The notes: generated by a model not told the origin, from the sequence alone. Positions 1-64,000 are shown, counted from the first letter of the stretch. The stretch: DNA of 64,000 nucleotides from a candidate division FCPU426 bacterium (GCA_040756875.1 JBFLYH010000001.1:928001-992000), one strand, 5' to 3'. Made by a program: numbers and translations.

Positions 1-2
1 AC

Positions 3-500
3 AGCATACTGGGATCACAGCGGGAACATATCGTCATCGGCGTGGCCGACATGAAGCTGTCCAACCAGCGGGGCGACATTCTGGTCACCCACGCCCTGGG
101 CAGCTGCCTGGGCATCGCCATCCACGATCCCGTGGCCTGCGTGGGCGGGATTTTTCACGTCATGCTGCCCACCAGCAGCGCTTCCCCGGAAAAGGCGGCC
201 TCCCATCCGCTGATGTTCGTGGACACCGGCACGCCGCTGTTCTTCAAGCAGGCCTACGCCCTGGGCGCCAGCAAACCGCAACTGGTGGTCAAAGTGGCCG
301 GCGGCTCGGCATTGGCGCTGGGAGACGACTTCTTCGCCATCGGCAAGCGCAACATCCTCATGTTGCGCAAGCTGCTCTGGAAAAACGACATTCTGATCGC
401 CAAAGAGGACGTCGGCGGAAGCATATCCCGGACTTTGTACCTGGAAGTCGGGACCGGCAAAACGTGGTTGCATTCCAGCGGACAGGAGTGGGAGCTATGA
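3..500 (+). CDS. cheD: Chemoreceptor glutamine deamidase CheD (5' end probably lies upstream of the window)
   Basis: Motifs IGVADMK, THALGSCLGIAIHD, HVMLP, KVAGG, IGKRN, EDVGG..SRT. The frame is open back to the window edge, upstream of the GTG at 42. Confidence 0.93.
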   Translation, partial: SILGSQREHIVIGVADMKLSNQRGDILVTHALGSCLGIAIHDPVACVGGIFHVMLPTSSASPEKAASHPLMFVDTGTPLFFKQAYALGASKPQLVVKVAGGSALALGDDFFAIGKRNILMLRKLLWKNDILIAKEDVGGSISRTLYLEVGTGKTWLHSSGQEWEL

Positions 501-1339
501 TCGGGCCCATCAAACCGGAAGAATTCGGAAAATTGCCGCCTATGTCCTCCTCGGTCAACCGGCTGGCACGTCTGATCAACGAGCCGGAGGTCGACATCCG
601 TGAAATCACGCGGATCATCGAGTTGGATGTGTCTCTGACCGCCAATCTGCTGCGGTGGGCCAACTCGGCCTGGAGCCAGACCGAGAATCCCATTCTCACG
701 GTCCGCGAAGCGGTCATCCGTCTGGGGATGGGCAACATCCTTAAAATGTCCATTGGCCAAACCGTGGCCGAACCCATGCGCAAATCCTGTCCCGGATACG
801 GGCTCGCGGAAAAGGAGTTGTGGCGGCACAGCGTGGCCGCCGCCCTCGCAGCCGAAACCCTCGACCGTCTGACGCCCAGGCGGATTCCAGGCGTGGCGTT
901 CACTGCGGCGCTGCTGCACGACATCGGCAAATTACTGCTGGGGCAGCATATGACTCCGGAAATGACGCAGCAAATCCGCCAACTCGTGGAAAGCGAAAAC
1001 ATCACTTACAATGCCGCCGAGTTTAAAATATTGGGTACGGATCACGCCAAGGTCGGCGCGGCCATCGGACGGCATTGGGGATTTCCCGAAGTGCTCGTGC
1101 GGGCGATCGAATTCCACCACGACCCCGAAGCCCAGCCCGACATGGTGTCGGACGCGGTTCACATTGCCAACACCGTGGCCAAATTCATCGGCGTGGGCAT
1201 GGGAAGCGAGCAAATGAACCTGCGCGCAAGTCAGGAGGCCGCCGAGCGCCTGGGGTTGAATTCCCTGGTGCTGGAATCCGTATGCGCAACCGTCCAATCC
1301 GACCTGGCCAAGACCGAAGCGCTGTGGGAGGTTCACTGA
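497..1339 (+). CDS. HDOD domain protein
   Basis: LPPM..LL.WANSA..TVREAVIRLG, LWRHS..A, ALLHDIGKLLL, G.DHA.VG..IGRHWGFP..I..HH. The ATG at 497 overlaps the cheD stop (ATGA). Confidence 0.92.
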   Translation: MIGPIKPEEFGKLPPMSSSVNRLARLINEPEVDIREITRIIELDVSLTANLLRWANSAWSQTENPILTVREAVIRLGMGNILKMSIGQTVAEPMRKSCPGYGLAEKELWRHSVAAALAAETLDRLTPRRIPGVAFTAALLHDIGKLLLGQHMTPEMTQQIRQLVESENITYNAAEFKILGTDHAKVGAAIGRHWGFPEVLVRAIEFHHDPEAQPDMVSDAVHIANTVAKFIGVGMGSEQMNLRASQEAAERLGLNSLVLESVCATVQSDLAKTEALWEVH

Positions 1340-1340
1340 T

Positions 1341-1739
1341 ATGGAACCCTTAAAAGTCCTGGTAGTGGACGACAGTTCGTCCATGCGGGCGATATTGAAA
1401 AAAATTCTGCGCCTGACCGGTTTGCCCCTGGCCCAGATCTTTGAGGCCGGCAACGGCTTGCAGGCGCTGGAGCTGCTCGCCCAAAACGCCATTGATCTGG
1501 TGTTCGTGGATCTGAACATGCCTGAAATGGGAGGGATGGAATTCATCGGCCGTGTCCAGTCCGATCCCAAGCTGGCCAACACGATCCCGATCATCGTGGT
1601 TTCGACCGAATCCAGCCAGACGCGCATCGACGAAATCCTGGCCAAAGGCATGGGGTTTATCCACAAGCCCTTCACGCCCGAACAAGTGTGCGAAAAAGTG
1701 CGCACCGTGATGGGAGGCGCTTCACATGGAAGCGAATGA
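1341..1739 (+). CDS. cheY: CheY-like single-domain response regulator
   Basis: VVDDS, phospho-acceptor DLNMP, VVSTE, HKPF. Confidence 0.9.
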   Translation: MEPLKVLVVDDSSSMRAILKKILRLTGLPLAQIFEAGNGLQALELLAQNAIDLVFVDLNMPEMGGMEFIGRVQSDPKLANTIPIIVVSTESSQTRIDEILAKGMGFIHKPFTPEQVCEKVRTVMGGASHGSE

Positions 1740-2202
1740 CGTGCTCTTAAACAAAGTGGCCCAGGAAATCTTCGAGCAAACGGCCTATCTGACCCCCCGT
1801 CCCGAAGGAACGCCCAGCATGCCCAAACGGCCGGACGCCATGGCACGGGCCACCGTGAATTTCACGGGCCCCTTTCCCGGCATCTTGCAGCTCGAAGTCC
1901 CCTCGGACCTGCTGCCCATCCTGGCTTCCAATATGCTGGGGGAGGATGAAACCAGCCCCGAGGCGGCCCGGCAAGGCCAGGATGCGCTGGGCGAGCTGGC
2001 CAACATCATTTGCGGCAATTTGCTGGCGCGCATGGCCGGCCCCGAGCCCATTTTCCACTTGGACGCTCCGACCATCGAAAATCCGGCCCGGCCCGTTCCC
2101 GATGTGCCGGCAAACAAATACCGGGCTTACACGACGTTATCCCTGGAAATCGGCTGGGCCTCTTTGAGCATTGCGTTGAACCCGGTCGAAACGCCGGCCT
2201 AG
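1726..2202 (+). CDS. cheX: CheX-family CheY-P phosphatase
   Basis: F.GP..G.L.L..P, LA.NMLG, DALGELANIICGN (ExxN motif). About 158 aa; overlaps the upstream cheY. Confidence 0.85.
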   Translation: MEANDVLLNKVAQEIFEQTAYLTPRPEGTPSMPKRPDAMARATVNFTGPFPGILQLEVPSDLLPILASNMLGEDETSPEAARQGQDALGELANIICGNLLARMAGPEPIFHLDAPTIENPARPVPDVPANKYRAYTTLSLEIGWASLSIALNPVETPA

Positions 2203-2239
2203 CCGGCGCGGCAAACAACTTCGAACCGCGAGGCAGCTT

Positions 2240-3289
2240 ATGATCCGCGTACTGGTCGTCGACGACTCGCACATCATACGCAATAAAATTTCGCAGGGCC
2301 TGGATAATTTTAAAGGCATCGAAGTGACGGGCACCGCCGCGGACGCCTACGAGGCGCGAGAAAAAATCGTCGCGCTTCAGCCCGACGTCGTGACCTTGGA
2401 CCTCGAAATGCCGCGCATGGACGGGTTTTCTTTTTTGGAAAAGCTGATGGCCCACTATCCCCTGCCGGTGATCGTGGTCAGTTCGATCTCCCAGGCCGGA
2501 AGCGCCAGCGCCATTCGCGCCCTGGAGCTCGGCGCCGTGGACGTACTCAGCAAACCCAACTCCAAGGAGGAAGTCCCGGCGTTCCTGCAAATGCTGATGG
2601 AAAAAATCAAGATCGCCGCCCAGGCCAAAATCCGCAACCATGCCGCGCCGACGGCCCAAAACCCCGTTGCAGGCGCCCAGACGCTGACCGAAGGCGAGCT
2701 CAAGCACAAAGTGCTGGCCATCGGCGCCTCCACGGGCGGCACCGAAGCCATCGCCAAAGTCCTGCAGGCATTGCCCAAGGAAATTCCGGGCACGGTCATG
2801 GTCCAACACATGCCCGCCTATATCATGCCGGCTTTTGCCAAGCGTCTGAACGACCTCAGCGCCCTCGAAGTCCAGGAAGCCAAAAACGGCATGACCCTCC
2901 GCCCCGGCCTGGCCCTGCTTTCGCCCGGAGACAAGCACATGGTCATCAGCCGCAACGGCGACAACTACATGATCCATCTGAAAGACGGGCCGAAAGTTTT
3001 CCACCAGCGCCCCAGCGTGGAGGTGCTGTTCGATTCAGTGGCCAAATGCGCCGGGCCGAGCGCGGTCGGCGTGATCCTGACCGGCATGGGCGCGGACGGC
3101 GCCCGGGCCCTGCTCAACATGAAAAACCAAGGATCGTACACCATCGCCCAGGACGAAAAAACTTCGGTGGTCTTCGGCATGCCCAAAGCGGCCATTGACC
3201 TGGAGGCAGCCACCGCCGTTCTCGCTTTGGATAAAATCCCCCAGGGCATCATCCGGGGCTTTAAAAAATTATGCGGCGCAGAAGTGTAA
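2240..3289 (+). CDS. cheB: Chemotaxis response regulator protein-glutamate methylesterase CheB
   Basis: REC domain (VVDDS, DLEMP, KP) plus methylesterase motifs IGASTGG, VQHMP, RPSVEVLF, LTGMGADGA, AQDE.TSVVFGMP. Confidence 0.97.
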   Translation: MIRVLVVDDSHIIRNKISQGLDNFKGIEVTGTAADAYEAREKIVALQPDVVTLDLEMPRMDGFSFLEKLMAHYPLPVIVVSSISQAGSASAIRALELGAVDVLSKPNSKEEVPAFLQMLMEKIKIAAQAKIRNHAAPTAQNPVAGAQTLTEGELKHKVLAIGASTGGTEAIAKVLQALPKEIPGTVMVQHMPAYIMPAFAKRLNDLSALEVQEAKNGMTLRPGLALLSPGDKHMVISRNGDNYMIHLKDGPKVFHQRPSVEVLFDSVAKCAGPSAVGVILTGMGADGARALLNMKNQGSYTIAQDEKTSVVFGMPKAAIDLEAATAVLALDKIPQGIIRGFKKLCGAEV

Positions 3290-3356
3290 CCTCGCCGGCC
3301 CGCTACTAAGGCGCCGGCGGTTTCGCGGAACCATTCGCAGAGAGGCGGAAACAGAC

Positions 3357-4475
3357 ATGCACACAGCACCCCGGGAAAACCAGAACCGTTCTTCCTCCCT
3401 TCCGGCGGCTTCGCGACCCCAGGCCGCGGAATCCGGCGCACCCGGCCGGATGAACCTCCCCGACTGGATGGGCGAAGCCCTGGCGGCGGCCTTCGACGTG
3501 TCGTTGACCTCCTTGGGCAAGGATAGTTACCGGGTGATCGGCGTGACCGAAAATTACGACCGAGACAATGTGATCGGCGCCTATTTGCCCATGATCAGCC
3601 AGGACGACGCGGTGATCATCGGCATTTTATCCAACAAACTCGGCTGTCAGGAACTGGCCAAATACTTTCTGCAGATGGAAAGTCAGCCGGAGGAGATTTC
3701 CCAGGAAGACATGGCGGATGCCATCCGGGAAATGTTGAACATCCTGTGCGGAGTCGTCAAACGCCAGATGGCCGAACGCCATCCGATACTTAAAACCGGA
3801 CTGCCGGTATTCGTCGAAGGCGACGTGGCTTTGGCCACCGGCCAGGAAGCGCTCTGCATGAAGGTGACCATCGGGCCGCTGGAGATGTACGTGCGCATCA
3901 TCCTCTCGCCGGCGATGCCCCAGCAGGAGCTGTATGACCAGTTGCGCAAGGCCGGCAAGCGTTTGAGTCTCAGCCAGTGGCTGACCGAGATGACCACCGC
4001 GTTTTTCGTCATGACGCCCAAAACCATCGGCCGGGCCGATCATTTCGCGGTCAGCGATATCGCCGACCAATACCGTCGCGAGGACGTCTGCGGCGCCTAC
4101 ATGCCGTTAATCGGAGAGACCGAAGCCGTGCTGCTGGGGCTCATTTCCAACCACGAAGGGTTTGACGCCATCGCCAGAAGCTTCATGGGCGTCGAAAGAA
4201 CCTTCCAGCTTACCGGCGAAGACACGGCAGACGCCATTAAAGAAATTTTGAACATCATTAGCGGGTTGATCAGGCGGCAACTGGCCGAACAAAAATTACC
4301 CTTCCACATGGGGCTGCCGATCTTTATCAACGGCTACCTCGAAGTGAGCGACGACCAGGAAGCAGCCCGGGTCATGGTCGGCATCCAAAACTCGAAAATG
4401 AATCTGGTCGTCATCAGAAAGAAGACAAGCCGGAAACCGGAACGAAACGCTAGGCACAGCAAGCCTACGGCGTAA
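3357..4475 (+). CDS. Tandem (two-domain) CheX-like protein
   Basis: Two internally similar halves: GAYLPM..DAIREMLNILCG..GLPVFVEG and GAYMPL..DAIKEILNIISG..GLPIFING. Start placed at ATG 3357 after GAGG; 3449 is an alternative. Confidence 0.8.
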   Translation: MHTAPRENQNRSSSLPAASRPQAAESGAPGRMNLPDWMGEALAAAFDVSLTSLGKDSYRVIGVTENYDRDNVIGAYLPMISQDDAVIIGILSNKLGCQELAKYFLQMESQPEEISQEDMADAIREMLNILCGVVKRQMAERHPILKTGLPVFVEGDVALATGQEALCMKVTIGPLEMYVRIILSPAMPQQELYDQLRKAGKRLSLSQWLTEMTTAFFVMTPKTIGRADHFAVSDIADQYRREDVCGAYMPLIGETEAVLLGLISNHEGFDAIARSFMGVERTFQLTGEDTADAIKEILNIISGLIRRQLAEQKLPFHMGLPIFINGYLEVSDDQEAARVMVGIQNSKMNLVVIRKKTSRKPERNARHSKPTA

Positions 4476-4510
4476 CCACACAGCAAAACGCCACTGGGCG
4501 GAGGTGGATC

Positions 4511-4873
4511 ATGAAAATACTCATCGTAGACGACAGCAAGGCCATGCGCATGATCATCAGGCGTATCCTGCGGCAAGCCGGATTCCAGGACGTGGACGCC
4601 GAGGAAGCCGTCAACGGCAAGGATGCCCTGGAGAAGATCAAAACCGTGGCGCCGGATCTGGTTTTCCTGGACTGGAACATGCCGGAAATGAACGGCATCG
4701 AAGTGGCTCAGAACCTCAAGCAAAGCGGCTCCCCGATCAAGTACGGCTTCGTCACCTCCGAAGGCACGCAGGAAATGAAGCAACTGGCCATGGATGCAGG
4801 AGCCAACTTTTTCATCTGCAAGCCGTTCACCGTAGAAACTTTCCAAAGCGAGCTGGCGGGGATTTTATCATGA
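4511..4873 (+). CDS. cheY: CheY-like single-domain response regulator
   Basis: IVDDS, LDWNMP, FVTSE, CKPF. RBS GGAGG just upstream. Confidence 0.92.
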   Translation: MKILIVDDSKAMRMIIRRILRQAGFQDVDAEEAVNGKDALEKIKTVAPDLVFLDWNMPEMNGIEVAQNLKQSGSPIKYGFVTSEGTQEMKQLAMDAGANFFICKPFTVETFQSELAGILS

Positions 4874-5373
4874 GCCATGAGTCCGCCCCTTCCATACGGG
4901 AGTGGCTGGGCGCGGCCGAGCGGGCCGCCGAGGAATTGGCCAGCACGATTCTGGGAATCGAGGATTTCCAAATCACCGGCCATGCGCTCGAACCCCCGGA
5001 ATCCCTCGTGGGCGGATACATCAATCTGAACAACGACCTGATCAGACTGAAGCTGGGCGTCCTGACCGATCCCGAAGGCTGTTTGGAGGTAACCCGCCTG
5101 TTTTTGGGCATGGAAACCATTTCCCTGGAGGAACAGGCGGATGCCTGGGGAGAGATCGTAAACATCCTGGCCGGCACCATGAAGCGCAACCTGGACGGCC
5201 ACAGTGCGCCGATCCAGATGGGGTTGCCGAGCGTTGCCAAGGACTTGCCCACGCTTCCGGCCCCGGACGAAATCGCGGCCACCAATCTCACCTTGGGCAA
5301 GGCCAAAGTCACTTTAATGCTGGTCAAGCATCAAAATCACGGAGGTTCCAACGGCAATGAAACTCCCCGCTGA
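4870..5373 (+). CDS. cheX: CheX-family protein
   Basis: DAWGEIVNILAG..K..MGLP. ATG at 4870 overlaps the cheY stop (ATGA). Confidence 0.8.
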   Translation: MSHESAPSIREWLGAAERAAEELASTILGIEDFQITGHALEPPESLVGGYINLNNDLIRLKLGVLTDPEGCLEVTRLFLGMETISLEEQADAWGEIVNILAGTMKRNLDGHSAPIQMGLPSVAKDLPTLPAPDEIAATNLTLGKAKVTLMLVKHQNHGGSNGNETPR

Positions 5374-5821
5374 CAACGAACTCAAGCAGACGTTCTTCGA
5401 TCTTCTGGCCACGCCCATCACGGTCACTCCGCTGCCCGCTTGCACGATCGATAAAAAAAACGCGGCGATCGGAGATTTCACCGGCCATGGGCATCTCGTC
5501 CTGGCGGTCGCCGACCTGAATTTCGCCAACAAATCCGGCGCGGCCATGACCCTGATTCCCGCCGCGGAAGCCGAGCGGGGCGTGCGCACCAACGATATCC
5601 CCGAGGGGATCATCGAAAACTACTCCGAAGTTCTCAATGTACTCGGTGGATTGCTCAATATGCAGAACCAAATCCACTTGCTCTTCGGAAAAGTATACCG
5701 CCCCGGCAAAGACCCGCTCCCTCCCGAAGCAGCCGCCATTTTGGCGAAACCCGCGGTGCAGGCCAATTTCAACGTTCAGATCGGGAAATACGGCGAAGGC
5801 AAATTCACGCTCATGGCTTAA
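5357..5821 (+). CDS. Divergent CheX/CheC-like protein
   Basis: GAAMTLIP..ENYSEVLNVLGGLLN (ExxN). Last gene of the chemosensory operon; overlaps the previous gene. Confidence 0.6.
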   Translation: MKLPADNELKQTFFDLLATPITVTPLPACTIDKKNAAIGDFTGHGHLVLAVADLNFANKSGAAMTLIPAAEAERGVRTNDIPEGIIENYSEVLNVLGGLLNMQNQIHLLFGKVYRPGKDPLPPEAAAILAKPAVQANFNVQIGKYGEGKFTLMA

Positions 5822-5940
5822 GCGCACGGTCATCCTCCGTTTTAAAGCCCCCGCGCCCCCCAAAATAAAATCCCAAAACACTTAATCCGACGCCTTTTTC
5901 TGCCGTTAACTATCTATATGTCATTTTGACGGAGGCTGTC

Positions 5941-8900
5941 ATGAAAAAATCCATTCTCGTCATCCTGCTGGCGCTTACCCTGGCACAAACCGCCGTTGCC
6001 ACGACCTACACCGTAACCAACACCAACGATTCGGGCGCCGGTTCCTTCCGCCAGGCCGTGTTGAGCGCCAATGCCAACGTCGGGCCGGACATCATCACCT
6101 TCAGCTCGAGTTTCATGAGCATTACGCTGGCATCCTATATCAACGTCAGCGATCCGGTGAACATTTCCGGCAGTTATGCGGTCATCAGCGGCGGCGGCGT
6201 GTCCAACGGCGTGTATTTCTCGGCGGGCAGCGACGGTTCCACGATCACGGCCATGGCCTTCGTCCGGATGACCGGTTACGGCCTGTCCCTGGCTTCGAAC
6301 TGCAATCGCGTATACAATTGCGCCCTGGGCACCAACTTCAGCGGCACCTCGGGATTGGGCAACAACATCGGCTTGTCCGTCAGCGGTGACTACAATGACA
6401 TCGGCGGCACACTGTCCTCGAACTACAACATCATCTCCGGCAATGCCACCTGCGGGATTTCCCTCTACGACGCCATCGGCACCCAGGTGCACGGCAATTA
6501 CATCGGCACCAACGGCCTGGGCACTCTGGCCGTGGCCAACGGCACGGGCATTCAAATGTACGGCAACAGCATGGGCAACCTGATCGGCGGCGACCGGTCC
6601 GCCTCCCGGGGAAACCTGATTTCAGGCAACACCAATTACGGCGTTTACCTGAGCGACGCCACGACCTTCGGCAACACTCTGGCCGGCAATACCATCGGCG
6701 TCAATCCCGGCCAGAACGCCGAAATCCCCAACGGCGTAGGCATCATGCTCCATCAGGCCGGCGGCAATGATATAGGCCTGCCTGTCGCGGGGTTCGACAA
6801 CATCATCGCAGGCAATGATTCCTACGGCATCCATCTGTGGTGCGGTTCTTCAACCTCAAACCCCTGGCCGAGCAACAACCGCATTCAAAACAACTCCATC
6901 GGGGTCTGTCCGGACACGGAGAACGCGTTCCCCAATACGTATGGCATTTACCTCAATTACGCGGCCGGCAACCTGATCGGCGGCAACTGCTACAATCTTG
7001 AAGGCAACGTCGTTTCCGGCAACAGCAGCCACGGCATCTGCATGCTGGGCGGCCTGGGAAACACCCTGAGCGGCAACTTCATCGGCACGACCAAATCCGG
7101 CACTGCCAGCCAGCCCAACGCCGGCTGCGGCATCCGCGTGATCGACGGCAACGGCAACTATTTCGGCGGGCAGAACCTGTCCTATGCCCTGCGCAACGGC
7201 AACCTGATTTCCGGCAACGGCCAGCACGGGCTTTCCTTCGAGCGGACCGTGACCGGCGAGCAGCAGCGTTACAATACCATCGTCGGCAACTGGATCGGAA
7301 CCAACATCTATGGCGACGCCGCCGTTCCTAACATTCAAAACGGCATCAATTTTTACATCAACGCCGGCGACAACCAGGTCGGTTCGGCCAACGCCCTGTA
7401 CCGCAACCTCGTCTCGGGCAACGGCGGCTACGGCTTCCGCAGCCAATACGGGTTCAACAACAAGGTGTACGGAAATTTCATCGGCACTAATTACGACGGC
7501 ACGGCGCGCCTGGCCAACACCGGCGACGCGCTCTATTGGACCAATTGCTATCGCAACCGCATCGGTGGCACCAGTGCCGGCGAAGGCAACCTGATCTGCG
7601 GGTCCAGCACGGACGGCGTTTACCTGGCCGACAGCTTCGAAAACACCATTGTCGCCAACACCATCGGCCCGCTGGCCAACCTGACCGTGCCTGCGCCCAA
7701 CTTCACCAATGGCATTTATCTCACCAACTGGAGCTATGACAACTGGATCGGCCTGGAAGGCTCCTCCCAGGGCAATCTGATCGCCGGCACGACCAATGGC
7801 GTCAACATCGCCCATGATAATTCCGACGGCGTCATGCTGAGCACCAACACCATTTGCGCGTTCAGCGGCGCGGGCATCGTGCTGGCCGCAGGCGCCAACA
7901 ACAACCAGGCGGCGCCGGCCATCACCTCGAACGATACCAATTGGCTTTACGGCACCTGCGTCAGCGGCGACGACGTGATCGAGGTCTTCGTTTCCGACCG
8001 CGGAACCGGAGTGGCAGGCGGCAGCCTGACCTTCGTGGGCAGGACCACGACCATCATCGGCACTTCCTGGGGTTTGAACGTCCCTGGCCGTTTCGCCACC
8101 AGCGGCGAAGTCTTCACGGCCATCGCCACCAACGGCCGGAACAGTTCGGCTTTTTCCAGCAATTATATGATTCCTTTCCCGGCCACGGCGACATTCACCG
8201 TCACGCCTACGTCCACCATCTCAGCCACGCCGACCCTTACGCCGACTTTTACCGCCACCCCCACTTACAGCGTAACCGGCACCCCAACGGCCACGGGCAC
8301 AATCACATTCACCTCCACGCCAACGTCCACCGTCACTCCGACGTTCACCGCCACCCCGACGTTCACTGCCACTGCCACGGGCACGGCCACCGGAACCGCC
8401 ACGCCCACGTTCTCGGCCACGATCACGCCGACCGCCACGCCCACTTTTACCGTGACCCGGACCGCCACGGCCACGGGCACTTCAACCTCAACCGCAACGA
8501 TTTCGCCCACGAACACGCCTGGCGACAGCCCCACGTCCACCCCTACTCCCACAGCCACCGCCACTTGCACCCGCACGGCCACGCCCACGATTTCACTCAC
8601 GGCCACGGCCACGGCGACTGTCTCCCGAACCGCCACCGCAACCTTCAGCTCCACTTTCACCCAGACGCGGACCCACACCCCCGTGGTTACGGCCACACCG
8701 ACTCTCACGGCGACCCCGACCTTCACGGTTACGCCGACCTTCACGCCCTCGCCGTTTGTCACGGCCACCGGCACGTTCAGCCCGACCGCCACGGCTACGG
8801 AAGCGGCCGCCACCCCGGGTTCGACTTTCCAGGGCTTCGCGGCCTACCCGCAGCCGGCCCGCGACCAGGTCTTCTTCAATCTTCCGGAATGGACCAGTGG

Positions 8901-9084
8901 GAACTTGGTTCTCTGCGTTTACAATCTTTCAGGGGACTTGGTGGCCAAAGTGGAGGAGTACGGCGGCCAGGGAGCCGTCCGGCCGTCCTTGCGGACGCAG
9001 CATCTGGGCCCAGGCGTGTACTTGGGAGTGGTTTACATCGACGGGAAGAAAACGCGGACGTTCAAATTCGTGGTGGCGAAATAG
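5941..9084 (+). CDS. Large secreted protein: parallel beta-helix repeats, Thr/Pro-rich stalk, C-terminal T9SS-type-A-like sorting domain
   Basis: Signal peptide MKKSILVILLALTLAQTAVA; VTNTNDSGAGSFRQA; repeated GN.IG/GNLISGN units; Thr-rich region ~8185-8820; C-terminus AYPQPARD..VYNLSGDLV..LGPGVYL..KFVVAK. Confidence 0.85.
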   Translation: MKKSILVILLALTLAQTAVATTYTVTNTNDSGAGSFRQAVLSANANVGPDIITFSSSFMSITLASYINVSDPVNISGSYAVISGGGVSNGVYFSAGSDGSTITAMAFVRMTGYGLSLASNCNRVYNCALGTNFSGTSGLGNNIGLSVSGDYNDIGGTLSSNYNIISGNATCGISLYDAIGTQVHGNYIGTNGLGTLAVANGTGIQMYGNSMGNLIGGDRSASRGNLISGNTNYGVYLSDATTFGNTLAGNTIGVNPGQNAEIPNGVGIMLHQAGGNDIGLPVAGFDNIIAGNDSYGIHLWCGSSTSNPWPSNNRIQNNSIGVCPDTENAFPNTYGIYLNYAAGNLIGGNCYNLEGNVVSGNSSHGICMLGGLGNTLSGNFIGTTKSGTASQPNAGCGIRVIDGNGNYFGGQNLSYALRNGNLISGNGQHGLSFERTVTGEQQRYNTIVGNWIGTNIYGDAAVPNIQNGINFYINAGDNQVGSANALYRNLVSGNGGYGFRSQYGFNNKVYGNFIGTNYDGTARLANTGDALYWTNCYRNRIGGTSAGEGNLICGSSTDGVYLADSFENTIVANTIGPLANLTVPAPNFTNGIYLTNWSYDNWIGLEGSSQGNLIAGTTNGVNIAHDNSDGVMLSTNTICAFSGAGIVLAAGANNNQAAPAITSNDTNWLYGTCVSGDDVIEVFVSDRGTGVAGGSLTFVGRTTTIIGTSWGLNVPGRFATSGEVFTAIATNGRNSSAFSSNYMIPFPATATFTVTPTSTISATPTLTPTFTATPTYSVTGTPTATGTITFTSTPTSTVTPTFTATPTFTATATGTATGTATPTFSATITPTATPTFTVTRTATATGTSTSTATISPTNTPGDSPTSTPTPTATATCTRTATPTISLTATATATVSRTATATFSSTFTQTRTHTPVVTATPTLTATPTFTVTPTFTPSPFVTATGTFSPTATATEAAATPGSTFQGFAAYPQPARDQVFFNLPEWTSGNLVLCVYNLSGDLVAKVEEYGGQGAVRPSLRTQHLGPGVYLGVVYIDGKKTRTFKFVVAK

Positions 9085-9108
9085 CCGCCCCGCAGGCCGG
9101 ATCAACCG

Positions 9109-10257
9109 TCAGCAAATCAGCTTGCCGAGCCCGACCTTGTTGGGGTATTCCTCGATATTTTCGGGCTCGGGTTCGAAATACAGGGCTTTGCCCATATCCA
9201 GCACGATGTCGATCTTCCGGCCCTCGCCCAGCTTTTCGTAGGCGTTCACCTTCATGGAGATTTTCTGCTTGCCCACCTGCAGATGTAAAATGGCGTAGTC
9301 GCCCGTGGGCAGCATGACCTTGATTTTCGATCTGAGCGTATTGCCCGCCGTCGCGTTTTTGGAATAGATCTTGTCGTATATGCTTTCCGGCCGGATGCCC
9401 AGGCTTACGGGCTTCCCGTGGTAGGGGGCGAGTTTCTTGGCGTGCGAGGCGTGCGCCTCCAGCTCCAGGTCCGGATTGCCGAAAAACACTTTCTTGCCCT
9501 TCTTCTTGATGCTGCCCTCGATGAAGTTCATGCGCTGGTTGCCGATGAAGCCGGCCACGAACTTGTTTTGCGGACGGTTGTAGAGTTCGAGCGGCTTGGC
9601 GAACTGGTGCACCTCGCCGTCGCGCATGACCGCGATCCGGTCGGCCATGGTCATGGCTTCGACCTGGTCGTGCGTCACGTAGATCATGGTGGCGTCGAGC
9701 AAATGGTGCAGTTGCCTGAGTTCGGCGCGCATGCTTTCCCGCATCTCGGCATCCAGGTTGGAAAGCGGTTCGTCGAAGAGAAAAACCTTGGGATTGCGGA
9801 CAATGGCCCGGCCTACGGCCACGCGCTGACGCTGGCCGCCGGACAGTTCCCTGGGCAGGCGCTGCAGAAACTCCGTGATCATCAGGATCTTGGCGGCTTC
9901 CTCCACGCGTTTCTTGATTTCATCCTTTTTCCTCCCGTGCAGGCGGAGACCGAAGGACATGTTGTCGAACACCGTCATGTGGGGGTACAGGGCGTAATTC
10001 TGAAAAACCATGGCAATATCCCGGTCGCTGGGCGCCACATCGTTGACCAGGCGGCCGCCGATGTGGATTTCCCCGCCGGTCACTTCCTCCAGGCCGGCGA
10101 TCATGCGCAGCGTGGTGGATTTCCCGCAGCCCGAGGGGCCGACCAAGATCACGAACTCCTTGTCTTCGCAGGTGAAACTGACGTTGCGGACCACTTCTTT
10201 CGGGCCCTCTTTGCAAATGAAGCGTTTGGTTACGTTCTTGAGAACAACATTGGACAT
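9109..10257 (-). CDS. Sugar ABC transporter ATP-binding protein (MalK/UgpC/MsmX family)
   Basis: Walker [46 protein letters not shown]-terminal TOBE-like region. Confidence 0.95.
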
Positions 10258-10286
10258 GCCCTGCATCCTCCCGGGAGGTAAAGCTC

Positions 10287-10306
10287 CCCCACGGCAAGCC
10301 GCGGGG
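10287..10306. repeat. Short GC-rich palindrome resembling an IS200/IS605-type end hairpin or REP
   Basis: CCCCACGGC-AA-GCCGCGGGG, preceded by AAGCT and followed by CTTT, in the intergenic gap. Confidence 0.45.
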
Positions 10307-10374
10307 CTTTAACGAAGGGGTGTAAATTATAGAACCAACAGAATACCCGACTTGCCGCAACTAGGCCAGAAGAA

Positions 10375-11079
10375 TTAATTGTTTTTTATCGAGGCCGCCG
10401 CCTCTTGGTCTTCAAGGTCTGATGCAAACCCGGAAAAGTACGCCAGATGGACAAGCAGCCAAACTGCCAGCAGCAAATACCAGCAAAGGGCAAAAATGAC
10501 ATCCGGCTCCGACAGGCCGGGGAAATAACCAAAAACCGCTATTTCCAGCGCCATCAGCCAGCACAAGCCTGCTACGGCAAGCACGTAGGGCCACCAGGGA
10601 GCGATCAGCTTGCGCAAACCCGGAGGCAGGATTTTTCGCCACCCTGTTAAAGGGCGGCGAATCCGGGTAGCATAAGCCCAGATCACAGTAAAGAACACGA
10701 TGTGTCCAATGCCCCCGCCTACCAGCGTCACCAAAATAAACAGCAGTAAAAAAACCGTGGCACCGCGAGGCTGGCGGATGGAGCGTATCGACCAAAAAGC
10801 CGCCACCAGGCTGATGGCCATGGCGCACAACCCGGTCAGCCAAAAAACCGGAAGGATGGTCAGCGCCTCCTCGGTTCCATATAGCCACCACCGCTGCGCT
10901 TCACCGATAGCTTGGATGATTAATTTGCCCGTGGGGCGTCCACCCTGCAAGGTTTCAAACAGCCCATGTTCAAAGCTGGCCAGGGACAATAACACTCCCA
11001 AAACCGATGTGATCACGGCTGTCGCCTTGTTAATGGCCACGGGCGCGGTTTCGGCAGAAGGTTTTTTAAAACCCATCAT
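10375..11079 (-). CDS. Hypothetical integral membrane protein
   Basis: About six hydrophobic segments; EHG.FE.LQG and GTEEALTILP blocks; RBS AGGAGG. Confidence 0.75.
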   Translation of the reverse strand: MMGFKKPSAETAPVAINKATAVITSVLGVLLSLASFEHGLFETLQGGRPTGKLIIQAIGEAQRWWLYGTEEALTILPVFWLTGLCAMAISLVAAFWSIRSIRQPRGATVFLLLFILVTLVGGGIGHIVFFTVIWAYATRIRRPLTGWRKILPPGLRKLIAPWWPYVLAVAGLCWLMALEIAVFGYFPGLSEPDVIFALCWYLLLAVWLLVHLAYFSGFASDLEDQEAAASIKNN

Positions 11080-11122
11080 TTCACCTCCTGAAAAGAAGTT
11101 TTCGAAGCCCAGTAATCCGGAA

Positions 11123-11392
11123 TTATTGAAACCGATAATGTTTGCGGACCTGTTTTAGCACCTGCCAGGTACAGCTCAGTCCCGTGGGGAATATGACATA
11201 ATCGCCGGCATGGATTTTGACCTGCCGGCCATCCGGCGCATGCACGATAACTTCGCCCTCTAAAAAGAGGCATTCTTCCTGACTGTCGTAGGTCCATTCA
11301 AAACGGCTGGGTTCTTTTTCCCAGATCGGCCACTGCCGGATCCCCATTTTTGCGATCTCTTCTTCGGACAAGCGCTTGACGATAATTTCCAT
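11123..11392 (-). CDS. Cupin domain protein (DUF861/EutQ-like)
   Basis: WPIWEKEPS.F.W.Y..EECL.LEG.V..I.AGD.V.FP.G..C.W.V..VRKHY. Confidence 0.9.
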   Translation of the reverse strand: MEIIVKRLSEEEIAKMGIRQWPIWEKEPSRFEWTYDSQEECLFLEGEVIVHAPDGRQVKIHAGDYVIFPTGLSCTWQVLKQVRKHYRFQ

Positions 11393-11590
11393 AACCCCAC
11401 CCCTTTCCGCCTTTTCAGATTAGACGTTTCATATTTGCTCTTATATCACTTTTAGCTATAAGCGCCCAGGTTAAAACCGCCAGCCAGAACGTCAAACCGG
11501 AAAGAAAATGTTTAATTTAACTCTTTTAATTACATGGTATTTTTCCGTGGCTTCAGAAGAAGTTCGAGCGTCTACCTGGGCAGATGGTTT

Positions 11591-12211
11591 TTAAGCCAAG
11601 ACTTTGACAATGGAATCCAGCGGCCGTTTGACCGGGCCTTTGGTCGGACGCACCGGATACCCGAGGGGCACAATGGCCATGAATTCCCCCTGGGGCTCGC
11701 CCAGCAAGGTCAAAACCTCGTCTTTAATCAGATAAAGAATGCCGAGCCACACCGTCGCCAGTCCCAACGAGGTGGCGGCCAGCAACAGGTTTTGCACCGC
11801 CGCAGCCGAGCTTTGTATTTCCATGGTCCGGAAAAAATCATGGCCCAGGTCAGGGTCGATTTGGAAAAGCCGGGTGCCGTGTTCGATCAATTCGCCGGTG
11901 TTCGCCACCGCGACCACCTCCGGCGCGCTGGCAATGGTACGCGCGGCCAGGCGCAGCAACACCGAAGCGGCGCGGGGAAAGGCACCCAGCCGCTGGTTGA
12001 TCAATTCTACCAGTTCGCGTTTTTTTTCGCCCCGGACGATGATGAACCGCCAGGCTTGCTGGTTGTGGGCCGACGGGGCGTAATTCGCAGCCTCCAGCAC
12101 TGCGGTGAGATCGGCCTCGGAGACAGGCTGTTCGGAAAATTGGCGCACGCTATGCCGGTTTTTAATGGCCTCCAGGGCGCCGTTGAAAGCCGGAGAATCA
12201 TGAGTGGGCAT
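11591..12211 (-). CDS. Nitroreductase family protein
   Basis: IKNRHSVRQF, APSAHNQQAWRF, AAVQNLLLAA.SLGLATVW, PLGYP. Start placed at MPTHDS. Confidence 0.92.
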   Translation of the reverse strand: MPTHDSPAFNGALEAIKNRHSVRQFSEQPVSEADLTAVLEAANYAPSAHNQQAWRFIIVRGEKKRELVELINQRLGAFPRAASVLLRLAARTIASAPEVVAVANTGELIEHGTRLFQIDPDLGHDFFRTMEIQSSAAAVQNLLLAATSLGLATVWLGILYLIKDEVLTLLGEPQGEFMAIVPLGYPVRPTKGPVKRPLDSIVKVLA

Positions 12212-12282
12212 TTGCAACCCCCAAGGATCAGGATGAACCGCAACATAAAGGCGCTTTTTCCGCCTTCCCCGCGCCGCGCCAT

Positions 12283-13020
12283 TCACTCCTTTGGCGGATC
12301 GTAAAGCTTCGGAAAATACGAAGCCGGAGCCAGGCCTTTTTGCGTTTCCGGGTCCAGGGGGCCGTAATAAAGGTCCATCAGCCCGCGGGGCTGGTAGGTA
12401 CCGTTGACCACCTGCGCAATCCTCCGCGTCCTTTCGGCATTGGCTTCGGGATGGTCTTTAACGTGGAAGTTGCCCGGCGCAATGATCATGGCCACCAGCG
12501 AGAGATATTGCGTCTCGGTAAGTTCGGCCATGGTTCGCCCGTAATACACACGGGCCGCCTCGCCTAGGCCGATCACCGGCCGCCCGTCGGATTTCCCCAG
12601 GTAGATCAAATTGACGAACAGTTCCTGCTGCTCTTCCTTGCTCACCAAGGGGTCCAGCACCCAGCGGGCCAGCAACATCAGTTGCAACTTGCGGATCCCG
12701 GGTTTAAAGGGATGGAAATACAATTTTTTGGCCAGGCCCTGGGTCAGGGTGGTCAGACCCGCGCCGGGCGTATGCAGATCAATGCCGTGATGGCGGTAAA
12801 ACCCCGGGTCCTGTACGGCCAGCAAGGCCTGGATCTGCCAACCGCTGAATTCGGACAAGGGGTGCCACGCCCGGGCGTCCTGACGCGCTGTCCGGATGAT
12901 TTCCGGCGTTCGGGCGCGGTAATACCCCACCGTACCCAGAACGTAAATCAGGCCGGCCAAAGCCAAGCCTCCACCTCCCCAGCTGACGAAACGGTTCATG
13001 GTGAATTTCAATGCTTTCAC
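12283..13020 (-). CDS. Transglycosylase (GT51-like) domain protein
   Basis: N-terminal TM segment; LLAVQDPGFY.HHG.D, G.TTLTQ.LAK.L, N.IYLG..IGL.EAA..YYG. The usual EDxxFxxHxG motif reads QDPGFYRHHG. Confidence 0.8.
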   Translation of the reverse strand: MKALKFTMNRFVSWGGGGLALAGLIYVLGTVGYYRARTPEIIRTARQDARAWHPLSEFSGWQIQALLAVQDPGFYRHHGIDLHTPGAGLTTLTQGLAKKLYFHPFKPGIRKLQLMLLARWVLDPLVSKEEQQELFVNLIYLGKSDGRPVIGLGEAARVYYGRTMAELTETQYLSLVAMIIAPGNFHVKDHPEANAERTRRIAQVVNGTYQPRGLMDLYYGPLDPETQKGLAPASYFPKLYDPPKE

Positions 13021-13199
13021 CCCTCTCTTCCGAGCATTCCGCCGAAACCGCCATCAAATCGATCCAAAGGCGGCATTCTCTTGTGATATACTTCCAGCAT
13101 TAGCCTTTTGGCTCGCCGGAAGGCGGCCACGTCCCGAGATCCGCCATCGCGGACATCGGCGCGGATCATTATACCATTTCAGCGAACGGGAGCAACGAG

Positions 13200-13577
13200 A
13201 TGCGGCTGACCGAGATATTCCAACAACTTAAAGGTCTGGAGATATTCGAGGAACGCTCGGCAACCGACGAACTGATTGACGTGGTTTTCGAAAACCGGAT
13301 CTCAGCGGCCTGGCAGGAAAGATTGGAATCCATCCTGGGGCCCGCGCTCAAACCCCAGGGCCAAAAAGCCGACGGTCAAGCCAGCAAACTGACCAAGGCT
13401 TTCGGCGGCATCCGGCCCGAGCAAACCCTTTTCTATAAAAACTTCGGCGAGTATGCGGTCATGGCCATGCTGTGGCCCTGGGGCAACGGCCGCTGCACAA
13501 GCTGTAAAATGTTCCGCGTGGCCCCGCTTGAATCCGACCAGAACAGTTCGTTGTTTTCACGCTGGTTCAAAAAGTAA
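13200..13577 (+). CDS. Hypothetical protein
   Basis: 125-aa ORF with GGGAG RBS, filling the gap between divergent and convergent neighbours. Confidence 0.7.
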   Translation: MRLTEIFQQLKGLEIFEERSATDELIDVVFENRISAAWQERLESILGPALKPQGQKADGQASKLTKAFGGIRPEQTLFYKNFGEYAVMAMLWPWGNGRCTSCKMFRVAPLESDQNSSLFSRWFKK

Positions 13578-13618
13578 CCCGGGCTTGCACACCATCGCCA
13601 AAACGGAGTGGAGTGCCC

Positions 13619-13707
13619 CCCCGGACCAAAGTCCGGGGCTCCCTCCCTACGCAAACGAATCCCGCAATCCTCTCCCCGGGCCAAAGCCCGGGGATTCTTG
13701 CGTAGGG
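13619..13707. repeat. Nested palindromic intergenic element (REP/BIME-like)
   Basis: Two related hairpins, CCCCGGAC-CAAA-GTCCGGGG (13619-13638) and CCCCGGGC-CAAA-GCCCGGGG (13674-13693). The second is enclosed by CCCTACGCAA (13645-13654) and TTGCGTAGGG (13698-13707). Confidence 0.65.
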
Positions 13708-13725
13708 ATCGAAAATCCCATCCCC

Positions 13726-14568
13726 TCACCCCGCCGAACCGCCGGCCAGGAATTTCCCCATCTGCTCCCTGAACCGGGCGGCATCGTCCGTCACGCTGGC
13801 CAGAATGGGCCTGACCTTGTGAAAATCCAGAATCTGAATGTTCAGCAGCTTGGGGCTGAGGTAGATGTCCGGCCGGGAGCGTTCGAGCTTGCGCGCCAGG
13901 CCGGCGATTTCCATGATCTGAAAGGTGTTGAGAATCGCTTCGGGCAAGGTGGGTTTGGCCACCCGGCCGGTCCCGGGAGCGATCTCGCCCAGGACATTGA
14001 TGGCGATCAGCAGGTCGCAGTCCCCGCGCAGGATTTCATACGGCAAGGAGTTGACGACGCCGCCGTCAATCAATACCCGGCCGCCGGTAACAACCGCCTC
14101 GAATATGCCCGGGATGGAAATGCTGGCCCTGACCGCCTCGGTCAAGCTGCCGTGGTCGAGGATGACCTCCTCCCGGCTCCAGAAATCAGTGGCAATGACC
14201 TTGAGCGGGATTTTTAAATCCTCGAAACTTTTCTTTTGGACCAGCTTTTCCAGGGTCTTGATGATCTTGTCGCCGCGGATCAGGCCGTATTTGGCGCCGA
14301 GTGTGAGGTCCGTGAGGTTGATAAAATCCACCAGCTTCAAATCGGTGAATATGCGTTCGATCTCTTTGCCACTGTGCCCGAATGCATACAAGGCTCCGAT
14401 AAGCGCACCCATGCTGGTTCCGGCAATAATACCTGGCCTGAGGCCCAGCTCATCCAGGATCTTCAGGAAGGCGATATGGGCGATCCCTTTCGCGCCGCCG
14501 CCGCCCAAGGCCAAGCCGATGCGCGGGTTCGGTTTATCGTTTACGGATTCTCCTGACGGGGTTGCCAA
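13726..14568 (-). CDS. Patatin-like phospholipase
   Basis: LALGGGGAKG, GTSMG, ASISIPG, LIDGG. Confidence 0.93.
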   Translation of the reverse strand: MATPSGESVNDKPNPRIGLALGGGGAKGIAHIAFLKILDELGLRPGIIAGTSMGALIGALYAFGHSGKEIERIFTDLKLVDFINLTDLTLGAKYGLIRGDKIIKTLEKLVQKKSFEDLKIPLKVIATDFWSREEVILDHGSLTEAVRASISIPGIFEAVVTGGRVLIDGGVVNSLPYEILRGDCDLLIAINVLGEIAPGTGRVAKPTLPEAILNTFQIMEIAGLARKLERSRPDIYLSPKLLNIQILDFHKVRPILASVTDDAARFREQMGKFLAGGSAG

Positions 14569-14685
14569 GGTTCGCCTCTCATGGTCAAGGTCGCGCCGGG
14601 TCGCTGCTGCTGCCGGTCATAATGCAGGCGCACATTATATCCGGGTCAAAGGCAAAAAGCCATCAGGATGGCGGGACGTTCGATT

Positions 14686-16038
14686 TCAGGCGGTCAGGAT
14701 GTAGCGCAGGACAAACAAGGCGGCAAAAACGTAAATCAGCGGGTGAACGTCCCGGCTTTTGCCGGCCACGGTTTTCAGCAGCGCATAACTGATGAAGCCA
14801 AAAGCAATGCCTTCGGTAATGGAAAATCCGCAAAACGGCATGACCACGATGGTCAGAAAGGCCGGAATGGCCTCGCTGTAATCGTCCCAGGGAATTTTCC
14901 GAACGCAACTCATCATCATGCAGCCCACCACGATCAGGGCCGGCGCCACTACCGGGTAGAGGTATGCGCCGCCCGCGGTTTGGTAGCCAGACCCGATCAT
15001 GGCCACCAGGGGCTTGAAAAAAAGCGCAGCCAGCATCAACAACCCGGTCACCACGTTGGTCAGGCCCGTGCGGCCGCCTTGGGAAACGCCGGCCGCACTT
15101 TCCACATAGCTGGTTACCGTGGAGGTGCCCAACACGGCTCCCACGACCGTGGCTGTGGCGTCGGAGAGCAGAGCCTGCTGCGCGCGGGGCAGGTGGTCGT
15201 CCTTGATGAACCCGGCCTTTTCGCCCACGCCGATCAGAGTGCCGATGGTGTCGAACAGGTCCAGGAAGAAAAACACGAATATCAACTCCACAAATCCCAG
15301 GCTCAAGGCGCCCTTGAAACTCAGCTTTAAAAACGTCGGCCCCAGCGAAGGCACCGGGCTGGCAATCCCCTGGTATTTGACCAACCCGAAAATCAGGCCA
15401 GCCACCGTGCTGGCCGCGATCCCGATCAGAATCGCGCCCTGGATTCTCAGAACCAGCAGCACGGAGATCACCGCCAGGCCGAACAGGGACAGGAGGACCG
15501 GCGCTGAATTCAGTTTGCCCATGCTGATGTAAATGGACGGGTTGGCCGTGGTGATGCCCGACCATTCGAAGCCCACCAGGGCGATCATGAGGCCGATGCC
15601 CACGGCAATGGCGTAGCGCAGGGAGGGCGGCACGGCTTTGATGACTTTTTCCCGGAACCCCAAAAACGAAAAGCCGATGAAAACCATGCCGGAAAGGAAG
15701 ATCGCACCCAGGGCCACTTGCCAGGGCTTGACCGCCGCGTTTTCACCCAGCAGAGCGGCGATCATGGGACAGGCCACGAAAGCAAAATAGACGTTGTGCC
15801 CCATGGCCGGGGCCAGGGCGATGGGATAATTGGCCAGCAGGGCCATGACAAAGCAGGCCAGGGCGCTGGAGACGCAGGTGGCCACCATGACCGCGTTGAA
15901 GTCCATGCCGCACTGCGACAAAATGGCCGGCTGCACGAAGATGATGTAGGCCATGGTCATGAAGGTGGTAATGCCCGCCACCACCTCGGTCTTTACCGTG
16001 GTCCCGTGTTCCCTGAGCTTAAAAAGTTTTTCCAGCAT
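14686..16038 (-). CDS. NCS2/AzgA-family purine permease
   Basis: F.L.EHGTTV.TE..AG.TTF.TMAYI, PIALAPAMG, DLFDT.GTL, T.YVES.AGV..GGRTGL. Polytopic membrane protein. Confidence 0.93.
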   Translation of the reverse strand: MLEKLFKLREHGTTVKTEVVAGITTFMTMAYIIFVQPAILSQCGMDFNAVMVATCVSSALACFVMALLANYPIALAPAMGHNVYFAFVACPMIAALLGENAAVKPWQVALGAIFLSGMVFIGFSFLGFREKVIKAVPPSLRYAIAVGIGLMIALVGFEWSGITTANPSIYISMGKLNSAPVLLSLFGLAVISVLLVLRIQGAILIGIAASTVAGLIFGLVKYQGIASPVPSLGPTFLKLSFKGALSLGFVELIFVFFFLDLFDTIGTLIGVGEKAGFIKDDHLPRAQQALLSDATATVVGAVLGTSTVTSYVESAAGVSQGGRTGLTNVVTGLLMLAALFFKPLVAMIGSGYQTAGGAYLYPVVAPALIVVGCMMMSCVRKIPWDDYSEAIPAFLTIVVMPFCGFSITEGIAFGFISYALLKTVAGKSRDVHPLIYVFAALFVLRYILTA

Positions 16039-16120
16039 GACCCCTCCGGTCTGAGCGAATGCCAACGCAACCCTCGCTATTCAAGCCAAAGGAGGCCGGC
16101 GGCCATCTCCGGCCCCCGCT

Positions 16121-16519
16121 CTATTCCCTTTTGCCCGCGGCCCGCTTGAGGGCTTGAAAAGCCGCTTCCACGGCCGTCCATTTTTGGTCAAGCTCCTCGC
16201 GGTATTGAAGCCAGGTCGCCTGGGTCTGGCCTTCGGCTCTTTCCAAGGCGCTTTGAAAATCGACCCGGGCCTGGGCGAACGTGTCGCTGCTTTCGAGCCA
16301 CAGTTCCCTGGCCTCCTCGGAGAGCCTCAACCCGGGACCCTGCAGCATTTCCAGGCGCGTTTCCAGGTCCTGCATCTGCGCCCGCATGTCCGCTTCGAAG
16401 AGCCTGACTTTCTCCTGAAACCCCGCCTGGCCGGCGGACGTGTTTTGCGGTTTTGAGCCGCACCCGGCCGCAAGGCCGACACAGAGGATGCTGACCATGA
16501 TTAAACGTGTTTTGTTCAC
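16121..16519 (-). CDS. Hypothetical lipoprotein (helical)
   Basis: Lipobox LAAGC after a hydrophobic signal; charged helical body. Confidence 0.7.
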   Translation of the reverse strand: MNKTRLIMVSILCVGLAAGCGSKPQNTSAGQAGFQEKVRLFEADMRAQMQDLETRLEMLQGPGLRLSEEARELWLESSDTFAQARVDFQSALERAEGQTQATWLQYREELDQKWTAVEAAFQALKRAAGKRE

Positions 16520-16600
16520 GAGCGGTTCAACCTCATTTCCTTTGTTTGGCCGGCTGCTTGACCGGCGCCTTCGCGGTTCTCCGCGCTTCCCTGCAACAGC

Positions 16601-17386
16601 CTACATGAATGTCCGGCCGTAGAAATAGAGCGCCCCGAGGCCCAGCCATATCCCGTAGGAATTGATCGCGTACAGGACCGCAGGTCTTCCCTGCAATTTC
16701 AGATAACGGAAAACGGTTTTGCCCGCTTCCAAATTCATGTCCAAAAATTTGTCGCACCGTTCGGCGCGAATGCCGGAATAGGCGTTGACCATGAAATACC
16801 CGCCGAAAACCATGTACACCACCACCCCCGCCAGGGGCGCGTTACGGAAATGCCATATGAAGGTGTCCATGATAACCACGTTGACGGCCAAAAGGATGAA
16901 GGCCGCGCTTCCGACCAGCCCCAGGTGCATGAATCCCCGCCGGCGGTCGTATCGTTCGGCTGCCGGAGTCTTGAACCATTCGATCCCATAGACCACGGCC
17001 ACGGTTTTCCAAATGCTCGCGCACATTGTCGTCACCTGCTTCCATGCCGCGAGGTTCAGCGGAGCGTGAAACCGCAGGGCCAGTTCAGCGGCGACAAAGG
17101 CCAACACCCATATCAGCGGTTCGGTGGGCCCCAGCCAGCGCCGGCACCCCCACCAGTAAGCCGCATAGCCCGCGGCGTTTATCGCCAGAATTACGATCAG
17201 CAAAAAGCCCGGCGGCGCAGGCAGGCGGCGCAATAGAAACGACAACAGCAGCATCAAGCCCACGGTTGTCAGGCTCAGCAGGATATGCCGGATAATGAGT
17301 TGCTCACGGGATTCAGTCATGGCTGGCAGGCTCCCCTCCCATTTGATCATCGGCCATTCCGACTTATCGGCCGCTTCCTTGGTCAT
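16601..17386 (-). CDS. Hypothetical integral membrane protein
   Basis: Multiple hydrophobic segments; co-directional with neighbours; start uncertain. Confidence 0.65.
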   Translation of the reverse strand: MTKEAADKSEWPMIKWEGSLPAMTESREQLIIRHILLSLTTVGLMLLLSFLLRRLPAPPGFLLIVILAINAAGYAAYWWGCRRWLGPTEPLIWVLAFVAAELALRFHAPLNLAAWKQVTTMCASIWKTVAVVYGIEWFKTPAAERYDRRRGFMHLGLVGSAAFILLAVNVVIMDTFIWHFRNAPLAGVVVYMVFGGYFMVNAYSGIRAERCDKFLDMNLEAGKTVFRYLKLQGRPAVLYAINSYGIWLGLGALYFYGRTFM

Positions 17387-17449
17387 CGGCTTTTCCGGCC
17401 AGTCATTTTAGCAGGAAAAGCAGCAGCCGCAAAGCCATAGGGCCGCGCG

Positions 17450-18727
17450 TCAGTGCGGAACGAAACTGGCGAGCAAAAAAAGATTCAACAGCGTCACCAA
17501 ACCGCCCAAGGCATAGAGCATAAGCATGGTGCCCCGCGTGTTGGCGTATTTGCCCATGACCCGGGCCGAGGAGGTCAGCCGGATTTGCGCGAAAATAGTA
17601 AACGGCAGTTGCATGCTCAGGATCATTTGGGAAAAGATCAGCCCGGCGAAAGGGTTTGTGATGACGAAGATGATCAGCAGGGCCAGCAGGAACGACAGCA
17701 GTACCCCCCGGCGGGTGTGCCGGTCCTGGATGTCATAACTTTCGCCGGACATGCCGGCCATAATGGTGCCCGCCGCCATGCCTGATGTGATGGTTGAGGA
17801 CAAACCGGAAAACAGCAGGGCCAGGGCAAACACCAAACCCGCTCCGCTGCCCAGCAGAGGTTCGAGCAGGGATTTAGCCTGCTCCAACTCGGCCACAGGC
17901 TGGCGGCGGGCGAAAAAAGTCGCGGCCGCGAGCAAAATCATCGCGCTGTTGATGGCCCAGCCTACGATCATGGAAAAAAGCGTTTCCAGAAACTCAAAAC
18001 GCAGTTGCTTGCGAATCACGGCTTCGTCCTGAAGGTTCCATTGCCGGCTCTGGATGATTTCGGAATGCAAGAAGAGGTTGTGGGGCATAACCACTGCACC
18101 CAGCACGCTCATCACCACCACCATACTGCCGGCCGGGAGTTCCGGCTTTACCCAGGCCACCAGAGCGGCCGGCCAATCCACCTGCACCAGAAACAGTTCA
18201 TACAGGAAAGAGAATCCAACGACCGCGAGAAAGGCGATGATCCAGCGTTCCAGGCGCCGATAGGAATTGGTGTATAACATGAGGACTGAAACCAGCACCA
18301 CCAGCACCGCGCCGATCTTCAGCGGCAAATGGAAAAGCATGCGCAGGGCGATGGCGCCGCCCAGGATTTCCGCCAGGCTGGTGGAGACCGAAGCAGCCAT
18401 GGCCGTGAGCAGCAGGAGCCGGCTGGAACGGGCCGGAAAGTGCTCGTGCACCGCCTCGGCCAGACAAAGGCCTGTCGCAATGCCGAGGTGGGCGACATTG
18501 TGCTGCAGTACGATCAGCATGACCGTGGCCAGCGTCACCATCCACAGCAAGGCATAGCCATAGGTTGAGCCGGCGGCGAAGTTGGAAGCCCAATTGCCGG
18601 GGTCGGTGAAGCCGATGGTGACCAGCAGGCCGGGTCCGACATACTTCAGGAATTCAAAAGCCAGGCCGGAAGGCCGTTCCGTTCCCCGTCGAAAGTACGT
18701 GGTCAGGTTCCCGAATAATCTAGGCAT
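17450..18727 (-). CDS. mntH: Nramp-family divalent metal (Mn2+/Fe2+) transporter
   Basis: GPGLLV..GFTDPGNW, GAVVMPHNLFLHS, SQ..LS.QLPF. Confidence 0.92.
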   Translation of the reverse strand: MPRLFGNLTTYFRRGTERPSGLAFEFLKYVGPGLLVTIGFTDPGNWASNFAAGSTYGYALLWMVTLATVMLIVLQHNVAHLGIATGLCLAEAVHEHFPARSSRLLLLTAMAASVSTSLAEILGGAIALRMLFHLPLKIGAVLVVLVSVLMLYTNSYRRLERWIIAFLAVVGFSFLYELFLVQVDWPAALVAWVKPELPAGSMVVVMSVLGAVVMPHNLFLHSEIIQSRQWNLQDEAVIRKQLRFEFLETLFSMIVGWAINSAMILLAAATFFARRQPVAELEQAKSLLEPLLGSGAGLVFALALLFSGLSSTITSGMAAGTIMAGMSGESYDIQDRHTRRGVLLSFLLALLIIFVITNPFAGLIFSQMILSMQLPFTIFAQIRLTSSARVMGKYANTRGTMLMLYALGGLVTLLNLFLLASFVPH

Positions 18728-18757
18728 TAACCCCGTTAACTCTCCTTCCCGGGCTGG

Positions 18758-19993
18758 TCAGGTCCACCGTGCGGAAACCAGCGCAGCCGTGGACCAGGCG
18801 GCCTGAAGATCATACCCTCCGCTGTCGCCGTCGATATCCAGTACTTCGCCCGCGAAATACAGGCCCGGCACCAGCCGCGATTCCATGGTTTTCGGGTTGA
18901 CCTCATCCAAACACACGCCGCCGCAGGTCACCATGGCCACGTCGAACCCGCCCAGGCCGGCGATGGTCAGCGGGAATTCCAGAAGCAGCCGCAGCAGGGT
19001 TTGGCGCTTCGCACGGTGCAATTGCCCCACCGCCTCTTCGGGGCGTATCCCGGCCAGGTTCAGCAATTTCCGGTTCAGGGCCTGAGTCAGGCGGAACGGT
19101 TTCAGCCAGGCGCCGGCTTTGACCTGGCCGGCGCGTTCCATTCCGGCCCACGCTTCCTGTTTGAACGCCTCAGGCTGACGGGCCGAGACCAGGGCCAGGG
19201 TCACCCGGTCTCCGGCAACGGCATAACGCGACAAATTGTGCACCACCGGCCCGGAGATCCCGTGATGGGTCACCACCAGGTCCCCGGCCAGGGTTTTTAT
19301 TTTCCGATCACGGCGCCATAAGCTGACTTCCATGCGTTTGAAGGAAGTGCCGGCCAGATCGGCCAGGGAAAAGTCGCGGATGAAAAAAGGCGTCAACCCC
19401 GGCCGCGGCGGCACGATGGCATGCCCCAGGGAACGGGCCAGGGCATAGCCGTCTCCGGTGGAACCGGTGGCCGGGTAGGACTTCCCTCCCGTGGCGATGA
19501 CCACGCTTCCGGCCGCATAACTCTCTCCGTTGGAAGCAACCCGGAACCCCGTTCCTTCACTCCGGCGGATTTGGCTCACCCCCTGCCGCAATTTGATCTC
19601 AACCCCTTCGTCGCGGCAGGCGCCCAGGAGCGCGTCCAGAATATCGCGGGCTTTGCGGGATTCGGGAAAAATTTTGCCGGTTTCTTTCACGGTTGCGGAT
19701 TCCACTCCGTGGCGCCGGAAAAAAGCCACGGCATCCCGGTTGGTGAAATGAAACAAAGCGGGCTTCAACCAGCGGCCGTGATCACCGTAGGCATCAATGA
19801 AATCCAGGATGGGACCGTCATGGGTGAAATTGCATTGGCCTGAACCGGTCAGAAGGAGCTTGCGCCCGGCCTGGGGTTGCTTCTCAAGCGCCAATACCGA
19901 GCGGCCTTTTTTGGCGGCTTGCAGCGCCGCAAACAAGCCGGCCGGCCCGGCACCAGCCACAATCACGTCCCACTCCGGCTGCGTCGCTTTCAC
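18758..19993 (-). CDS. HI0933/BaiN-family NAD(P)/FAD-dependent oxidoreductase
   Basis: GAGPAG, GRKLL.TG.G.CNFT, ATGGKSYP.TGSTGDG, TH.GISGP, VT.GGV, GE.LDIDG.SGGY.LQ.A. Confidence 0.93.
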   Translation of the reverse strand: MKATQPEWDVIVAGAGPAGLFAALQAAKKGRSVLALEKQPQAGRKLLLTGSGQCNFTHDGPILDFIDAYGDHGRWLKPALFHFTNRDAVAFFRRHGVESATVKETGKIFPESRKARDILDALLGACRDEGVEIKLRQGVSQIRRSEGTGFRVASNGESYAAGSVVIATGGKSYPATGSTGDGYALARSLGHAIVPPRPGLTPFFIRDFSLADLAGTSFKRMEVSLWRRDRKIKTLAGDLVVTHHGISGPVVHNLSRYAVAGDRVTLALVSARQPEAFKQEAWAGMERAGQVKAGAWLKPFRLTQALNRKLLNLAGIRPEEAVGQLHRAKRQTLLRLLLEFPLTIAGLGGFDVAMVTCGGVCLDEVNPKTMESRLVPGLYFAGEVLDIDGDSGGYDLQAAWSTAALVSARWT

Positions 19994-20002
19994 CGGCCGG
20001 GG

Positions 20003-20359
20003 TCAGCTTCCCAGCCAGGCCACTGCGTCCGCCTCGGATGTGGCGAAACGCAATTGCCGGCCTTGGTTGCACTCATACATGAATTCCCTGAAGCGGGAGC
20101 TGGCGACCGCCTTAAAGTCGCCCAGAATGGCGGCTTGGATGGAATAGTTCGAAAATTTCTGGAGTATTTCGCCGGCCAATTTAGTCTTCAAATCATAAAA
20201 CTCCGGCGCAAAGTTGGTCTCATGGAATAAAAATCGGCTAATGTCATACTCATAGACCTGCCCCAGCAGATCCAGGGCATCTTGGGGGGTGCGCATGACG
20301 GTATCCTGAGTGGTGCACCGCAGATAGGGTTTTTTCTCCGATGTCATCAGGGCAAACAA
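20003..20359 (-). CDS. DUF4180 domain protein
   Basis: QDALDL, FYDLKT.LAGEILQKFSNY..AI.GDF, FREF.YE.N.G. Confidence 0.88.
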   Translation of the reverse strand: MFALMTSEKKPYLRCTTQDTVMRTPQDALDLLGQVYEYDISRFLFHETNFAPEFYDLKTKLAGEILQKFSNYSIQAAILGDFKAVASSRFREFMYECNQGRQLRFATSEADAVAWLGS

Positions 20360-20385
20360 GGCAGGTTCTCCTCAACGTTCCCGGT

Positions 20386-20931
20386 CTAGTCCCAACTGAC
20401 GAGGCATTTCAAGGCCTCGCGGTCCTGGGCGTCGATCTCGGTGCGCACATTTTTCAAACCGATCATCTCGAACAACCTTTGCAGGTAACCGCTTAAAAGT
20501 TCCAGGTAGGGTTGGGCCATATCCGGATACTGCGTTACGGTCAATACGGCTTGCTTGGTGCCTGGCACCATCCTGCCTGAACCCAGGCCTTTGCGGTTGA
20601 AAGTCCCCCAGAATTTTTCCATGCTTGCAACCACGTATTCAACGCTGACAATGCGGATCAGGATTTTATAAATTCCCCCAAAATCCTCGCCGGCCAGTTC
20701 GTAGCCGAAATGGCCGAAATCGGCCCGATGACTGGGGTACAGAATCGGCAGGGCCTTGCGGACAATGGCGAAATTCATGTCGCTGTCGACCCAGCTGACA
20801 GGGAGTGCGTGCTGATAGACTTCCGCCTCCTCAGCCGTCAGCACATCCAGAAATTCGCGTTCCCTGGCTCCCCCGGCTTTAATAAACAATTTCTTCAAGA
20901 AGGTTATGTCCGTCGCTTTGTAATCCAGCAT
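20386..20931 (-). CDS. Hypothetical protein (DUF2378/V4R-like fold suspected)
   Basis: LP.SWV, G..LA..D.GGIYK.L.R, W..F..G, GY..LFE..G.KNV and terminal W resemble the DUF2378-like family. Confidence 0.55.
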   Translation of the reverse strand: MLDYKATDITFLKKLFIKAGGAREREFLDVLTAEEAEVYQHALPVSWVDSDMNFAIVRKALPILYPSHRADFGHFGYELAGEDFGGIYKILIRIVSVEYVVASMEKFWGTFNRKGLGSGRMVPGTKQAVLTVTQYPDMAQPYLELLSGYLQRLFEMIGLKNVRTEIDAQDREALKCLVSWD

Positions 20932-21042
20932 GCTTCCTCTTCGAGGTTTTCGAATCTGCGGTTTCCGAAAAGTCCGAAACGTTTTTTCTTCGGGCAGATG
21001 CTCGCGCCCCGATCAGCGCCAGGCGCCGGAGAATGCCGGCGT

Positions 21043-21219
21043 CTACTTTTTTCCCATGACCCGTCCGCAGCAGATCATACTGCTTTCGGCAGCCCCCCAG
21101 TCGTTAATGGTTACGATTCGGCCGCATTCGTAGCAGATCAGCCTGGGCTTGCGGCTGGAGGCTTTTTTGGCAGCCTTCTTCACCGGGTGTTTTTTAGCAG
21201 CTTTTTTTCTCGTCGCCAT
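21043..21219 (-). CDS. Small protein with Lys/Ala-rich N-terminus and a desulforedoxin-like CxxC-x17-CC domain
   Basis: MATRKKAAKKHPVKKAAKKASSRKPRLICYECGRIVTINDWGAAESSMICCGRVMGKK; RBS GGAGGG before ATG 21219. Confidence 0.75.
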   Translation of the reverse strand: MATRKKAAKKHPVKKAAKKASSRKPRLICYECGRIVTINDWGAAESSMICCGRVMGKK

Positions 21220-21348
21220 TTTCCCTCCGTGCCTGTCAAGGCGGCTAGGTTGGTAGGCGAATTTTAAACCCAAGTCGCCTGCTTGAAAAGCAAATTCAAC
21301 CGCGTTTGTAATGCGGGCAAACTGAAAATACAAACCTTTAGCCTGGGC

Positions 21349-21357
21349 TGGTATAAT
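21349..21357 (+). promoter_or_regulatory. Extended -10 sigma70 promoter element
   Basis: TGGTATAAT (TGnTATAAT) about 40 bp upstream of ATG 21400. Confidence 0.5.
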
Positions 21358-21399
21358 AGCGGCGGTTCCGGATCGTAAATCCGCCCAGGACGTACGAAC

Positions 21400-22689
21400 A
21401 TGCGCGCGCTTTCATGCAGTCTCATCGGCAGTTGGGTGCTGTTAACGGTAGTCTGCCCGCCGGCTGCCGCGGTATGGCAGGTGGAAACCGTGGACAGTGC
21501 AGGCAAGGTGGGTTGGTATTCCTCCCTGGCTTGCGACAGCCAGGACCAGCTGCACGTCAGTTATTTCGACGAATCCAACGGCGCCTTGAAATACGCCCGC
21601 TGGAACGGTTCGGACTGGGCCGTGCAGACCGTGGACGCGGATGATTGCGGCCGATACACCTCCCTGGCCCTCGACGCGCAGGACCGGCCGCACATCACGT
21701 ATGCCGGTTCAGGGCTGCGCTATGCCCGCTGGACCGGTAAAAAGTGGGAAATCACCCAGGTAACGCGCGACTACGTGCAATTCTCCACTTCCCTGGCCCT
21801 GGGGCCCGACGGCACCTGCCAGATCGCCTACAATGCCGGCCAGCGTCTGGCTTATGCCCGCCAGGACGGCCGAGCCTGGCAAATTCAGATGCTGGATGTG
21901 CGCGGCGGACCCATGGATTGCGACCTGGCCCTGGACCGCAGGGGTTGGGCGCGCATTGTAACCGTGATCAACCGCTCAGACGACCTCAAACTGCTGGCTT
22001 GGAACGGAAAGGCCTGGCTCCCGAACGATCCACCGGCCACGCCGGCTAATGACGGTTACTGGCCTTCCCTGGCCGTGGATGCCGCAGGCGGCCTGCACGT
22101 CAGTTCCTGGGAGTCGAACCACGGCCGACATTCCTCGGGCAACCTGCAGTACCGTTATTTCGACGGCAAACGATGGTTCCTGGAACTGCCGGACACTGAA
22201 GGCGACACGGGCTGGTACAGCTCGCTGGCGTTGGATAGCGAAGGCAATGTACACGTGGGATACCACAACCATACTGACTGGGACCTGAAATACGCCGTCA
22301 AACGCAACGGCACCTGGCACAACCAGGTCGTGGACGCGTCCGGGCAGGTGGGTTATTCGGCTTCCCTGGCCTTGGATACCCGCGGCCGGCCGCGTATCAG
22401 CTATTATGACGTCGGCCAGCACGACCTGAAAGTGGCGCGCTGGCGCGAAGGCACCAACACGGTCTCCGGAGCGGTGGTAAACAGCGGGCCCGTGGTGGTG
22501 TTTTTGCGCAGCCAAACGCTCCTGGCCAGCACCCGCACGGACCGCCAGGGCCGTTTCCGTTTCGACCAGGTGCCGACCGGCGAATACGCGGTTGCTCCGG
22601 CCGGACGAGGCCGGGCGTTCCAGCCGCAACAAGCCTTCATCCTTCTCGACCACGACACCCGCAAGGAAATAAGCTTCACCGGACGTTAA
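21400..22689 (+). CDS. Secreted beta-propeller protein with C-terminal prealbumin/carboxypeptidase-regulatory-like domain
   Basis: Signal peptide; repeated W..ETVD..G.Y.SLALD..G.PHISY..LKYA blades; C-terminal TD..GRF.F..VP.G.Y.V.P. Confidence 0.8.
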   Translation: MRALSCSLIGSWVLLTVVCPPAAAVWQVETVDSAGKVGWYSSLACDSQDQLHVSYFDESNGALKYARWNGSDWAVQTVDADDCGRYTSLALDAQDRPHITYAGSGLRYARWTGKKWEITQVTRDYVQFSTSLALGPDGTCQIAYNAGQRLAYARQDGRAWQIQMLDVRGGPMDCDLALDRRGWARIVTVINRSDDLKLLAWNGKAWLPNDPPATPANDGYWPSLAVDAAGGLHVSSWESNHGRHSSGNLQYRYFDGKRWFLELPDTEGDTGWYSSLALDSEGNVHVGYHNHTDWDLKYAVKRNGTWHNQVVDASGQVGYSASLALDTRGRPRISYYDVGQHDLKVARWREGTNTVSGAVVNSGPVVVFLRSQTLLASTRTDRQGRFRFDQVPTGEYAVAPAGRGRAFQPQQAFILLDHDTRKEISFTGR

Positions 22690-22802
22690 GCCGCTTCTTT
22701 CCGCCCTTTTATTCCTCTTCATTTTCCGCCCCATTCTGCCGATGCTTTAACATAGCTCCACTTCGGAAGACACGCGCCTTGACCTCATGGGAGGAAACGA
22801 AC

Positions 22803-23990
22803 ATGCGCCTTGCGACTGCTTCAAAATTTGGGGGAGCCCTGCTGCTGATTCTGATCACAGCCAGCCAAAGCCAGGCTGCTGGCTACCAGCACATCCGGCA
22901 GAAGATGAATTACCAAGGCATGCTGACCAATACCAGCGGAACCCCGTATACCGGGACACGCAGCCTGACCTTCCGCCTCTACGACCAATCGTCCGGCGGC
23001 AGCGCCTTGTGGACCGAAACCCAGAGCACGGTGGCTGTTGCCAACGGCATCTTCAATGTCGTCCTGGGCAGCGTCAATTCAATCAACGTCCCTTTCCGCA
23101 AGGAATACTGGCTGGAAATCCAGGTGGAAGCCGAGACCATGACCCCGCGCCACCTCCTTTCCAACGCCTCGTACGCCATGGCCAGCCGCAAGGTCGTGTA
23201 CCAGCAGGTGATCACCGTGGCCCATGACGGCGGAGACACCTGCACGGTCTACAGCGCCCTGCAAATGATCGCAGCGGAAAGCCCGACCCCGGCCGCGAGC
23301 GACCAATGGGTGATCGAGGTGCAGGCCGGAACCTTCACCGAAAGCAACGACCTCACACTGCCGGACGGCGTCAGCCTGCGCGGCCAGGGATGGAACACCA
23401 CCACGCTCAATCTGGCCGGCCTGGCCCTGACCATCGGCAGTAGTTGCGGTGTGGAATCCCTGACTTTGAACATGAGCGGCAGCGCGGGCAAGATTAGCAT
23501 GGCGAGCACGGTCAACAGCCATATCCGGGAATGCAACATCATCACCAACCAAGCCACGCCGTATGTGTTGAACATGCAGGGCACGGTCAATTGCGATTTC
23601 AGCGACAACCAGGTGCTGGCCCAGACCAGCGGTCTGTATATCCTGTACATCCAGACCGCCCAGGATGCGCGGGTGACCAACAACTTCATCGACCTGACCC
23701 AAATCACGGGTGGCACGGGGATTTTCGCCAATAACATCACGCGGACCATGGTCTTGAACAACATTATCCGCTTTGAAGGCACCACGGACAGTTCCTGGGG
23801 CATCCAGATCAACAACAACACGTCGAATAGCCGCGTCAGTTACAACGTTTTTCATGGCGAAGCGACCACTCCGAACGCGCGGGACATTTACAATACGACC
23901 ACTGCCGCTTATCCGGTCCGGCCCACGCACACCGGGCCTTACGGCATTTGCAACCATGGCAGCGACGGGTCGGAACTTCCGGCTTTCTAA
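22803..23990 (+). CDS. Secreted protein with N-terminal YQG-type Ig-like domain and beta-helix C-terminus
   Basis: Signal peptide; MNYQGMLTN..G.P..G..LTFRLYD..GG..LWTETQ..V.V.NG.F.V.LG; I.VQAGTF.E..GVSL.G.G followed by Asn-rich beta-helix repeats. Confidence 0.8.
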   Translation: MRLATASKFGGALLLILITASQSQAAGYQHIRQKMNYQGMLTNTSGTPYTGTRSLTFRLYDQSSGGSALWTETQSTVAVANGIFNVVLGSVNSINVPFRKEYWLEIQVEAETMTPRHLLSNASYAMASRKVVYQQVITVAHDGGDTCTVYSALQMIAAESPTPAASDQWVIEVQAGTFTESNDLTLPDGVSLRGQGWNTTTLNLAGLALTIGSSCGVESLTLNMSGSAGKISMASTVNSHIRECNIITNQATPYVLNMQGTVNCDFSDNQVLAQTSGLYILYIQTAQDARVTNNFIDLTQITGGTGIFANNITRTMVLNNIIRFEGTTDSSWGIQINNNTSNSRVSYNVFHGEATTPNARDIYNTTTAAYPVRPTHTGPYGICNHGSDGSELPAF

Positions 23991-24002
23991 AAGGACATCT
24001 CC

Positions 24003-25310
24003 ATGCCAAACCGGTTGTGGCGGATAGGATTGGTTTTCATCGCTGCGCTTTGCCTGGGTTCCCGGCCATCGGTTTGGGCGCACAGCAACTTCACCTCAGC
24101 CAGCTACATTGGAGCGGATGATGTCCAGGCGTCGGGCGGCAATACAGTCGCTTCAACCTCCTACCAGGCATTAAACACGATCGCCCAGACCGGCATCGAA
24201 ACTTTATCTTCGACCAGCTACGTCCTTTTCGCCGGATTTGTCCACCCGCTGGCCGCGACGCCCACGCCGACGCCCACATGCAGCAGCACGATAACTCCGA
24301 CAGTCACGCCGACACCCACGCGTACCGTTACGCCGACAGTCACCCCTACCTCAACCGCCACTCCGACAGCGAGCAGCACTTCCACGGGCACGATCACGGT
24401 CACTGCCAGTCTCACAGCCACGGTTACCGTCACTTCTACCGGAACGCCAACCGCCACTTTCACTGGAACTCCGACCGTCACTTCCACTGGCACAGCCACC
24501 GCCTCCGCCACTTCCACCTGCACGATCAGCACCACCATCACTCCGGGCAGCAGCCCCACTTTTACACCCACGCCTTCGGGCACTGCGAGCCGCACGCATA
24601 CGCCGACCGCCACGTCCACGGGAACCGCCACCTCAACGGTCACGGCCAGCGCCACCCATACGCCCGGCGACAGCCCGACAGCCACCGCCACGGGCTCACT
24701 CACGGCAACCCGCACTTGCACGCCGACCGTCACGGTCACCCGCACGGCCACAATCACCCCTACGGCCATCGCCACGTTTACTGCCAGTCTGACTGCCAGC
24801 GCCAGTGCGACCGCCACTCCTTTCCCCACTTCCACTGCGACGCCCACACCCAGCCCGACTTCAAACCCGGCCGGCACCGCTTCCCCGACCGCTTCCTATT
24901 CCGCTACCGCCATCCCCGCCGCAACGTTCACGTCCACAGCCGCGCCGGTTGTTCCGGCGGCGACGTCAACCCCGACTGCCACCGCCACGCTTGCTGCGCC
25001 GGCGGTTCCGGCCGAAAACGTCCCAGCCCGATTCTTCCCCAACCCGGCCTCCAAACGCTCGGGAGGAGCTTTCCGGTGCGTACTCAACGAGCGGACAGTG
25101 CCGGGCTCGAATCCATCAGAACCTTACCGGGTGCTGATCGAATGGTTTAACGCGGCGGGCGAACGCGTGGTTGCAGTCTCAGCGGTTTATCCCGCGGGGA
25201 CCCAGGTCATCCGTCTGGAAACAGCGGGGCTGAGCAGCGGAATTTACCTCTACCGGATAACAGCCAACAACCAGAAACTGGCTTCGGGCAAGGTGGCGCT
25301 GCTGGAATAA
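24003..25310 (+). CDS. Secreted protein: small Ser/Thr-rich head, long Thr/Pro stalk, T9SS-type-A-like C-terminal domain
   Basis: Signal peptide; head ASGG..STSY..TIAQ..SSTSY.LFAGF; Thr-rich region ~24255-25010; FFPNPA..WFNAAGERV..LSSGIYLYRI..GKVALLE. Confidence 0.8.
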   Translation: MPNRLWRIGLVFIAALCLGSRPSVWAHSNFTSASYIGADDVQASGGNTVASTSYQALNTIAQTGIETLSSTSYVLFAGFVHPLAATPTPTPTCSSTITPTVTPTPTRTVTPTVTPTSTATPTASSTSTGTITVTASLTATVTVTSTGTPTATFTGTPTVTSTGTATASATSTCTISTTITPGSSPTFTPTPSGTASRTHTPTATSTGTATSTVTASATHTPGDSPTATATGSLTATRTCTPTVTVTRTATITPTAIATFTASLTASASATATPFPTSTATPTPSPTSNPAGTASPTASYSATAIPAATFTSTAAPVVPAATSTPTATATLAAPAVPAENVPARFFPNPASKRSGGAFRCVLNERTVPGSNPSEPYRVLIEWFNAAGERVVAVSAVYPAGTQVIRLETAGLSSGIYLYRITANNQKLASGKVALLE

Positions 25311-25460
25311 TACGGCCGAGGCTGGTGTTATTGAAAATCCCGAACCCCTTCCGTGCCATTTTCGCCGCGTCCTCTTCACACAGCAGGCCTAACAACGATC
25401 TTACTGTTCATTTCAAGCCATGATAAAATTCGTTTCATTCAAAAAGCTCAAGCGGATACC

Positions 25461-25868
25461 ATGGATGAACGCATAACCTATTGCGGCGGGCGCTGCGATT
25501 TGTGCCTCCGCTATATCGCCACCCAAAGCAAAGATCCCGCGCAACTGGCTGCCGTGGCCGAGTTATGGCACCGGCTGGGATGGCGGGACCGTATCCTCTC
25601 GGCCGATGAGATTTCCTGCCAGGGCTGCACGCCGTCTTCCTGGTGCCGCTATGGCATTGCCGCCTGCGCAGCCGGGCGGAACGTGGCCAACTGCGGCGAA
25701 TGCGCCGATTACCCGGATTGCACCCGGCTGCAGGACATGTTCCAACGCAATGCCGTGTACCATGAAATTTGCAAGCAGCGTTGCACACCCGAGGAATACG
25801 CCCGCCTGCGGGAATCCAGTTTCAGCAAACGTCGGTATTTGGATAAAGCGCAGAAGAATAAACCGTAA
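25461..25868 (+). CDS. DUF3795 domain Cys-rich protein
   Basis: ITYCGGRCDLC..Y.AT, CQGC, C..I..CA..V.NCGEC.DYP.C. Confidence 0.85.
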   Translation: MDERITYCGGRCDLCLRYIATQSKDPAQLAAVAELWHRLGWRDRILSADEISCQGCTPSSWCRYGIAACAAGRNVANCGECADYPDCTRLQDMFQRNAVYHEICKQRCTPEEYARLRESSFSKRRYLDKAQKNKP

Positions 25869-25992
25869 ATGTTTATACAATGCGTTTCTTAAACGGGAGT
25901 TAAAAAACGCCGACTCGAGACTGGCAATTGTATATATCAGATTCAAACGGGCGGGCGTAAAACCAGCGAACAAATCCCACTCTTGACTAGTC

Positions 25993-27177
25993 CTATTGTC
26001 CTAAAGCGGCTCTCAGCGGCATGGATATGATCACGAATTCCGCGGGTTTGAGCGGGGCGAATCCCACCTGAAGATTGACCCGCCCCTGGGCCCGGTCCGC
26101 GGCCGTGGTGGTGGTCGTATCGCACCGGACAAAATACGCGTGCCCGGGCGCGGAACCTTGAAACGCGCCTTGTTGAAACAAAGTGTGCATGAAAGCCTGG
26201 ACGCTCGCGCGAATCCGGGCCCACAAGGGCTCGTCATTCGGCTCAAAGACCGTCCACTGCAAGCCACGGCGCAGGCTTTCCTCCAGAAACAGCGCAGTCC
26301 GCTTGACGGACAAATACTTATACTCACCACCGTACTGATCATCTCCGGCCAGCGTTCGCGCACCCCAGCTGACCAGCTTCCCGCCAACCGTCCGCAAGGC
26401 ATTGACGCCCATGGCATTCAACCGGGTATGTTCTTCCTCAGACACCTCCAGCGCCAGGCCCGCGAGGCCGCGCAGGTCAGCCTCGGTTCCGGCCGGCGCT
26501 TTCCAAACCCCGCGGCTGCTGTCCATGCGGCCCAGCAGGCCCGCCAGAACGCCGCTTGCTCCCAGGGCCACTTCTCCCCCGTTCTCCGCGACCCTGACCC
26601 GCGGGTAATGCAGCACGCAGTGTTCCCGCGCCAAACCAGCGCGCACCGCAGGCAGGCCCTGGGCCGGATCCAAAATTTTTTCCACTGAGGTCCATTCAGG
26701 AAGAGGGTCCAAGAGCAGCAGGGCCCGGCGCTTGCGGCAAAATTCGCTGGCCGGTCCCCACAAACTCGTCTGGGTGGCTGTGTTCTGGGTTGCATCCTGG
26801 GGCAGAATGAGCAGGTTGAACAGTTCTACTTCGCGGTCAACGAGTTCAAAAGCGTCCAGGTAATCCGAAAGCTGCGGCGTTTGGCTTCCATCCGCCTCTG
26901 TTCCCCCGGTATTTCGCCCGATCCGAAAGACGTAACAACCGGTGCCGCCATTGGCGAAAAAGAAACGTATTGCCCGGGCTAATTCGCTGTTCTTAGCGCC
27001 ATCGGCAAATTCGTCTTCAAAGTCTTGAGCCGTTTGGCAAAAAACCGGCTTCTGCAGGGGCCCGGCCTGGAGTTGGCCGATAAAGAGCGCCGTGGAGGTG
27101 GAAACCCCGGCAATAGGCCGTACTCCGGACGGGACGTCTTCGATCTCTACGCCTGGCAACGGTTCGTCGGTTGGCAT
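25993..27177 (-). CDS. Phage/contractile injection system tail sheath protein (orphan)
   Basis: PGV.IE.VPSG..PIAGV.TS...FIG, FF.NGG..CYV, GVWKAPAG, LN..GVN.LR, WGARTL, Y..V.R, W.VFEPND..LW..IR, AYFV.CD, VGFAPLKPAEFV. Confidence 0.92.
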   Translation of the reverse strand: MPTDEPLPGVEIEDVPSGVRPIAGVSTSTALFIGQLQAGPLQKPVFCQTAQDFEDEFADGAKNSELARAIRFFFANGGTGCYVFRIGRNTGGTEADGSQTPQLSDYLDAFELVDREVELFNLLILPQDATQNTATQTSLWGPASEFCRKRRALLLLDPLPEWTSVEKILDPAQGLPAVRAGLAREHCVLHYPRVRVAENGGEVALGASGVLAGLLGRMDSSRGVWKAPAGTEADLRGLAGLALEVSEEEHTRLNAMGVNALRTVGGKLVSWGARTLAGDDQYGGEYKYLSVKRTALFLEESLRRGLQWTVFEPNDEPLWARIRASVQAFMHTLFQQGAFQGSAPGHAYFVRCDTTTTTAADRAQGRVNLQVGFAPLKPAEFVIISMPLRAALGQ

Positions 27178-27236
27178 ACGGGGTCCCTTTCCCGCGAGTT
27201 TCATCAAGCACCCAGGGTTCCGACCGTTCCTTCATT

Positions 27237-27336
27237 CCAGCCAGGAGTCGAATCCCGGCTTTCACCGCGTTCGTCGGCCCCCGCACACTTTGATTATCGT
27301 TTATCCGGCGTTTAATCCGGATTGCATCTTTGGCGT
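27237..27336 (-). repeat. Diverged inverted copy of the tRNA-Arg 3' end plus downstream flank (partner at 31760-31876)
   Basis: The minus strand reads ACGCCA..CCGGATTAAACGCCGGATAAAC..GTGT..GCCGACGA..AGCCGGGATTCGACTCCTG. 19 bp are identical to 31855-31873. Confidence 0.75.
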
Positions 27337-27532
27337 GGCACCAGCACCTACGATAGAACTATATCTCTGTTTACATCCCAGTCCAACCAGGGCCACATAT
27401 TAGTATATATGCCCTTTATAGGTCAACCGAGAGGTCAATTTTGGATCTATTTTCGGGTCCGCAAGCGGGTGTCGAAACGGCCATTTAACGCTTATTTTGT
27501 CCTTTTTGTCCGGCTTTTTTAAAGCCAATTTC

Positions 27533-27627
27533 GTATAACTCTTTTATTTCCAATTTGTTTTTAATGTCCATATCTCGAAAGCGGACATTTAATAAATTTG
27601 TGCTTGGATTAATATAATAAGTTAGCG
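27533..27627 (-). other. attC-like imperfect palindrome directly after the helicase stop codon
   Basis: 95 bp. Coding strand CGCTAAC...TCCAA...AATGTCC-13 nt-GGACATT...TTGGA...GTTATAC. Confidence 0.45.
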
Positions 27628-29382
27628 CTAGATGGTTTTAAATCCCCACTTCACCCAGGAAGACAAATGTTTGTCGTAATGCGAAGCAGGGAGTCCCACT
27701 AGTAGCAAGTGTCGTGCTCGTGTCATTGCGACATAGGCCAAACGTCGTTCTTCGTTATTGGTATTTGATTCGATCGCTTTTAAAACCGCATTAAAGAATT
27801 GTGCAGATCCTAATACCAGAACTCCGTCGATACTTTCGCCTTTCACTTTGTGGATGGTTTCTTGCCTGATTCGAGGGAATAAAGTTTGTGGCTGGAAAAG
27901 GGGTAATGTTAATTTATGTGCATCAATTCCAGTCCGTTTGATTTTTAATCCTAATTTGGGCAGATTTGTAATGCCTATATCTGTAAATAGACTACTAAGA
28001 TTTGTCTTCAACTTCTCAATCCACTCTTCGCAATTCTCGCTTACCAGCGGAAGCCCTTCCGGAGATTTCGTGAATTTCCAAAGTGCCAATTTTATTCGAT
28101 GTGATTCATTCGAATCAGGATTTTCATCATATTCTTCCCACAAATTAGGTTCATCAATCATTTGTCGAATTGAATTTTCTACAATATGTTGTGCTTTCCG
28201 ATAGTCTTTATGGGTATCTCTATAAAAAGCTGCCTGAGCCATGTCTTTGGTAAGTCCCTGCAGGCTTATATAGTTCACATCACCTCGTATAGTTTCAAGC
28301 TGTTGATGAGCGCGACAAAGAATTGCGCTTCTCGTCAGAGGAATATTCGCTAAGTTTAAAAGTCGCTCAAATTCCGCGATACTTTTTCCAAACCCAGAAC
28401 TAGGTTCTCTCACAATAAAGGGGTGATGATATTCATTTTCAATTCCGCCACATCCAACGAAGGAAATATTTCCGCTAATATTTTTAACCGATTCCGCTAT
28501 TCTATTATTGCAGCGAAATGATTTACTTAATGGCTTCTCTGGAATATTCCACTTTTTCTTTAAAGCAGGCAGTGATGTTGCATCGGCCATACTAAATTCA
28601 TAAATACATTGATCAGGGTCGCCAACTAAAGTAATCTTAGTACCCTTATCGCGAATAAAATTTAAAAGTATTAGAAGCCACGCGTTTGTGTCTTGAGCTT
28701 CATCAACAACTATTTCCGGAAACCTTCGTGCGATACATTCGGCTATATGAGGGCGTTCAAATAGAATACGGCAAGCGAGGTAAACCCGTTGGGCATGGGT
28801 GTAATATCCATATTTAAAGAACTCTTCAACAGGATGGTTTTCTCTAAATTCAAGGGTTTGTCCCCCAAATTTATCGGATGCTCGGAATGCGACTTTTAAA
28901 TTATCTGGAAAAGGAATGATTTCCCAGGCTGGGACAGGTATTGTACCTCTTTTTGTTTTAGTCCATGCTTGTAGTTTTGTGTTAGCCCAATCTCCAGGAC
29001 GAGGAGCAATGAATAATTTGGGCCTTTTTACAGATCCGCAAATAAGATGGCCAAAAGGAGTAATTATAAATCGCTCGACAAAAGAATCGAAAGTTCCAAC
29101 ATAATTCGGATCAGATAGTAGACCTCTTTGGCCAACTTTTATTGTTGCTTCATGGAATTCCCTAATTGCAGCATTCGTAAACGAAAGTAAAGCAAGGCCT
29201 CCAACATTATAAGACCAGTTTGCTCCCCGCCAGATGAATCGTCGGCAGGATGTCCAGGTTTTTCCACTTCCAGGGGCTGCTCGAAGGAGGAACTCCAAAT
29301 CATCGGCAAAGATCGCATCGCATTGTTCGGTAGTAGGTCCCTGATTAAGGATTTGTACTCGTAGCTTCTCTGTACCGTCCAT
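27628..29382 (-). CDS. gajB: UvrD/Rep-like SF1 helicase (Gabija GajB-type)
   Basis: AAPGSGKT, LSFTNAA, GTFDSF, VVDEAQD, VGDPDQ.IY.F, SFRC, TIHKVKG, EERRLAYVAMTRAR. Overlaps the OLD nuclease gene. Confidence 0.85.
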   Translation of the reverse strand: MDGTEKLRVQILNQGPTTEQCDAIFADDLEFLLRAAPGSGKTWTSCRRFIWRGANWSYNVGGLALLSFTNAAIREFHEATIKVGQRGLLSDPNYVGTFDSFVERFIITPFGHLICGSVKRPKLFIAPRPGDWANTKLQAWTKTKRGTIPVPAWEIIPFPDNLKVAFRASDKFGGQTLEFRENHPVEEFFKYGYYTHAQRVYLACRILFERPHIAECIARRFPEIVVDEAQDTNAWLLILLNFIRDKGTKITLVGDPDQCIYEFSMADATSLPALKKKWNIPEKPLSKSFRCNNRIAESVKNISGNISFVGCGGIENEYHHPFIVREPSSGFGKSIAEFERLLNLANIPLTRSAILCRAHQQLETIRGDVNYISLQGLTKDMAQAAFYRDTHKDYRKAQHIVENSIRQMIDEPNLWEEYDENPDSNESHRIKLALWKFTKSPEGLPLVSENCEEWIEKLKTNLSSLFTDIGITNLPKLGLKIKRTGIDAHKLTLPLFQPQTLFPRIRQETIHKVKGESIDGVLVLGSAQFFNAVLKAIESNTNNEERRLAYVAMTRARHLLLVGLPASHYDKHLSSWVKWGFKTI

Positions 29383-31072
29383 TTAACTCCTCGTTTTTAG
29401 TAACACCTAGATACAGAAAGGCATTTCTAATATATTGTGGAATTACATTGGCCGTTAAATCATTTGCCATTTCTAAAAGTCCTGCCAATTCTTGCGCGAA
29501 TTGACCCTTGGATGTATTATTTCGAAGAAACTCAGTAAGGAATGTATCAGCCTTCTGTTCATCAGAACCTATCGATGCAATCGTATTTCTGAGCATTTTT
29601 CCGTTTCTTGGATATAGTGATTCAAAGGCATCAAGCATAAACGGCAACAATTTCGGTGAACACGCCAATTCATGTTCGAAAGTTATTCGACTTAGTTCAA
29701 CTCGAAGATTAGGAATTTCACTCTCCTTCCTTTTTAGTTCAGAAGCGGTTATTGAAGGAGCACCAGTTTTTTCAACATCATCACCATCAGTAAGAACTAC
29801 AACCGGCAAATTGAGACAATCAGTTCCGAATAGAGGAAGAAAGGCGTTAAAATTGATACCATCAGTATTTAGCACGGTGATAGCGGATTCCTTAAGACAG
29901 CCTCCGCATATTCGAGCGAGAGCAGGAAGCAAGAGCGCTTCAGCGATCCCCTCTACCATTAATATTTTTCGTGCGAAAAATAATTCAGCTCGAGTTGCAT
30001 CAAGAAATCGTTGAAGTTTCATTTTAAGCACTTGATCAAAATTAATCAAACAAATGGATACCGCACTAACCCTACCATGAATTTCATGGACGGAAATTAT
30101 CGAATCGATTGGAGCCTGGCTTGCTAAAATAGGTGAATGACTACTCACAATAACCTGCACACCATCTTCACTAGAAACTTTCACAAAATGTCTAAGTAGA
30201 AGGACTTGAAGCTGTGGGTGCAGATGGGCTTCTGGCTCCTCCACTAATATGGACCGATAAAAATATCGATCGCTTCGTTTGAGTGTTCCGAGAGTCGCGG
30301 CGGTAAATACAAGATTATTATATCCAAGGCCATTAAGTGAAAATGGCAATCCTTCAATCTCGGGCTGAAGACCGGCAATAATTTTGTGAAAAGTCGGGTC
30401 GCTGAATATCAATTCCGTTTTCTGCGTCAATTCCCCGCCAGCTATTGAAGTCATTTGATTATCAATATCCGCTTTAGCGTCCTTAACAGATTTTAGATCT
30501 CGAATTTTGTTGTTAGCTTCTTTGGCAATCGTTTCAAATTCCACATGTTTGTTTTCTTCGGTGAGACTATCAATAAGGCGGGATATTTGAGAATATCTAC
30601 CAGGCTTCAATCCACTTTCCGGATCTCTTAGAGGTTGAAGATAAATTGAGGTTAGTCTATCATAGAAATTTGCAGAAAGGCTTCCGCCCTCGGTTTCACC
30701 GCCCCACATCTTCACATTTGCACGTCGTGTAATGGAATTGAATTCAGCACGGGCATTTAATTTCACTTCAAACTTGCCATTACCAATATCCACGAGACAT
30801 TCGTGGAAGCAAACTTCCTCATCGTCATTGAGATCGCAAAAAGTGCATGATATTTCAATAGGAACGTTCCCTGTTCCTTGACGAAAATCATCTTCATTAA
30901 TTCTGAGCGCATCAAAATCGCGGCTTGAAAACAGCATCAATCGAAGCGCGTCAATGATAGTCGTCTTCCCAGCATTGTTTTCGCCAATAATCACACTTAA
31001 ACCCCGAGGAAAAGTTACCGTGAGGTTTTCAATTTTACGGAAATTTTTAATATGCAAGTTATATAATCTCAT
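29345..31072 (-). CDS. gajA: OLD-family ATP-dependent endonuclease, ABC ATPase plus TOPRIM (Gabija GajA-type)
   Basis: I.NFR, IIGENNAGKTT, NGLGYNN, ILVEEPEAHLHPQLQ, SSHSP, TOPRIM MVEGIAE and LTDGD, TFE.EL, KG.FAQ.LA. Confidence 0.88.
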   Translation of the reverse strand: MRLYNLHIKNFRKIENLTVTFPRGLSVIIGENNAGKTTIIDALRLMLFSSRDFDALRINEDDFRQGTGNVPIEISCTFCDLNDDEEVCFHECLVDIGNGKFEVKLNARAEFNSITRRANVKMWGGETEGGSLSANFYDRLTSIYLQPLRDPESGLKPGRYSQISRLIDSLTEENKHVEFETIAKEANNKIRDLKSVKDAKADIDNQMTSIAGGELTQKTELIFSDPTFHKIIAGLQPEIEGLPFSLNGLGYNNLVFTAATLGTLKRSDRYFYRSILVEEPEAHLHPQLQVLLLRHFVKVSSEDGVQVIVSSHSPILASQAPIDSIISVHEIHGRVSAVSICLINFDQVLKMKLQRFLDATRAELFFARKILMVEGIAEALLLPALARICGGCLKESAITVLNTDGINFNAFLPLFGTDCLNLPVVVLTDGDDVEKTGAPSITASELKRKESEIPNLRVELSRITFEHELACSPKLLPFMLDAFESLYPRNGKMLRNTIASIGSDEQKADTFLTEFLRNNTSKGQFAQELAGLLEMANDLTANVIPQYIRNAFLYLGVTKNEELNGRYREATSTNP

Positions 31073-31560
31073 CGCCTTAAACCCAAAATTATATTTTAAA
31101 TACCCAACATCTTTTATATTTTTAATCGTGTGTTAACTATATAGTAATTTTGGATAAATTCATATTTTTTATTAATAGCCAATCCTTGGGTAAGGTTTAA
31201 TCTTCCCTCATCCAGGAAAAAATCTCGCATCCAGCTTGCTACTTATTGACCACCGTCACATACACAATAAACTCCGGTGGAACGGTATAGCCTGATGGCA
31301 GGTTACGCTGGCTCCAAGACAATATGACCTTTCCGGCTGCCACACTATAAGAAAGGTCTGTAACCGTGCTATGCATATCATCCGGGATAGATTTGGGGCC
31401 GGAGTCTACTTATTAACTTTAATGGCGAGTCGTTAAAATGACCGTTAAACTCCGGTCCTGCCCATTAAGCATAGGTTTACATCAAGCCCTTTAAGATGGC
31501 AACCTGAATTTGCTTGAAAATTAAGGGTGGAAAGGATAAAAACTATATCGCTCGGTATGT

Positions 31561-31637
31561 CGGGGTGTAGCGCAGTTGGCTAGCGCACCTGCTTTGGGAG
31601 CAGGGGGTCGGCGGTTCAAATCCGCCCACCCCGACCA
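31561..31637 (+). tRNA. tRNA-Pro (anticodon TGG)
   Basis: CGGGGTG acceptor pairs with CACCCCG-A-CCA; anticodon arm CCTGC-TTTGGGA-GCAGG; T-arm GGCGG-TTCAAAT-CCGCC. Confidence 0.97.
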
Positions 31638-31688
31638 GATTTCCCGCACAGCGGAAAATCGGAGTGTAGAGCCGTTCGCTTCGTGAAC

Positions 31689-31765
31689 GTCCCAGTAGCT
31701 CAGCTGGATAGAGCAACGGATTTCTAATCCGTCGGTCGCGGGTTCGACTCCTGCCTGGGACGCCA
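31689..31765 (+). tRNA. tRNA-Arg (anticodon TCT)
   Basis: GTCCCAG acceptor pairs with CTGGGAC-G-CCA; anticodon arm ACGGA-TTTCTAA-TCCGT; T-loop TTCGACT. Confidence 0.97.
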
Positions 31766-31876
31766 GAATACGTACCCCGGTTAAACACCGGATAAACTCA
31801 AACCATTTGATGTGTACGAGCCGACGAGCAAAGCGAGGAGGTCCCGGCGGTTTCAGCCGGGATTCGACTCCTGCCT
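31760..31876 (+). repeat. tRNA-Arg 3' flank with a second T-arm-like segment; partner of the inverted copy at 27237-27336
   Basis: TTCGACTCCTGCCT occurs in tRNA-Arg (31743-31756) and again at 31863-31876, preceded by the hairpin TCCCGGC-GGTTTCA-GCCGGGA. Confidence 0.7.
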
Positions 31877-31903
31877 AGGTCACTAGCATAATCTTATCGT
31901 GCA

Positions 31904-32521
31904 TCACCGCTTTTTCCGCTTCTTTTTCGCCAACAACTCTTCCCTTACAACCGCCACCATCTTGCGGGCAGCCAAAGCCCGGTGACTGGCCCGGTTCTTC
32001 GCGGCAGGGGTCATTTCTGCATAAGTGCTATTGGAGCCTTTCGGAAAAAACAGGGGATCATAGCCAAACCCGTTTTGGCCCCGCAATTCGGTCCCAATGG
32101 TCCCCCAAACCTTTCCGGTTCTGATTCTGATCGTGCCGTCCGGCAAAGCCAAAGCCATCGTGGTCGCGAAGAAAGCCCTGCGCTGGTTTCCTGTCAGCCC
32201 GCGCATGCGGCGCAGCAGTTTCCGGTTGTTGGCCGCGTAGTCGTTCCCAGGGCCGGCGTAACGGGCTGACCGCACGCCCGGCTCCCCTCCCAAGGCAGGT
32301 ACGAACAATCCCGAGTCATCGGCCAGGGCGGGCAGCTTCAGGGCGCGGGCCGTGGCCCTGGCCTTGAGTACGGCGTTCGCGGCCAGGGTGGCGCCGGTTT
32401 CAGCCACGTCAGGCAAAAGAGGAAAAGCGGACAATGGCTTGAGCGTCAGCTTTGAACCGCGCAGGATTTTTCTGATTTCCGACAGTTTATGAAGGTTGGT
32501 GGTGGCAACGACGATAATCAT
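31904..32521 (-). CDS. rdgB: Non-canonical purine NTP pyrophosphatase (RdgB/HAM1)
   Basis: ATTNLHKL.E, NA.LKA, ALADDSGL.V.AL.G.PGV.SARYAG, GFGYDPLF, KN..SHR. Confidence 0.96.
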   Translation of the reverse strand: MIIVVATTNLHKLSEIRKILRGSKLTLKPLSAFPLLPDVAETGATLAANAVLKARATARALKLPALADDSGLFVPALGGEPGVRSARYAGPGNDYAANNRKLLRRMRGLTGNQRRAFFATTMALALPDGTIRIRTGKVWGTIGTELRGQNGFGYDPLFFPKGSNSTYAEMTPAAKNRASHRALAARKMVAVVREELLAKKKRKKR

Positions 32522-32537
32522 GGAGACTCAGCCCGCC

Positions 32538-33278
32538 TTAACTGGCGATCATTTCCCGTTCAGGCGAGTCGATAAGCTCCCGCTGCCGGCTGATCAGACT
32601 CTGGATGCCCCTGCCGGCCAGATCCAACATGAGGTTCAGCTGATCCCGCGAAAACGCCTGTTTTTCGGCAGTGCCCTGCACTTCGATCAATTGGCCTCCG
32701 CCGGTCATGACGACGTTCATGTCCACTTCAGCCCGGCTGTCCTCGGAATAATCCAGGTCCAGCAGCATCTCCCCGTCCACCAGACCCACCGAAACCGCGG
32801 CCACGAAATCCCTGAGCGGCCATTCAGCCAGCCGGCCTTTCTGAGTGAGGCTGCGGCAGGCATCGGCCAGCGCCAAATACGCGCCGGTAATGGCGGCGGT
32901 CCGGGTGCCGCCGTCCGCTTGCAAAACATCGCAGTCCAACAATACGGTCCGCTCCCCCAGTAATCTCAAATCCGTGACTGTCCGCAGGGAGCGGCCGATC
33001 AGACGTTGGATTTCCTGGGTCCGGCCCGTGCGGCCGCGTCCGGCTTCGCGCTGAATCCGTTCGGGCGAAGAGCGCGGCAGCATGCCGTATTCCGCCGTCA
33101 CCCACCCCTGGCCTTTGCCGCGCAGAAAGGGCGGCACCTCATCCTGCACGGTCGCCGTGCAGATGACCTTGGTCTCGCCGGTCTCGATCAGCACTGCGCC
33201 CTCGACCATTCGCAGATAGTTCCGGGTCAGTTTCAGGGGCCTGATCGCATCAGCCGCCCGTTGATTATATCGCGTCAT
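32538..33278 (-). CDS. rph: Ribonuclease PH
   Basis: [68 protein letters not shown]. Confidence 0.98.
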
Positions 33279-34039
33279 GTCCTCTCCTTGGCCAGCAAGG
33301 CCAGGCACCCATTGGCGCCGTTATATTCGGGGTGCGCCGGCACGTTGACTTGAAAACCGGCCTGCCGCAGGTAATAAACCAAAGCCTGGTTCCTGGCGCC
33401 GCCGCCCACGAAAACCAGCTGTTTCAGCGGCCAACGCTCCAGCATGGGCCGCAGTCTCAGGAACACGGAATGGTTGACCCCAGCGCAGAGGCGGGCCAGA
33501 GGCACGCCGTCCGCCACTTTGCCCACAATCTCGGATTCCGCATACACCGCGCAGGTGGTGGACAAATCAGCCGGGTCCAGATAATAGCTAAAAAGCGTTT
33601 CCAAATCAACACCCATCACCTGGGCCATGTTTTCCAGGTAGCGCCCGCTCCCGGCGGCGCATTTGTCGTTGACCACGAAGTCTTCGACATGCCCGTCCCT
33701 GACGCGGACGGTCTTGGTGTCCTGGCCGCCCAAATCCAGAAGGCAAAACTCGCCCGGATGCCCCGCAGCCGCACCCCAGGCGTGCGCCTCAATCTCGCTT
33801 ACCACGAGAACGCCGGGCAGCTTGACATTATGCCGTCCGTATCCGGTCGCTGCCACTTCATCCAGGAACGGCAAGTCCAGCGAGGAGAGATCCAGGACAT
33901 GAGTTCCATCCTCCTGGCCACGGCTGTGATCGTGATAGAGACGGAAGGTCGGCAGGCTGAAACGCCGGAATTGGCCTTCGCCCGCGTCTAAAACGAATTT
34001 AACCTGGCGCGATCCGATATCAATGCCGAGTCGAACCAT
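33275..34039 (-). CDS. HgdC/HadI-like Fe-S activator ATPase (BadF/BadG/BcrA/BcrD family)
   Basis: [56 protein letters not shown]. Confidence 0.92.
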
Positions 34040-35048
34040 GTTGGGCCTTCTTTTTATGCCGCAGCATGTGCAGAAAAGCGTCCAAGCGGGTGCGGGTACG
34101 GCCATCCAACGGCCCCACCCGGTCGCCTTCCAGACTCAACACCGGCATTTTCAGATGCTGTCGAAATCCCTGATCCTCCAACTGATGGTGGCAAAAAGCC
34201 TGGATGTAGTGAATGTAGCCGTCCAATTGCCTGATTTGGGCCTGTTCCTGGATATCACGCAATCGCCCAAATACACTATACGGATAGGTATAATTCAAAT
34301 TTTGATCAAGTAAATCCTTGGCATATTCAGGCATGGCGAACTGCCGCGCAATCTCATTGAACACAACTCTCGCCCCGCGTTCTTCAAGATAGGAATAGAG
34401 GTCCGAAAACACGCCCGGCACCCCCAACAAGCCCAACCGGATCTCATCCGCCGGGTAGTCACGTGGCGGTTTTCTCAGCATCGCATCCAGTTCCATCTGA
34501 AAAACATCCGGGTCGCTTTTAAAGTCAGTGCAATTGACCAGGGCATATAAATTTTCCTGGCCCGAAAAGCTGTTCAGCTCCCAGGTTCGCCGATCAATTT
34601 CATGGGCCAGTTTCCGTATGACATCCAGGCGCTTTTTAGCTTCTTCAACCGCGTCCCATTGGACCCCGAAATACTCCATTAACTTTTGGACTTCCCGCCT
34701 CAACAGTTGCCGGTCCTGGTCATAGGGATACGAAAATGGGATGAATTCAACGCCCAAAGGCATGAGTAATTGCAACATGCTGGTCATGGGAGCGCAATCC
34801 CCTTGCATGACGCCAATGATTACGTTGATGTTCGTATTCCGGATGACGCTGTACACGCCCTTTACCCAGGCGCAGACCGTTCTGGGCATGCCTTGCCTTT
34901 CGGCCTCATCAATCAGAATCTGCGGCGGATTCCACGAAATAAAAGCGTTATTTAAATCAACCGGCACGCACCCAGAGGCATATACCACTTCCACAGGCAC
35001 GGTGGATGATATTCCAATGCGTTCCTTACCCGAGTGAACAACAGCCAT
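34020..35048 (-). CDS. 2-hydroxyacyl-CoA dehydratase D-component-like Fe-S protein (single subunit)
   Basis: IG...TVPVEV..A.G..P, CAWVKG, QGDC, DG.IHY.Q.FC, P.L.LEGD, TR.DAF..ML. Overlaps the activator gene. Confidence 0.85.
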   Translation of the reverse strand: MAVVHSGKERIGISSTVPVEVVYASGCVPVDLNNAFISWNPPQILIDEAERQGMPRTVCAWVKGVYSVIRNTNINVIIGVMQGDCAPMTSMLQLLMPLGVEFIPFSYPYDQDRQLLRREVQKLMEYFGVQWDAVEEAKKRLDVIRKLAHEIDRRTWELNSFSGQENLYALVNCTDFKSDPDVFQMELDAMLRKPPRDYPADEIRLGLLGVPGVFSDLYSYLEERGARVVFNEIARQFAMPEYAKDLLDQNLNYTYPYSVFGRLRDIQEQAQIRQLDGYIHYIQAFCHHQLEDQGFRQHLKMPVLSLEGDRVGPLDGRTRTRLDAFLHMLRHKKKAQHGSTRH

Positions 35049-35072
35049 GATAAACCTCTTGCAAACCAGTGC

Positions 35073-35834
35073 TTATTTAATCCCCAAAACCGGATGTATC
35101 TGGGGTAATAATCTAACTTGAGGGTGTTTGCGTATAACCGTTTTCATCAACATTTCCAAGGTTTTTCGCCCAGAAGGTGATTTCCAAGCAGCTCCGGTTG
35201 CAGGCTGTATAATCAAATCCCAGCCAGGTTTCACAGCATAAGCCAAAGCGGCGGCTTTGGCAATCTCGCGCTTGGAGGTCTCAGGCATAATAACCATTTT
35301 AATACACCCTTGTTTTTGGGGGAACTTCTTCAATACTCGATAATGGCGGGTGAAATCCGCAGATTGTTTGGTTGCAGAAGCCAGTTTAAAATCAAGGGAA
35401 ACGAAATCAAATATACCAATCTGTTTGATATTAAGAGTGTTTTCTAATCCATTTGTTTCCAATAATATTTTCGTTTTATTCATGCTTTTCTTTAAGCTGC
35501 GGGCTAATTTAACTAAAAATTCCGGCTGTTCCAAAGGTTCGCCGCCCGTAATAGCAATGCTATGAATCGGGCCCAGGGCGAGGACAAGACTTTTAATTTC
35601 CTGCACAAGTCCAGGTATGGCCACTGGATTATTTAAACGACGAATCCTGGGTGGAATACGTATTGCCCAGGTGTCCGGCTTAGGGATCCTTCCCCGCTTT
35701 GTGTCACAGTATTGGCACCTTTGCCTGCATCCCGCCAAACGGATGAAAAGCTGCCTCCGTCCCACCCAGCTTCCCTCTCCCTGATGGCTGATAAAAACCT
35801 CGGATAGGTATCCCCGGATTTGTTCATTCTTCAT
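35073..35834 (-). CDS. queE: 7-carboxy-7-deazaguanine synthase QueE (radical SAM)
   Basis: SEVF.S.QGEG..VG..Q.FIRL.GCRQRCQYCDT, ITGGEPL, LETNG, SLD.KL, PQ.H at the C-terminus. Confidence 0.9.
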   Translation of the reverse strand: MKNEQIRGYLSEVFISHQGEGSWVGRRQLFIRLAGCRQRCQYCDTKRGRIPKPDTWAIRIPPRIRRLNNPVAIPGLVQEIKSLVLALGPIHSIAITGGEPLEQPEFLVKLARSLKKSMNKTKILLETNGLENTLNIKQIGIFDFVSLDFKLASATKQSADFTRHYRVLKKFPQKQGCIKMVIMPETSKREIAKAAALAYAVKPGWDLIIQPATGAAWKSPSGRKTLEMLMKTVIRKHPQVRLLPQIHPVLGIK

Positions 35835-36192
35835 AGCGGACATACGCCCTGGCCGATTCCCAAACGGTTATTGCTTTCATTTTGACTGGAGAGCCTTCCA
35901 AAGCCTGTTGGCAATGACGGTAAATAACGCGCGCCAAATTTTCAGAGGTGGGGTTGATGTCTGCGAAATCCGGGAGGCTGTTTAAAAAAGAGTGGTCAAA
36001 TTTCTCGAGGACTTGCTGCAGCGCCTGTTTCAGGTCCTTGAAATCGATGCCCAGGCCCAGCTCATCCAGGTCAGGGGTCGTCACTTCGAGGCGGACTTTC
36101 CAGTTGTGGCCGTGAAAATGCTCGCATTGGCCCTGGTATTCCCGCAACTGGTGGGCAGCTGAAAAATCCTGTTCCACGGCAATGGTGAACAT
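35824..36192 (-). CDS. queD: 6-carboxytetrahydropterin synthase QueD
   Basis: FSAAH.L, CEHFHGHNW, DF.DLK, DH..LN, NPTSENLA, VWES. Confidence 0.95.
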   Translation of the reverse strand: MFTIAVEQDFSAAHQLREYQGQCEHFHGHNWKVRLEVTTPDLDELGLGIDFKDLKQALQQVLEKFDHSFLNSLPDFADINPTSENLARVIYRHCQQALEGSPVKMKAITVWESARAYVRYEE

Positions 36193-36205
36193 GAATGGAA
36201 CCCGC

Positions 36206-37024
36206 CTAAACCGCCGTGCGGCGCACCGGACCGATGCGGCCGCCCCAAAGCCTGGCTCCGACTTGTATGAACTTCTCCGGTACGTCGGTCACTAAAAAAT
36301 GCTCCCGCCCTTTTCCGCCCGGCGCCATGAGGCCTTCTTTTTCAAGCGTGGCGCGAAGCTCCTTGGCCACTTCCTCGGCGGAATCAATAATGCGCACCCG
36401 CGAACCGCATACGCGCCGGATGACGGGTTTCAGCGCAGGATAATGCGTGCATCCCAGGATCAGGCTGCGCACCCGCTTTTTCAGCAGCGGCGCGAGATAA
36501 ATTCGCACAATCCGTTCGGAGACTTCGCCCTGCAGCCAGCCCTCCTCGACCAGCGGCACGAGCAGCGGGCAGGCTTGGGAATAGACTTTGGCGCCGCTTT
36601 TGAGGAGGTCGATGGTTTTCGGATAAGCCTGGGAATTGACCGTCGCCCGCGTTCCGATGACACCGATCGGTTCGCGTTCGGGAACGGCAACCGCGGCCCT
36701 GGCCCCTGGCTGAACCACGCCCAATATGGGCAGATCGAGCGCGCGGCGCAGTATGGGAAGGCTGTAGGCGGAAGCGGTGTTGCACGCCACCACCAGCGCC
36801 TTGATTTTGAAGCGCAGCAGGCGGTTGACGCACTCACGGGTGAAACGCACAACGGTTTCCCCGGCTTTGCTGCCATAGGGAGTGCGGGCCGTGTCGCCCA
36901 AATAAACGAGGTGCTCGGCAGGCAAGGCGCGCCGGATGGCCCGCATGACCGTGAGTCCGCCCACGCCGGAATCGAAAACCCCGACCGGGGCGTGGCGTTT
37001 CGACGGCGTGGTGCGTTTGTTCAT
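36206..37024 (-). CDS. murI: Glutamate racemase
   Basis: GVFDSGVGGL, DTAR.PYG, VACNTAS, LGCTHYP, IDSA. Confidence 0.97.
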   Translation of the reverse strand: MNKRTTPSKRHAPVGVFDSGVGGLTVMRAIRRALPAEHLVYLGDTARTPYGSKAGETVVRFTRECVNRLLRFKIKALVVACNTASAYSLPILRRALDLPILGVVQPGARAAVAVPEREPIGVIGTRATVNSQAYPKTIDLLKSGAKVYSQACPLLVPLVEEGWLQGEVSERIVRIYLAPLLKKRVRSLILGCTHYPALKPVIRRVCGSRVRIIDSAEEVAKELRATLEKEGLMAPGGKGREHFLVTDVPEKFIQVGARLWGGRIGPVRRTAV

Positions 37025-38592
37025 CGCCATTTCCGGTCCGAACGCAGCTTGTACTCAAAGGAATCGGCTAAGGCTTCCCAGGAGGCTTCAATGACGTTCG
37101 TCGACACGCCCACCGTGCCCCACGCCGCACGCTCGTCCTGGCTCTCGATGAAAACCCGCACCCTGGCCGCGGTTCCTGTTTTGGAATCCAAGACCCTTAC
37201 TTTAAAATCAACCAACCGCATTTTCTTCAAATTCGGAAAATGAGGTTCAAGCGCTTTGCGCAAAGCATTGTCCAGGGCGTTGACCGGCCCGTCGCCTTCG
37301 GCTGCCGTATGGATCAGTATCCCCTTGAGTTTGATTTTTAAAGTGGCTTCGGTCACTAATTTCTGTTCACGTTGTTCTACGCTGACCCGATATCCTTCCA
37401 GATCGTAGAAGGAACGGCTTTGCTTTAATTGTTTTTCCATCAGGAGCCTGAAGCTTGCGTCGGCCCCTTCATATTTATAACCGTTATGCTCCAATTGCTT
37501 AACCCGTTCAATGATGCTCCTGGCTTCATCCGAGCCCGGTTTCAATTCCACGCCCATTTGCCCGGCTTTGAACAGAACCGAAGCCACGCCGGCCTGCTCC
37601 GAAATGATCAATCGGCGTTCGTTCCCGACGAGGGACGGGTTGATATGTTCATACGAAACCGGCGTTTTGCGGACCGCATCCACGTGCAAACCGCCTTTAT
37701 GCGCAAAAGCGTTCAACCCCACATACGGGCTGAACTCACGCGGCGGCACATTGGCGATTTCAGTCACCGCCCGCGATACCACTGTCAATTTGGAAAGCTT
37801 TTGAGGCGGCAGGCAGGCCTGCTTCATCTTGAGCTGCAAATTGGGGATCAGCGAGCACAAATTGGCATTGCCGCAGCGTTCGCCGTAGCCATTGATCGTT
37901 CCCTGCACCATGCGTGCCCCGGCATCAACCGCCGCCAGGGCATTGGCCACGGCCAATTCGGTGTCATTATGCGAATGTATGCCCAACGGCGTGGAAACGC
38001 CGGCCCGGGCGGCGCTGGTGATGGTACGGATGACATCGGGCAACGTGCCGCCGTTCGTGTCGCAAAGCACCAGCCAGGATGCGCCGGCTTCCGCCGCCGT
38101 GCGCAGGACTTCGAGTGCATAGGCGGGATTGGCCTGATAAGCATCGTAAAAATGCTCCGCGTCGAAAAACACTTCGCGTTTTTTGCCGACCAGGTAGTGC
38201 ACGCTGTCCTTGATCATGCGCAGGTTTTCCTCGAGCGTCGTGTGCAATACTTCGCGCACGTGCAGATCCCAGGTCTTGCCTACCAGTGCAATAACCGGCG
38301 CGCCGGTATCCAGCAGCGCCTGGATGGCCGGATCCTGGTCGACCCGGTATTTTGCCCGGCGGGTGCTGCCGAACGCGACCAGGCGGGCGTTCCGCAGCGG
38401 CTGCCGCTTGATCCGTTGGTAGAACTCGAGGTCTTTGGCATTGCCGGGCGCGGGATATCCGCCTTCGATGTAATGCACGCCCAGGTCGTCCAGCAAACGG
38501 GCGATGGCCAGTTTGTCCTCCAACGAAAACGATATTTCCTCGGCCTGGGCGCCGTCGCGCAGGGTGGTGTCATAGATCGTTATTTTCGTCAT
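37021..38592 (-). CDS. cimA: Citramalate synthase (CimA, LeuA-like)
   Basis: YDTTLRDG.Q.E, FFDAEHF.D, LCDTNGG, HSHND, GERCGNA, AFAHKGGLH, GDGPVNALD.ALRKAL, W.TVGVS.N.IEASW. Confidence 0.93.
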   Translation of the reverse strand: MTKITIYDTTLRDGAQAEEISFSLEDKLAIARLLDDLGVHYIEGGYPAPGNAKDLEFYQRIKRQPLRNARLVAFGSTRRAKYRVDQDPAIQALLDTGAPVIALVGKTWDLHVREVLHTTLEENLRMIKDSVHYLVGKKREVFFDAEHFYDAYQANPAYALEVLRTAAEAGASWLVLCDTNGGTLPDVIRTITSAARAGVSTPLGIHSHNDTELAVANALAAVDAGARMVQGTINGYGERCGNANLCSLIPNLQLKMKQACLPPQKLSKLTVVSRAVTEIANVPPREFSPYVGLNAFAHKGGLHVDAVRKTPVSYEHINPSLVGNERRLIISEQAGVASVLFKAGQMGVELKPGSDEARSIIERVKQLEHNGYKYEGADASFRLLMEKQLKQSRSFYDLEGYRVSVEQREQKLVTEATLKIKLKGILIHTAAEGDGPVNALDNALRKALEPHFPNLKKMRLVDFKVRVLDSKTGTAARVRVFIESQDERAAWGTVGVSTNVIEASWEALADSFEYKLRSDRKWR

Positions 38593-38607
38593 GGTGCGCT
38601 CCTTTCC

Positions 38608-40323
38608 CTAGGCCCTCGGCTGGTTCGGGTCCGAAGGACGGAAATCTTTGATTTCAACCTGTAGCGTGGTTGATTGGTTCCAGACATTTTCCGACGCATA
38701 ACCGGCAATATCAATCAAATTATGCAAAGCCGCCTCCTCAGCCCGATGGCCCAGGCCAAATCCGATGGCGTCGAGATATCGTCCCCGGTCGTCTGTGACC
38801 TTGAATTTAAGGTGCTTCTCCCCCACCACCCGGGGCGGCAAACACAGCTTGAGCCGCTTGAATCCCAGAAGCGGACGGGGATTTTGACATCCGAAGGGCT
38901 CGAACTGACGCAGTTCCGATATCAAGCGCGGGTTCAATTCGCCGATTTCCGAGTTCGCTTCCAATCGCAAGCGTGGCGCAAGCGTTTCGGCTCCCAACCG
39001 GATTGAGGCTTCGGCCTGCATCGCCGCGGCAAAGGCGTCCAGACGTCCCTCTTCAAGCTTCACGCCTGCCGCCAATTCATGTCCTCCCCATTGTTGCAGC
39101 AATCCCTCAAGGCCCGGCAAAACCTGATGCAATGGAAAGCCGGGAATGCTGCGGGCTGAGCCGCGCAACAAGTTCTTTTCCTGGGTAAAGATAATGCTGG
39201 GACGCCCGTATTTGTCGCACAAACGGGAAGCGACCAAGCCAACCACGCCGGCGGGCCAATCCTTCCCGACGGCGATCAATACCGAAGGCAAATCCGGGGC
39301 AGCGGCAATGTGCGCTTCGGCCTGGGCCAAAACCGCCTGTTCCAGATTCTGCCGCTCCTGATTCTGGCTGTGCAGAAACGCAGCCAGATTCTGCGCATCC
39401 TCCGCATCGTGTGCCAGCAACAGATCCAGCCCCCTGCGCGCATCGCCCAGCCGCCCGGCGGCATTGAGGCGCGGTCCCAGCCTGAACGCCACGTCCAGGG
39501 AAGTGACCGGTTTGTCCTTCAGACCCGCCGCCCGCGCTAGGGCGGCGAGCCCTATCCGCTGGCTGCGGTTGATGACCACCAAACCGGCTCGGACCAGGAG
39601 CCGGTTTTCTCCGACCAGGGGCACCACATCCGCGATGGTCCCCAGCGCCACCAGGTCGAGAAAGCGCCTCAGGGCTTCGGGATCCTTTTCGCCCAACGCG
39701 GCGGCCGCCGCGCGCACGACTTGAAACGCCACGCCGACGCCGGCCAACGACTTCCAATCCGGGTCGCTCCCTATTTTCGGGTCGACGACCAGATTGGCCT
39801 GCGGGGTTTCCGCACCCGGTTCATGGTGATCAGTGATCAACACTTCCAGGCCCCGTTCCCTCGCCAAGGCCACTTCAGTTGACGCCGTGATTCCGCAGTC
39901 CACGGTGACCAGCAGTTTTGCGCCGGAAGCGGCCATCTCCTGCACTGCCGGGGCATTCAATCCGTAACCGTTTTCAAGCCGGTGCGGCAGGTAAGCCTCC
40001 GCCGTCCCGCCGCGGGAACGGATGAATTCCAGCATCAACGCCGTGGCGGAAATGCCGTCCACATCGTAATCCCCGAATACCGCGATCCGCTCGTTCCGCT
40101 TCACCGCCTCCGCCAGGCGGTTGCCGGCAGCTTCGGCGCCGGGCAAATCCGTGTACGAGCGGAAGCGCGGAGCCGTCGGCCGTAAAAAATCCGGTGCCGT
40201 CTCCTCGTTCAACCCCCGGCGCAGCAAGATTTGGGCAACCAGCGGCAGCACATTCAGCCGGCGTGCCAGGGATTCGGTCTGAAGCGCATCGATGGCAGAC
40301 GGTTCAATCCAAAGTTTCTTCAC
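38608..40323 (-). CDS. recJ: Single-stranded-DNA-specific exonuclease RecJ
   Basis: GDYDVDG, GYGL, TVDCG, ITDHHE, LAGVGVAF, GTIADVVPL, PRLNAAGR, GSARS, GGH..AAG, EPFG..N. GTG start at 40323. Confidence 0.96.
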   Translation of the reverse strand: MKKLWIEPSAIDALQTESLARRLNVLPLVAQILLRRGLNEETAPDFLRPTAPRFRSYTDLPGAEAAGNRLAEAVKRNERIAVFGDYDVDGISATALMLEFIRSRGGTAEAYLPHRLENGYGLNAPAVQEMAASGAKLLVTVDCGITASTEVALARERGLEVLITDHHEPGAETPQANLVVDPKIGSDPDWKSLAGVGVAFQVVRAAAAALGEKDPEALRRFLDLVALGTIADVVPLVGENRLLVRAGLVVINRSQRIGLAALARAAGLKDKPVTSLDVAFRLGPRLNAAGRLGDARRGLDLLLAHDAEDAQNLAAFLHSQNQERQNLEQAVLAQAEAHIAAAPDLPSVLIAVGKDWPAGVVGLVASRLCDKYGRPSIIFTQEKNLLRGSARSIPGFPLHQVLPGLEGLLQQWGGHELAAGVKLEEGRLDAFAAAMQAEASIRLGAETLAPRLRLEANSEIGELNPRLISELRQFEPFGCQNPRPLLGFKRLKLCLPPRVVGEKHLKFKVTDDRGRYLDAIGFGLGHRAEEAALHNLIDIAGYASENVWNQSTTLQVEIKDFRPSDPNQPRA

Positions 40324-40559
40324 AATCCTGTTCTCGCATTCTTGGTTGAGGCGGAATAACGGCCAGGGAATGGGCGAAGGAGTGCTGGAACGTCCGACCG
40401 AAACAGGAGCGCTGTGGAGCCCCCCGATCATATTCGGGACATCTCGCCTGCCAGACGGCGTCCCTTCAGGGAAAATCCCATATCATCCAGTCGGGACGAC
40501 ACCCCCGGAGCAGTCGTTAAAATATCCCGGCTGAACGGTCCGCGGCCTAAACAGGGGGT

Positions 40560-42356
40560 CTAACTGGATACGCGCAGCAGTTCTTCGTACGACGTCACAC
40601 CCGCCAGCGCTTTTTTAGCCACCAGGGTCCTGAGGGAAATGAATCCCGGCGTTTCGGCGATGGTCTTTTTCATGACCGCCGCCGGCGCTTTGCTAAAAAT
40701 CTGATCCCTTAGTCCTTCGCGCACTGGAATGATCTCGAATACCGCCTGCCGTCCGCGGTAGCCGGTCTGGGAACACTGCTCGCACCCTTTGCCGCGGTAA
40801 AGCATGACTTTTCGTCCGGCCGGCGCCCCCAGGTACTTGGCGATTTCCGGCGAGGCTTCATAGCTCTCCTTGCACTGGGAGCAAATGACGCGCACCAGAC
40901 GCTGGTTGACGACCGCGCTCAAGGAGGAGCCGACCAGATAAGGTTCCAGCCCCATGTTGATCAAGTATTGAATGGCGGCCACGCCGTCGTTGGCGTGGAG
41001 GGCGCTGATGATCATGTGCCCCGTGGGCACGGCATCCAAAACCGCACGCGCCAATTCCAGGTCGTTCAGGCTGCCGACCAGCAGTACGTCCGAGTCCTGC
41101 ATCAACATGGCACGCACGCCCGATTGATAGGTCACGCCCCGCTTCTCGTTGACCATGACCTGGTTAATGCCGGTCAAGGAATGGTCCGCTGACTCGTCCA
41201 CCGCCGAAACATTGCGGGTGGGCTGGTTCAAACTGTTCAGGGTTGCGTAAGCGGTGGTGGATTTGCCCGATTGCCGCGGCCCGCTGAGCAAAACCAAGCC
41301 GTAGGGCTGGGCCAGCAGTCTGCGATAAATTTCCAACTGGGCCGGCTCCATGCCCAATTTGTCCAGATCCAGGGCGATGGCCTCCGCATTCAGAATGTGC
41401 ATGACGACTTTTTCGCCCCACAACGTGGGAGCGATGAAGATCGACAACGTAACTTCCTTGCCAGGGATTTTCAACCGCATCCGGCCCTGCTGGGCCTGGC
41501 CTTTGGTTTGGGTATCCATTTCCGCCATGGTCTTCAATCGCGCGGCCAGGGCGTTGGCCAGCGACCGGGGCGGAGATTGCACTTCCTGCAGGACGCCATC
41601 GATCCGCCAGCGGATACGGAAGCTCTTTTCGTAAGGCTCAAAGTGGATATCCGTGGCATTGACTTTCGAAGCCTCGCTCAGAACACTGGTCAGAAAGTTG
41701 ATGACCGGAGTGTCGCCGGGTCCGCTGGCGCTGGCGGTGGGAATGGACGACAGGGGCTCGGGCGTGCTGTCCGCCGCCGAAGCGGCGGCTGCAGCGGCAG
41801 CCGCCATGCTGTTCGACGCCGGCGCGGGCGCCGCTTTGACCGCCATGGTCGGCGGCGCGGCGCCAAAAGTGTCATCGCCGACGGAAGCCTTGACCAATTC
41901 CCCGGTATCTTCCTCCTTGAATCCGAAATACTTGTCCAAAGCGGTCTTGATTTCCTTTTCCGAGGAAAGGCGCAACTCCAGATCACAGCGCGTAGTCAGC
42001 TTGATATCGTCGGCCACAAACACATTGGTGGGATCGGCCATGGCGATGGTCAATGTGTTCCCTTTTTTACTGAGGGGAATGACATGCTGCGTACGCATGA
42101 GGGTTTCGGGCATTAATTTCAAGAGGGCCGGCTGGACGCTTTGCATTTCAGCCAGGGAAACATAGGGCACTCCCATTTGCGTGCCCAGGAAAGCCATGAG
42201 CACTTCCAATGTGACGTAACCTTTGCGCACCAGCACTTCGCCGATCTTCTCGCCGGTCACTTTTTGTTCCTGCAGGCCCTCCTGGAGCTGTTCCTGCGTG
42301 ATAATCTCCTCATCCAGGAGCATTTCACCGATGCGGTGTCCTTTGCTGGTCGCCAT
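40560..42356 (-). CDS. PilB/GspE-family protein with MshEN-like N-terminus and degenerate ATPase motifs
   Basis: RIGEMLL..KIGEVLV..G, IAMADP, A.DIHFEP..R.RIDG.L, GPRQSGKSTT, QRLVR.ICSQC, G.GCEQC..TGY.GR..FE. The Asp box and Walker B are altered. Confidence 0.88.
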   Translation of the reverse strand: MATSKGHRIGEMLLDEEIITQEQLQEGLQEQKVTGEKIGEVLVRKGYVTLEVLMAFLGTQMGVPYVSLAEMQSVQPALLKLMPETLMRTQHVIPLSKKGNTLTIAMADPTNVFVADDIKLTTRCDLELRLSSEKEIKTALDKYFGFKEEDTGELVKASVGDDTFGAAPPTMAVKAAPAPASNSMAAAAAAAASAADSTPEPLSSIPTASASGPGDTPVINFLTSVLSEASKVNATDIHFEPYEKSFRIRWRIDGVLQEVQSPPRSLANALAARLKTMAEMDTQTKGQAQQGRMRLKIPGKEVTLSIFIAPTLWGEKVVMHILNAEAIALDLDKLGMEPAQLEIYRRLLAQPYGLVLLSGPRQSGKSTTAYATLNSLNQPTRNVSAVDESADHSLTGINQVMVNEKRGVTYQSGVRAMLMQDSDVLLVGSLNDLELARAVLDAVPTGHMIISALHANDGVAAIQYLINMGLEPYLVGSSLSAVVNQRLVRVICSQCKESYEASPEIAKYLGAPAGRKVMLYRGKGCEQCSQTGYRGRQAVFEIIPVREGLRDQIFSKAPAAVMKKTIAETPGFISLRTLVAKKALAGVTSYEELLRVSS

Positions 42357-42450
42357 ACGCGCCCCTCCTCGCCCTGATCTCCCTAAAGGGACTTCCTCCG
42401 GTCGCACCGACCGGTTTGATATGGGACTCTCTCCGGTCGCCTGCGGCTGT

Positions 42451-44157
42451 TTAGCCGCCGAAAAGTCCGAAAAGCCCCTTCTTCTTGTCCTGTTTCTTCA
42501 CTTCGCCTTCATCCGCCGGCTTGTCCGTCTTCACTTCCTGGTAATCGACCGCCTTCCCGCGTTCGAAGGTTTTATGTTTGCTGGTGTCATGCCGATCCGG
42601 CATCCGGGTATCGGCTTGTTCCTTGGTGAATTGCGAAATTTCCGACTCGGACAATCCGGAATTGGGTGTGATCTTGATCGCCTGTTCCTTGCCGGTGCCC
42701 AAATCCGTGGCCGAAACGCGCACGATGCCGTTGGCGTCCACGTCAAAGCATACTTCGATCTGAGGCACCTCCCTGGGAGCGGGAGGGATGCCGACCAAAT
42801 CAAAAGTCCCGATCAATTTGTTGTCGGCGGCCATGGGTTTTTCGCCTTGGTAAACCTGGATGCGGACGAAGGTTTGGTTGTCCTTGGCCGTGGAAAATAT
42901 TTCGGCTTTGCGCACGGGAATGGTGCTGTTTTTCTCAATAATTTTCGACATCATGCCGCCTTCGGTACGAATGCCGAGCGAAAACGGGGTGACGTCGAGG
43001 AGCAGAATGTCGCGGATGTTGCCTTTTAATACGGAGGCTTGTATGGCAGCGCCTGCGGCTACGGCCTCGTCCGGATTGACGCCGGCATAGGGTTCCTTGT
43101 TGAATTGCCGGCGGACGATTTCGCGCACTTTCGGCATGCGGGTCATGCCCCCCACCAAAACCACCTCGTCAATATCAGCCGGTTTTAATCCCGAATCGTG
43201 CAAAGCCACTTCGCAGGGTTTGATCGTGCTTTCGATCAAATCCCTGGTCAGTTCTTCAAGCTTGCCCCGGGTCAGTTTGGCGGCAAGGTGTTTGGGACCC
43301 GAGGCGTCCGAAGCAATGAAGGGCAGCGAAATGTCCGATGCCGGTTTCTCCGACAACTCGCACTTGGCTTTCTCCCCCACTTCTTTCAGGCGTTGCAAGG
43401 CGATCCGGTCCTTGCGCAAATCGATCTTTTCCTTTTTCAGGAATTCCTCGATCAGCCAGTCGATGATTCGTTGGTCGAAATCGTCACCGCCAAGGTGGGT
43501 GTCGCCGGACGTGGCTTTGACTTCGTAGACGCCGTTGCCCAGCTCCAATATACTGAAATCAAAAGTGCCGCCGCCGAGGTCATAAACCGCGATTTTGCGT
43601 TTGGTCTTGCGGTCGAATCCGGACGCCAGCGAAGCGGCCGTGGGTTCGTTGATGATCCGCAGCACTTCCAAACCCGCTATCCGTCCTGCGTCCTTGGTCG
43701 CCTGGCGCTGACTGTCGTTGAAGTAGGCCGGGCAGGTGATGACCGCCTTTTCGATTTTCTCGCCGAGATGCGCCTCGCAATCGCGTTTGATCTTCCCCAG
43801 GATCATGGCCGAAATTTCAGGCGGCGAATAATTCCGGTTGTTGACTTTCACCCGCACATCGCCGTTGCTGGCCGCCACCAGCGAATAGGGCACCAACTCC
43901 CGGTCCTTCTGGACCGCGGGGTCGTCCAGTTTAAGCCCCATGAAGCGCTTGATGGAAAATACCGTGGTTTCAGGGTTGATGACTTCCTGGCGCTTGGCCG
44001 GCTCCCCCACCACCACTTCGTTGTTTTTCATGAAGCTGACCACCGAGGGCGTGGTCCTCATGCCTTCGGCATTGGGAATGATGATGAGCTCATTGTCCTG
44101 CATGATCGCGGCGCACGAGTTCGTGGTGCCGAGGTCTATGCCGATGATTTTTGACAT
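42451..44157 (-). CDS. dnaK: Hsp70/DnaK paralogue, C-terminally truncated (most of the helical lid absent)
   Basis: [49 protein letters not shown], linker [27 protein letters not shown]. Only 568 aa. Confidence 0.93.
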
Positions 44158-44187
44158 GCCAACCGCCTTTCCGTCCGACCGCCGGTC

Positions 44188-44733
44188 CTATTTCTTGCCC
44201 AACTCGTCCAAACGCCGCAGGGTCCGTTGGATTTCTTGATCTTTGGGCAGCAGCAACTTGACTTTTTTGAAATAGGTTCGGGCATCCTCCAGCTTTCCCA
44301 TCTCCACCAGGCACAGCGCCATGTTGTACAGGGCCTCCGGGAATTTCGGCCATTGCAGGACCGCTTCGCGGAATTTGGCCAAAGCTTTGGGCTTCTGCCG
44401 GCTGTAGAGCGCCACGCCCGCCCCAAACTGGGCGATCGCCGCAGTCCATTGTTTTTTTTGCTTGCTTTGGAAAAAAAAGAAGCGTTTTTCCGGCGCCTTT
44501 TTCTTGAGCGGGCAATAGATTTGGAAGTTATATACTTTTCTTTTCTCAGGATCCGAGAGCGTCTGATAGGCCTCCACCACTTTGGCTGTCATCTGATGGG
44601 CCCAATCAGCGCGATCCGGGTTGTGGTCGGGATGATACTTGTACAACAGCATGCGGTAGGCCGACTCGATCTCCTCGCGGTTGGCCGCCGGATACACTTC
44701 CAAGATTTCGTAAAAATTCTGCTCGCTGGCCAT
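44188..44733 (-). CDS. J-domain plus TPR protein
   Basis: NFYEILEV..A..EI..AYR..YHPD..EAY.TLSDP.KR..Y; C-terminal TPR (P.FPEALYNMA.C..G..A..F..P). Confidence 0.88.
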   Translation of the reverse strand: MASEQNFYEILEVYPAANREEIESAYRMLLYKYHPDHNPDRADWAHQMTAKVVEAYQTLSDPEKRKVYNFQIYCPLKKKAPEKRFFFFQSKQKKQWTAAIAQFGAGVALYSRQKPKALAKFREAVLQWPKFPEALYNMALCLVEMGKLEDARTYFKKVKLLLPKDQEIQRTLRRLDELGKK

Positions 44734-44814
44734 AAGTCCTTTTTGGTTTACTCTTTATTTTTAATATCGTCATTCCGGCATGTCTTTAGCCGGAATCCAG
44801 TGGTATTGCTCAAG

Positions 44815-46275
44815 TTAGAATTTCGCGCCGGTAATGCGGTAGACTTCGATCGTCTCGCCGCTATCCGGCATCTGCAAATCCTCCACTTTGTCGCCGCGGA
44901 TCAAATTGGTGACCCGTCTGAACACGTCGCCCGCCACCATGACCACGGAAAACGCCTGGTTGCTCATTTTCTGGGTAAAGCTCAGGTAATCGCGGATGAC
45001 CTCGGTTGCCGTCAAACCGCGCTGGGTCAGCAGCGAACCATTGGCTTCCCCGGAGGCGACGCCCAGGGAAATGAACAGCGGCTTCTCGTTTCTGGCCACC
45101 CGCCGCTTGTTGATTTCCGCCAGCGCTTTTTGCACGTTCACGGCGGTGATGATCGCGCGCCGGTCGTCATCCTGGTGCGCTTGCGGGACCCCAAAAACCG
45201 CCAGAAACAGGTTCTCGGTGAATTTATAGACCTGGCCTTCGTACTCAAAAAGCGCGTGCACGAATTTCTTGAAATAAGCGTCCACGGCTTCGGCGAAGCT
45301 GGCGGCGTCCTCGGTAGTGGCCTGTTGGGAGACCTGGCTGAGGTCGGCGAAGAGCACGGTGACGGGATGGCGTTTGCCTTCAACTTCCGGCGAGCCCGCG
45401 ACCGCCGAAGCGTCGATGAACCGTTCCTGGGCTTCCTTGGTGATGTACAGTTCGAAGGAGGCTTTAATCTTCTCGACTTCTTTTAATTCGTCGGCCACTA
45501 CGTCGAACGCATCCTTGATGCGCACTTTTTCCTTGAGTTCTTGGACCATGAGATTGAAACTTTCGGTGAGCAATCCGATTTCATCCTTGCTTTTGACCTT
45601 GGCGGTGACCCCCAAGTCGCCTTTGGCCACCTTGGACATGGCTGCCGTCAGTTCGGCAATCGGCCGTGTGACGGTTTTGGAAACCCACAACGCCCCCGCG
45701 AAGCCGACGATCATCATGACCAGCGTGAGCAGAATATTCAGTATCTTCGCGAGCATGATTTCCCTTTTCAAGGTCAGCAAAGAGAACCGGAGGTTGACCG
45801 TGGCCACCCGGGCGTCTTCCACCACGATGTCACCCGAGATTTTCGCGGTGTTGCCGGCCGGAAAAGCATACTGCGTAAGTTTGAGGAGGGACGCCTGGCT
45901 TTCGTCCATCCCCTGCAGGGCGGGATCCAGCAAGGCGACCGTGGCCGGATTCAGGGTGAAGGCCTTAATGTCGCCCTCAGTGCCGACGATGGAAATGTAA
46001 ACGATGTTGGCGTCAAGGTTCCTGATAACTTTGATGAATTCCTGGAAGACCGGCCACGCCACGCGTTCGCCGGCCAACGGTTCGATCAATTTCAACGCCG
46101 CGACCATGTTGGCCACGTCGGTCATGCGTTTGTCCATCTCCTGGACTTTGACCTGTTCTTCTTTGTATATCGAAAAGTAGGACACCACGCCCATGATGAG
46201 GGCCACGAGCGCGATCACCAACACGGTGATTTTATAGGTTAAGCCGAATGTGGCTTTCTGTTTATTTCCGGCCAT
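44815..46275 (-). CDS. Membrane sensor with HAMP and a degenerate class III nucleotide cyclase domain
   Basis: Two TM segments flanking a periplasmic domain; HAMP VTRPI.EL..AM.KVA.GDL..DEIG.L..FN.M; cyclase fold VTVLFAD..Y.G.V.KF..AVFG.P..DD.RRA..A..IS.G.ASG. Confidence 0.85.
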   Translation of the reverse strand: MAGNKQKATFGLTYKITVLVIALVALIMGVVSYFSIYKEEQVKVQEMDKRMTDVANMVAALKLIEPLAGERVAWPVFQEFIKVIRNLDANIVYISIVGTEGDIKAFTLNPATVALLDPALQGMDESQASLLKLTQYAFPAGNTAKISGDIVVEDARVATVNLRFSLLTLKREIMLAKILNILLTLVMMIVGFAGALWVSKTVTRPIAELTAAMSKVAKGDLGVTAKVKSKDEIGLLTESFNLMVQELKEKVRIKDAFDVVADELKEVEKIKASFELYITKEAQERFIDASAVAGSPEVEGKRHPVTVLFADLSQVSQQATTEDAASFAEAVDAYFKKFVHALFEYEGQVYKFTENLFLAVFGVPQAHQDDDRRAIITAVNVQKALAEINKRRVARNEKPLFISLGVASGEANGSLLTQRGLTATEVIRDYLSFTQKMSNQAFSVVMVAGDVFRRVTNLIRGDKVEDLQMPDSGETIEVYRITGAKF

Positions 46276-46297
46276 GTATCATTCCCATTTCCCGCTG

Positions 46298-47698
46298 TTA
46301 TTGGGCAAGATAGGTGAAACCATACACGCTGCGGTCGAAAGAGCCCACAACCAGAATGCCATCTGCGATGACAGGCGACGAATTTACCGCCCCCTGAGTG
46401 GCATAACTCCATTTGGCTTTCCCGTCGCTGGCGCGCACGGCCGCCACGGAACTGCCGGCGCCCACATACACTGTTCCGTTGAATTCCACCGGCGAGGAAA
46501 GGATGGCCCCTTCCTGTTTCATCTTCCAAACTATCCCGCCGGTCGAAGCATTGAGCGCGTATAGTGTCTTGTCTTTGGATCCGACAAAAAGATACTTACC
46601 GGAAAGACAGGGAGAGGAGGAGACCCAGCCCTGGGTCGCGGCTTTCCAAGCCAACTCCCCGGTTTCCAGGTTGAGAGCGTAAATGTTTTTGTCGTCCGAG
46701 CCGAAATAAACCTTGTCATCGCCCAGGGCGGCGCTGGAAAAAATCTGTTTTTCAGCCTTGTAGCTCCATTTCGCCGATCCATCCGCTGCCGACAGGGCGT
46801 AAAACGTTCCGCCCAAGGTTCCCAGGTAAACGATTCCGCCTCGGACTTTCGGGCTTCCCGCCACCGGCCCATCCAGATTTTTCTTCCATGCCACCGCGCC
46901 GTTGGCCGCAGAAAACGCGTAAATCTGGCCATCCATGGAGCCGATGAAAACCATCCCGCCCACCACGGCCGGGCTGGAGAAGTTGATGGCATCCCCGGTC
47001 ATCGCCCGCCAGAGCAGGCTGCCATCCTTGGCGCTGAGGCAATAGAGATAAGTATCCTGAGAACCCACGTATACTTTTCCACTCACCACGGCCGGCGACG
47101 AGGTCACTCCGGCACCCGTCGCGCGTTCCCAAATCTGCCGTCCGTCTTTGGCATTGATGGCGTAGACTTTCCCGTCACCCGAACCGATGAAGACTACCCC
47201 GCCCACCACGGCCGGAGAGCTGTCGATTTGCTCACCTGTCCGGTATTTCCATTGCAGGTCCAAGGGCGGGGTGATGGGCGCTCCGGAGGCCGGCTGGTTT
47301 TTATCATTCTGGCGGAACATGGCCCACCCCGTGGCCTTGGCGCTGGAAACAACCGGTGCAGCGGCTTGTTCAGCCGGCTTGGCTTCCGCCGGGGCGGCTT
47401 GGATTTTTTCCTCGACAGCGGCGATTTCCCGCTGGATTTTTTCCACTTGATGCTGGGATTGCGTGCCGCCGCTGCGTCGGGCCTGTTCAAGCGCCAGCCG
47501 CAATTCATCCAGCTTTTTCTGCTGTTCAGCGATAATCCGCTGTTGCTCCGCGGCTTTCTGCTGGGTCTGCACGTTTCCCGAAACGTTGAATTGGATCTTG
47601 ATTTCCTTCTCTTTAGTGGGGCGGCCGCAACCGGCTGCAAAGGATACCATCGCGATTAGAAGGGCAAAAGTGAAAAAGAGGCGAAGACGAATGGTCAT
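46298..47698 (-). CDS. Lipoprotein with coiled coil and PQQ-like (BamB-like) beta-propeller repeats
   Basis: Lipobox FAAGC; Gln/Glu-rich coiled coil; about eight SSP.V..G.V.IGS.DG..YA..A.DG..W repeats. Confidence 0.88.
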   Translation of the reverse strand: MTIRLRLFFTFALLIAMVSFAAGCGRPTKEKEIKIQFNVSGNVQTQQKAAEQQRIIAEQQKKLDELRLALEQARRSGGTQSQHQVEKIQREIAAVEEKIQAAPAEAKPAEQAAAPVVSSAKATGWAMFRQNDKNQPASGAPITPPLDLQWKYRTGEQIDSSPAVVGGVVFIGSGDGKVYAINAKDGRQIWERATGAGVTSSPAVVSGKVYVGSQDTYLYCLSAKDGSLLWRAMTGDAINFSSPAVVGGMVFIGSMDGQIYAFSAANGAVAWKKNLDGPVAGSPKVRGGIVYLGTLGGTFYALSAADGSAKWSYKAEKQIFSSAALGDDKVYFGSDDKNIYALNLETGELAWKAATQGWVSSSPCLSGKYLFVGSKDKTLYALNASTGGIVWKMKQEGAILSSPVEFNGTVYVGAGSSVAAVRASDGKAKWSYATQGAVNSSPVIADGILVVGSFDRSVYGFTYLAQ

Positions 47699-47741
47699 CA
47701 ATGTGGGCTCCTTCTTCGAATAAAGCAGGCGGAGTGGATGC

Positions 47742-47837
47742 TTTCCCGGACTAAAGTTCCCCTTTGGGGACCAATGGCCGGAGCTCCCTCCCATAACGAA
47801 TGTATTCCGCAATTCAACCCAGACTGAGTCCGGGAAA
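47742..47837 (-). ncRNA. Candidate structured 5' leader RNA
   Basis: Perfect 11-bp closing stem TTTCCCGGACT / AGTCCGGGAAA enclosing smaller hairpins, located between a consensus promoter and the RBS. Confidence 0.4.
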
Positions 47838-47874
47838 ATTTTGCGGGGGGATTCAAATCAATAAAATCCTACTG

Positions 47875-47904
47875 ATTCTAGCACGTGTAAATTTAATTTG
47901 TCAA
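47875..47904 (-). promoter_or_regulatory. Sigma70-type promoter of the PQQ/cyclase/J/DnaK/PilB unit
   Basis: Minus strand TTGACA-18 nt-TAGAAT with an extended -10 TG. Confidence 0.75.
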
Positions 47905-47949
47905 TCTTGCTCTATCTATTTTGGCAGGTCAACTACGGGGGGAAAGCCA

Positions 47950-47985
47950 GAGCCTGGCGGTTAGGACTTTAAATCCGCCAGGCTC
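47950..47985 (-). terminator. Hairpin downstream of smc (possible terminator)
   Basis: 11-bp perfect stem GAGCCTGGCGG / CCGCCAGGCTC, 35 bp after the smc stop. The U-tract is weak. Confidence 0.5.
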
Positions 47986-48019
47986 CGGGGTGTGGGTGAA
48001 AACCGGCATGTCTGTGTGA

Positions 48020-51000
48020 TTAATTTAAAGCCATCTCCTCGGAATTAGACGGGGTAGTTTCACGGACTTCCCGTGCTTGCTCCTCGCCCTTGAATTTAAC
48101 GGAAATCAGCCTCGAAACGCCGGATTCCTGCATGGTCACGCCGAATAGAATATCAGCAGTCTCCATGGTCAATTTGTTGTGGGTAATGACGATAAACTGC
48201 GAAAGTTTGGCGAAATCTTTCAAAATTTTGCAGAAACGAAGCGTATTGGCGTCGTCCAATGGCGCATCCATCTCGTCGAAAATGCAGAATGGGCTGGGTT
48301 TGATGAGATAAATAGCGAACAATAAAGCAATGGCAGTCAAAGCTTTTTCGCCGCCGGACAACAGCGATATATGCTGCAACCTTTTTCCCGGAGGACGGGC
48401 GATTATTTCTATTCCGGTTTCGAGCAAATCCAATTCATCAACCAAAACCAAATCCGCTTCACCGCCGTTGAACAGCCGTCTGAACACTTCCTTGAATTTT
48501 TCCCGCACGGCTGTAAAGGTGGTGGAAAAACGTTCCCGGCTTTCCTGATTGATGCGCGTGATAAGGCGCTGCAACTTTTCCTTGGAAGCCTTCAAATCTT
48601 CCAGCTGCTGCGACAGGAAGGTATACCGCTGCTGCAATTCGTCATATTCCTCCACCGCCACGAGATTGACCGCTCCCATGGCCGCGAGCTTTGATTTCAG
48701 TTCTTCGACGCGTTCCGCAGCCGGCTGCGTTTCCGCGGTTTCGGTTTCTTCCTGTCCCGGTTCGGTTTCCAGCGATAAATTCAGACGGTATTCCTGTTCC
48801 AGGTAGGTTTCCAAGGTTTGCAGTTCCATGCGCCGCCGCGTTTTATCCAAGTCATAACCGTGGGATTCGCTCCGCAGCCGGTCGAGCACGGTATGCAGCG
48901 CCCGCCATTCCTGATCGCGGGTTTCTTTCTCCGAGCGCAGTTGTTCGCGCTGGCTCCGCACCCGGCTTACGTTCTCCTCCAGGTCGCCGCGCCTTCCGGC
49001 CAGGGCTTGCAGCCAGCCTTCGCGCTCCTCGCGTTGCACCTGGATTTCCGCCAGCCGGCTCCGGGTATGCTCGCAGAGGGATTGCTTCTCAGTCTGCTGT
49101 CGGGTCAAGTCGGCGATTTCTCCGGCCAGGCGCTCACCTTCGGCACCGAGGGCGCGCAATTGCTCCTCCCGGGCGGCCACGGCGACGCGCAGCGTGCCGG
49201 CTTGGTAGGATCGCTGTTCGAATTCCTGGCGCAGATGCTCGATGTCGGCCTGTTCCCGCAGCAATTGCTCCTGGGTCCCCTGCTCCGCCTCGCCGCCTTC
49301 GCGCACCCGACGCTCCGCCTCCTGGCGTTCGCTTTCGATCTGCCGCAGCGCCTCTTCCAAAACCTGGAATTCCCCGCCCCACGTGCCGGACTGGCGTTCA
49401 ACGTCCTGAAGCTGCGCCTCGACCAATTCCAGGCTTTTTTCAAGCTGGGCGTCGAGGATTTCCTGTTCATGAATATCGCCGCGCAGGGCCGAAAGGCCGC
49501 CGGTAATCTCTTCCAACTGACGGCGCGTATTGTCGATTTCAGCCTGGGTTTTTTGCTGGTTGACGGCCAGCAGGCTGATCTGAAGACGCAACTCTTCGCA
49601 TTCGCGCTCCCTGCCCAGGAAACCGCGTTCGCGCAATTCGGTGCTGCCTCCGGTCAGCCACCCTTCCTGACCGTGCAGTTCTCCAGCAAGGGTCACCAGG
49701 GTGCAGCGGGCGCCGGCGGCTCGTACTTGCAGGGCAACATCCCGGTTTTCCACCAGCGCGACCTGATCCAGCAACAGATCAAACAGCATCCGGAAACGTT
49801 CATCGATCTTGACCAGGGATTTGGCCCATCCCACGACCCCGGGAATCTTCAGCCAGGAAGGTTCTTCATCCAGCGTAAACATTGAAGATTCCCCGCGGGT
49901 ATTCATTTTTTCCAAAGGAATGACAGTGGCGCGGCCCCGGTTGTCCTCCGCCAGGAAGGCCATGACCGCAAAGGCTTGCGCCTCGTTTTCCACCAGAATA
50001 TGCTGCAATTTTTGCCCTAAAAACGCCTCCAAAGCCAGTTCGTATTTTTGCTCGGTCCGCATGAAGGCCGCCACCGGGCCCAACACGCCGGGCAATTTCT
50101 CGGGATGGGCGTTATGCTCGAGCAAAACCGCCTTGGTTCCTGCTTCATACCCTTCCAAACCGTTCTGCAGTTCTTCAATCCAGCTGAGGCGGGACTTGAG
50201 CTGGGTTTGCGTGGTGTTGAAATTGTCCTGCATGGCGTTCAGCGTGCTCAGGACCTGCTCCACCCGTTCCTGTTCCGCTTCCAAATGAGCCCGCTCCGCC
50301 CGCAGCGCCTCTAAAGTGCCGCGTATTTTCCCCTGTTCCTCAGTCAGCCGGTTTTTTTCCCCTAAAATGTCCCGGCTTTGGCCGGCCAGCGTTCCCAACT
50401 GCTGCTGCAGGCGGTCACGTTGCTGGACCAATTCGCCCTGACGGCCCGAAAGATTTTGCAGTGCGCCCCGCCACTGGGTCAGCTCATCCACGATGTGCAG
50501 CAATCGGGTTTGGCTTTCCTGCACAGTCTGGACTTTGGTTTTCAGCTCTTGTTCCAGCTGGCGGAGGCGCTCCTCGGCGGCTTCCAGTTCACGGCTTTCC
50601 CGTTCGCGTTCGCCGCGCTTTTGCTGCTGATTCGCTTCCAGTTCTCCGCGCTGGCGCCGGCATTCCTCAAGCCGGGTGCCGATATGCGAGGTTTCTTCAG
50701 CCAGGCGTTCGGACTCGGCGTGCAAATCCTGCCCGCGCAACGCAGAGGACGTGAGAAACTCCTCGGTTTTAACCGTTTCCTCGGTCACCCGCTGCCAAGC
50801 GGTTTGCAGTTCAGATGCCTGGTTTTCGGCGGCGGTCAGCTCCGCCGTCAGGCGGTTGAGTTCCTCGCTCAAATGGCGCTGTTGGTGTTCGTTTTGTTCC
50901 AGTTGCAAGCGGCAGGCTTCCCACTGACGCTCCACCTGTCCGACCTCGCGTTTGAGCCGTCGCAGTTCGCGGCGTCCCTGAGCCACTTCCAAAGTGGTCA

Positions 51001-51664
51001 GCTCCTGTTTCAATTCCTGGTACCGGCGGGCTTTCTGCACCTGCCGTTCCAAAGAATTGATCTGGCGGCGCACCTCGACCGCGATATCGTTCACGCGCAG
51101 GAAATTCTGGTCGGTCGCTTCCAATTTGCGGAGAGATTCTTCCTTGCGTGACTTGTACTTGGATATGCCCGCGGCTTCTTCGAAAACAAAACGGCGGTCC
51201 GCCGGCCGCGAGGAAACAATCAGATCGATTTTGCCCTGTTCCAGGATCGAATAGGCGTTGGTGCCGATGCCGGTATCCATGAACAAGTCATGAATATCGC
51301 GCAGGCGGCAGGGTACTTTGTTGATAAGGTATTCGCTTTCTCCGGATCGATAGTTGCGCCGGGTGACCATGATTTCATCCTGATCGCTTCGCAGCAGCCG
51401 GTCATGGTTGTCGATGGTCAGCGTCACTTCCGCCATGCCCACGGCTTTTCGCTGATCCGTGCCGTTGAAAATGACATCCTCCATGCGGCTGCCGCGCAGT
51501 GCCTTGGCGCTTTGCTCTCCCAAAACCCAGCGAAGCGCATCCACGACATTCGATTTCCCGCAACCATTGGGACCGATAATGGATGATATACCCGGTTCGA
51601 AATCCAGACAGGTATGGTCGACAAACGATTTGAATCCCTGCATTTCCAAGCGTTTAAAATGCAC
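48020..51664 (-). CDS. smc: Chromosome segregation protein SMC
   Basis: GFKSF, GPNGCGKSN, D.IFNG, two long coiled coils with a hinge (GRAT.IPL, VTL.G), LSGGEKAL, FDEMDAPLD, ITH. Confidence 0.98.
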   Translation of the reverse strand: MHFKRLEMQGFKSFVDHTCLDFEPGISSIIGPNGCGKSNVVDALRWVLGEQSAKALRGSRMEDVIFNGTDQRKAVGMAEVTLTIDNHDRLLRSDQDEIMVTRRNYRSGESEYLINKVPCRLRDIHDLFMDTGIGTNAYSILEQGKIDLIVSSRPADRRFVFEEAAGISKYKSRKEESLRKLEATDQNFLRVNDIAVEVRRQINSLERQVQKARRYQELKQELTTLEVAQGRRELRRLKREVGQVERQWEACRLQLEQNEHQQRHLSEELNRLTAELTAAENQASELQTAWQRVTEETVKTEEFLTSSALRGQDLHAESERLAEETSHIGTRLEECRRQRGELEANQQQKRGERERESRELEAAEERLRQLEQELKTKVQTVQESQTRLLHIVDELTQWRGALQNLSGRQGELVQQRDRLQQQLGTLAGQSRDILGEKNRLTEEQGKIRGTLEALRAERAHLEAEQERVEQVLSTLNAMQDNFNTTQTQLKSRLSWIEELQNGLEGYEAGTKAVLLEHNAHPEKLPGVLGPVAAFMRTEQKYELALEAFLGQKLQHILVENEAQAFAVMAFLAEDNRGRATVIPLEKMNTRGESSMFTLDEEPSWLKIPGVVGWAKSLVKIDERFRMLFDLLLDQVALVENRDVALQVRAAGARCTLVTLAGELHGQEGWLTGGSTELRERGFLGRERECEELRLQISLLAVNQQKTQAEIDNTRRQLEEITGGLSALRGDIHEQEILDAQLEKSLELVEAQLQDVERQSGTWGGEFQVLEEALRQIESERQEAERRVREGGEAEQGTQEQLLREQADIEHLRQEFEQRSYQAGTLRVAVAAREEQLRALGAEGERLAGEIADLTRQQTEKQSLCEHTRSRLAEIQVQREEREGWLQALAGRRGDLEENVSRVRSQREQLRSEKETRDQEWRALHTVLDRLRSESHGYDLDKTRRRMELQTLETYLEQEYRLNLSLETEPGQEETETAETQPAAERVEELKSKLAAMGAVNLVAVEEYDELQQRYTFLSQQLEDLKASKEKLQRLITRINQESRERFSTTFTAVREKFKEVFRRLFNGGEADLVLVDELDLLETGIEIIARPPGKRLQHISLLSGGEKALTAIALLFAIYLIKPSPFCIFDEMDAPLDDANTLRFCKILKDFAKLSQFIVITHNKLTMETADILFGVTMQESGVSRLISVKFKGEEQAREVRETTPSNSEEMALN

Positions 51665-51680
51665 GAGCTTATCTCCTTCA

Positions 51681-51792
51681 CCCCAAAATATTGGGGTTGA
51701 AATACGGAATAACCACTAGGAAAACCCACACATGGCCATATCATATACCAAATTTTGGGATATTGAAAAGAAAAAAACACAATATAATGTGG
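51681..51792. promoter_or_regulatory. Array of NrdR-box-like 16-mers at 32-bp spacing upstream of smc
   Basis: CCCCAAAATATTGGGG (51681), CCACTAGGAAAACCCA (51713, half site), ATACCAAATTTTGGGA (51745), ACACAATATAATGTGG (51777), compared with the consensus acaCwAtATaTwGtgt. Confidence 0.65.
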
Positions 51793-51889
51793 ATTCCGAG
51801 TTTGTCTTTTATTTTTGGGCTTTTTCAGGAAGGTGACAAGTGCTGAAGAGGGGTTTTCGTGAACAGATAATAACTTCGATAAAGGGAAT

Positions 51890-52762
51890 TCAAATACCCC
51901 AGAGAGTCAGGCGGGCGCGGTTGGCGTCAGATAGAGTCTTCTCCCGATGCAGAAACAGGGTTTGATTGGCGGAAAAAGCCAGCGCGGAAACCCCTGCCTT
52001 CTTCATGTTTTGGACGGTCAGGGGGCCGATAACCGGTACGTCAAAACGGAAATCCTGGTTGGGTTTGGCGACTTTCACGACCACCGCGCCCCCGCGCGCC
52101 AGCTGGCCTGCACGGAGGATGCAGGCATCGGTTCCTTCCATGGCTTCCACTGCCACCACGGCTTGGTTTTTCACGATGACGGTCTGGCCGATATCCGCCC
52201 CCGCCACGTGCCGGGCGATGCGGTAGCCGAACCGGACGTCTTTGCGTTCGCGGAGCGTGGGACGCCGTTTGGTCAGACAACCGCGCGGCGGCAGGTGGGC
52301 TTTCAACCACGGCAAAGGCGATATCAATTCAATGCCTTCCTTGGCCAGGGTCTCTGCCACTGCGCCCAGAATCGCGTTGGCCCGTTTGTCTTTCAAACCC
52401 GCCAGGAGCTTGACCGCCCGCCAATCGAGCCGAAACAGATTGTAAATGCGGCGGTGCTTCACCACGCCTGCCAGCACGGCTTCGACCGCCCCGGCGTTTT
52501 TCAACAAACGGATCACACGGCCCACCTGGCCGAGGCTTGACCAATACCACTCATCCACGAGCTGCGCCAAACCTGGATCCGTTTCACCTCTGAACCCGAC
52601 CGCAACCACACGGCGGCCTTGCTCACGCGCCGCCCGGGCCACTAGAAAGGGAAAATCCCCCCAACCGGCTATGAGTCCCAGCGTGCGAATTCCGGTTTTG
52701 CTCCCTGGGATCGGGCGGGATGAGGCCGATTTCCTATGGGCGGAAGGAACTGGTTTGCTCAT
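51890..52762 (-). CDS. lpxI: UDP-2,3-diacylglucosamine diphosphatase LpxI
   Basis: LGLIAG.G.FP, DIGQTV.V..VAVEA.EGTD..I.R, VKV.KP.QD.RFD.P.IG; follows lpxA. Confidence 0.93.
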   Translation of the reverse strand: MSKPVPSAHRKSASSRPIPGSKTGIRTLGLIAGWGDFPFLVARAAREQGRRVVAVGFRGETDPGLAQLVDEWYWSSLGQVGRVIRLLKNAGAVEAVLAGVVKHRRIYNLFRLDWRAVKLLAGLKDKRANAILGAVAETLAKEGIELISPLPWLKAHLPPRGCLTKRRPTLRERKDVRFGYRIARHVAGADIGQTVIVKNQAVVAVEAMEGTDACILRAGQLARGGAVVVKVAKPNQDFRFDVPVIGPLTVQNMKKAGVSALAFSANQTLFLHREKTLSDANRARLTLWGI

Positions 52763-53532
52763 TTGGCGATGCCACGGTCCGAAGCCTTGATAAAAGCCAC
52801 CAGCAAGGCAATTTCAGGTTCCGGCGGTTCCGCTTCCAGTCGTTCCAGGGCTTGGGTGATGTTCAGTTTGGAGCGGTAAAGAATCCGGTAGGCCCGCTCC
52901 ACCACGGCCAACCGCTCCGGGCTGAACCCCTTGCGCTCAAGACCGACGCGGTTGATGCCAGCAATGCGCAGGGGCGATCCTCCGCAGAGGATATAGGGCG
53001 GAATGTCCTTGGGCACGCGCGAACCGCCGCCGATCATGGCGTATGATCCGATGCGGACACCCTGGTGGATGGTATCCAGGCCGCCAATGTTGGCATGATC
53101 CATAATGGTGACATGCCCCGCCATGCCGATCGCATTGGCCAGTATGTTATGGTTGCCGATGGTGCAGTTGTGCGCCACGTGGCAGTACGCCATGAAAAGG
53201 TTGTCGCTGCCGATGACCGTGGCTTTGTCTTCGCCGGTGGCGCGGTTCATGGTCACATATTCCCGGATAATGTTGCGGTCGCCCACGCGCAAATAGGAGC
53301 GCTCGCCCCGGTACTTTAAATCCTGGCATTCAGTCCCCAGAATCGCGCCCGTGAAAATGCGGCAATCGGCGCCGATCGCGGTCCAGCCGTCGATGACGGC
53401 GTAGGGGCCCACTTGAGTGCGCTCGCCGATCACCACATGTTCGCCGATCAAGGCTCCGGGGCCGACTACCACGCCTTCGCCTAAACGGGCATGGGGATGG
53501 ACGATCGCCGCGGGATGGATGGTTGCGCTCAT
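52759..53532 (-). CDS. lpxA: UDP-N-acetylglucosamine O-acyltransferase LpxA
   Basis: IHP.AIV, hexapeptide repeats, QDLKY.GE, IREYVT.NR.T, MAY.HVAH.C, GHV, HQ, DIPPY, N.VGL.R.GF. Confidence 0.97.
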   Translation of the reverse strand: MSATIHPAAIVHPHARLGEGVVVGPGALIGEHVVIGERTQVGPYAVIDGWTAIGADCRIFTGAILGTECQDLKYRGERSYLRVGDRNIIREYVTMNRATGEDKATVIGSDNLFMAYCHVAHNCTIGNHNILANAIGMAGHVTIMDHANIGGLDTIHQGVRIGSYAMIGGGSRVPKDIPPYILCGGSPLRIAGINRVGLERKGFSPERLAVVERAYRILYRSKLNITQALERLEAEPPEPEIALLVAFIKASDRGIAK

Positions 53533-53547
53533 GGGTTGGTCTCCGGC

Positions 53548-54846
53548 TTAACGGTCCACAACGGTGGACATGAGTTCAGCTTCGCAAACCAGGTCATTGC
53601 CGACGAAAGCCTTGCCGTTCATTTTGGCGATCCGGCTCTTGATTTTGTCCACTTCCAGTTCGAACCGCAGCTGGTCTCCGGGAAGGACGGGTTTGCGGAA
53701 TTTCACGTTGTTGATGGCTACGAAATACACCACCTTGCCCTTTGATTCCGGCGAACTTTTCATGAGCAGGACGCCGCCGCACTGTGCCATGGCTTCCACG
53801 ATCAGCACCCCGGGCATAATGGGGTGGCCCGGAAAATGCCCCTGGAAAAAATGTTCGTTCACCGTCACGTTTTTAATTCCGACCACCCGTTTCCCTTCCT
53901 CCAGTTCGATGACGCGGTCGATCAGCAGCATGGGATAACGGTGCGGCAGCAATTGTTCGATTTCCTTGGCATCAATAACCACTTCTTGTTTCCCCCTCTC
54001 CTCGGGTTGAGTATGCATCAGTTTTTTAACCAACTGAACGTTCAAATCATGGCCGCTGCGCTCCGCGACCACGTGCCCTTCCAGCCGGTTTCCCAACAAA
54101 GCCAGATCGCCGATGACGTCCAGCACCTTGTGGCCGGCCAATTCCCGTTCACAACGGAAGGGCGGATTTTTCAAGCCGGCGGGCGAGAGCACCAGACAAT
54201 TTTCCAGCGTGCCGCCCTGGGCCAGCCCCTGGGCTTTCAGCGCTTCGATTTCGCTTTCAAAACAAAAGGTCCGGCAGGGCGCGATCTCGCGCAGGAAAGT
54301 CTCGCGCGTCACGTCCACGTCCACCCGTTGGGAAGGAACCTGGCCTGTTTCATAGGCCAGTTGATAAGTGATGCGGAGGCCCGGGCGGGGCCAGATCACA
54401 ACCGCCTTGTTCAAACCCTGCACCTGCACGGGCCGTTCCGGCCGGACAACCACGGCTTCGGTTCCGGGCAGTTCCACGATTCCGGCTTCCAGCAGCAGTT
54501 GCGCGAAAGGAAGCGCGGAACCGTCGCCCGCCGGCGGTTCCGGGCCGGACAATTCGACGAGGCAATTGTCGACGCCCATGCCGGCCAAGGCGGCCAGCAC
54601 GTGTTCCACCGTGTGCACTTCCACGCCGTTCTCCGCCAAGGTGGTGCCACGGTGCGAGCGAACGACCTGTTCGGCGCGCGCATGTATTTGAGGCCGCCCG
54701 GGCAGTTCGGTCCGGACGAAAATCCGGCCCGTGCCAGCCGGCGCGGGCGCGAACGTCAGCGTGCAGGTCTTTCCGGTATGCAATCCAACGCCGTCCAATG
54801 AACGGGCCCGGGCAATGGTGGTTTGCGGAGAGCGCGCTGGGCTCAC
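53548..54846 (-). CDS. lpxC-fabZ: Bifunctional LpxC deacetylase / FabZ dehydratase fusion
   Basis: Q.TI..G.GLHTG, TVEH.LAAL..DN, GDGSA, IAP.RTF, HK.LD.IGDL; then LPHRYP.LLID, KNVT.NE.FF.GHFP..PIMPGVL.VEAMAQ. Confidence 0.96.
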
Positions 54847-55877
54847 TTCCCCTCCAGCGCCTTGAGCCGTTTCTCGAGCTGTTCGATTCTCCTGCGCATC
54901 TCGGTCAATTTGCCGTATTCCGCCAGCAAGCGCATGGCTTCGCGGTGCGGACGGGCGGGGCAGCCGAAGACCGCGCCTCCGGGCTCCACGTCGCGCAGGA
55001 TGCCGGACTGCGCAGCCAGTACCGCGTTGTCGCCGACCGTAAGATGTCCGGCGGTCCCCACCTGGCCGCCGACCATCACGTGCCGTCCCAGAATCGTGCT
55101 GCCGCTGAATCCGGTTTGTGCGGCCACCACCGTATGGGGGCCGATCTGAACGTTATGAGCGATCTGGACCAGATTGTCGATTTTGCAGCCTTGCCCCAGG
55201 CGGGTTTCACCCAGCGTGGCCCGGTCGATGGTGACAGCAGCCCCGATCTCGACGTCGTCTTCGATGACGATCGTTCCGATTTGCGGGAGTTTACGGTAAT
55301 GCTCTCCCTCGGGCACAAAACCGAAACCATCGGCGCCCAGCACCGCGCCCGGATGGATAATGACGCGTTGGCCGATGCGGATCCGCTCCCGCACCACCAC
55401 CTGGGGATATAAAATGCAATCACCACCCACCTGGGTGTCATCGCCGATAAAAACCTGGGCCACCAGAACGGTGCGCGCGCCGATCACGGCGCGGGCGCCC
55501 ACGACGCAGAACGGCCCCACCGCCGCCCCTGGCTCCACCACGGCTTCCGGATGGACTACAGCTGAAGGATGCACGCCGGCCGGAGGGAATGGAACCGGCG
55601 GGGCAAAAAGTTCCGCCACCTTGGCAAAGGCCAGATAAGGATTTCGATTTACCAGGCAGGGTTTATCCCAATCAATGTCCGGAGGAATAATGACGGCAGA
55701 CGCTTGGGTGGCGGAAAGCTGGGGCCGGTGCTTCTTATCAGCCACAAACGTCAGCAGCCCCGGACCGGCCTGATCCAGCGGACCCACGCCGGTGATGACC
55801 ACCGCCTCGGCGCCCGGTCCGCGCACCTCCGAACCGGTCAGGGTCCCCAGTTCCCGCAGGGTTTTTTCATTCGGCAT
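54843..55877 (-). CDS. lpxD: UDP-3-O-acylglucosamine N-acyltransferase LpxD
   Basis: NPYLAF, hexapeptide repeats, GADGFGF, KLPQIG, DDVEIGA..TIDR, KIDNLVQIAHN. Confidence 0.97.
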   Translation of the reverse strand: MPNEKTLRELGTLTGSEVRGPGAEAVVITGVGPLDQAGPGLLTFVADKKHRPQLSATQASAVIIPPDIDWDKPCLVNRNPYLAFAKVAELFAPPVPFPPAGVHPSAVVHPEAVVEPGAAVGPFCVVGARAVIGARTVLVAQVFIGDDTQVGGDCILYPQVVVRERIRIGQRVIIHPGAVLGADGFGFVPEGEHYRKLPQIGTIVIEDDVEIGAAVTIDRATLGETRLGQGCKIDNLVQIAHNVQIGPHTVVAAQTGFSGSTILGRHVMVGGQVGTAGHLTVGDNAVLAAQSGILRDVEPGGAVFGCPARPHREAMRLLAEYGKLTEMRRRIEQLEKRLKALEGK

Positions 55878-55913
55878 GGCTTCGCCTCCCCTCCGCGTGC
55901 GGCAGGCGTCCGC

Positions 55914-56423
55914 CTACTTTTTGGCGTTCAGTTCATCCAAGACTTTGTAAGTGATGTCCTGCCCGTCGATATACAGCACGGTTTCGCGGTCCAGCACCAG
56001 CTCGTATTTATCGCGTTTCGCAATCTGGCCGACGATGTCCTTGACGTCGTTGACAATGCCTTCCATCAAGGTGCGCTGCTTGTTCATCAGCACGCTCTGG
56101 GTTTCCTTGTATTTGTCGCGGAACGTATCCTGCTTCTTGTTGAATTTCTCTTCCAATTTCTTGTATTTGCTTTCGGAGACGATCCCTTTTTGCCGTTCCA
56201 GATCGGCTTTCTCGGCTTCCAATTCTTCGCCCATTTTCTGCAACTCGTTTTTCTTGTCGTCCAGTTCCTTCTCAAGCCGTTCCTGGGCATCCTTGGTTTT
56301 TTGGTATTCCTTGACTACTTTGGAGGTGTCCACTACCGCGATTTTCGCCGCGTGGGCGCTGCCGGCGATCAACACCGCTCCCAGCAGAAAAACTCCCATT
56401 CCCGTCCAAGACCACCGCGTCAT
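55914..56423 (-). CDS. skp: Periplasmic chaperone Skp/OmpH
   Basis: Signal peptide ending AHA; KIAVVD..; coiled coil; Y.LVLD..VLY..DIT..V..LN; lies between bamA and lpxD. Confidence 0.92.
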   Translation of the reverse strand: MTRWSWTGMGVFLLGAVLIAGSAHAAKIAVVDTSKVVKEYQKTKDAQERLEKELDDKKNELQKMGEELEAEKADLERQKGIVSESKYKKLEEKFNKKQDTFRDKYKETQSVLMNKQRTLMEGIVNDVKDIVGQIAKRDKYELVLDRETVLYIDGQDITYKVLDELNAKK

Positions 56424-56477
56424 GTGCAAAATCCCCCTTCTCGAGATGATGAGGCCGCCAGGCAGCCCCCAAGCTGC

Positions 56478-58841
56478 TTAAAAAATGTTTCCGATGTTGA
56501 AATGATAATTCAGTGTGGCGGGTTTGCCGGTCGGATCCGGATCCAGCGGATATCCGAAATCAAAGCGGATCAGGATGACTGTGCCCGGAACTGTCAAACG
56601 AATGCCCACCCCGGCGCCTTTGTACATGGAAGGGTAATCGAGAAAATAGCTTTCGCCGCTGCGGGCGCCCCCTCCGGGATTCCGGATATCGCTCCAGACA
56701 TTTCCAGCATCAAAGAAGGCCACGCCTTTCAAGGGACCGATGATCGGGAAATGCAGTTCCACGTTGCTGCCGAGTTTGAAACGTCCGCCGCCGCCGGTGA
56801 TGTCCTGCCCAAAAACGCCTTCGCCGTAGCCGCGGACCGAATCCGTTCCGCCCATCAGAAACCGTTCGCTGGGGGGGACGTCGGTCAGGCCGGTCACGCC
56901 GAAATCGTACCCGTATTCATACCCGGCTTCCCCATGCAGGGCTAGTACGATCTGCCAGACCAGCGGCAGGTATAAACTGGAGTCGGCGAGGTATTTGAAA
57001 TAATTGTTGTCCCCGCCGAGCGGACCGCCGGCGATTTCCACCGACAGACGCTGGTAAGTCCCCTGGGTGGGGTCGAAAATATTGTCCCGCGTGTCGTAGA
57101 TCAGGGCGGGCGTCACGGAACTGGTGTCGCTGCGCCCCTCTTGGAACACCCCGGATACCGACGAATCCAAATCGGTATATTCGTTGCTTTCCAGTTTATA
57201 GGTCAAGTATCCTTTCCAATATTCGTCAAACCGGCGGCCGAGGCGGATATCGCCGCCCTGGGAGAGCAGATTATAATTTTGACCGCTGTATCCTTTGCGC
57301 TTGTTGATATTCCATACGTCCACGCCGAAGGAAACGGGCGCGTCGAAAAGCCAGGGCTCGGTGAAGGACATCTGCCAGCTCTGCCGCAGGGCGCCGAGTT
57401 CCCACTGCAGGCTGATCGACTGCCCGTTGCCGAACAGGTTGGCCTGGGTCATTTGCAGATAGCCCATCAGATAGTCCACCGACGAATAGCCCGCACCCAG
57501 GCTGATGGTGCCGGTTTGGCGTTCATCCACCTCAAATACCAGCACTTGCTCGGCCGGTGAGCTTCCCGGTTCGGTCGTCACTTTGACGTCTTGGAAGAAT
57601 CCCAGATTGGCGATTTTCTCGCGCGAACGCTGAATTTTCCTGGAATCGAAAGGTTCCCCGGGTTCGACCACGATTTCGCGCCGGATGACCTTGTCTTTGG
57701 TTATATTGTTGCCGCGGATGTCGACGCGCTCGACGCGGGCGATGGAGCCTTCGCGAACGACTACGGAAACGTCGACCGCGCCGGCATCATCGTGGTAATT
57801 CATCTCAGGCGTAATATCCGAAAAAATATACCCCTTCTCCGCATAGGCCATGCGGATCATCTGCATGTCCTTCTCGAAAATCAGGCGATCCATGACCGCG
57901 CCAGGCTTCAATTCCATCCGCCCCAGCAGCTCTTCCTGCGAATAAATAATGTTGCCCGTGATCGAAAGGTCGCGGATCTTGTACTGGATGCCTTCCTCGA
58001 CCTTGAGGGTGATGGTCATTTCTTTCTTGGCCTCGTCCACGGCCAGCGCCTCTTTAACAATCTCCTGGCGGTGCAAATCAATGTCTTCGAGACCGTAGCC
58101 GAACAACTTGGCTTTCAGATACCCCTCTTTCGCATAACGCAGAAGCACTTTTTTCAGGTCGGTGATAAACGTTTCTTCCTTGTATATACCGCCCACGAAC
58201 CAGCCGGCCTCTTTGGTTTCCATAACGCCCTTGATATCGCCGGCTGAGAACGCCTGGTTGCCGATGATAATGATTTTGGTCACCTTGACCTTCAAGCCCT
58301 CGTGGATATCGAACGTCAGGGCGACTTTGCCTTCGTCGGGCACGGCCACGGGCGTGACTTCGGCCTGATAATATTCCTTTTCACGGTAAAAATTGGCGAT
58401 CTTTTCCGCGGCTTTGGACGCGGCAAATTCATCGTAAGGCGTTCCCGACGTCAGGCCGGATTCCTGCAAAAGCTGCTTTTCTGAAAAAGCCTGCTGCCCC
58501 TTGGTCGTCAAAGTGGACAACAGCGGTTTTTCCTTCACTTGGACCAGCAGACGAACCGTGTCGTCGGAAAGCGGTTGGATGCTGAATTTGACATCCTCGA
58601 ATTTGCCGGTATCCCAGAGCGCTTTCAGATCCTGATCCAGTACGGTCCGGATTTCAGAAGGTTTGTCGCCGGTTTTCGTCTTGATCCAGGAAAGAATATC
58701 CGTCCCGGCGATGGTGTGGTTTCCGTCCACCTGCAGGTCGGAAATCGGACGCTGCGCCAGGTCTGCCGCCCACGAACTGGAATAACAGCCAACCAGAAGT
58801 GACAAAACGAATGTGAGGTAGAAAAAAAGCCTTGAAAACAC
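56478..58841 (-). CDS. bamA: Outer membrane protein assembly factor BamA
   Basis: Five POTRA domains, TG.ISLGAGYSS, NLFG.GQ, FTEPW, GG.DSVRGY, C-terminal F. Confidence 0.97.
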   Translation of the reverse strand: MFSRLFFYLTFVLSLLVGCYSSSWAADLAQRPISDLQVDGNHTIAGTDILSWIKTKTGDKPSEIRTVLDQDLKALWDTGKFEDVKFSIQPLSDDTVRLLVQVKEKPLLSTLTTKGQQAFSEKQLLQESGLTSGTPYDEFAASKAAEKIANFYREKEYYQAEVTPVAVPDEGKVALTFDIHEGLKVKVTKIIIIGNQAFSAGDIKGVMETKEAGWFVGGIYKEETFITDLKKVLLRYAKEGYLKAKLFGYGLEDIDLHRQEIVKEALAVDEAKKEMTITLKVEEGIQYKIRDLSITGNIIYSQEELLGRMELKPGAVMDRLIFEKDMQMIRMAYAEKGYIFSDITPEMNYHDDAGAVDVSVVVREGSIARVERVDIRGNNITKDKVIRREIVVEPGEPFDSRKIQRSREKIANLGFFQDVKVTTEPGSSPAEQVLVFEVDERQTGTISLGAGYSSVDYLMGYLQMTQANLFGNGQSISLQWELGALRQSWQMSFTEPWLFDAPVSFGVDVWNINKRKGYSGQNYNLLSQGGDIRLGRRFDEYWKGYLTYKLESNEYTDLDSSVSGVFQEGRSDTSSVTPALIYDTRDNIFDPTQGTYQRLSVEIAGGPLGGDNNYFKYLADSSLYLPLVWQIVLALHGEAGYEYGYDFGVTGLTDVPPSERFLMGGTDSVRGYGEGVFGQDITGGGGRFKLGSNVELHFPIIGPLKGVAFFDAGNVWSDIRNPGGGARSGESYFLDYPSMYKGAGVGIRLTVPGTVILIRFDFGYPLDPDPTGKPATLNYHFNIGNIF

Positions 58842-58875
58842 TGGCTAAATTGCCTCCGTTGAAAAAATTTGACCG

Positions 58876-58904
58876 ATTCTATCAGAAGTGCCTGGGACCG
58901 TCAA
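58876..58904 (-). promoter_or_regulatory. Sigma70-type promoter of the bamA-skp-lpx operon
   Basis: Minus strand TTGACG-17 nt-TAGAAT with an extended -10 TG. Confidence 0.7.
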
Positions 58905-58950
58905 GGAATTCCCTTTCCAACCGTCCGACCGGAATGCAGGCTTAAAAACG

Positions 58951-58980
58951 CGTAGGGAACAGGCGAGCCTGTTCCCTACG
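58951..58980. terminator. Perfect palindrome (GTAG-type REP-like) that may terminate tamB
   Basis: CGTAGGGAACAGGC-GA-GCCTGTTCCCTACG; followed by CGTTTTT on the minus strand. Confidence 0.6.
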
Positions 58981-59074
58981 AAAAAGTGCAATCCCTGGCA
59001 GTACGGATTTATTAAACCTATTCGGGGTCACGGATGAAGTCATTGACATTTTGACCCTGGCTGGAAATTAAAGT

Positions 59075-62000
59075 TCAGGGTTTTTGGCGTCCCGCGGGAG
59101 CAAGCGTGGTCCCGGCCGCATCCGGTTCCGCGTCAGATGGCACCCAGCCCTTGAACTGCATCCGGCTTTCTATCCCCCAAAACACTTCCTGGTCCGAATC
59201 CACGTCGAAATTTTTGTACACCCGGATGCGTTTGGAAGGATCCAGGTTGTACTCCAAACCAAGGTAGGATTGCCACGATAAACCGCCCTGTTCGGCCCCC
59301 CGGTCTTTGAGCACACCCCGGTAATTTAAAAAAAGATCATCCGTGACGTATTTACCGATATCGATTTGCGTGTCCTGCAGCAGGCTGGTACCGGTGATTT
59401 CCGACCCTCCGGACTGAACGGACCGCGTGTTGCCTTCGCCGGTCATAATGCTGTCGGCCAGTTTTTCGACCCCGCCCAGGCGAACGTCGATAACATCCAC
59501 GGGCGTGAATTTTTTAATGCTTTTGCCGATTTCCCGGCCGATCAGGTTTCCCGCCAGGCGCCCCAGAACCCTCGCGCCGGCGGCCTGGATTTTCTGGTCG
59601 ATCTGTTCCTGGGACCAGTTGGAGTAATCCTCGCCCAAGGTCAGCAGCGAAACGATTTGCGCCTGGGTCATGACCGGCTCGGATTCAAGCTTGATTTTTA
59701 GAGCGCCGAGTTCGCCCTGGACCCGCAGATAGATGGTGGCGTCACGGCGCCGTCCCTCGTCGCGGATCTCCACATTGCGGATAACGGCTTTGGCCAGCCC
59801 TTCCAGCCTCGGTTTCTCGCGGCCCGGGAACACCAGCACCGCTTCCTCGTTGGCGTCGAGATTGAAATCCGTATTGAGATATGTGAAAGTCCCCTTGGCG
59901 AGGCTGATGCGGCCTTCGGCCGTAAAATCGTTCTTCCCGCCGTTGAGGACCACCGCTTGGTCGGGTTTGATTTGGGCGCGTGCAACATCGTTGTAAAACC
60001 AAAGATTGTTGCGGGTGATGATCTTAAAACGATCGTAGCTCAGATTGGCTGGCTTCAAGTTGCGGGCGAAATCGGTCAACGGCCGTCCGGGAAAAGTCAA
60101 CTGCCCTTCCCCCAATTCCAACTGCCCGCCCGCAATGGGCGCTTCCAGGGTCCCGCCCAAATGAATATGAACGTCAGCCAGCGCCGAGACGTATTCCAAA
60201 TCCGGGGTGCTTTCGAGCCTGATTTTCTTCGGATCAGAATCCAGCCGCAGGTTCAGTTCATGGGGTTGCAGCCGCCGGAAAACGCAGGCCCACGGCGCCT
60301 GGGAACCGGCGCTGAGCCGCAATCGTCCCTGCCCTACCGTGCCTTCCAGCTGTTCAATAAATACTTGATTATCGTTGAAATTCAAGACGGCATTGAGGTT
60401 GGAAACCAAAGGGGAATATAAGCGCGGAGCCAGGGTGGCTTTCTCCGCCCAGGCGCGTCCCGAAAGCGTGGGGTAATCCATGGTGCCGTGTATTTTAAGG
60501 TCCAAACCGCTTCGGCCGGATGCCGCCGCGATATACGGAATGAAAGTGATGAACGACAAATCGCCCTCGGGCATGGTCAGGCGCAAGTCCATCTCCGCGC
60601 CCTGCAGGGCCACGGCTGCTGCCTGGCTTTGCGGCAGGGGCAATTTCCCTTCCAAGGTCAGGGAGTATTTGCCAAAACGCGTCAGGACGACCGGAACTTG
60701 CTGCCCGCGGAAATACAGCCAATCATGGTCAACCAGCAGGTTTCCCGAGCACACATCGAATGGAAGCCCCAGCACGCTGCCGTTTTCGATTTTAACGTCG
60801 ATCTCCATACGGGCGCTGTGGTCCGCATCGGTATAATGGAACTGGCCGCTGGCCGCGCCGGTCCAAGGTTGGGGCCAGCCCAGCGAACGGGCGATGACGT
60901 CGGCTTTGACGTTTTTCACTTTGATGCGCAAATCCGAAGTGGCGGTTCCATCCACGCGGCCGGTGGCGTCGATGTAGGTTTGGCGGGCATCGGAAATGGT
61001 AAGCCGGTTGAAAATCACGGCGCCTCCCGGGGGCAGCCGCAGGTCACCGTTGATGGCATAGGGATAATCGGAGGGAGTCCGGATATACAGATTTTCACCT
61101 TGATACTGAACCTGGGCGCGGAAATCCCCGAAAGGATACCGGTTGAGCTCGAAATCCCCGCTGGCCACGGCCAGGCGCAAATCCCATTCCGGATGGGTGC
61201 GCATGGTGCCGCGGACGGCAAAATGCCCGGTAAATATGCGGGAGAAAAAAGCAAATTGCTCGGCCGTCAAATTGAGGCTGATCCGCGCCTGTCCGTCCGA
61301 TTCCCATTGCAGGCTTCCGCCTTCCGCGGTCAGTCTGCCGACAGGCTGCAATCCTTCCAGGCGTTTTATTTTCAATTCCGACCCGATTTGTTCCCAGGCG
61401 GTGTGCAGACTCTTGAATTTCCAATGGCCAAAAACGAAACCCGTAAAGGTCAGGTCGCCGGAATGGCGGTCAAGCCGCCCTTCGCGTCCTGAAAAAAGCA
61501 CTTGGCCGGAAGCCCTCCCCTGCGGCGCGTGTTCCGGCGCAGCGGCTTGAAAAAGCGCCAGCACCGTTGAGGTCGTCATATCATCCAATTGCAGTCGGCC
61601 TTCCAAAGACTGCCAGGACGCTTTGCCCAGGGAGAGATCGATCTCCCCCTCCAGCGCCCCTTGTTCGCCGCCGAGGCGGAGGTTGGAAGTGATCTGACGG
61701 CTGGAAAAATCCGCGCGCCACGAACCGGTCAATGGTTCCGGCACTTCCTGTCCTTGGGGAAAAAGCAGGATGCGAAGCGGTTCCAGATCCGAACGCTCGA
61801 ATCCCAGTTCCAACCGGCCTTGGGGCTTCAAACTCAGGGTCAGGCTGCCTTTTCCGGTCAGCTTCCCGCCCCAAGTCAGGTTTTTAAAATCCAGCTGGTT
61901 GCCGCGGATTTCGACCTGCCCGCGCAAAGCCGGAAGGGATTTCCCGTCCACTCCGAAACTTTCGAGGGAAAGTTGGGCGGCATAGGTTTCTTTCTGGCCG

Positions 62001-64000
62001 GCCAGCGAGGTTCCGCGCACGCGCAAATCGCCGCTCCAGGTTCGTCCACCCAGGCGGAAATTTTCCATCCAGGCCAGCATCTGAAAAGGGCCGGGGGTCT
62101 TTCCCAGTTCGGTTTCCAAGAAGGCATTGCACTTTCCCCGCGGCTGCACCAGGGACAATTCCTTCAGCCAGATCCTGCGGCCCTGACTCGTGAATTTAAA
62201 CGTCCCGGTGTCGGCCGCCAGCGTGTTCCAGGAAAGATCGGCCACGGTAACATCCCCACGGCTCTGAAGCTCCTTCAGGGTGCCTGAAACCACCACTTGG
62301 CCGCTGAAACGGCCGCGCGTGCCCTCCGGCGGGCGCTGGCCGGCGAGCAGCAGCAAGGTGCTCAACGGACTCCGGCTGAGGATCAGACGGGCGGAAAGCG
62401 GATCCGCCGGGTGCCATCCCAAATGCCCTTCCAAACGCAATCGTTTGGCGTCCACCCAGGCGTTGCTGAGATCGACGCCCTGGGGCGACAACCGCAGATC
62501 TCCCCGGGCGTCCACCGAGGCTCCATCTGACTTCAACAGGGGCGAGGCGTTGAAACTTCCCGTCAGCAAGGGTTGCGCGGGCGTTCCGGAAAGCTCGCCG
62601 TTGAAAGAAACGACGCCGTTCAAGTGCTTCCAGCCCGCAGGCAGGGCGGGAATCAGCGTCAAAGGCAGGCGCCGGGTGGTGATCCGGCCGCTCCACGGCC
62701 GGTCCGGCCGGAGACTGGCCTGCCCGACGACCCGCAGCAATTCCCGGCCGCTGTGCGTCAAGGTCGCCGACCGCAGTTTCCATGCTTCCCCTTCACGGAC
62801 AGCTTCACCGGCGAGCACGGCTTGCGACAGAGGGCCCCAGTCCGCCAGCACCCGCAACTTCCAGGCGGGCGCTTCCACGGCGAACTGGCCGTTCAACCGC
62901 TTCAACTCAACGCCCTCCACTTTCACGCGGGGCGAGGAGAACAGGCCCTTGACTGCAGGCGTTTCCAACAACCCGTCCACGCTCAGCGAGGCATTGATCC
63001 GGCCTTGCAGGGATTTAATCCCCAGCAGTTCGGACATATCCTCCAATTCCAGGTCCCTCACCTCAGTCTGCAAACGGATGGTCGGCCCCGTCTGGCCCGC
63101 CGGCGTGAAAACCACCGCGCCTTTCCCTTCCACGCTCCCCCGCGCCAGCAGGCCCCGCGCCAACAACACCCGCAGCTCGCCGGCATGGTATTTGGAGATC
63201 ACCTCGAATTTGCGGATCGCGAGGCGGCCCACCCGGCCTTCCTCGAGATTGAAAGTTCCCGTCATGGTCAAATCCGAAGCTGGGCCTTTGATCAGGACCG
63301 TTGCCTGACCGCTGCCGCTGGTTTTCAAATGCCGGAAATTGGGCGCGATTTTCACCAAATTGTCGAGATCCAAGTTTTGGCTTTGCACGCGGATTTGCAG
63401 GCGCGGCGCCTGAAGGTTATTAATCTCCCCCTGGGCCGACCAGGCGGTCTGGCCGACCACGGCTTGCATGTTTTTCAAGCTGAGATCGCGGTCTTCCAGA
63501 TGCACCACGCCGAAAACGTTTTGGATCGGGACCGGGAGCAGCCGCGTTGTCAAAGCTAGGTTATACAGGACCGCGCGGCCGCTGACCGACATCCCCGGCA
63601 GCCAGTCGTGCTCTGAAGGCGGCCGGGAGGCGAACTTGAGATTCAGGTCACCTTCCCCGGATTGAAGGTTCCCCCACTCCGTCAGCTTGAACACGCCTCC
63701 CAATTCGGCCAACTGCACGCGGGTAGCGTTCAAGCCCAGCCGGTAAGTTTGTTGCGGCAGGTCGAGCAGGCCCGAAAGCTTTACATTTTGCCTCCGTCCG
63801 GTATTCGTGCGGCCGGAGAGGAACAGCCGGGCAGCGGAAGGATCTTTGAGGTTGAGGAGGCCCTTGAGATTTTTCAAACTGGCGGAACTGGAACCGTTGT
63901 TGATGCGGATCTCGCCGGCCAGCAGGGAAAGTTTGATGGGCGGCAAGAGGGGGCCGGGCGCTGCCGGACCGGCGGCTTGTCCGTAGCAAGCCACGGAGGC
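59075..64000 (-). CDS. tamB: Translocation/assembly module TamB (AsmA-like) protein, 5'-partial
   Basis: More than 1600 aa of repeated beta-taco segments (L.G.L..P.L.G), C-terminal L.S.P..Q..I.SLL..G and IGKYV.DDLF; upstream of bamA; the frame is open at the window end. Confidence 0.88.
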   Translation of the reverse strand, partial: ASVACYGQAAGPAAPGPLLPPIKLSLLAGEIRINNGSSSASLKNLKGLLNLKDPSAARLFLSGRTNTGRRQNVKLSGLLDLPQQTYRLGLNATRVQLAELGGVFKLTEWGNLQSGEGDLNLKFASRPPSEHDWLPGMSVSGRAVLYNLALTTRLLPVPIQNVFGVVHLEDRDLSLKNMQAVVGQTAWSAQGEINNLQAPRLQIRVQSQNLDLDNLVKIAPNFRHLKTSGSGQATVLIKGPASDLTMTGTFNLEEGRVGRLAIRKFEVISKYHAGELRVLLARGLLARGSVEGKGAVVFTPAGQTGPTIRLQTEVRDLELEDMSELLGIKSLQGRINASLSVDGLLETPAVKGLFSSPRVKVEGVELKRLNGQFAVEAPAWKLRVLADWGPLSQAVLAGEAVREGEAWKLRSATLTHSGRELLRVVGQASLRPDRPWSGRITTRRLPLTLIPALPAGWKHLNGVVSFNGELSGTPAQPLLTGSFNASPLLKSDGASVDARGDLRLSPQGVDLSNAWVDAKRLRLEGHLGWHPADPLSARLILSRSPLSTLLLLAGQRPPEGTRGRFSGQVVVSGTLKELQSRGDVTVADLSWNTLAADTGTFKFTSQGRRIWLKELSLVQPRGKCNAFLETELGKTPGPFQMLAWMENFRLGGRTWSGDLRVRGTSLAGQKETYAAQLSLESFGVDGKSLPALRGQVEIRGNQLDFKNLTWGGKLTGKGSLTLSLKPQGRLELGFERSDLEPLRILLFPQGQEVPEPLTGSWRADFSSRQITSNLRLGGEQGALEGEIDLSLGKASWQSLEGRLQLDDMTTSTVLALFQAAAPEHAPQGRASGQVLFSGREGRLDRHSGDLTFTGFVFGHWKFKSLHTAWEQIGSELKIKRLEGLQPVGRLTAEGGSLQWESDGQARISLNLTAEQFAFFSRIFTGHFAVRGTMRTHPEWDLRLAVASGDFELNRYPFGDFRAQVQYQGENLYIRTPSDYPYAINGDLRLPPGGAVIFNRLTISDARQTYIDATGRVDGTATSDLRIKVKNVKADVIARSLGWPQPWTGAASGQFHYTDADHSARMEIDVKIENGSVLGLPFDVCSGNLLVDHDWLYFRGQQVPVVLTRFGKYSLTLEGKLPLPQSQAAAVALQGAEMDLRLTMPEGDLSFITFIPYIAAASGRSGLDLKIHGTMDYPTLSGRAWAEKATLAPRLYSPLVSNLNAVLNFNDNQVFIEQLEGTVGQGRLRLSAGSQAPWACVFRRLQPHELNLRLDSDPKKIRLESTPDLEYVSALADVHIHLGGTLEAPIAGGQLELGEGQLTFPGRPLTDFARNLKPANLSYDRFKIITRNNLWFYNDVARAQIKPDQAVVLNGGKNDFTAEGRISLAKGTFTYLNTDFNLDANEEAVLVFPGREKPRLEGLAKAVIRNVEIRDEGRRRDATIYLRVQGELGALKIKLESEPVMTQAQIVSLLTLGEDYSNWSQEQIDQKIQAAGARVLGRLAGNLIGREIGKSIKKFTPVDVIDVRLGGVEKLADSIMTGEGNTRSVQSGGSEITGTSLLQDTQIDIGKYVTDDLFLNYRGVLKDRGAEQGGLSWQSYLGLEYNLDPSKRIRVYKNFDVDSDQEVFWGIESRMQFKGWVPSDAEPDAAGTTLAPAGRQKP

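Follow-up and report, generated by a model that had tools for sequence, protein, structure and literature searches.

A putative ATP-driven Fe-S replacement for the preQ0 reductase QueF, encoded beside queD and queE in a candidate division FCPU426 bacterium

The analysed DNA is a stretch of 64,000 nucleotides (hereafter, the window) from a candidate division FCPU426 bacterium (GCA_040756875.1, JBFLYH010000001.1:928001-992000). Four adjoining genes are carried on its minus strand. queD (35824..36192, 122 aa) encodes 6-carboxytetrahydropterin synthase (PF01242, 137 bits) and is followed by a divergent queE (35073..35843, 256 aa), which encodes the radical SAM enzyme 7-carboxy-7-deazaguanine synthase (PF04055 and Fer4_12 domains). 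Then come the gene of a single-subunit Fe-S protein of the HGD-D family (34020..35048, 342 aa), proposed here as the catalytic component of a preQ0 reductase, and that of an HgdC/BcrAD-type electron-transfer ATPase, or 'archerase' (33275..34105, 276 aa; hereafter, the activase). A first-pass annotation had delimited the same set, and its coordinates and its account of the gene junctions were confirmed. queD and queE overlap by 20 bp and the queE stop is separated from the HGD-D start by 24 bp. The HGD-D and activase genes overlap by 86 bp with the longest activase ORF, or by 20 bp if the start is Met23. Met23 (position 34039) is the likely start; similarity to relatives begins there. Genes murI, cimA, recJ, rph and rdgB are the neighbours of the four-gene block in the window. 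As had also been reported, no CoA-transferase, fermentation gene or second HGD-D subunit was found at the locus, and queC, queF, queG and queH were not found within the window.

The queD product scored 102 bits with TIGR03367 (cut-off 89.25). The queE-like gene matched PF04055 with 42.7 bits. QueE models made up five of its seven best NCBIfam matches, all far under cut-off, the best being TIGR04349 with 64 bits against a cut-off of 300. When the genome was searched by tblastn with two canonical QueE proteins, this gene was the sole candidate. Of the genes in the block, it also shows the lowest conservation within the taxonomic order of the window's genome (37-54% identity). It was filed as a divergent QueE because of its radical SAM domain, its being the only QueE-like gene of the genome and its conserved place after queD.

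The HGD-D protein belongs to the family described by PF06050 (116 bits, cut-off 28.4). The cysteine contexts CAWVKG, GDC and AFC, noted in the first-pass annotation, are present in its translation. Cysteines C59, C85 and C286 are invariant in 83/83 members of its subfamily and are predicted to hold a [4Fe-4S] cluster; across phyla, about 20 polar residues are invariant together with the three cysteines. The subfamily comprises 330 representatives at E <= 0.001 among 1.84 billion proteins, and at least 588 stretches of a species collection match it. Matches to genomes are bimodal, with none between 1e-40 and 1e-125 in the two 151-genome samples described below. It is thus a small, discrete, sharply bounded and strongly constrained group. 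The locus holds one HGD-D gene and not a pair of paralogues, and subfamily loci elsewhere are also single-copy. The only other HGD-D gene of the genome lies about 220 kb off and is DCCP-like (332.5 bits on the DCCP model NF040772); it is accompanied by two activase genes, away from the queD-queE locus. Domain scans detected no RNA-binding domain on the 342-aa protein or on fusions of the subfamily. Long members hold just HGD-D and BcrAD_BadFG domains, and no fusion to a que enzyme was seen. The N-terminal extensions of proteins P0063 and P0035 and of the L122 ORF gave no match at E <= 1.

The activase scored 149.9 bits with the archerase model TIGR00241 (cut-off 125.4) and 103 bits with PF01869. 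Its translation contains the KCAAG and TCAV cysteines noted earlier, which we take to be the cluster ligands. An activase gene adjoins the HGD-D gene, on its downstream side, in 51/81 subfamily loci, and an activase domain is fused to the HGD-D domain in 15/18 long members; the two proteins therefore work together. Within the window's order, the activase gene does not adjoin the HGD-D gene in 6/11 loci.

Among proteins of solved structure, the best match to the HGD-D protein was DCCP of Carboxydothermus hydrogenoformans, with its partner DCCP-R (PDB 6ENO, 7YYL), both by profile (E 2e-18) and by fold (E 1e-13, TMq 0.69). In both systems a single-subunit acceptor has a dedicated BcrAD/HgdC-type ATPase, which in DCCP gives electrons stoichiometrically, and acceptor-ATPase fusions occur in the DCCP group and in the HGD-D subfamily alike (for DCCP, PMC7317905). 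DCCP reduces acetylene and other small unsaturated molecules, is inhibited by cyanide, carries a 7-Cys motif that provides six cluster ligands and has no known physiological substrate (PMC7317905). Assignment of the HGD-D protein to DCCP was rejected: it has three invariant cysteines against the 7-Cys motif and scored 39.7 bits on NF040772, against a cut-off of 350. Aligned by profile, DCCP shows three additional cysteine positions that are not cysteines in the subfamily, and the subfamily protein is about 80 residues shorter.

The model predicted by AF2 for the HGD-D protein (pLDDT 95) has DCCP, HadBC and BzdNO/MbdON as its nearest folds. The HgdAB/HadBC dehydratases, which work with HgdC/HadI (PDB 3O3M), share with it PF06050 and the fold (Foldseek TMq 0.73-0.75 to 3O3M/3O3N), the type of ATPase partner and a 3-Cys [4Fe-4S] cluster with an open iron, described for the dehydratases in PMC7317905 and predicted for the HGD-D protein. 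They differ in being paralogous heterodimers with CoA thioesters as substrates and a single catalytic electron that is recycled, whereas the pair studied here has one subunit gene and would reduce a nucleobase nitrile by a net four electrons. Class I benzoyl-CoA reductases (BzdNO, MbdON; PDB 8S02, 9GAI) have the same fold (TMq 0.70-0.77) and resemble the proposed pair in the ATP-driven, stoichiometric delivery of electrons. For BzdNO, an aqua-[4Fe-4S] active site and ATP-driven reduction beyond the usual biological redox window are described in PMC11971306. These enzymes differ by their four subunits, two different acceptors, extra [8Fe-9S] cluster, CoA-ester substrate and transfer of two electrons.

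The queuosine pathway was then reconstructed in the window's genome (100% complete, 0.09% contamination). FolE2, QueD, QueE, QueC, Tgt, QueA and QueH are encoded, with QueC on contig 2 and QueH, Tgt and QueA elsewhere on contig 1. QueF is absent: models PF14489, TIGR03139 and TIGR03138 were all negative over the genome, and tblastn with the QueF proteins of two relatives detected none. QueG was not found anywhere in the genome. The hole in its pathway is the QueF step.

The first-pass annotation had proposed to profile the subfamily for mutual exclusivity with one of the que genes. The outcome was clear, and the gene was QueF. Among 41 genomes of the same phylum, the subfamily is present in 15/15 of the window's order and 0/26 others, and QueF in 0/15 versus 26/26 (22 of them above cut-off); QueC is present in 14/15 and 26/26, respectively. 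Fifty carrier genomes were reached via subfamily loci. They span at least five phyla and include Bacillota, Thermodesulfobacteriota, Chloroflexota, Armatimonadota, Brocadiia and Vulcanimicrobiota. None of the 50 has QueF above cut-off, and six weak matches below it all fell in genes matching FolE. QueA is present in 49/50 carriers, QueC in 37/50 and QueH in 32/50, and QueG was above cut-off in the 10/10 QueH-negative carriers tested. The carriers therefore do not keep the complete canonical pathway; its retention had been named in advance as a finding that would count against the idea.

Two even samples of 151 genomes were also analysed. In the phylum of a Desulfosporosinus, the subfamily was found in 38 genomes, QueF in 32 and both in none; the 44 QueC-positive genomes of this sample divide into 29 with the subfamily and 15 with QueF, with neither or both in none. 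In the phylum of a Geobacter, 47 genomes have the subfamily, 75 have QueF and two have both. The QueF-like proteins of these two overlaps score just below the TIGR03139 cut-off and lack the catalytic cysteine, i.e. the CPK-motif cysteine common to four QueF proteins aligned with them. One of these two proteins is encoded next to thyX. QueC is missing in 13/50 carriers and in 9/38 carriers of the Desulfosporosinus-phylum sample; if the pair replaces QueF, such genomes would need imported preQ0. Neither the two 151-genome samples nor the 50 carriers bear kinship labels, many of the genomes are MAGs of unknown completeness, and naive Fisher values overstate the exclusion because kin are not independent. 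The exclusion of QueF in three phylum-level samples and in the 50 carriers supports the earlier suggestion of a non-orthologous, anaerobic replacement of a late queuosine step.

Gene neighbourhoods were compared over 81 subfamily loci. Linkage to que genes, on which the first-pass annotation had relied, does recur among homologues, but the commonest neighbours are murI (42 loci), rph (32) and rdgB (31), with queE in eight loci and queD in five. Outside the window's order, one operon reads HGD-D-activase-queC-queD-queE (L126) and another HGD-D-activase-queD-queE-folE-queC (L127). queE lies immediately upstream of the subfamily gene in seven loci, six of them from Armatimonadota, and is accompanied by queD in four; in one locus from Thermodesulfobacteriota, queA follows 175 bp downstream. 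Within the window's order, the queD-queE-HGD-D order was retained in 11/11 fetched loci. Since the whole block recJ-cimA-murI-queD-queE-HGDD-rph-rdgB is syntenic there, que linkage within the order counts as one event. The arrangement is more than chance, because all 11 fetched same-order loci keep it and que genes flank the subfamily in other phyla. CoA-transferase genes are absent among recurrent neighbours of the subfamily, although some Bacillota loci lie beside glutamate mutase/methylaspartase genes. Scanning the neighbours in 16 loci without recognised genes gave mixed housekeeping functions and no consistent signal. Scans for a preQ1 riboswitch were negative for the window, for 13 subfamily loci (gathering thresholds), for another seven Bacillota loci and, at E <= 1, for the regions upstream of the two full que operons.

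Judging from sequence and distribution, the pair most likely acts in place of QueF, as an ATP-driven Fe-S reductase making preQ1 from preQ0. The HGD-D protein and the HgdC-type ATPase would form a two-component, oxygen-sensitive reductase, and we infer that it reduces preQ0 (7-cyano-7-deazaguanine) at its nitrile, giving the aminomethyl group of preQ1. Electrons from ferredoxin or flavodoxin would pass to the ATPase dimer and its bridging [4Fe-4S] cluster, and ATP hydrolysis would drive them at very low potential into the HGD-D partner. The latter would bind one [4Fe-4S] cluster through C59, C85 and C286, with one iron left free, and four electrons and four protons would be delivered stepwise, from nitrile to imine to amine. 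With such stepwise delivery, the ATPase would have to work stoichiometrically as a reductase, like its counterparts in the benzoyl-CoA reductase and DCCP systems, and could not be a one-off activator as in the dehydratases. Family chemistry fits by analogy, the solved relatives being ATP-driven low-potential reductases and dehydratases. We know of no 3-Cys [4Fe-4S] enzyme in the HGD-D family with an established four-electron reduction.

The likeness of the pair to QueF (EC 1.7.1.13, NADPH-dependent 7-cyano-7-deazaguanine reductase) is one of function and not of family membership. The proposed reaction, the pathway and the operon place are the same and the distributions are complementary. QueF differs by its T-fold, its use of NADPH and its catalytic cysteine; it has no homology to the pair, in which no QueF domain was found. 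According to a review of November 2026 (PMC13740343), no family other than QueF is known to reduce nitriles directly to amines. Literature searches, covering result listings and passages of PMC13740343, PMC6593275 and PMC11130926, yielded no paper that connects the HGD-D family with queuosine; supplementary tables of these comparative-genomics papers might list queF-less genomes.

The same pair could instead perform the same reaction on tRNA, with Tgt inserting preQ0 at position 34 and the pair making preQ1-tRNA before QueA acts. Bacterial Tgt can accept preQ0, and the distribution data fit free-base and tRNA-bound preQ0 alike. RNA-related neighbours also recur: besides rph (32/81 loci), a class IIb aminoacyl-tRNA synthetase is encoded after the activase in L081, a seryl-tRNA synthetase in L049 and RtcA in L070. 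The rph and rdgB linkage, however, belongs to a wider housekeeping block, neither the 342-aa protein nor the fusions have a recognisable RNA-binding domain, and the pair of L126 and of L127 stands among genes of the free-base steps (queC, queD, queE and folE), where canonical operons have queF. Reduction on tRNA was considered rather unlikely, and free-base preQ0 is favoured as the substrate. That housekeeping block suggests roles apart from queuosine, either as a glutamate/D-glutamate dehydratase or reductase (with murI) or in nucleotide/RNA repair (with rph and rdgB), QueF being missing for some other cause such as preQ1 salvage or a further enzyme. murI is near in 42/81 loci and directly upstream in many, and the parent family takes its name from 2-hydroxyglutaryl-CoA dehydratase. 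Loci of the Desulfitobacteriaceae type contain genes for methylaspartate ammonia-lyase (8 loci), glutamate mutase E (7), a MutS-type B12-binding protein (6) and two fumarase/mesaconase subunits (14 and 13). Yet the murI-rph-rdgB block is presumably also conserved in Bacillus without the pair, murI is on the opposite strand in Geobacteraceae loci, and the window's locus has neither the CoA-transferase nor the second subunit of a dehydratase system. Roles of this kind would also leave unexplained the presence of exactly one of subfamily and QueF in 44/44 QueC-positive genomes, the lack of QueF in all 50 carriers and the occurrence of the pair inside complete que operons. Even taken together, they appear very unlikely.

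Linkage to queD and queE alone would permit the pair to act at another step, in place of QueG/QueH or QueC, or to make a new 7-deazaguanine derivative from CDG or preQ0. Of the steps put forward in the first-pass annotation, epoxide deoxygenation did not hold up, QueH being encoded in the window's genome and in 32/50 carriers and QueG in the QueH-negative carriers tested. Amide dehydration fared no better, with QueC present in the window's genome and in 37/50 carriers. If the pair made a side product, carriers retaining QueA (49/50) would still lack an enzyme for the QueF step, and any role of this sort seems extremely improbable.

Replacement of QueF by the pair would have consequences beyond this genome. 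The subfamily is probably a second nitrile reductase, evolutionarily unrelated to QueF, that makes preQ1 with an ATP-driven [4Fe-4S] system in a large share of anaerobic bacteria. Such an enzyme would be a second, unrelated solution to nitrile-to-amine reduction, of interest to tRNA-modification biology, Fe-S enzymology and biocatalysis, and would be the first case of a four-electron reduction in the dehydratase/benzoyl-CoA-reductase superfamily. It would also provide a first physiological substrate for a single-subunit relative of the double-cubane proteins, one that can be tested on a close relative of DCCP. At present, genomes with queC, tgt and queA and without queF are taken to be incomplete or to depend on salvage. 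This concerns about a quarter to a third of the genomes sampled in the two phyla (38/151 and 47/151), for which the pair would close the hole in the reconstruction of the queuosine pathway.

Queuosine-synthesis genes were annotated in a four-gene block on the minus strand: queD (35824-36192), which scored over the curated cut-off; a divergent radical SAM queE (35073-35843), for which all matches to the NCBIfam QueE models were below cut-off; an HGD-D-family gene (34020-35048, PF06050 match); and a BcrAD/HgdC-type ATPase gene, hereafter activase (33275-34105), over the TIGR00241 cut-off. queD overlaps queE by 20 bp and a gap of 24 bp separates queE from the HGD-D gene, whose 3' end is overlapped by the activase ORF (86 bp, or 20 bp counted from Met23). 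This arrangement had been described in the first-pass annotation, which was right in every detail that could be checked. The block is flanked by murI, cimA and recJ upstream and by rph and rdgB downstream. The radical SAM protein is the sole QueE candidate in the genome. It lies far from every curated QueE model, and of all genes in the block queE shows the weakest conservation across the taxonomic order of the window's genome (37-54% identity, vs 59-77% for the HGD-D protein).

Elsewhere in the window, a low-GC island on the minus strand (27628-31072; GC 0.40-0.44 vs ~0.6 elsewhere) carries a Gabija defence pair, GajA (29345-31072, minus strand; PADLOC, 485 bits) and GajB (27628-29382, minus strand; PADLOC, 287 bits). 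It adjoins tRNA-Pro and tRNA-Arg genes (31561-31637 and 31689-31765) and resembles an insert gained by horizontal transfer at a tRNA site. An ORF on the plus strand (24003-25310) encodes 435 aa, mostly threonine/proline/serine-rich repeats, and may specify a surface protein.

The genome (3.22 Mb, 100% complete) was then considered as a whole. QueC, QueH, Tgt, QueA and FolE2 were all found, and QueG gave no match. QueF, the NADPH enzyme converting preQ0 to preQ1, gave no match in this genome with PF14489, TIGR03139 or TIGR03138, each of which recovered the QueF family in named control genomes, and none was found by tblastn using the QueF proteins of two relatives as queries. Since the other steps were found and QueF was not, either by models or by tblastn, QueF is the only queuosine-synthesis step left without a gene. 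At contig 1, 1143559-1144699, the FolE2 gene (PF02649, 330 bits) adjoins a second, weak QueD/PTPS-like gene; a tblastn search with FolE from L127, a deep-branching subfamily locus, revealed no type I FolE in the genome.

The distribution of the HGD-D subfamily was compared with that of QueF. Among 41 genomes of the window's own phylum, the subfamily was present in 15/15 genomes of the window's order and 0/26 others, QueF in 0/15 and 26/26 (22 of these over the cut-off) and QueC in 14/15 and 26/26; this contrast counts as one event, because it concerns one clade. QueF was over the cut-off in none of the 50 carrier genomes reached via subfamily loci, where QueA was found in 49, QueC in 37 and QueH in 32; QueG was present in all 10 of the 18 QueH-negative carriers that were examined. 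Six weak QueF matches in carriers were rejected, all being in genes matching FolE; five of these genes sit in queD/queC/queE/folE clusters without queF. In an even sample of 151 genomes from the phylum of a Desulfosporosinus, the subfamily occurred in 38, QueF in 32 and QueC in 44, and no genome had both the subfamily and QueF. Each of the 44 QueC-positive genomes carried either the subfamily (29) or QueF (15), never both or neither; naive p-values for this sample overstate the case, because kin are not independent and many of the genomes are MAGs. In an even sample of the same size (151 genomes) from the phylum of a Geobacter, the subfamily occurred in 47 genomes, QueF in 75 and both in two. 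The QueF-like proteins of these two genomes (L124:861-1319 in G236 and L125:934-1371 in G282) score 84.8 and 86.7 bits, the TIGR03139 cut-off being 86.9. Both are without the CPK-motif cysteine common to the four QueF proteins aligned alongside, and thyX adjoins one of them. The complementarity of the subfamily and QueF thus recurs in three phylum-level contrasts, notwithstanding the caveat on kinship and MAGs.

Among 1.84 billion representative proteins, only 330 matched the subfamily at E <= 0.001, of which 114 reached E <= 1e-30. The HGD-D domain is fused to an ATPase in 15 of the 18 long members. A profile built from 44 members matched at least 588 stretches in a species-genome collection. 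Going by record titles, the best 80 of these belong to Bacillota (Syntrophomonas, Desulfosporosinus, Desulfitobacterium, Sporomusa, Pelosinus, Heliobacteria, Ammonifex), Thermodesulfobacteriota (Geobacteraceae and others), Chloroflexota, Armatimonadota, Brocadiia, Vulcanimicrobiota and the window's own group, Candidatus Firestonebacteria; Sporomusa ovata and Desulfosporosinus nitroreducens are among the cultured carriers. The gene tree mostly tracks phyla, which suggests an old subfamily with mainly vertical inheritance. Full-text literature searches found no paper tying it to queuosine, and NCBIfam (June 2026) lacks a model of the subfamily.

The gene neighbourhood bears on the QueF-replacement reading in both directions. 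In the window's order, the whole recJ-cimA-murI-queD-queE-HGDD-(activase)-rph-rdgB block is syntenic; queD-queE-HGDD was intact in 11/11 fetched loci and the activase adjacent in 5/11. Neighbours were also counted at 81 subfamily loci of other lineages. The activase was found at 51 loci, murI at 42, rph at 32, rdgB at 31, queE at 8 (7 outside the order), queD at 5 (4 outside the order) and queA at 1. From these counts, the commonest context is a housekeeping block rather than que genes, and this is the main point against a replacement of QueF. In its favour, two deep-branching members lie in complete operons, HGD-D-activase-queC-queD-queE (L126) and HGD-D-activase-queD-queE-folE-queC (L127), where the pair occupies the position that queF has in canonical que operons.

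Other contexts were also observed. At some Bacillota loci (L092, L066 and similar Desulfitobacteriaceae/Carboxydocellales loci), the pair lies beside methylaspartate-pathway genes; neighbours of this type were methylaspartate ammonia-lyase (8 loci), glutamate mutase E (7), a MutS-type B12-binding protein (6), a hydantoinase-like protein (7) and the two subunits of fumarase/mesaconase (14 and 13). Three loci that have neither que nor murI genes nearby carry an RNA-related gene after the pair, namely a class IIb aminoacyl-tRNA synthetase (L081:11917-13254), a seryl-tRNA synthetase (L049:4573-5850) or an RNA 3'-phosphate cyclase (L070:5796-6824).

The AF2 model of the HGD-D protein was confident (pLDDT 95). 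Its fold matched solely the double-cubane cluster protein (DCCP), 2-hydroxyisocaproyl-CoA dehydratase and class I benzoyl-CoA reductase subunits (TMq 0.67-0.77), and DCCP was ranked first by the sequence profile. In the family scan, the double-cubane model scored the HGD-D protein at only 39.7 of 350 bits. Among 83 genome-derived members, the only invariant cysteines are C59, C85 and C286; about 20 polar residues are likewise invariant. The defining feature of DCCP is a 7-Cys motif that provides six ligands (PMC7317905). Of its motif positions the subfamily keeps three, and in this it resembles the dehydratase and reductase subunits of the 3-Cys [4Fe-4S] type. A second, DCCP-like HGD-D gene lies ~220 kb away in the same genome (contig 1, 740925-743681; L003:1282-4038). 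It scored 332.5 bits with NF040772, just under the cut-off of 350; two activase genes come after it, and the gene of a NapH-like ferredoxin protein comes before it. The subfamily and the DCCP type therefore coexist and are distinct. Where relatives have no activase beside the proposed QueF-replacement gene, the DCCP-like locus may provide the ATPase.

A mechanism can be proposed by analogy with solved relatives (PMC7317905, PMC11971306). Ferredoxin or flavodoxin would reduce the ATPase dimer, and ATP use would drive low-potential electrons into the [4Fe-4S] cluster of the partner, whose free fourth iron might bind the nitrile or a catalytic water. Conversion of nitrile to amine takes four electrons and four protons, so the ATPase would have to act as a cycling reductase, as its counterparts of benzoyl-CoA reductase and DCCP do, a role that the frequent HGD-D/ATPase fusions fit. 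The first-pass annotation had proposed that the pair replaces one of the later steps of the pathway; the pathway hole and the complementary distribution support this idea and narrow it to the QueF step. It is likely that preQ1 is supplied by the HGD-D/activase pair, as free base or on tRNA. According to a review dated November 2026 (PMC13740343), no family other than QueF is known to reduce a nitrile directly to an amine. On the assignment proposed here, the pair would be a new functional variant inside a known enzyme superfamily.
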